Positions 1-24,856 of a stretch of DNA of 24,856 bases are shown here, piece after piece. The first letter of the stretch is position 1; each line of letters begins with the position of its first letter. The translations under genes and the position numbers were made by a program. Location of the stretch: contig JAPDJO010000053.1 in NCBI GenBank assembly GCA_029259115.1, forward strand, positions 1-24,856, read 5' to 3'. Source of the DNA: Thermoplasmatota archaeon. Lineage in GTDB: Archaea > Thermoplasmatota > E2 > DHVEG-1 > B18-G2. The notes below the pieces were generated by a model that was not told the origin of the DNA, made no database searches, and saw nothing but the letters and a program-made list of their open reading frames with translations.

Positions 1-1
1 T

Positions 2-940
2 CCATTGAAGATTTTGCTTAGAGAACATTCCGCAATTTTGGGGCTTGCAGGGAAGTTCAGAGACAGTGTTAAGAAATTGAAAGAGGAAGGATTTTCACCA
101 GATGATAACACTACACTCAAGGAAATGGCCAAATTCATGGATGACTCAAAATCCCATTATCTGAGAGAAGAAAATGTCCTCTTTCCTCATATAGAAAAAC
201 ATGGCGTAACCCAGCCACCAGCGATTATGTGGTCTGAACATGACAATATAAGAGGCATAGAGAAAGAAATACTGTCTACTCTCAAACAGCCGCTTTCCAA
301 TGAAAGCATGAAAAAACTCGACGAGCTTTCTATATTTTTACTTGAAACTTTATCAAACCATTTCTATAAGGAAAACAATATTCTGTTTCCCGCCGCCCTG
401 AGGGTGATAGAAGATAATGAATGGATAGAAATAAGGAGGGAATTCGATGAACTCGGTTACGTTAAGTTTATACAGGGCGCGCCTAATCTCCCAGAGAATT
501 TGTTGAAAAGAAAAGAGGGGGATAAGAGAATGGAAGATACGATTGATTTGGATACTGGTGAATTAGATCAGAAGGAAATCAAGGCGATAATGAACACTCT
601 ACCGATAGATATAACCTTTGTAGACAAAGATGATAAGGTCAGATATTTTAACAAATCAAAAGAGAGAATATTTCCCAGAACAAAGGCGGTTATAGGTAGA
701 AAAGTCCAGATGTGTCATCCCCAGAAAAGTATACATATTGTAAATAGAATTTTGGAGGATTTCAAAACAGGAAGAAGAGATGTTGCGGAATTCTGGATTA
801 ATCTAGATGGAAGATTGATATACATAAGATACTTTGCAGTCAGGGATGAGAGTGGAGAGTATTTAGGAACACTTGAAGTTACACAGGATATAACAGATAT
901 AAAGAAAATTGAGGGAGAAAAGAGGTTGCTGGATGAATAG
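2..940 (+). CDS. Hemerythrin-like + PAS_10 domain protein (DUF438 family), 5'-truncated by the window edge
   Basis: The frame is open from base 2 (P-L-K-I-L-L-R-E-H). Hemerythrin motifs HYLREENVLFP, MWSEHD and HFYKENNILFP are present. The C-terminal PAS_10 segment is LPIDITFVDKDDKVRYFN...CHPQKS...YLGTLEVTQDIT. Confidence 0.9.
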   Translation, partial: PLKILLREHSAILGLAGKFRDSVKKLKEEGFSPDDNTTLKEMAKFMDDSKSHYLREENVLFPHIEKHGVTQPPAIMWSEHDNIRGIEKEILSTLKQPLSNESMKKLDELSIFLLETLSNHFYKENNILFPAALRVIEDNEWIEIRREFDELGYVKFIQGAPNLPENLLKRKEGDKRMEDTIDLDTGELDQKEIKAIMNTLPIDITFVDKDDKVRYFNKSKERIFPRTKAVIGRKVQMCHPQKSIHIVNRILEDFKTGRRDVAEFWINLDGRLIYIRYFAVRDESGEYLGTLEVTQDITDIKKIEGEKRLLDE

Positions 941-1030
941 GTATTGATATGATTTTTCCATCAAGATGGACAAATCTATAACTACTCCTCATAATTAGAA
1001 GAGCTGTGAAAACTGGGATAAGATGAGATC

Positions 1031-1738
1031 ATGAGAGAATGTGTGCTGAAACTAGAAAAGATAATACCTTGTTCCATAGTTAGAAGGATAAATCGTTTCG
1101 TCGTAGAGGTTGAGGTAGGAGGGAAAATTCTTTCTGCATCAACAAATAATACGGGCAAACTGGAAGGGCTCATGGCGTATAAAAGGAGGGCGTATTGCCT
1201 GAGAAGGGTATCATCAAAGACGATGTACCGGCTCATAGCTGTTGAAGATGAAGGAGGATCAGCTATTATAGATACACATCTACAGATGAAAGCATTTGAG
1301 AATGCCTTCAATAAATCCCTCATTTCTTGGCTAAATGATTACGAGCTGTTAAAGAGAAACCCAAAGGTGGGAAAGTCGACGCTAGATTATCTCTTTCTAG
1401 ACAAACATAACAAAAATCTCTATGTTGAAATTAAAAGTGCGGTTTTGAGGAGAGGAGACGCTGCATCTTATCCTGATTGCCCATCCGAGAGAGGAAGAAG
1501 ACATGTGAAAGAGTTGATTAAATTGGTTAAAAATGGAGAGAGATCGGCGATTGTATTTATAGCTGGTTTACCAAAAGTTTCTCATTTTACGCCTGCTAGC
1601 GATATCGATCCAGAGATCAGCAGATTGCTCAAGATAGCTCATCTAAGTGGGGTTGAAATTAAAGCGATATCAATGTATTTTGATCCAGAAAAGGAATCTA
1701 TAGTCCTAACGAATCCAGATCTTCCGGTCGTTCTATAG
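1031..1738 (+). CDS. sfsA: Sugar fermentation stimulation protein SfsA (OB fold + PD-(D/E)xK nuclease-like)
   Basis: Motifs RINRF, NTGKL, LDYL, YVEIKS and YPDCPSERGRRHVKEL are typical of SfsA. An alternative GTG start lies at 1043. Confidence 0.92.
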   Translation: MRECVLKLEKIIPCSIVRRINRFVVEVEVGGKILSASTNNTGKLEGLMAYKRRAYCLRRVSSKTMYRLIAVEDEGGSAIIDTHLQMKAFENAFNKSLISWLNDYELLKRNPKVGKSTLDYLFLDKHNKNLYVEIKSAVLRRGDAASYPDCPSERGRRHVKELIKLVKNGERSAIVFIAGLPKVSHFTPASDIDPEISRLLKIAHLSGVEIKAISMYFDPEKESIVLTNPDLPVVL

Positions 1739-2161
1739 ACCCTTTATTTTTTCCAACAATATGGCGGGACATAAACGCTTAATCCCATCGATCTTTCCAA
1801 TCTTCTTTGCCAGTATTTCTGATAATTCCTTTCCATCTTTGGCCCATATTTCTGCCATAATCATATGATCGCCCGTTGATAAACACACTGTTCTAACTTC
1901 TTTTATCTTGGCTATCTCATTTGCTATATCCAAAAGCTTTGTAGGATCCACATCCAATCCAAGTATGGTTACGTTATTGTACCCCAGTTTTTTAGGATCA
2001 ACAACAGCAACATATTTTCTTATCACTCCTTTCCTCTCAAGGGCTTCCACTCTTTTCCTTACCGCACCCTCGCTGAGCCCAACCTCTTTGGCAATTTGGG
2101 TAAAAGGCGTTCTGGCGTTCTTTTCCAAGATTTCTATTATCTTCCTATCCTTCTCATCCAT
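1733..2161 (-). CDS. lrpA: Lrp/AsnC family transcriptional regulator (LrpA-like)
   Basis: N-terminal HTH MDEKDRKIIEILEKNARTPFTQIAKEVGLSEGAVRKRV and RAM domain with STGDHMIMAEIWAKDG...LCPAILLE, as in Thermococcales LrpA. Confidence 0.9.
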   Translation of the reverse strand: MDEKDRKIIEILEKNARTPFTQIAKEVGLSEGAVRKRVEALERKGVIRKYVAVVDPKKLGYNNVTILGLDVDPTKLLDIANEIAKIKEVRTVCLSTGDHMIMAEIWAKDGKELSEILAKKIGKIDGIKRLCPAILLEKIKGL

Positions 2162-2234
2162 ATTTCCAATATCCGAAATTCTTTCTATTTATTAAAAAAT
2201 TTTTACCAAATTTTAAGTTTTTCGTTGGTTTTGA

Positions 2235-3341
2235 TCAAAGATTTATAAATTTACCATTCTTGTAAATCAGTTCTCCATCCGCATATACCTCTCCATCCTT
2301 TCTCATATCCAGAACCATATCCCAATGCAGACCAGATTTGTTCTTGCTTCCAGTCTCAGGATATCCACTTCCTACAGCGATATGTATCGTTCCTCCTATC
2401 TTCTCATCGAATAGAGTATTGTTCGTGTATTTTTTGATCGCATAGTTTGTTCCAAATGAAAACTCGCCTATTCTTGATGCACCTTTATCCATTGATAACA
2501 TGGATTTGAGGAACTTCTCTCCTTTAGATGCCTTCGCTTTAACTACCCTCCCCCTTTTGAACTCCAGATATATATCTCTCACCTCTCTACCTCCATGGAA
2601 CGATGGAAAGCTATAAGTTATATATCCGTTCGCTGAATTCTCTATCGGACCAGTAAAAACTTCTCCATCTGGAAAATTCTCTTTTCCATGGCAGTTTATC
2701 CACTTTCTTCCTTCCACAGATAGTGTCAAATCTGTATCCTTTGCTACTATCCTGAGTTTCTTTTTACCAGATAAAAGCCTGACTATCTTATCCTGCCATT
2801 CCTTGATACCCTTCCATATCTTCATCGGATCTCTTTTATCAACATATCCTGCCTTGAAAACAAATTCCTCATACTCCTCTAGAGACATATCCGCATCTTG
2901 GGCGGCGGCAGGCGTAGGGTATTGAGTTAGACACCATCTCAATTCCTTCTTGGCAGCTCTGTTTAGAAATATCCTGTGGATCTTCTCGGTCGCTGCACTT
3001 CTTATTGCCTGCTTTTTTGGATCAATATTGCTGAGGTATTTTGTGTTCTTTGGACCCAACACCGTTAACCTTGCATCAATCTTCTTGATTTCAAATTCTG
3101 CTAATGGAGAAACGAATTTCAGTTGCTCCTCGCTCGCAAATTTGTAATAAATCTCATTGAAATCCTCGTCATATATCCTCACATAAGGGTAAGCACCTAA
3201 CTTTAAGGCGTGTTTGTATACCTCTTTCAATAGAGGGATAGTGAGTTCACTCCCGCTTATCAGGAAAAGATCTCCTTTTTTTATCTCTAGAGAGTACTCG
3301 ACAAGTACTTTAGCTAATCTTTCAAGTCTTATATCTTTCAT
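2235..3341 (-). CDS. Aminopeptidase, M29 family (AmpS/AmpT-like thermophilic metalloprotease)
   Basis: Motifs LAKVLVEYSL, NFPDGEVFTGP, IGEFSFGTN, LFDEKIGGTIHIAVG and SGLHWDMV. Confidence 0.93.
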   Translation of the reverse strand: MKDIRLERLAKVLVEYSLEIKKGDLFLISGSELTIPLLKEVYKHALKLGAYPYVRIYDEDFNEIYYKFASEEQLKFVSPLAEFEIKKIDARLTVLGPKNTKYLSNIDPKKQAIRSAATEKIHRIFLNRAAKKELRWCLTQYPTPAAAQDADMSLEEYEEFVFKAGYVDKRDPMKIWKGIKEWQDKIVRLLSGKKKLRIVAKDTDLTLSVEGRKWINCHGKENFPDGEVFTGPIENSANGYITYSFPSFHGGREVRDIYLEFKRGRVVKAKASKGEKFLKSMLSMDKGASRIGEFSFGTNYAIKKYTNNTLFDEKIGGTIHIAVGSGYPETGSKNKSGLHWDMVLDMRKDGEVYADGELIYKNGKFINL

Positions 3342-3380
3342 GGGGGAAAGGGAAGGGATATTGACGCTATAAAGGTAACG

Positions 3381-4643
3381 CTACACATTCTCCCATTCTT
3401 TAAGGACGGACTTCCACTCAAAATATCCTATCTCAGGTATAGACTCCAGCTTTCTTATTATCCTTTCATATCCCTTCAGCAAGGTTCTGGTTCTAACTTT
3501 TGCTATGATATCACATTTTCCTGCAACCGCTGCTACTGATTCAACCCCTCTTATCTTCCATATTTTTTCGATGAGATCTGATATGCTCACGCCTGGTTTA
3601 GCTCTTATAAAGATGTATGCTGTGATCTGAGAGAGGGCAAACGATACTATTCCAAGAACAACTAGAATTATACCTATTATCTTTATGAGCCAGAGGACAG
3701 AGGATTGAGGTATGGGTATTGGAATGAAATGAGATATTACAAACGTTACAGGTATAGAGAATATTACTATCGAAGCTCTTACCGCTTCCGTGACACTAGC
3801 CTTACCCATACCTAGAGCTCTTATATAGAGGACGTAAGAGAAGAAGGTTATTCCCATAGATATCGCAACAAGCCAGAAAAAGTCTATAGACCCTTCCAAG
3901 CTTTTGGAGAAGTATGATGTTCCACTGATCCAGTCCTGTACAAGAATGAATATAGTTATAAATACGAGGGTAAAGAATACGTTCCATAACCTTATGTTTA
4001 TAGAATCATTCGTTTTACCATCCAACTTAAGTAGCTTAAGTTTCCTCTGATTTATAGAAAACAATACCCATCCCGGATTCACAACCAGAAACATCACAGC
4101 TAAAGGAACGATTTCTATCTCTCCAGATATGGATATAGAGCCAAGGATGGCTCCGAGGGTGACAATTACTGAGGATTGAATCTCTATCAACGTCGGCGCA
4201 TTCTTTTCAGCAATCATCTCCACCATAAGTAGATATAGAATTACAACTCTAAAGAATGGGATAACCGCAGACGGATCTGTCATGAGAGATAAAGCATAGA
4301 AGTATCCCACCGTTGTTATCGCATTGCCTGCACCTGCAAGCAGATGGTACTTTAGCTCTTCTTTCTTAATCATTTTAAGCCCATTGAAGGTCGGATCTAT
4401 GAAACTACCTAATCTTCTTCCTTTAACCTTAACCGAGAGAATCAAACTTATTATGAGTGAGATTACAAGACCCACAAAAAAAGCAGAAAATCCATATACC
4501 CAAGATACTTCATCTGGGGAGTAGAATTTGGACATCTCGGATGTGATTATCGCATCAAATCCTACTGTTATGGATGCAATTATAGAAGAGGAGATAGCTA
4601 CAGCATAGAATAGGTATTTCCTTCTCACTCTTATCGATATCAT
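3381..4643 (-). CDS. DMT/EamA-like 10-TM membrane protein with a C-terminal Lrp/AsnC ligand-binding (RAM) domain
   Basis: About ten hydrophobic segments in two EamA-like halves (GYFYALSL..PSAVIP; SYVLYIRALGMGKASV), followed by the soluble tail ITAYIFIRAKPG...IRGVESVAAVAGKCDIIAKV...LESIPEI, which matches the RAM pattern. Confidence 0.8.
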   Translation of the reverse strand: MISIRVRRKYLFYAVAISSSIIASITVGFDAIITSEMSKFYSPDEVSWVYGFSAFFVGLVISLIISLILSVKVKGRRLGSFIDPTFNGLKMIKKEELKYHLLAGAGNAITTVGYFYALSLMTDPSAVIPFFRVVILYLLMVEMIAEKNAPTLIEIQSSVIVTLGAILGSISISGEIEIVPLAVMFLVVNPGWVLFSINQRKLKLLKLDGKTNDSINIRLWNVFFTLVFITIFILVQDWISGTSYFSKSLEGSIDFFWLVAISMGITFFSYVLYIRALGMGKASVTEAVRASIVIFSIPVTFVISHFIPIPIPQSSVLWLIKIIGIILVVLGIVSFALSQITAYIFIRAKPGVSISDLIEKIWKIRGVESVAAVAGKCDIIAKVRTRTLLKGYERIIRKLESIPEIGYFEWKSVLKEWENV

Positions 4644-4879
4644 ATCGATATCTCTTTCTCAATAACATAAGTTGTTGTCTGCTTGACCCCCTCTATCAAT
4701 TGTAACTTATCTGTTAACTTCATGAGCTTTTCAAGATCATCGACTTTAACTTTTATTATCAAGTCAACATCTCCGGCAACGACAGATATATTTTCTACAT
4801 TCTCTATCTTCTTTGCCTCCTTTAAAATATTCTCAAGCTTCCCGACCCTTGCTCTCACTAGAATGTATGCCTTTATCAT
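4640..4879 (-). CDS. Stand-alone Lrp/AsnC ligand-binding (RAM) domain protein, no HTH
   Basis: MIKAYILVRA...VENISVVAGDVDLIIKV...IEGVKQTTTYVI. The ATG at 4879 follows a GGTGA SD-like motif. Its stop overlaps the next start (ATGA, 4640-4643). Confidence 0.88.
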   Translation of the reverse strand: MIKAYILVRARVGKLENILKEAKKIENVENISVVAGDVDLIIKVKVDDLEKLMKLTDKLQLIEGVKQTTTYVIEKEISI

Positions 4880-4918
4880 GGTTATCACCGAATTTTCGGG
4901 GGAGGAATGTAAAGTTAT

Positions 4919-5977
4919 TTATAAAGCTAACGGTACAATCTCTACCTCTCTGAACAGATCGAGAAATCTTTTAGCTATAAGCTCTGCTTTATTTTCTTCA
5001 ACATACCTCTTGGCATTCTTCTTAATCTCCTTTCTTAAATCTTCATCCTCTATAACTTCCACTATCTTTTCCCTGAGATCATCAACACCTCTGTATAGGA
5101 TAACAGGTTTTTCCTCTGGTAACATCTCAAAGTGTCTCGTGTCTGGGGCGATAGTTGGGATAAGAGAACCTATACACTGGCATAGCGTAGAGGATACGAC
5201 AACCTTGTTGGTATGCCCTTTGGGTAGTAAATGAATATCAGATGAGTGCAGATACCTATATACCTCGTCTGTACTTGCGATTCTCTCCTGCTTCTGCTCT
5301 ATCCAATCTTCTTTGAATTTCAAAAGACCATCTGATCTGATTATTTTGTACACAAAATCATGCCTATTTTTCAATCCTTTTAAGGCTTCAACAAAATCCT
5401 TGTACTCCTTTTCCGGCTGCCTGCCAAAGCTGAAAAACACGATACCATCTTCTCCAAATGTTCTATCCCCTTCCTTTACAGGATGACACGGATATGGAAC
5501 AACCCTTATATTTCCTCCATAACCATCCAACATTTCCTTATACCTCTCATCAAATACGGCAACAAAATCAAAAATACTCAAAGATGAGTACATCATCTCT
5601 TCTTTCGACCCTTCATGCACGACAATCCCTACTTTTACGCCATCCTTTTTCACTTCCTTGACCAACTTTTCAACATCTTTATATGGTATACTTGTGTACG
5701 ACTCAACGAGCAGAACATCAAAATTTTCTCCCCGTATCTTATCAAAATCTATGTATCCTCCACTCATCGTATCTGGGTTCAACTCGTTGTAACATCTAAT
5801 GACAAAATCCTCATCCTCTCTGATTATCCTATGATGCCACCATTTGTCTGCGCTCTTTATGTATGGGGCAAATATCAGGACATCGTTTCCTTTTTTCATG
5901 AACTCTTCTGTAATCATCTCCGCATGCATCGATACGCCGCAGGTAGCGTTCCATCTAGTGATTATGCCTATCTTCAT
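4919..5977 (-). CDS. GT-B (GT4-like) glycosyltransferase; probable homolog of GDP-mannose:di-myo-inositol-phosphate beta-1,2-mannosyltransferase (MDIP synthase)
   Basis: The N-terminus MKIGIITRWNATCGVSMHAE and motifs FFSFGRQP, IIRSDG and SDIHLLPKGHTNKVVVSSTL match my recollection of Thermotoga maritima TM0359. The glycosyltransferase call is firm; the substrate call is from memory and not searched. Confidence 0.75.
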   Translation of the reverse strand: MKIGIITRWNATCGVSMHAEMITEEFMKKGNDVLIFAPYIKSADKWWHHRIIREDEDFVIRCYNELNPDTMSGGYIDFDKIRGENFDVLLVESYTSIPYKDVEKLVKEVKKDGVKVGIVVHEGSKEEMMYSSLSIFDFVAVFDERYKEMLDGYGGNIRVVPYPCHPVKEGDRTFGEDGIVFFSFGRQPEKEYKDFVEALKGLKNRHDFVYKIIRSDGLLKFKEDWIEQKQERIASTDEVYRYLHSSDIHLLPKGHTNKVVVSSTLCQCIGSLIPTIAPDTRHFEMLPEEKPVILYRGVDDLREKIVEVIEDEDLRKEIKKNAKRYVEENKAELIAKRFLDLFREVEIVPLAL

Positions 5978-6010
5978 TTTACCACCCCCGGAAGTAGATT
6001 CTGTAATAAC

Positions 6011-6042
6011 TTATATAATAACGTGAGAGGAAAATTTTTTAA
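6011..6042. promoter_or_regulatory. Divergent archaeal promoter region between the glycosyltransferase and GH130 genes
   Basis: Palindromic TTATATAA at 6011-6018, a second purine-run + TTTTTTAA element at about 6027-6042, and an SD-like GGGGGTGGT before the minus-strand ATG at 5977. Confidence 0.5.
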
Positions 6043-6066
6043 TTTTACGCGAGATTGTTAACCTAG

Positions 6067-7083
6067 ATGTTTAATTGCATGGAAGGGGATGGGAGATTTC
6101 ATAGAGAGAATAGGACAGTTGATATAGTGAGAAGGTTGGGGGTTATCACCCCTAAAAACATCAAATTAAAGAGACATCCGATGGATAAACCTGTATCTGT
6201 ATTCAATCCTTCTTTCATATTCAGAGAGGATAATATCGTTATATATGCTAGAACTATACTTGGATATTTCACCTATGCAAGTGTCATTTCTGAGGTATCT
6301 GTACCTATCGAGAACATCAAAGATATATCAAAAAGAGAATATTTAGCTGAGATAAAGATTTTCCCAGATAATAGATACGATGTATGGGGAGTTGAAGATC
6401 CAAGAATCTGTGAGATAGATGGAAAGATATTTATAACATACTGTGGAAGAACAGTCAACTATTTCAACCAATCGGTGTGGGTGGAGAGGACATTACCTGT
6501 TACAGCGATTCACAATTCTGGATGGAAGAAGATATGTGTGTATAGACTACCAAAAGAATTGAGAGGATTCGTCATAAGCGATAAGGATGCTTTTCTTGTA
6601 AAAACAAAAAAGAGATATAAATTATTCCATAGACTACATATGAAAGATAATAACTTCTACCTTGTTATTAGTGATATAGACGATGACATCGAGCACAATA
6701 ATCTTAGAGAAATAGAAGTAAAGAATACATCTTTAGCTTTAAAACCAGCAGACTTTGAGGAGAAAATAGGATGGAGTACACCTCCCGTAAAGGTAGGTAA
6801 GTATCTGATATTGCTTCTCCATGGTGTAGACAAGGACATGAAAAGATACAGAATCTTTGCTATAGCCATGGATGAAAAACTAAGAATAAAAGCTGTAACT
6901 CCATATTATATAATGGAGCCAAAGGAGATCTATGAGATATACGGTGATAGACCATATGCGATATTTCCATGCGGCGCACAGAAAATAGATGATAAGATAT
7001 TGATATCTTACGGAGCCGCAGATTCTGTTTTAGCTTTTGGAGAGATAGAGATAGATGAGCTTCTTTCTATGCTAAATCTTTAG
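6067..7083 (+). CDS. Glycoside hydrolase family 130 protein (beta-mannoside phosphorylase-like, five-bladed propeller)
   Basis: Motifs VFNP, GVEDPRI, DKDAFL, LFHR, KIGWSTPP, LHGV, EPKEIYEIYGDRPYAIFPCGA and SYGAADS. Confidence 0.88.
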   Translation: MFNCMEGDGRFHRENRTVDIVRRLGVITPKNIKLKRHPMDKPVSVFNPSFIFREDNIVIYARTILGYFTYASVISEVSVPIENIKDISKREYLAEIKIFPDNRYDVWGVEDPRICEIDGKIFITYCGRTVNYFNQSVWVERTLPVTAIHNSGWKKICVYRLPKELRGFVISDKDAFLVKTKKRYKLFHRLHMKDNNFYLVISDIDDDIEHNNLREIEVKNTSLALKPADFEEKIGWSTPPVKVGKYLILLLHGVDKDMKRYRIFAIAMDEKLRIKAVTPYYIMEPKEIYEIYGDRPYAIFPCGAQKIDDKILISYGAADSVLAFGEIEIDELLSMLNL

Positions 7084-7154
7084 ATGCTCACTTTTTCAAT
7101 CTCCTGTCGCCGAATGATAAGTATTAATACCATTAACATATAGGGGTTTTGCAA

Positions 7155-8438
7155 ATGACCCAGATATCGGAAGCGAAGAAGGGAATAATAACTGAACAGA
7201 TTAAAGAAGTCGCTAAATCAGAGAAGATAGATGTAGAGATCATCAGGAAAAGGGTTGCTGAGGGAAAGATAGTTATCCCTTTCAATCCCATACATTCTCC
7301 GAAAGCTCTTGGCATAGGAAAAGGACTGAGAGTTAAGGTTAATGCAAACATTGGAACTTCTAGGGAGCATTGCAATCTTGATGAAGAAGTGGAGAAGGCT
7401 AGGACAGCTTTAAAATATGGAGCACATGCGGTAATGGATCTTTCCACGGGAGGAGATCTGGATAAGATAAGAGAAACTCTACTCAAGGTAGTTGATGTAC
7501 CATTTGGAACTGTACCCATCTATCAGGCTGCTGTCGAGGCGATAGACAAGTATGGAAGCATAGTTGATATGAGCGAAGATGATATGTTCAACGCTTTTGA
7601 ACATCAAGCAAAACAAGGCGTAGACTTTGCGGTAGCCCATGTAGGCGTTACCAGAGAAAGCGTCGAGAGATTGAAGAGGCAAAAGAGAATGATACCGATG
7701 GTATCCAGAGGCGGAGCCTTCCATATGGCATGGATCCTTCATAACCAGTCTGAAAATCCTCTCTACAAGAACTTTGATTATCTACTAGAGATAGCAAAGG
7801 AATATGATCTGACCTTGAGTCTTGGAGATGGTATGCGTTCTGGAGCGATCTATGATTCAAACGACAGGGCAAAGTTTCAGGAACTTTTGATAATAGGAGA
7901 GTTAGTTGAGAGATGTAGAGAAAAAGGAGTGCAATGCATGGTTGAGGGACCAGGCCATATGCCCCTGAATCACATAGAATCAAATATCAAGGTCATGAAA
8001 ACCGTAACAAGAGAGGCACCATATTTTGTTTTAGGTCCTCTTGTTACTGATATAGCTCCAGGATATGATCACCTTGTTGCTGGTATAGGGGGAGCAATAG
8101 CAGGCTACTACGGTGCAGATTTCTTATGCTATGTAACTCCAGCTGAGCATCTCTCCCTACCAAGTGTTGAAGATGTTAAAGAGGGGGTAATTGCTGCAAG
8201 GATAGCCGCTCATGCTGCAGACATTGCTAGAGGGATAGATGTGGATATTGATAATGAATTTAGCAAAGCTAGGGACAATTTAAACTGGAAAAAGATGTTC
8301 GATCTCGCTATTGATCCAGAAAAGGCAAAGACTTATAGAGAAAAAAACCCTCCAATGGAAGATCCGTCAACATGTACGATGTGTGGCAAACTCTGTGCCA
8401 TAAAAATAGTGAATAAATATCTTAGAGAAAAGGAATAG
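7155..8438 (+). CDS. thiC: Phosphomethylpyrimidine synthase ThiC (short archaeal type; a BzaA/B/F paralog is not excluded)
   Basis: Motifs [55 protein letters not shown] and the C-terminal Fe-S motif CTMCGKLC. The ATG at 7155 after AGGGG is preferred to the TTG at 7149. Confidence 0.88.
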
Positions 8439-8502
8439 TATTTATACTGGTTTTTGTATTAGGGCAACCAGCACCAGGGAGGCGTTTATAAAGGTGATGG
8501 AT

Positions 8503-10464
8503 ATGGCTGAAGAGAAGAAAGACATAGCTGTTTTACTTGAAGAGAAGAGAATCTTCCATCCACCAGAGGAGATAGTGAAGAACAGCAATGTGAAGAAATG
8601 GATGGATGAGCATGGAATAAAGAGTTATGAGGAACTACTAGAGAAAGCCAAGGATATTGAATGGTTCTGGGGAGAGATGGCTAAGGAAGTGGTAAACTGG
8701 TATGAGCCGCCAAAGAAGGTTTTAGAGTGGAATCCGCCCTATTCTGAGTGGTTTGTTGGTGCCAAGTATAACATTGTTCACGATGCCCTAGATAAACATA
8801 TAGGAACTCCAAGAGAGAACAAGATTGCTTATTACTTCGAGGGAGAACCTGGAGATACTAGAAAGTTGACATATAAAGATCTTTACAGAGAGGTAAACAA
8901 GCTTGCGAATGCACTGAAACAGCTTGGAGTAAAGAAAGGAGACAGAGTCGGAATTTATCTCCCTATGATTCCTGAGTTACCAATAGCAATGCTTGCTTGT
9001 GCGAAGATAGGAGCAATACACTCTGTGGTTTTCTCAGGATTTAGTGCCCTAGCCTTTAGGGATAGGATAAATGACTGTAAGGCTAAGGTTGTTATTACAT
9101 GCGATAGTTTCTATAGAAGAGGAAAAACCGTACCTCTTAAAAAGCAAACAGATGAAGCTCTTGAGGATGCTCCAAGCGTTGAACATTGCATAGTCTTCAA
9201 GAGAACGGGAGAAGAGATTCCATGGAAGGAAGGTAGAGATCTTTGGTGGCATGAGATAATCAAGGACCAGCCTGAGGAATGTGAAACAGAAAAGATGGAT
9301 GCAAACGATCCTTTGTTTATTCTCTACACATCCGGAACAACTGGTAAGCCAAAAGGAATAGTGCATAGGCATGGAGGCTATGCAGTGGGAGTAGCTACAA
9401 CCTTGAAATGGGTATTTGATATAAAAGATGATGATATCTGGTGGTGTGCGGCAGACATAGGATGGATTACAGGGCATAGCTATATAGTGTATGGTCCTCT
9501 TATACTCGGTGCTACTTCAGTTATATATGAGGGTGCTCCAAACTATCCGAATCCAGACAGATGGTGGGAGATAATAGAGAAGTACAAGGTAACTATACTC
9601 TACACATCTCCAACTAGTATAAGGTTATTCATGAGGTATGGTGAAGAGTGGGTCAAGAAGCACGATCTTAGCTCACTGAGATTGCTTGGATCAGTTGGTG
9701 AACCAATAAATCCAGAGGCATGGATCTGGTACTACAAGAACATAGGTAACGAGAGATGTCCAATAATGGATACCTGGTGGCAGACCGAGACTGGGCATTT
9801 CATGATAACACCTTTACCCATCACTCCATTAAAACCAGGATCAGCAACCAAACCATTCCCTGGAATACAGGCAGAGGTATTCAACGAGGAGGGTGAGCCA
9901 ATAACTAATGCTGGAGGAAACCTTGTTATTCTCAAACCATGGCCAGGCATGTTAAAAGGATTCTATGGAGATCCAGAAAGGTACAAGAAAACCTACTGGA
10001 GCAAATATCCAAACGTTTACTTAGCTGGAGATGTTGCAAGGAAGGACGAAGACGGTTACTTCTGGATACAGGGAAGAGCAGACGATGTTCTCAATGTATC
10101 TGGTCATAGAATCGGAAATGCTGAGGTAGAGTCTGCACTAGTGAGTCATGAGAAGGTTGCTGAGGCTGCAGTGATAGGCAAACCACACGAACTCAAAGGA
10201 GAATGCATCGTAGCTTATGTTGTTTTGAAAGAGGGCGTAGAGCCTAGCGAGGAGTTAAAGAGTGAACTCAGAGAGCATGTTGCAAAGGAAATGGGTAAGA
10301 TAGCGAGACCAGATGAGATATGGTTTGTCAGTGATCTACCAAAAACTAGGAGCGGAAAGATAATGAGAAGAGTAATAAGGGCAAAAGCTCTAGGTCAAGA
10401 TGTTGGAGACATTTCAACTCTGGCAAACCCAGAGGCTGTAGAAGAGATAAGCAAAGCTATCTAA
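8503..10464 (+). CDS. acs: AMP-forming acetyl-CoA synthetase
   Basis: Motifs [40 protein letters not shown] and [20 protein letters not shown] at 8493-8497 favours the ATG at 8503. Confidence 0.96.
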
Positions 10465-10494
10465 CCTCTCCTAACTTTTTTATATTTCCTTTTC
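10465..10494 (+). terminator. Probable archaeal oligo-T terminator after acs
   Basis: Pyrimidine/T-run tract CCTCTCCTAACTTTTTTATATTTCCTTTT immediately after the stop. It may double as the TATA box of the serpin gene. Confidence 0.4.
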
Positions 10495-10512
10495 CATCTG
10501 TTGAGGATAGCT

Positions 10513-11736
10513 ATGAATAGAAGGCTTACGACTTTGATAGTTATTCTCATAACACTAACATCCTTCCTGCCCGGATGCACAAAATATAAATATACTCCAC
10601 CGAAGGCAGATGAAACAGGCTGGAGCGAGGAAGGAGTTGAAGAATTATCAAGAGCAATTAATAGATTTGCCATCAATCTGTATCTGAATATATCTGATGG
10701 GAGGAATATCTTCTTTTCACCATACAGTATATTCTCGGCTTTTGCTCTGCTCTATGAGGGAGCTCGCGGAGATACAGCTAGAGAACTGGAGAAAGTTTTC
10801 TTTTTTCCAAATGATCCAACTGTAAGAAGACCAAACTTTGCCAGAATCTACAACTTGATAAACAATAACAGCAGATATTTCGATCTTCATACTGCAAACG
10901 CTTTGTGGATACAGAAGAATTATCCTATATTACAAGACTATCTGCAAGTGATCGAGACATATTATGGTGGAGAAGCTTTCAATGTGGATTTTTCTGGAGC
11001 TACTGAACAAACCAGAAAGCTAATCAATGAATGGATAGAACATCAGACTAACTATACCATCAAAAACTTCTTCCCTCCTAACTCGATAGATCCATTAACA
11101 AGATTGGTTTTAACTAATGCTATCTACTTCAAAGGAATATGGTTAAAACAGTTTGATGAAAATGAGACAACGGAAGATATTTTCTGGATCGATAACGATA
11201 CAACCGTAAAAATTCAGATGATGAAGGTCTATGACTTCTTCAATTATACAGAGACAGATGATCTTCAGATTATCGAACTACCATACAAAGGTAAAAGAAT
11301 ATGTATGCTTGTTCTCCTTCCAAAGAGAAATATAGAGCAAATAGAAGATAATCTCACAATTAATAGTCTGAACAGCTGGGTGGAAAATCTAACAGAACAG
11401 AGAATCGAGGTTTACTTACCAAAGATCAACTTAAGTACGGAATATTCTTTGAAAGAGATCTTAGAAAGTATGGGTCTTTACTCGATATTTTGTCCTGGAG
11501 AGGCTGACTTCTCTGGAATAGACGGTACAAAGAACCTCTTTGTTGATGAGGCAATCCATAAGGCTTTTATTAAGATAGATGAAAAAGGAACAGAGGCATC
11601 TGCTGCTACTGGAATAATAATGCCTATATCTCTTCCTACAATTTTCCGAGCAAATCATCCATTTATATTCTTGATCCTTGACAAAGAAACAGATATCATA
11701 CTATTCATGGGAAAAATTGTAAATCCAGCGGAATAG
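10513..11736 (+). CDS. Serpin (serine protease inhibitor, I4), predicted lipoprotein
   Basis: Motifs NIFFSPYSI, LVLTNAIYFKGIW, LPYKG, hinge EKGTEASAAT and FRANHPFIFLI. The N-terminal MNRR + hydrophobic stretch ends in FLPGC. The ATG at 10513 is preferred to the TTG at 10501. Confidence 0.95.
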   Translation: MNRRLTTLIVILITLTSFLPGCTKYKYTPPKADETGWSEEGVEELSRAINRFAINLYLNISDGRNIFFSPYSIFSAFALLYEGARGDTARELEKVFFFPNDPTVRRPNFARIYNLINNNSRYFDLHTANALWIQKNYPILQDYLQVIETYYGGEAFNVDFSGATEQTRKLINEWIEHQTNYTIKNFFPPNSIDPLTRLVLTNAIYFKGIWLKQFDENETTEDIFWIDNDTTVKIQMMKVYDFFNYTETDDLQIIELPYKGKRICMLVLLPKRNIEQIEDNLTINSLNSWVENLTEQRIEVYLPKINLSTEYSLKEILESMGLYSIFCPGEADFSGIDGTKNLFVDEAIHKAFIKIDEKGTEASAATGIIMPISLPTIFRANHPFIFLILDKETDIILFMGKIVNPAE

Positions 11737-11775
11737 CTCATCTTTATATAGAATATCTTCTTATCCAAATTAGAG

Positions 11776-12720
11776 ATGATACCTGGAGAGCTAATAGTTA
11801 ACGCACTTCTATTCATCATAAGCATAGTATTTCTATACAAAGGTTCAGATATACTTGTAGAGGGAACTTCAAAAACCGCTCTCAGATTAGGTGTATCCTC
11901 TCTAATAATCTCACTAACTATAGTAGCTTACGGAACCTCTGCGCCAGAGTTTGCAGCATCTTCTCTTGCATCTTACCAATCTCACTCCTCTCTCTCACTA
12001 GGAAATATAATCGGATCATGTCTTGCAAACCTTCTTCTGGTGTTAGGTATAAGCTCATTTATAAGACCTATATCTGTGAATCTTGGAATAATTAGAAGAG
12101 AGCTACCAATTCTAACGTTAGCTACGGTTCTACTTCTTCTATTTTCATTAACTAGAAATTTAGACAAATCAGCTGGAGTGATTTTTCTGATAGCATTTGT
12201 CCTTTATATCGTATTTTTTATCCAAGCAGCGAGAAAGGAAAGAATAGAGGTTAGATCCATAAAAATGAACGATGGAAAACTATTAAAATATATATTTTTC
12301 ATAATTGCTGGATTAGTTTTAGTGATCGTTGGGGCACATTTTTTGGTAAATTCAGCTGTTTATTTTGCTGAGCTTTTTGGGATACCAGAGTTTTTGATAG
12401 CTATATCTATGGTTGCCGTAGGAACTTCCTTACCAGAGCTTGCGGTATCTGCTACTGCTTCTATCAAAGGAGAGGCAGATATATCTCTCGGAAATCTTCT
12501 GGGGTCGAATGTTTTTAACATCTTACTGATCCTTGGTGTATGTTCTCTTATAAATCCCATATTTATAGACTTGAAATCATTACTCAGCGAAATCTTCCTC
12601 CTAGCTATAACTTTGGTGTTATTCCCGATATTCTACACAGGGAGAAAGATATCTCGACCAGAAGGAGCATTCCTGATTTTGCTCTATGTGATATATATTG
12701 TGGTTATCTTCACTAAGTAA
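11776..12720 (+). CDS. Calcium/sodium antiporter (CaCA, YrbG-like)
   Basis: Two alpha repeats, GTSAPE...GNIIGS and GTSLPE...GNLLGSNVFN, in a highly hydrophobic protein. Confidence 0.93.
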   Translation: MIPGELIVNALLFIISIVFLYKGSDILVEGTSKTALRLGVSSLIISLTIVAYGTSAPEFAASSLASYQSHSSLSLGNIIGSCLANLLLVLGISSFIRPISVNLGIIRRELPILTLATVLLLLFSLTRNLDKSAGVIFLIAFVLYIVFFIQAARKERIEVRSIKMNDGKLLKYIFFIIAGLVLVIVGAHFLVNSAVYFAELFGIPEFLIAISMVAVGTSLPELAVSATASIKGEADISLGNLLGSNVFNILLILGVCSLINPIFIDLKSLLSEIFLLAITLVLFPIFYTGRKISRPEGAFLILLYVIYIVVIFTK

Positions 12721-12728
12721 GCAATATC

Positions 12729-12740
12729 TTAATATATTAA
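12729..12740 (+). promoter_or_regulatory. Candidate TATA box of the rps12-rps7-fusA operon
   Basis: TTAATATATTAA lies about 40 nt upstream of the rps12 ATG in a 58-nt intergenic gap. Confidence 0.45.
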
Positions 12741-12778
12741 AAGTTGTATTCAGGCTTTACTTCTGAGAGTGATGAAAC

Positions 12779-13210
12779 ATGGGAAGAGGCCTATATACAG
12801 CGAGAAAGATGCGCGAGGACAGAAAGAAATTCAGATGGAGTGATAGATATTATAAGAGGAGAGTTTTAAGACTAAAAGAAAAAGCTGATCCACTGGAGGG
12901 GGCACCGCAAGCTAGGGGTATAGTTATAGAGAAGGTTGGTATTGAGGCGAAGCAGCCGAACTCTGCGATAAGAAAATGTGTTAAGGTTCAACTCATCAAG
13001 AACGGTAGACAGGTTACTGCCTTTGCTCCAGGGAATAATGCTATAAGCTTCATAGATGAGCACGATGAGGTTATAATTGAAGGTATAGGAGGAAGAATGG
13101 GAAGATCCATGGGAGACATCCCTGGAGTCAGGTACAAAGTTGTGAAGGTTAATGGAGTTTCACTACAAGAGTTGATAAAGGGTAAGATAGAGAAGCCAAT
13201 GAGGAGATAA
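12779..13210 (+). CDS. rps12: 30S ribosomal protein S12 (uS12)
   Basis: Motifs [28 protein letters not shown] and [13 protein letters not shown]. Confidence 0.98.
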
Positions 13211-13212
13211 GT

Positions 13213-13809
13213 ATGGCAGAGGAGAAAGCCACTAAAAACTTTGAATTTCCCAAAACCTTTCCTCTACTTCAAAAATATGATCCAAGTGAAGTTAAGATAG
13301 AGGATAGAGGATTAGCTAGATACATATGCCTTGAGCCAAAACTTTTCATAGGTGCTCAACATGCGAACAAACAGTTTGGTAAAGCGAAGGTCTACATCGT
13401 AGAGAGGTTGATTAACAATCTAATGAGAACAGAGCACTACAACGGTAAGAAGATGAAAGCTTATAAAGCTGTTGAGAAGGCTTTTGATATTATCGCAAGT
13501 AAGACAAAAAAGAATCCCATTCAAGTTCTTGTTGATGCCATACAGAATGCTGCGCCAAAAGAGGAGGTTACTAGACTATATTTTGGAGGTATATCCGTTC
13601 CAAAATCTGTTGATATATCTCCTCTTAGAAGATTAGACATAGCTCTGAGAAATCTTTGTCTAGGAGCTGTATCTCAGGGAAAGGTCAAGAAGGGCGGTAT
13701 AGAGAGGAGACTTGCTGAAGAAATAATGAAAGCAGCAAATAATGATCCATCCTCTTATGCTATCTCTCAGAAAGAAGAGATAGAGAGAGTAGCTAAATCT
13801 GCACGCTGA
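13213..13809 (+). CDS. rps7: 30S ribosomal protein S7 (uS7)
   Basis: Motifs [34 protein letters not shown] and [12 protein letters not shown]. Confidence 0.98.
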
Positions 13810-13825
13810 TTTTGAGGGGATTGAT

Positions 13826-16024
13826 ATGGGAAGGAAAGAGGAAAATATAAGGAAGGCAAAAGACTTGATGTTCAAGATAGACCATATCAGAAACATAGGT
13901 ATAGCAGCTCACATAGATCATGGAAAAACAACGTTATCAGACAATCTGCTTGCTGGCTGCGGGATGATGAGCGAAGAGCTCGCAGGAAAACAGCTTGTTT
14001 TAGACTATGACGAGCAGGAGCAGGCAAGAGGAATAACTATACAAACCGCGGCTGCTTCGATGGTTCATGAGTTTGAAGGCCAGGAATATCTGATCAATCT
14101 TCTCGATACCCCTGGTCACGTTGATTTTGGAGGAGATGTAACGAGAGCAATGAGGGCAGTAGATGGTTGTATAATCGTTGTCTGCGCAGTTGAGGGGGTA
14201 ATGCCCCAAACAGAAACTGTGATAAGGCAAGCCCTCAGAGAGAAGGTTAAGCCTGTACTGTTTATAAACAAGGTTGATAGGCTGATAAATGAATTAAAAG
14301 TGACTCCTGAAGAGATGCAGAAGAGATTTGTGAAGATTATAACTGAAGTGAATAGACTGATAAACAAGATGGTCCCTGAGGAGTTCAAAGGGAAATGGAA
14401 CGTTAAGGTAGAAGATGGGAGTGTGGCTTTTGGCTCTGCTTATTACAATTGGGCGATATCAGTACCATTCATGAAGAAAACGGGTTTGACCTTCAAAGAT
14501 ATCTACGATTACTGTAACAAAGGTGATCAAAAGACACTAGCTAAGAAGGCTCCCATTCATGAGGTTATATTGGATATGGTCGTGGATCATCTTCCATCCC
14601 CAAAAGAAGCTCAAAAGTATAGGATTCCTCACATATGGAAAGGAGATTTGGAGAGTGATGTTGGAAAGGGAATGATAAATTGTGATCCAGACGCTCCTCT
14701 AGCTTTCATGGTAACGAAGATAATCATTGATCCTCATGCTGGAGAGGTTGCTGTTGGTAGAGTATTTAGTGGAAAAATAGAGAGTGGACAGGAAGTAAAT
14801 GTCATAGGTATGCCGAAGAAGAACAGAGTACAACAAGTCTCTCTCATGGTAGGCGCAGACAGGATACCTGTAGATTATGTTACCGCTGGCAACGTTGCTG
14901 CTGTCACTGGAATCAGAGATGCGATTGCTGGTAGTACAGTTACTACTGTAGAGGGAATGCAACCCTTTGAGAGGATGGTTCATGTTTCTGAACCAGTCGT
15001 TACTGTCGCTGTAGAAGCAAAACATCCAAGGGACCTTCCTAAGTTAGTTGAAGTCTTGAGAACAATATCCAAAGCTGATCCAAGCATAGAGGTAACGATA
15101 AATCAGGAAACAGGGGAACATCTCATGTCTGGAATGGGAGAGTTACATCTAGAGATAACAGAATACAGGATAAAGAATGAATATGGGGTTGATATAGTAA
15201 CATCAGAACCTATAGTTGTTTACAGGGAGACTGTAGCAAAGAAAAGCCCTGCGCCATTTGAAGGGAAATCTCCAAACAGGCACAATAGATTTTACTTCGT
15301 GGTCGAACCTCTGCCAGAAAATGTAGTCAAAGCTCTTTATAACAACGAGATACCATCAGATGCTAAAAAGTTCAGAAAAGAGATAGCATCCAAACTTCAA
15401 GAATTGGGAATGGACAAAGAAGTTGCTAAAGGTGTATTCTGTATATCTGGTTTGAATATACTGACAGATGTAACGAAAGGGATTCAGCATCTATTTGAGA
15501 CCAGAGAACTCATAGCTCAAGGATTCGAAGAAGTAATGAAAAAAGGTCCCTTAGCAAACGAGCCCTGTCAAGGTGTGCTTGTTAAACTCGTAGATGCAAA
15601 ACTTCATGAGGATGCAATCCATAGAGGTCCAGCTCAGGTCATACCTGCGGTTAAGAAAGCTATAAACGGAGCTATTATGACATCAGATCCGATTCTTCTA
15701 GAACCTATGCAAAAGGTCTTTATCAGCACTCCTCAGGAAATGATGGGTAATGTATCAAGAGAGTTAAACCAGAGAAGAGCAGTTATTCTGGATATGAAGA
15801 TGGAAGGAGATATGGTAAATATAGAAGCAAAAGCTCCGGTGGCAGAGATGTTCGGATTTGCATCTGCGATAAGATCAGCTACAGGAGGAAGGGTGCTTTG
15901 GAGCACAGAGAATATTGGATTTGAACCTTTGCCTAGAGAGTTACAACAGAACATTATAAGGAAGATAAGAGAAAGGAAGGGATTAACTCCAGAACCATAC
16001 CCACCAGAGTACTACATGGATTAA
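13826..16024 (+). CDS. fusA: Translation elongation factor 2 (aEF-2)
   Basis: Motifs [26 protein letters not shown] and the intact diphthamide loop [12 protein letters not shown]. Confidence 0.98.
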
Positions 16025-16043
16025 TATCAGGGGAGGTAACATA

Positions 16044-17009
16044 TTGAAAGATTATGCTATAATTGCAGATAGATTGACAAAGAGATTCGGAGATTTAATA
16101 GCTGTAGATAATGCATCTTTTAAAGTAAGAAAAGGAGAGGTATTTGCTTTTCTTGGACCAAATGGAGCTGGAAAGACAACAACGATAAACATGCTTATAA
16201 CTTTACTAAAACCAACCTCAGGAAGAGCATATGTCGCCGGATATGATGTTACGAAGGAACCAACAAAAGTCAGGAGAAAGATAGGAGTTGTTTTTCAAGA
16301 CTCGACCTTAGATACAAATCTAACAGCTTATGAAAATCTCTACATCCACGCTGGCATATATGGATATAAAGGTCAAGGGTTGAAAAATAAAGTCCTTGAA
16401 CTCCTCAGATTTGTTGAACTTGAAGATTTTAAAGATAAACTTGTCAAGAATTTCAGTGGAGGAATGAGGAGAAGATTGGAGATAGCTAGATCTCTTATTC
16501 ACAGACCAGAGATCTTGTTTTTAGATGAACCTACACTCGGATTAGACCCTCAGACAAGAGTGCATATATGGGATTATATAAGCAAGCTTAAGGAAGAGTA
16601 CAACATGACTATATTTTTAACAACCCACTACATGGAAGAGGCTGAGAATCTTGCAGACAGAATAGTAATAATAGATCATGGAAAAATCATAGCTGATGGA
16701 AGCTTAGAAGAACTAAAGGATATGGTTGGTAAAGACGTGATTTACGTCAGATTTGATAAGGATATAGATAAGATAGAAGGAGATTTTGTAAACTACTGCA
16801 AAAAATTATCTGATGGAAGAATAGAGATAGGAGCAGATAATGCAATCAAGGCTATACCAAAGATTTTCAAAGAAGCATCCAAGATGGGATTAAACATCTT
16901 GGAGATAAGCTACTATAAGCCAACACTCAACGATGTATTTATTCATCTAACAGGAAGAAAGATAAGAGATGAAGAAACAAACAACATCTTCATAAGGATG
17001 AGAAGATGA
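16044..17009 (+). CDS. ABC transporter ATP-binding protein, DrrA-like
   Basis: Walker A GPNGAGKTT, signature FSGGMRRR, Walker B ILFLDEPT, TTHYMEEA and C-terminal PTLNDVFIHLTG. The TTG start is supported by GGAGGT at 16032-16037. Confidence 0.93.
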   Translation: MKDYAIIADRLTKRFGDLIAVDNASFKVRKGEVFAFLGPNGAGKTTTINMLITLLKPTSGRAYVAGYDVTKEPTKVRRKIGVVFQDSTLDTNLTAYENLYIHAGIYGYKGQGLKNKVLELLRFVELEDFKDKLVKNFSGGMRRRLEIARSLIHRPEILFLDEPTLGLDPQTRVHIWDYISKLKEEYNMTIFLTTHYMEEAENLADRIVIIDHGKIIADGSLEELKDMVGKDVIYVRFDKDIDKIEGDFVNYCKKLSDGRIEIGADNAIKAIPKIFKEASKMGLNILEISYYKPTLNDVFIHLTGRKIRDEETNNIFIRMRR

Positions 17010-17770
17010 GAGCATTTACAACGATGATCTATAGACAGCTAAAGAGATTCTGGAGAGCCAGATCAAGAGTTATAGGTATGGTTGTAAATCCACTGATATG
17101 GCTGATCTTCTTCGGTTTAGGATGGAGCAGACTTTTTGATTTCCCGATGGCAAAGAAGATATTCATGGGCTTCGATTATCTCTCCTTCTTTGCGCCTGGC
17201 GTGTACTGTATGACCATATTCATAACAGGTTTTACCAGTGGTATAAGCGTGATATGGGACAAACAGTTCGGCTTTCTCAAGGAAACAATGGTTGCACCAT
17301 CTTCTAGAAAGTCAATAATGTCAGGTAGAATAGTTGGAGACTCTATCATATCTCTGCTTCAAGGATCGATAATTCTTGCTTTAACCTTTCCTTTGGCAGG
17401 CGGTATGAGTTTATATGGAGTGCCTCAAGCTCTACTCCTTGGCTTTTTGCTTTCTATATCCATAGCTTCACTCGGTGTATGCATATCTATAAAGATGACG
17501 AGCATGGAAGGATTTCAGTTGATCATATCTATGCTTATGTTACCTCTAGTTTTCTTGAGCGGAGCCATATATCCTATAGATGCCATGCCTGAATGGATGA
17601 AAACCATAGCATATTTGAATCCCCTCACGTATGCTGTTGATGGTTCTAGATATTTTCTGCTAGGGGTATCAAAGTTCCCTGTATCTATAGACATTCTGGC
17701 TTTACTTACGCTTATGTCAGTATTCCTGTCTTTAGCTCTCTATCTATTTGAAAGAGTAACCATAGAATGA
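17006..17770 (+). CDS. ABC-2 type transporter permease, DrrB-like
   Basis: About six TM segments with motifs IWDKQFGFLKE, FLSGAIYP and LNPLTYAVD. ATGA overlap with the ATPase gene. Confidence 0.93.
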   Translation: MRAFTTMIYRQLKRFWRARSRVIGMVVNPLIWLIFFGLGWSRLFDFPMAKKIFMGFDYLSFFAPGVYCMTIFITGFTSGISVIWDKQFGFLKETMVAPSSRKSIMSGRIVGDSIISLLQGSIILALTFPLAGGMSLYGVPQALLLGFLLSISIASLGVCISIKMTSMEGFQLIISMLMLPLVFLSGAIYPIDAMPEWMKTIAYLNPLTYAVDGSRYFLLGVSKFPVSIDILALLTLMSVFLSLALYLFERVTIE

Positions 17771-19867
17771 TTACTCTTCTGTTGGCTTGTAATGACCATG
17801 CCTCGGCTCGTAAATCTGACCACTCCTTCTCAGCTTATCTATTGCCTCTTTAATTTTATCTCTGTCAATACCTCTCGTCTCTCCTTCTCTCAAAATATCT
17901 TCTATATTCGCTGTTCCATCTGGAGATTCATGACACAGATCTTTTATTATATTCATCACATTCCTCAATCTGTCCTGCTGCGTTCTGCTCATTCCTGTCG
18001 CTATGGTATCTATATCTATCCTCCCAGTCTCTCTATCTATACCAACTCTCCTCAGATACTTCTCTATGATGTTTATTGCCCTCTCTGCATCCTCTATAGT
18101 TACTCTATCACTCAATCTTACTCTTGCACTCGCTTCAGCTAATCTGACAAAAGCCTCAAGTTGCCTTGGGGTGAAAGGAATTGATTCCTCAGATGATGCT
18201 CTTAGGGAAACATAATAGTCCTTGATCCTCTCTATAGCTTCATCATCCATAACCGGAAATATATTTCTCTTGGCATAGGCTATGTATTTTCTCAGAAACT
18301 CTGGATCGAATGTTGGGGTAACTCTCTCTAATAATCTTCTCTCTTCCTCCTCGGTATATTTAGAATCCTTTATCCTTGCTCTATGCTCCTTTACCTCTCC
18401 AGCCTTATGAGTTCTGAGGATATGGAGAGCGAGCTCGCTATCCCTTTCCCTATTTGGTCTATCTATGAGAGAAAATATCAAATCAAACCTAGATAGCAAG
18501 GCTGGTGGCATGTTTATCTGCTCATGTATAGGAATGAACTCATCAAATCTCCCTAACTTTGGATTTGCAGCAGCCAGAATAGCACATCTCGATTTCAGGG
18601 TAGCATTTATTCCTGCTTTTGCTACACTAATCTCTTGCTGTTCCATAGCTTGGTGAAGGGCACTCCTATCTTGCTCACTCATCTTGTCTATCTCATCTAT
18701 GCATGCAATCCCCATATCAGCTAAAACTAATGCTCCCGCTTCCAAAGTCCAGTGACCTTCTCCGAATTCATCTCTCACTGCAGCAGCTGTTAGTCCAGCA
18801 GCAGATGTAGCTTTGCCAGATGCGTAAATACTTCTCGGAGCAAGTTTTGATATGTAACTTAAAATTTGAGACTTAGCGGTACCGGGATCTCCAACCAATA
18901 AAAGATGAATATCTCCTCTTATCCTTGTTCCATCAGGCATAACTTTTGGTACACCTCCAAATAGTTGCAAAACCAAAGCATCTTTCTCTGTCTCCAATCC
19001 GTATATGGTTGGAGCTATACTGTCTCTCATCCTTTCGTATATATCTGGAAGTTTGCTAACCTCTAGGATCTTCTTTTCATCCTCCTCTGTTATCTCTACC
19101 TCTTCAAAAGCTTGCTCCTGCTTCTCTATGCTTATAGCTTGGATAACCTTATCAAAAGATGTTAATCTTTGTACTCCTCTTCTTCTCTGCTTTGCAAAGA
19201 GTATGCCATTGACGATAACTCTATCTCCAGGGGCTACGTCTCCGACGAGATCATCTTCTATAAATATGCTTATTCTCTCTGGCTGTGCTCCTCCTCTTAA
19301 TCCTTCAGGACTTTCTTGAATTTCTACTTTTTGAGAGTCAATAAATGTTGACATAGATGTAGATAGTTTGAAGGAAGAGGATCTCTCGCAATTTATACAC
19401 TGCGTAGGCTCTTTTAGAAACTCCTCATCTTGCTCAACTATATTCTCTGCTCCACATCTCTGACATATGAAAACAGCTTTCTTCAGCTTCGGTCTAACCT
19501 CGGTAACCTTTTTTACTAATCCTTCAACTGCAATAAATTTTCCAAGATGTTCAGCCCTTAGATATCTTATAGCTATCCTATTTGTATCTGGTAGATTGTA
19601 AACCCTAAAATGGAGCTTTATCTGCTTATCAATAGCAACATCTATATTGTTTAAAGCAAATTCAGCATTAAATATCATCTTTTGTGGCTCCGCTAGCAAT
19701 AATTCAGCCATCTCATGATCAACCCTATCTATCAACCAGTAATCTACCATCAAACTCCTTTTCTTTGGATATTCTAAAGCTACAGTCTCAATATCATTGC
19801 TGCAGTATTCTACAAAGAAGTTCTCCCACCATCCAATTAAAGATTCATCTCTCAGCAGATACGTCAT
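17771..19867 (-). CDS. mcm: Replicative helicase MCM
   Basis: Zn finger CQRC...CINC, Walker A GDPGTAKS, Walker B CIDEIDKM, arginine finger SRFD and a C-terminal winged helix. No intein. Confidence 0.97.
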   Translation of the reverse strand: MTYLLRDESLIGWWENFFVEYCSNDIETVALEYPKKRSLMVDYWLIDRVDHEMAELLLAEPQKMIFNAEFALNNIDVAIDKQIKLHFRVYNLPDTNRIAIRYLRAEHLGKFIAVEGLVKKVTEVRPKLKKAVFICQRCGAENIVEQDEEFLKEPTQCINCERSSSFKLSTSMSTFIDSQKVEIQESPEGLRGGAQPERISIFIEDDLVGDVAPGDRVIVNGILFAKQRRRGVQRLTSFDKVIQAISIEKQEQAFEEVEITEEDEKKILEVSKLPDIYERMRDSIAPTIYGLETEKDALVLQLFGGVPKVMPDGTRIRGDIHLLLVGDPGTAKSQILSYISKLAPRSIYASGKATSAAGLTAAAVRDEFGEGHWTLEAGALVLADMGIACIDEIDKMSEQDRSALHQAMEQQEISVAKAGINATLKSRCAILAAANPKLGRFDEFIPIHEQINMPPALLSRFDLIFSLIDRPNRERDSELALHILRTHKAGEVKEHRARIKDSKYTEEEERRLLERVTPTFDPEFLRKYIAYAKRNIFPVMDDEAIERIKDYYVSLRASSEESIPFTPRQLEAFVRLAEASARVRLSDRVTIEDAERAINIIEKYLRRVGIDRETGRIDIDTIATGMSRTQQDRLRNVMNIIKDLCHESPDGTANIEDILREGETRGIDRDKIKEAIDKLRRSGQIYEPRHGHYKPTEE

Positions 19868-19987
19868 AAGTTACCTCCCACTTCGGTATTAAATTCGCTA
19901 AATAAAACTTTGGCGGGTGAAACAAAGAAGAAAATCAGTTGAATCCCTCTTTCAGAGAACACTTTTAAAATGTTGTATTTGACAGAT

Positions 19988-20671
19988 TTATAGGTATCTC
20001 GAAGCCATAGTGGCAATAATTTTTGCTATCGTGTCCATTACCTCCACTTTTCTTGACATCGAAAACATTTTTCCGGGTTTGTTTATTCTCTCTATCCTTC
20101 CTTCAAACCGATCTGATTGGTTTATTTGTTTCTGGGAACTACATATGTAAACCACTCTAAAAGATCTGTGAGCACGATTCCCTGCATCATCCTTAACGGT
20201 AATCTCACAGTGCGTTAGAATTTTCGTGTAAAACCACCCAGGAATCTGTAACACACGATGGAACTTTATGATACGGTTTTTCTCTGTAGGTGAAAATCTT
20301 CCGAGCTCTCCATCCTTTTTGAAAGATGCCCATCCCAAGCGACTGAAGCAATGGTAAGACAAATAAGTGGTTCGTGGGCGCCACCAATCCCACTTCGCAT
20401 GGATAATGTAGCGAACAGTCACTATAACAATATCATAAGGCTTTACCACAACTTCATGTGGACCATATACAGATACTGAGATATTAGCCTTCTTAGAATC
20501 TATCCTTCTGTAATCTACCCTGAATGTTACGTCTACCCATTTGATGTGGGGAACCTTGAAATCTTTAACCTTCTTATTATGTTCAATTAGAATCTGCCTT
20601 TCACCTGCTGCAAGACCAGCTGAGACAAGCAATAGCGAGACACATATTGTTATTACAAGCCTCTTCATCAT
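19988..20671 (-). CDS. Hypothetical secreted protein (basic, beta-rich)
   Basis: 227-aa ORF with signal peptide MMKRLVITICVSLLLVSAGLAAG and an SD-like GAGGA upstream. No family recognised. Confidence 0.7.
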   Translation of the reverse strand: MMKRLVITICVSLLLVSAGLAAGERQILIEHNKKVKDFKVPHIKWVDVTFRVDYRRIDSKKANISVSVYGPHEVVVKPYDIVIVTVRYIIHAKWDWWRPRTTYLSYHCFSRLGWASFKKDGELGRFSPTEKNRIIKFHRVLQIPGWFYTKILTHCEITVKDDAGNRAHRSFRVVYICSSQKQINQSDRFEGRIERINKPGKMFSMSRKVEVMDTIAKIIATMASRYL

Positions 20672-20927
20672 CTCATCCTCAATCGTGTTATTTGTTGACT
20701 ATTATCACTGTAATAGGTTTTTGCTATTTAAATATTTCTGTTAGATTATGCTTCACTACGAAACAAATTTTGAATCCGCTGAGGAATTTTGATTCACTTT
20801 CTTCAAATTTTTTCGCAATAAAAGACGGGAATTACTCCAACATAACAGTCTATATCGATTATCATGGTAGATATCCTAATTCTCTCTGGCGGCGACAAAC
20901 ATCCAGTTACTAATATTCATTTCCTTT

Positions 20928-21257
20928 GGCGGGCACAGGCACGCCAGAGGTGGACACAGCTAGCTTAGAGATGATTTACCCATCCACCTTCTCGACCCCG
21001 CTGACCCCTAGAGCATCGGCAGTCCGCGATAAGGCTGCTCCCTTCCGGGCCTGACCCGGTTTTCGCGGTAGAGGCGGGTACGTTGCCCTCCGGCAACGTA
21101 CTACCGCCACCCCCGATCCCTAGGGACAAGGTCTCATCGTTAGTGGATGGATCATCCCTATACTAGTGTGCCTCCCTCTAGGCTTCGGCTCCGGCGTATA
21201 GGGGATTTCCGGTTGCAGGGGACCCCTAACCCCCCAGCCTAGCCTGTGCCTCTCGCC
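20928..21257 (-). ncRNA. ffs: Archaeal signal recognition particle RNA (7S RNA)
   Basis: GC-rich island. The minus strand reads GGCACAGGC-UAGGCUGGGGGGUUAGGGGUCCCCUGCAACCGGAAAUCCCCU (Alu domain), helix 6 GUACGUUGCC-GGAG-GGCAACGUAC (21078-21101) and helix 8 GGUCAGGCCC-GGAA-GGGAGCAGCC (about 21033-21056). The terminal helix pairs 21242-21250 with 20932-20940. Exact ends are uncertain by a few nt. Confidence 0.96.
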
Positions 21258-21258
21258 G

Positions 21259-21516
21259 TTAAATCAACTTTTTTCCCCAGTTTCTAAAGAACCTTATAAA
21301 TATCCACGTCATTGATACAGCTAAGAACGCTATGCTTGCGCCTGCATATATAAGATGATGCTGTGCTTTTAGTGAGTCTCCTCCTCCAAATGAGTAGCCT
21401 GCGTTGTAAAAGTTAATAGCTAAGAATACCATAGAGATTATCGCTATAATGAACATGATGATATCCACTGATAATATAATCCTATCCCTCACTTCTTTCT
21501 CGCTCATCAAAGGCAT
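21259..21516 (-). CDS. Small hypothetical membrane protein (2 TM)
   Basis: 85-aa ORF with two hydrophobic helices and a basic C-terminus. Confidence 0.75.
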   Translation of the reverse strand: MPLMSEKEVRDRIILSVDIIMFIIAIISMVFLAINFYNAGYSFGGGDSLKAQHHLIYAGASIAFLAVSMTWIFIRFFRNWGKKLI

Positions 21517-21676
21517 GCTTAGGGCATAGGAATAAAGATATTTGAAACTTATGTTGTTGATAACTTTTATATAGTAAATTTTATATACGTTAAATGATAA
21601 ACTTTAACATGGAGTAAGGGGTAGATTTATGAATTCGAAAACCCTTAATCAGAGGGGGCTATTCTGGGTGAGGTAT

Positions 21677-23572
21677 ATGAGAAGATGGAATATGCTAGTT
21701 TTTGGTATCGCAACCATACTGATACTTTCATCATTGAGCCCAATAGCATTAAACTCTAAGGCTTTTGAGATAAATGTTAGCAAGAGCAAAGATTTAATTG
21801 ATACTCTATCAGAAAAATTATCGGGAAGAACTAATAATACAATCAAGGAAAGAAGAGTTGTAAAGATAGCGGAAAACATTAATCTTGCAAGCATACTCAG
21901 TAAATGGGAAACCAAAGGAATATTACCAGGATTTTATGTTTATACGAGTTTTAATGGTAATGTTAAGAGAATTAAGTTGATACTTGGGTTGACTAAACCG
22001 ATAGATGTCGATGATGATGGTAAGAATGACATAAGAGTTAAACTCAGGATAAGACCGAAGGTAATTTTTGATCCCCTACCATCTTTTGCTCTATCACTCA
22101 AGATGGACGTTAATAGGTTGAACGATGATATCAAATATGGAGAACTTGAAGTGGCTGGAGAGATAACGCTTCCTAAGATATTGGGTGGAGAAAAAATAAG
22201 ATTTGGTTACTTGTCTGAGGCTGGGGAAGAGATACCAAAATCCTGCTCTTTATCTTACCTATACATACCTCATCTTCTTAAGTTGAGAAAGAAACCAGCA
22301 GGAGGAATAGAGTTTAACCCTGTATCTGCTGAAGATTCTTCCATAGTAATTCTAGCAACCCTAGAAAACCCAGTTAATGGTACTGAAACCACAGTCGGTA
22401 TAAAGTATGATCCAATGGTAAGATCAGCAGTTAGCTGGGAAAGAACGAGAAAGCTGGGTCAATGGAAGTTCTCAATATCTAGAAAATTCCCCAAGATAAA
22501 AGAGACGACAGCCATCCTATTTTTGGAGTCATATGGAATGTATGCTGGATTGATTATAGAGAAATTAAGTAGTGCATCATTTGAGCTAGAACTAAGACCC
22601 TTTTCAAAACAAGGCGGATATCTACATTACATAAAGGAAAACCTCAAGGCTACAGATATATCTTTGTTAGTTCAGACTGTTAATCTTACTGGAACTCTAT
22701 CGATAAGAAATCTTCCACCAGAATTAGAAGCATCTTGGCTCTTAAGACCAGAAGGTTTCGTAGAACTCAATACACATGGAGGAGATACTGGAGAAGTTGA
22801 GGCTGTAGTGAAAGAGTGTTGCTCTTTAAGTTTCGATCCACAAACAGACTTGGATGTTAAGATATCTTGGAGCAATCTGAGCAGGAATGGATTGAACTTG
22901 GATATAGATTCTAATGTGAAGATAAACATCAGAGACATGTATGTTTACAACTATTCGTACAATGAGTCAACAGGAACATATGATGTGTATACACTTCTTG
23001 AGAATGGGAACCTTGAACTGCTTGGAAAATTCGGTTTGAGATCATATCTTTACATACCTGAGATAACTAGAGGTATAATCCAGAACAGCACAATAAAAAT
23101 CTTGGTTGAAAATGCATCCTTAGATTTCACTGCAGATGAGCTTGCAGGGATGGGCTATGCTGTAGTTTCTCTCTCCAATACAGGGAGAGCATGTATAGAT
23201 TTATTGAACTTTACGATAGATAATTCTACGGTAATTCCGGAGGAGGAATGGGATGAATTACCTGAGGATTATCTTATGAAGCCTTGGGAATACGCGCCTT
23301 GGATGAACGGAACAGTATTCATAGATACAAATGGAGGAAATCTAAATCTCGAGCTACTGGATATAGAATCATTTAGTGATTTCGGTCATACAGTTATTAA
23401 AAACCTCACCGGTAGAGGCCAGACAAACATAGAATTTCACATGATATCGATGTATTTGGCAGATCCACTTATTATAACAAATGGCCCTAACACCTCCATA
23501 GATCTGGAACAATTTTCTTTCTATTTCTTTCTCCTTCTTCTACCAATCGCCTTGGCATATTTATGTATATGA
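21677..23572 (+). CDS. Large secreted/cell-surface hypothetical protein, possibly 3'-truncated
   Basis: GGTGAGGT SD before the ATG at 21677, signal peptide MRRWNMLVFGIATILILSSLSPIA, a DxDxDG-type Ca-binding motif DVDDDGKND, and a beta-strand-rich body with many N-x-S/T sequons. Confidence 0.8.
   Translation: MRRWNMLVFGIATILILSSLSPIALNSKAFEINVSKSKDLIDTLSEKLSGRTNNTIKERRVVKIAENINLASILSKWETKGILPGFYVYTSFNGNVKRIKLILGLTKPIDVDDDGKNDIRVKLRIRPKVIFDPLPSFALSLKMDVNRLNDDIKYGELEVAGEITLPKILGGEKIRFGYLSEAGEEIPKSCSLSYLYIPHLLKLRKKPAGGIEFNPVSAEDSSIVILATLENPVNGTETTVGIKYDPMVRSAVSWERTRKLGQWKFSISRKFPKIKETTAILFLESYGMYAGLIIEKLSSASFELELRPFSKQGGYLHYIKENLKATDISLLVQTVNLTGTLSIRNLPPELEASWLLRPEGFVELNTHGGDTGEVEAVVKECCSLSFDPQTDLDVKISWSNLSRNGLNLDIDSNVKINIRDMYVYNYSYNESTGTYDVYTLLENGNLELLGKFGLRSYLYIPEITRGIIQNSTIKILVENASLDFTADELAGMGYAVVSLSNTGRACIDLLNFTIDNSTVIPEEEWDELPEDYLMKPWEYAPWMNGTVFIDTNGGNLNLELLDIESFSDFGHTVIKNLTGRGQTNIEFHMISMYLADPLIITNGPNTSIDLEQFSFYFFLLLLPIALAYLCI
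23487..23558 (-). pseudogene. Possible truncated N-terminus of a divergent gene (MPRRLVEEGERNRKKIVPDLWRC)
   Basis: Hand translation from the ATG at 23558 gives purine-rich, charged, coding-like codons up to about 23511, then a stop at 23487-23489 antisense to the large secreted gene. Confidence 0.35.
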
Positions 23573-23609
23573 AAATTTATGTAATTAAATTTTCGTTAAT
23601 TTTTTTCGC

Positions 23610-23651
23610 AAAGTTTCCGAAAAACTTTTTAAAATATTTTAAATGCATTTA
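23610..23651. repeat. Three abutting inverted repeats in an intergenic promoter region
   Basis: AAAGTTT-CCGAA-AAACTTT (23610-23628), TTTAAAATATTTTAAA (23628-23643) and TAAATGCATTTA (23640-23651). Confidence 0.6.
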
Positions 23652-23652
23652 T

Positions 23653-23868
23653 ATGGAGGGAAAAGAAATAGAAGGAAAAAATGTTAGGGTATGGGAAATA
23701 ACAAATGGGAGATATAGGGAAATGAGAAGAGATAGCTTAGATATTATCAGGGCCCTTCTAACTGTTTGTAAAGAGGTGGAAATAAAAATCAAAAATGGTC
23801 AAGAGATAGATGTATCTGCGTATAGATGCGAAGTTAATAGGGTTCCAGAGTGGTGGGAAAAAGAATAA
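23653..23868 (+). CDS. Small hypothetical protein (71 aa)
   Basis: MEGKEIEGKNVRVWEITNG...VPEWWEKE. The upstream in-frame 30 codons are AT-rich promoter-like DNA, so the ATG at 23653 is preferred. Confidence 0.65.
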   Translation: MEGKEIEGKNVRVWEITNGRYREMRRDSLDIIRALLTVCKEVEIKIKNGQEIDVSAYRCEVNRVPEWWEKE

Positions 23869-23925
23869 ATCGTTTAAGACTTAACGATAATAATTAACAC
23901 AAACCCTTCTAAATCTAAACAATAA

Positions 23926-23952
23926 ATTTAATAACAAACTATTTAATAACAA
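23926..23952 (+). repeat. Tandem 12-bp direct repeat upstream of parB
   Basis: ATTTAATAACAA at 23926-23937 and 23941-23952. Confidence 0.6.
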
Positions 23953-23972
23953 TTATAATAAAGGGGATTAAC

Positions 23973-24755
23973 ATGGCAAAAATACCAGTTGATAAAATAT
24001 TCATCAGTAAATATAACATTAGGAAAAGCGAGCCTACTAAGGACTTAGAAGAACTTGCAAAAAGTATAAGGGACATAGGACTAATTAATCCAATCCTTGT
24101 TATTGAAAGAAACGGAAAGTATGAATTAATAGCAGGACAAAGACGTTTTAGAGCAGTAAGAGACATATTGAAAGAGGAAGAAATCGAAGCAAAAATTTTA
24201 CCACCAACTATTGATGAAACAACCGCATTAATTTATTCATTGAGTGAAAATCTTCAAAAAAGAGAGCCTAAACGGGCTGATTATGTTAGAGCGGCGGAGA
24301 TATTATATGAGAAATATGGTGAAGATGTTGAAAAAGTTGCTGAAGTATTACATATCCCCGTAAAAAAAGCTATGGACCTTCTTAAAAAACATATAGTTCC
24401 TATTGAAGTTGCAAAATTAGTTGATAAAGGAAAACTATCGTGGACAAAAGCGATGCAACTTGCAGAAGCTGCTTGGCCAGATAAAGAAAAGATAATTGAA
24501 TTAGCGAATGAGTTAATAAATATGCCCACAACTAGGGCAAAGAAAGTTATTAGGGCTGCAACAATTAACCCAAAAGCTTCCACTAAAGAGATAATTACTT
24601 TAGCAGATTCTCTACCAGATACTATCCGTTTGAGAAATGTTGAAATCTCCAAAGAAGTGTATGATGCTATTAAAAAATATGCTAAACAAACAAATACAGA
24701 TATAAGCTATATAGTAGAGGAAGCATTAAAGGCATGGCTCGAATATAGGGGGTGA
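23973..24755 (+). CDS. ParB/RepB/Spo0J-family protein with central HTH and C-terminal ribbon-helix-helix
   Basis: LEELAKSIRDIGLINPILV, YELIAGQRRFRA (GxRR patch), SENLQ, HTH VEKVAEVLHIPVKKAMDLL and RHH-like NVEISKEVYDAIKKYAKQTNTDISYIVEEALKAWL. Confidence 0.88.
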   Translation: MAKIPVDKIFISKYNIRKSEPTKDLEELAKSIRDIGLINPILVIERNGKYELIAGQRRFRAVRDILKEEEIEAKILPPTIDETTALIYSLSENLQKREPKRADYVRAAEILYEKYGEDVEKVAEVLHIPVKKAMDLLKKHIVPIEVAKLVDKGKLSWTKAMQLAEAAWPDKEKIIELANELINMPTTRAKKVIRAATINPKASTKEIITLADSLPDTIRLRNVEISKEVYDAIKKYAKQTNTDISYIVEEALKAWLEYRG

Positions 24756-24856
24756 AACCAATTAAATACAATAAAGAAATTGAGAAGGCCAAGAAAAGAA
24801 TCATCCTTAATGTAAAGGGAAGCAAAAAGAAGCCGGACGACTGGATTAGTATAGCA
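24752..24856 (+). CDS. Partial ORF translationally coupled to parB (runs off the window)
   Basis: A GTG start overlaps the parB stop (GTGA). It is open for 35 codons: MKPIKYNKEIEKAKKRIILNVKGSKKKPDDWISIA. Confidence 0.7.
   Translation, partial: MKPIKYNKEIEKAKKRIILNVKGSKKKPDDWISIA

Follow-up and report, generated by a model that had tools for sequence, protein, structure and literature searches.

PimA mannosylates the 2-OH of inositol and MshA uses inositol-1-phosphate as its acceptor, both as retaining enzymes, and known MDIP is a β-mannoside. The one characterized MDIP synthase is TM0359 of Thermotoga maritima (Rodrigues et al. 2009, J Bacteriol 191:6105, as cited in later papers). A passage of a review calls the Thermotoga enzyme "unrelated to known glycosyltransferases" and reports MDIP synthase in Aquificales as well as Thermotogales (PMC3124967). 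For the GH130 family, a Glu/Lys pair has been assigned to the β-1,2 linkage and an Arg/His pair to phosphate binding, according to an excerpt of PMC7660257.

Here we analyzed a window of 24,856 nucleotides from a Thermoplasmatota archaeon, in which a glycosyltransferase (GT) gene and a GH130 gene lie beside genes for two RAM-bearing proteins. A sequence-only reading had joined the four genes into one system that makes, recycles, and transports a β-mannosylated solute. We favor, at about even odds (0.5), two independent, merely abutting two-gene units, of which GT/GH130 would be a mobile cassette for the synthesis and phosphorolytic recycling of a mannosylated solute of the di-myo-inositol phosphate (DIP) type. 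The observations behind this are the conservation and co-occurrence of the pair, its nesting in genomes with DIP synthesis, its clusters with IPCT/DIPPS-MIPS, PMI, and ManC genes, and the phosphorylase residues of GH130.

Organization of the locus

On the minus strand lie the genes for the GT (352 aa, positions 4919 to 5977), a stand-alone RAM (Lrp/AsnC ligand-binding) protein (4640 to 4879; 79 aa from the ATG or 82 aa from the GTG at 4888), and a 420-aa DMT-RAM membrane protein (3381 to 4643), the second gene of the RAM/DMT-RAM unit. The gene for the GH130 protein (338 aa, 6067 to 7083) is on the plus strand. The layout given earlier agrees with the sequence in full: the four reading frames, the ATGA overlap of RAM and DMT-RAM (tcat at 4640 to 4643), the 39-nt gap between RAM and GT (4880 to 4918), and the 89-nt divergent region between GT and GH130 (5978 to 6066). 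Because each frame has hundreds of homologs, all four are real genes. The assigned domains also hold. PF04041 matches the GH130 protein (E 1.1e−87), and PF01037 is above its cut-off in both RAM-bearing proteins, with an E-value of 2.1e−13 for the 79-aa protein and a RAM domain at residues 345 to 409 of DMT-RAM. The GT has a weak Pfam match (Glyco_trans_1_2, 30.9 bits against a cut-off of 25) and a GT-B model, and the membrane part of DMT-RAM is modeled as a DMT fold.

The 89-nt region contains A/T-rich TATA-like blocks and, before the GT start, a ribosome-binding-like site, GGGGGTGG. In an alignment with four divergent pairs from other loci (L007 to L010), the block AAAATTAAAAAATTTT and a GGTG before the GT start are conserved, and we infer that the region acts as promoters.

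GT and GH130 travel together

We surveyed the best 80 of 142 GT loci confirmed in the genome collection, all from other genomes. A GH130 ortholog (41 to 71% identity) is present at 47 of these 80 loci, and GH130 is the sole widely recurrent neighbor of the GT (48 loci; the runner-up cluster reaches 11). The expected co-location thus appeared for GH130, but not for RAM/DMT-RAM, which accompany the GT at a single locus of the 80 (L006). At 43 loci of the 80, GT and GH130 are adjacent (<400 bp) in four arrangements, 34 convergent, 4 divergent, and 5 co-directional, and the opposite strands of 38 of the 43 pairs fit separately controlled, opposed activities. In 23 of the remaining 33 genomes the ortholog lies elsewhere, which brings the total to 70 of the 80; 10 are without it, and no GH130 lies beside the GT at 21 loci whose flanks reach 1.2 kb or more to either side.

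Genome samples tell the same story from the side of presence and absence. Among 151 genomes of the window's class, 5 have the GT and 4 have the GH130 ortholog; all 4 hold the GT too, the two genes being adjacent and divergent, and in the fifth GT holder (G189) a distant GT adjoins a distant GH130. In 151 genomes from the phylum of an Aquifex-labeled locus, the GT occurs in 14 and GH130 in 13, each of them a GT holder, so that in both samples the GH130 clade is restricted to GT holders. The functional link proposed for the two genes is supported by this near-strict co-occurrence and by adjacency kept across many phyla. We read GT and GH130 as a horizontally spread cassette of thermophiles.

A glycosyltransferase assigned by context

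The GT, with 183 homologs among archaeal and bacterial thermophiles, belongs to a distinct family marked by an invariant RWxATCG motif near the N terminus. Its predicted structure is a confident GT-B fold (pLDDT 92.9), for which Foldseek placed PglA, BshA, MshA, and PimA at the top. PimA gave the best TM-score (0.76, rmsd 4.0; MshA, 0.70), with only 13 to 15% identity to PimA and MshA. A sequence search of the PDB at E ≤ 1 returned two chance-level rows and nothing else, and by eye the usual Glu-x7-Glu stretch of GT4 enzymes is replaced.

The label "TM0359-type" given to the GT could not be substantiated by homology. No Thermotoga protein is among the matches listed for the GT family, and in 184 genomes from the phylum of a Thermotogaceae-labeled locus the family was found in that MAG (E 1.1e−160) and as a 51-aa fragment only, which leaves 182 of the 184 without it; the remaining matches were generic hits to a GT4 C terminus (E ≥ 1.5e−8). 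This indirect evidence argues that the GT is not homologous to TM0359. The reaction of the GT is therefore assigned by context rather than by homology, and we propose a mannosyltransferase acting on DIP or a close relative. The fold, closest to PimA and MshA, is why an inositol-phosphate acceptor seems plausible; PimA is a GDP-mannose-using enzyme by its PDB title.

DIP or another acceptor

The genes for DIP synthesis, sought in the window's genome, are there: a bifunctional IPCT/DIPPS (NTP_transferase plus CDP-OH_P_transf; best NCBIfam model NF041135, E 9.8e−96) adjoins MIPS. Both-domain matches to IPCT/DIPPS occur in 25 of the 151 class genomes, including 4 of the 5 GT holders, and the remaining holder has a match over residues 1 to 328. 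The Aquifex-type sample has DIPPS in 25 of its 151 genomes, and 12 of the 14 GT holders are among these. GT holders are thus nested within genomes that carry IPCT/DIPPS in two independent samples, although DIP genes and the cassette both go with hot habitats, related genomes do not count independently, and the nesting could stem from ecology rather than from pathway dependence. Physical clusters point the same way. The gene order at L078 is GH130 and GT facing IPCT/DIPPS and MIPS (GH130 → GT → ← IPCT/DIPPS ← MIPS), a GH130 ortholog at L151 follows IPCT/DIPPS at a spacing of 87 nt, and at L073 IPCT, DIPPS, and MIPS lie about 4 kb from the GT.

Across the 80 GT genomes surveyed, IPCT/DIPPS was found (E ≤ 1e−30) in 63, with 54 matches covering both domains. 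It was not found at that threshold in 17, several of which are not small (G343, 1.8 Mb; G353, 2.3 Mb; G372, 2.4 Mb; G410, 1.8 Mb). These 17 genomes favor a possible, if clearly second-placed, reading in which the pair would form and degrade a β-1,2-mannoside that is not built on DIP, the GT priming and GH130 extending or trimming. The product could be a short β-1,2-oligomannan reserve like the mannogen of Leishmania, or a mannoside carried by another small acceptor or by a precursor of lipids or glycans. Excerpts of two studies lend it precedent, since mannogen is turned over by GH130-like enzymes (PMC10913872) and β-1,2-acting GH130s can combine phosphorolysis with a weak transfer from GDP-mannose (PMC12814180). 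Genes for mannose supply also outnumber DIP genes as neighbors: type I phosphomannose isomerase (PMI) lies near the GT at 10 loci and a ManC-type GDP-mannose pyrophosphorylase at 5, 15 loci in all, against 2 GT loci and 1 GH130 locus with DIP genes. The nesting of GT holders among DIPPS holders, the three clusters with IPCT/DIPPS-MIPS, and the inositol-phosphate-acceptor enzymes among the best structural neighbors of the GT nevertheless weigh against it.

Mannose supply in the window's own genome is not clear-cut, which weighs against the favored reading. A candidate GDP-mannose pyrophosphorylase, for which a search had been suggested, is present but, at 243 bits, falls short of the curated 440. 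The sole phosphohexomutase is the archaeal GlmM equivalog, and tblastn found neither type I PMI nor ManC in this genome.

GH130 as a phosphorylase

The nearest solved relatives of the GH130 protein are β-1,2-mannobiose and 1,2-β-oligomannan phosphorylases in the PDB, at a distance (best chain, E 1.1e−15); the NCBIfam BMBP model gives 77.8 bits where its cut-off is 450. Six residues, E110, D111, K173, R189, H252, and D319, are invariant in the 44 members of its clade. Aligned to UhgbMP, E110-D111 correspond to Y103-D104, H252 to H231, and D319 to D304, while the counterparts of K173 and R189 in a β-1,2-mannobiose phosphorylase lie in KDA and FHR. With this pattern in 44 of 44 members, the suggested β-1,2-mannoside phosphorylase type is supported, every expected residue being present. 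Inspection by eye shows no signal peptide, and we predict a cytoplasmic enzyme. The genomic context of DIP synthesis suggests that inositol phosphate, in place of mannose, may occupy its +1 subsite.

We hypothesize that the GT moves mannose from GDP-mannose onto DIP or a close inositol-phosphate solute, and that GH130, using inorganic phosphate, would strip the β-1,2-linked mannose to give α-mannose-1-phosphate and the acceptor. GDP-mannose pyrophosphorylase could then re-activate the freed sugar, or PMM and PMI could feed it into catabolism as stress eases. Donor, acceptor, anomeric configuration, and direction of flux are what we infer here. The closest folds of the GT are those of retaining GT4 enzymes, in part by their PDB titles, from which an α-mannoside would be expected, and such a product would not be expected to be cleaved by GH130.

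This resemblance to retaining enzymes could mean instead that GH130 is the true β-1,2-mannosyl-DIP synthase, using GDP-mannose or mannose-1-phosphate, and that the GT decorates that solute with a different, α-linked sugar. In that case the product of the cassette would be a new DIP derivative bearing two kinds of glycosylation, and there would be no make-and-break cycle. Glycosyltransferase activity of β-1,2-type GH130s (excerpt of PMC12814180), a GH130 "mannoside synthase" in the PDB (9eqq, 9erg, 9erh), and the lack of kinship of the Thermotoga MDIP synthase with known glycosyltransferases, in the words of the review passage (PMC3124967), are in keeping with this. We consider it improbable, because that activity is reported in the same excerpt as weak, the phosphate-binding Arg and His are invariant in the clade, and the phylum of the Thermotogaceae-labeled MAG has no clade ortholog (best 26% identity, E 1.5e−29), which does not connect the clade to the Thermotoga enzyme either.

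RAM and DMT-RAM form a separate unit

RAM and DMT-RAM sit in a conserved backbone, M29 ← DMT-RAM ← RAM and then ThiC on the opposite side; in the window, the M29 aminopeptidase (Pfam) occupies 2235 to 3341 on the minus strand and ThiC (Pfam) 7149 to 8438 on the plus strand. Of the 151 class genomes, 108 have DMT-RAM and 5 have the GT. At 28 of 29 relatives' loci a RAM ortholog of 79 to 80 aa abuts DMT-RAM, none with GT or GH130, and M29 is beside DMT-RAM at 13 of the 29 in flanks of only 1.5 kb. ThiC directly adjoins RAM, with nothing intervening, at five loci (L103, L105, L116, L123, and L125), which marks GT and GH130 as inserted between these two genes in the window.

The motif TTTATAA (4919 to 4925, minus strand) overlaps the stop codon of the GT and precedes the RAM start by about 40 nt. 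It stands at equal distance before RAM in 12 of 14 compared sequences, among them relatives that lack a GT altogether; in L106 the motif reads TTTATAT, and in L116 TTAATATA. This is likely the unit's own promoter, and it qualifies the "tight operon" described earlier: strand, overlap, and gap are seen, but the operon is an interpretation. Conversely, a same-genus genome (G190) has the GT-GH130 pair and no DMT-RAM match was found in it, and at two other Thermoplasmata pairs (L007 and L010) unrelated housekeeping genes lie downstream of the GT.

RAM and DMT-RAM are therefore a separate lineage-core unit with no specific tie to the cassette, and their proposed role in the solute system is not supported. 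That all four genes form one system, in which the GT makes mannosyl-DIP, GH130 recycles it, and RAM and DMT-RAM sense and move it, is very improbable on these distributions, even with GT, RAM, and DMT-RAM on one strand, the same order in the nearest relative (L006), and one RNA-library contig covering GT, RAM, and the DMT-RAM start, such a contig not being equivalent to a single transcript.

The membrane part of the 420-aa protein has no Pfam match of its own, even at E ≤ 1, and EamA matches 5 of 23 relatives. By Foldseek its model resembles LicB (7paf, E 4e−6, TM 0.76 on target), as well as a triose-phosphate translocator and nucleotide-sugar transporters. The unit is probably a ligand-gated transporter working via RAM-RAM contacts, and we predict that the 79-aa RAM and the RAM domain of DMT-RAM hetero-associate.

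Comparison with known systems

The fold of archaeal stand-alone RAM and Lrp/AsnC proteins (FFRP-DM1, PDB 2e1a; PHS023, 2cvi) is common to the 79-aa protein and the C terminus of the 420-aa protein. In Lrp/AsnC regulators RAM is fused to a DNA-binding domain, whereas in DMT-RAM it is fused to a DMT-fold transporter, and our searches found no characterized fusion of this kind.

TM0359 would share with the GT the reaction GDP-mannose + DIP → mannosyl-DIP, and both occur in hyperthermophiles making DIP. However, the GT is recognizably GT4-like, in contrast to what is reported for TM0359, and it has a conserved GH130 partner, which the passages on TM0359 do not mention. PimA and MshA, its best structural matches, share the GT-B fold and differ in being retaining, against the β-mannoside of known MDIP.

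Teth514_1788/1789 and Lin0857 (PDB 7fip, 9fj8, and 5b0p) share with GH130 the family, the proton-donor Asp, the phosphate-binding Arg and His, and the Glu/Lys pair. The GH130 clade of the window is distant from them, with invariant residues of its own, and its conserved partner is the GT, in place of sugar-uptake genes.

The Leishmania mannogen cycle and dual-activity GH130s, as excerpted (PMC10913872, PMC12814180), resemble the cassette in combining synthesis from GDP-mannose with phosphorolysis, in a cytoplasmic β-1,2-mannoside, and in stress physiology. There one family (GH130-like mannosyltransferase/phosphorylases, GT108) does both jobs, whereas the cassette has a separate GT-B partner and its likely aglycone is a small anionic solute.

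Results

The glycosyltransferase (GT; minus strand, 4919 to 5977, 352 aa) and GH130 (plus strand, 6067 to 7083, 338 aa) ORFs face away from each other across an 89-nt gap (5978 to 6066). Downstream of the GT, also on the minus strand, lie a RAM-only gene (4640 to 4879; 79 aa from its ATG, 82 aa if an upstream GTG at 4888 is used) and a DMT-RAM fusion gene (3381 to 4643, 420 aa). The sequence-only reading had located all four ORFs accurately, and the junctions it described (the divergent gap, a 39-nt gap at 4880 to 4918 and an ATGA overlap at 4640 to 4643) can be read in the sequence; its term "operon" for the minus-strand genes is an interpretation rather than an observation. GH130 covers positions 3 to 318 of the 320-position Pfam profile PF04041 (E = 1.1e-87; 294.5 bits, cut-off 26), and the GT has a weak Pfam match to Glyco_trans_1_2 (30.9 bits, cut-off 25). 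Both the RAM-only protein, at 79 or 82 aa (50.4 bits), and residues 345 to 409 of the fusion (27.4 bits) exceed the curated cut-off of 25 for RAM (PF01037), the Lrp/AsnC ligand-binding domain, and all 23 proteins related to the fusion match it as well. For the membrane portion there is no separate Pfam match, EamA giving none at an E-value of ≤1; EamA matches 5 of the 23 relatives (best, 2.3e-5). By the fold of its AlphaFold model (pLDDT 81.9), the fusion is predicted to belong to the DMT superfamily, with structural matches to LicB (7paf; E = 4e-6, TM 0.76 on the target), a triose-phosphate translocator and nucleotide-sugar transporters; 5y78, 5oge and 5i20 match too. Elsewhere the window encodes a full-length serpin (10501 to 11736; Pfam E = 8e-119) and a hemerythrin-PAS protein (5 to 940).

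GT and GH130 form a recurrent pair. A search of a 90%-clustered protein collection (E ≤ 0.001) returned 183 GT homologs, among them proteins of Ferroglobus placidus, Archaeoglobus profundus, Aquifex (aeolicus), Methermicoccus, Thermoplasmata, Hydrothermarchaeota and Bathyarchaeota. In a survey of one genome per prokaryotic species, 142 GT places were confirmed, and the best 80 of the 142 were taken with their flanks. GH130 is present in 47 of these 80 loci, at 41 to 71% identity to the window's protein. In 43 of the 47 it lies less than 400 bp from the GT (34 convergent, 4 divergent, 5 codirectional; hence 38 of 43 adjacent pairs on opposite strands), and in 4 further loci it is divergent at 1.2 to 4.8 kb. 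When the 852 neighboring ORFs of the 80 loci were clustered, GH130 was the only broadly recurrent neighbor (48 loci; the next cluster reached 11). Among the 33 genomes without GH130 beside the GT, 23 have a strong ortholog elsewhere, 2 only weak matches and 8 none, so that 70 of the 80 genomes carry an ortholog somewhere. Adjacency is common and not universal, as no GH130 adjoins the GT in 21 loci whose flanks reach 1.2 kb or more on each side. Pairwise identities of GT and GH130 correlate over 43 loci (mirror-tree test, r = 0.85; 0 of 999 permutations reach this value), a correlation to which we give no weight, as both genes could simply track the relatedness of the organisms.

Two samples of 151 genomes each show the co-occurrence from the side of whole taxa. 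In the window's class, the GT is found in 5 of 151 genomes and the GH130 ortholog in 4, all of them GT holders in which the pair is divergent and adjacent. Of 151 genomes from the phylum to which an Aquifex-labelled locus belongs, 14 have the GT and 13 have GH130, each of the 13 being a GT holder. Neither sample contains a genome with this GH130 clade and no GT. The fifth GT holder of the class sample (G189; C125:1388-3174 and C161:3851-5384) has a second-tier GT relative (E = 5e-52) with a distant GH130 (29% identity) 18 nt away on the same strand, so that the partnership reaches past the core family. A further GT copy of this genome contains in-frame TAG and TAA stop codons. Immediately downstream of the GT homolog in a MAG labelled Methanophagales, a gene (L048:9069-12956, plus strand) encodes a 1295-aa protein whose GH130 domain occupies only the last ~310 residues, the first ~970 having no Pfam match at 1e-5.

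The predicted structure of the GT (pLDDT 92.9, pTM 0.90) points to a GT-B, GT4-like enzyme. Foldseek matched it at a probability of 1.00 with PglA, BshA, MshA, PimA and glycogen synthase, PimA having the highest TM-score (0.76); ESM Atlas clusters for the GT are generic GT1/GT4 only. Ten clusters of second-tier relatives come from Thermoplasmata, Bathyarchaeota, Bacteroidota and Hecatella, and they are mostly named "hypothetical protein," with no functional name. No Thermotoga protein appears among the GT matches listed or among the second-tier cluster names, and the sole Thermotogaceae-labelled GT locus (L046) shares 63% identity with proteins of Aquificota. Across 184 genomes of that MAG's phylum, the GT profile gave a full-length match in this MAG only, plus one 51-aa fragment, the remaining matches reflecting generic GT4 C-terminal similarity. 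The same 184 genomes, searched with the window's GH130, contain no ortholog of its clade and only distant GH130 proteins (best, 26% identity), which speaks neither for nor against the idea that the Thermotoga enzyme is a GH130-type protein orthologous to this clade. The sparseness of the GT family there, an indirect comparison by sequence profile, points against membership in the family of TM0359, the mannosyl-DIP (MDIP) synthase of Thermotoga maritima. The label of a TM0359-type enzyme given by the sequence-only reading thus finds no support here. The GT may have come to this reaction independently.

Our preferred explanation, to which we assign a probability of about 0.5, is that the GT builds a mannosylated solute of the di-myo-inositol phosphate (DIP) type, that GH130 recycles it and that the two genes are passed between lineages together. 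DIP synthesis genes were looked for in the window's genome (1.40 Mb, 94 contigs) and were found: on contig C20, a 435-aa protein that combines a nucleotidyltransferase (NTP_transferase) and a CDP-alcohol transferase (CDP-OH_P_transf) domain is encoded next to myo-inositol-1-phosphate synthase (MIPS). The best NCBIfam match of this protein is the bifunctional IPCT/DIPPS model (E = 9.8e-96), at 321 bits below a cut-off of 580 that was tuned on Thermococcales, and the two-domain protein beside MIPS indicates that DIP synthesis is present. IPCT/DIPPS is matched at an E-value of ≤1e-30 in 63 of the 80 GT genomes (54 with both domains, 9 partial) and in none of the other 17. In the class sample, matches over both domains come from 25 of 151 genomes; four of the five GT holders are among these, and the remaining one matches over residues 1 to 328. 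The Aquifex-type sample has IPCT/DIPPS in 25 of 151, including 12 of 14 GT holders. The pattern is nested, GH130 tracking the GT and the GT falling within the holders of DIPPS. Some loci bring the genes together. An Actinobacteria-labelled MAG (L078) has GH130 and the GT on one strand, converging on IPCT/DIPPS and MIPS on the other; at L151, 87 nt separate IPCT/DIPPS from a GH130 ortholog downstream of it on that strand; and at L073 the GT lies ~4 kb from IPCT, DIPPS and MIPS. Just upstream of the L078 cluster is a helix-turn-helix and SocA/Panacea antitoxin-like gene (L078:5585-6373). Genes of mannose activation recur in the neighborhood as well: type I PMI at 10 loci, ManC at 5.

A competing idea is that the product is a beta-1,2-mannoside unconnected with DIP. 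Hot habitat confounds the DIP association, genomes that are related do not count as independent, and no DIPPS was seen in several GT genomes of fair size. Mannose supply is a weak point in the window's genome, where the candidate GDP-mannose pyrophosphorylase falls below its curated score, the sole mutase is GlmM-type, and tblastn (1e-5) found no match for bacterial ManC, type I PMI or a PRK-like neighbor protein. Set beside the nested distribution and the clustered loci, we consider a DIP-independent mannoside unlikely, if by no means far-fetched. On contig C12, an ORF for an NAD-dependent, bacterial-type DNA ligase (L156:17-1492) adjoins the candidate pyrophosphorylase; the host genome is otherwise related to Thermoplasmata, and the contamination estimate of the assembly is 5.48%.

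The residues of GH130 were compared with those of characterized enzymes. The nearest solved relatives are beta-1,2-mannobiose phosphorylase (E = 1.1e-15; 1.1e-24 with the clade profile) and 1,2-beta-oligomannan phosphorylase. According to a survey of the family (PMC7660257), phosphorolysis in GH130 goes with a proton-donor Asp and a phosphate-binding Arg and His, the features separating phosphorylases from hydrolases include an absent signal peptide, and beta-1,2 specificity goes with an E/K pair at the positions of Y103 and R150 in UhgbMP. Six residues (E110, D111, K173, R189, H252 and D319) are invariant in 44 members of the GH130 clade. In the alignment with UhgbMP, E110-D111 corresponds to Y103-D104, H252 to H231 and D319 to D304; K173 and R189 were placed via KDA and FHR motifs common to the beta-1,2-mannobiose phosphorylase 7fip, from which we infer that K173 is the equivalent of R150. 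The putative phosphorolytic residues D111, R189 and H252 are thus present, a signal peptide appears to be absent (judged by eye only), and E110 and K173 would supply the E/K pair. Together these invariant residues predict a clade of cytoplasmic beta-1,2-mannoside phosphorylases, in agreement with the type proposed by the sequence-only reading. The suggestion that GT and GH130 are both synthetic draws on the weak transfer from GDP-mannose described for some beta-1,2 GH130 enzymes in PMC12814180; given the predicted phosphorylase residues, we regard it as improbable.

The two RAM genes belong to a different unit. RAM-only and DMT-RAM (3381 to 4879 in the window; loci L099 to L127 in relatives) occur as a single-copy gene pair almost throughout this archaeal class, the fusion being present in 108 of 151 class genomes and 63 of 75 high-quality ones. 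The RAM-only gene (79 to 80 aa) abuts the fusion in 28 of 29 relatives' loci, and none of the 29 contains GT or GH130. ThiC (7149 to 8438, plus strand, in the window) directly adjoins the RAM gene in 5 of the 29, and the M29 peptidase gene (2235 to 3341, minus strand) follows the fusion in 13, which indicates an ancestral order of M29, DMT-RAM and RAM read leftward and ThiC read rightward. In the window, this order is interrupted by GT and GH130, inserted between RAM and ThiC. A TAGATAnCTTTATAA-like element is conserved upstream of the RAM-only/DMT-RAM pair. Of 14 sequences compared, 12 have a TATA-like TTTATAA some 40 nt before the RAM start, whether or not the GT is present, and the window's copy overlaps the GT stop codon. 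In other Thermoplasmata with divergent GT-GH130, unrelated housekeeping genes lie downstream of the GT. The claim that all four genes make up one system for making, recycling and transporting a beta-mannosylated solute is therefore very improbable, as it fails the co-occurrence test that the sequence-only reading itself had set (RAM and DMT-RAM stand beside the GT in 1 of 80 loci, the closest relative L006); a two-gene system stands.

In this nearest relative (L006 and L149), amino acid identity to the window is 99% for M29 and Lrp, 88% for DMT-RAM, 85% for RAM and 74% for the GT; the GH130 gene of this relative (78%) lies next to ThiC on a different contig, with a PKD-domain gene upstream of GH130 and a TBP gene upstream of the GT. 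This pattern, with identity dropping stepwise, suggests recombination or replacement of the cassette. A complex model of the RAM-only protein with the RAM domain of the fusion supports RAM-RAM contact, scoring 0.84 versus 0.00 for the best of three controls. It passed a mark that 58 of 80 solved complexes but also 2 of 110 mismatched pairs attained, with runs agreeing in at least 97% of contacts and partner pLDDT of at least 92, a pass that may reflect likeness to solved RAM-RAM assemblies rather than binding of this pair.

The window, or part of it, occurs in 20 runs of 11 studies, from hydrothermal vent and marine sediment metagenomes. For one sample, GT, GH130, RAM and DMT-RAM are covered by contigs of two RNA libraries, one contig spanning 4526 to 5982 and another crossing the divergent gap (5163 to 6322); as they neither show transcripts nor exclude DNA carry-over, we read them as presence only. 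Parts without contig coverage carry no meaning.

Discussion

To our knowledge, no route has been described by which hyperthermophiles clear or reuse inositol-phosphate solutes once stress has passed. A literature search found no MDIP-degrading enzyme and no paper tying GH130 to MDIP, and among the matches listed for GH130 plus inositol none concerned DIP, as far as titles and the first part of abstracts tell. We hypothesize that the GT would make a mannosylated DIP-type solute from GDP-mannose under stress and that GH130 would remove the beta-1,2-linked mannose with phosphate, giving mannose-1-phosphate for reactivation or catabolism. The side-by-side, mostly opposite-strand arrangement would permit opposed regulation of the two genes, which would travel between lineages as one unit.

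Taken jointly, these elements could describe a mobile two-gene mannosyl-DIP cycle, a reading that we put forward tentatively, as one that may well not hold in full. The cycle would have spread by gene transfer through no fewer than ten phylum-level groups of hyperthermophilic archaea and bacteria. The GT would be a second mannosyl-DIP synthase that evolved independently of the Thermotoga enzyme, and GH130 would be the first known phosphorylase to degrade a DIP-type thermoprotective solute, conserving the energy of the glycosidic bond as mannose-1-phosphate. Placement on opposite strands would let cells change over from making the solute during heat stress to recovering it later.

If this is true, the question of solute recycling becomes testable with two soluble enzymes from cultured organisms, the GT being carried by Archaeoglobus profundus, Ferroglobus placidus and Aquifex aeolicus. 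It would also add a new type of acceptor for GH130, define an uncharacterized GT-B family and could allow mannosyl-DIP, which is of interest for stabilizing proteins, to be made enzymatically. For annotation, the locus warns that a conserved gene pair can pass for part of a four-gene operon once a transferred cassette has landed next to it.

How do the two enzymes compare with known systems? By their PDB titles, PimA uses GDP-mannose and MshA is a retaining enzyme. The window's GT shares the GT-B fold with both. PimA, which is likewise retaining, and MshA act on inositol-phosphate acceptors, and this agrees with a DIP-type acceptor for the GT; their retention of configuration, in contrast, disagrees with the beta linkage of known MDIP. 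GH130, for its part, appears to share with the beta-1,2-mannobiose phosphorylase 7fip the proton-donor Asp, the phosphate-binding Arg (R189, via FHR) and His, and the KDA and FHR motifs.
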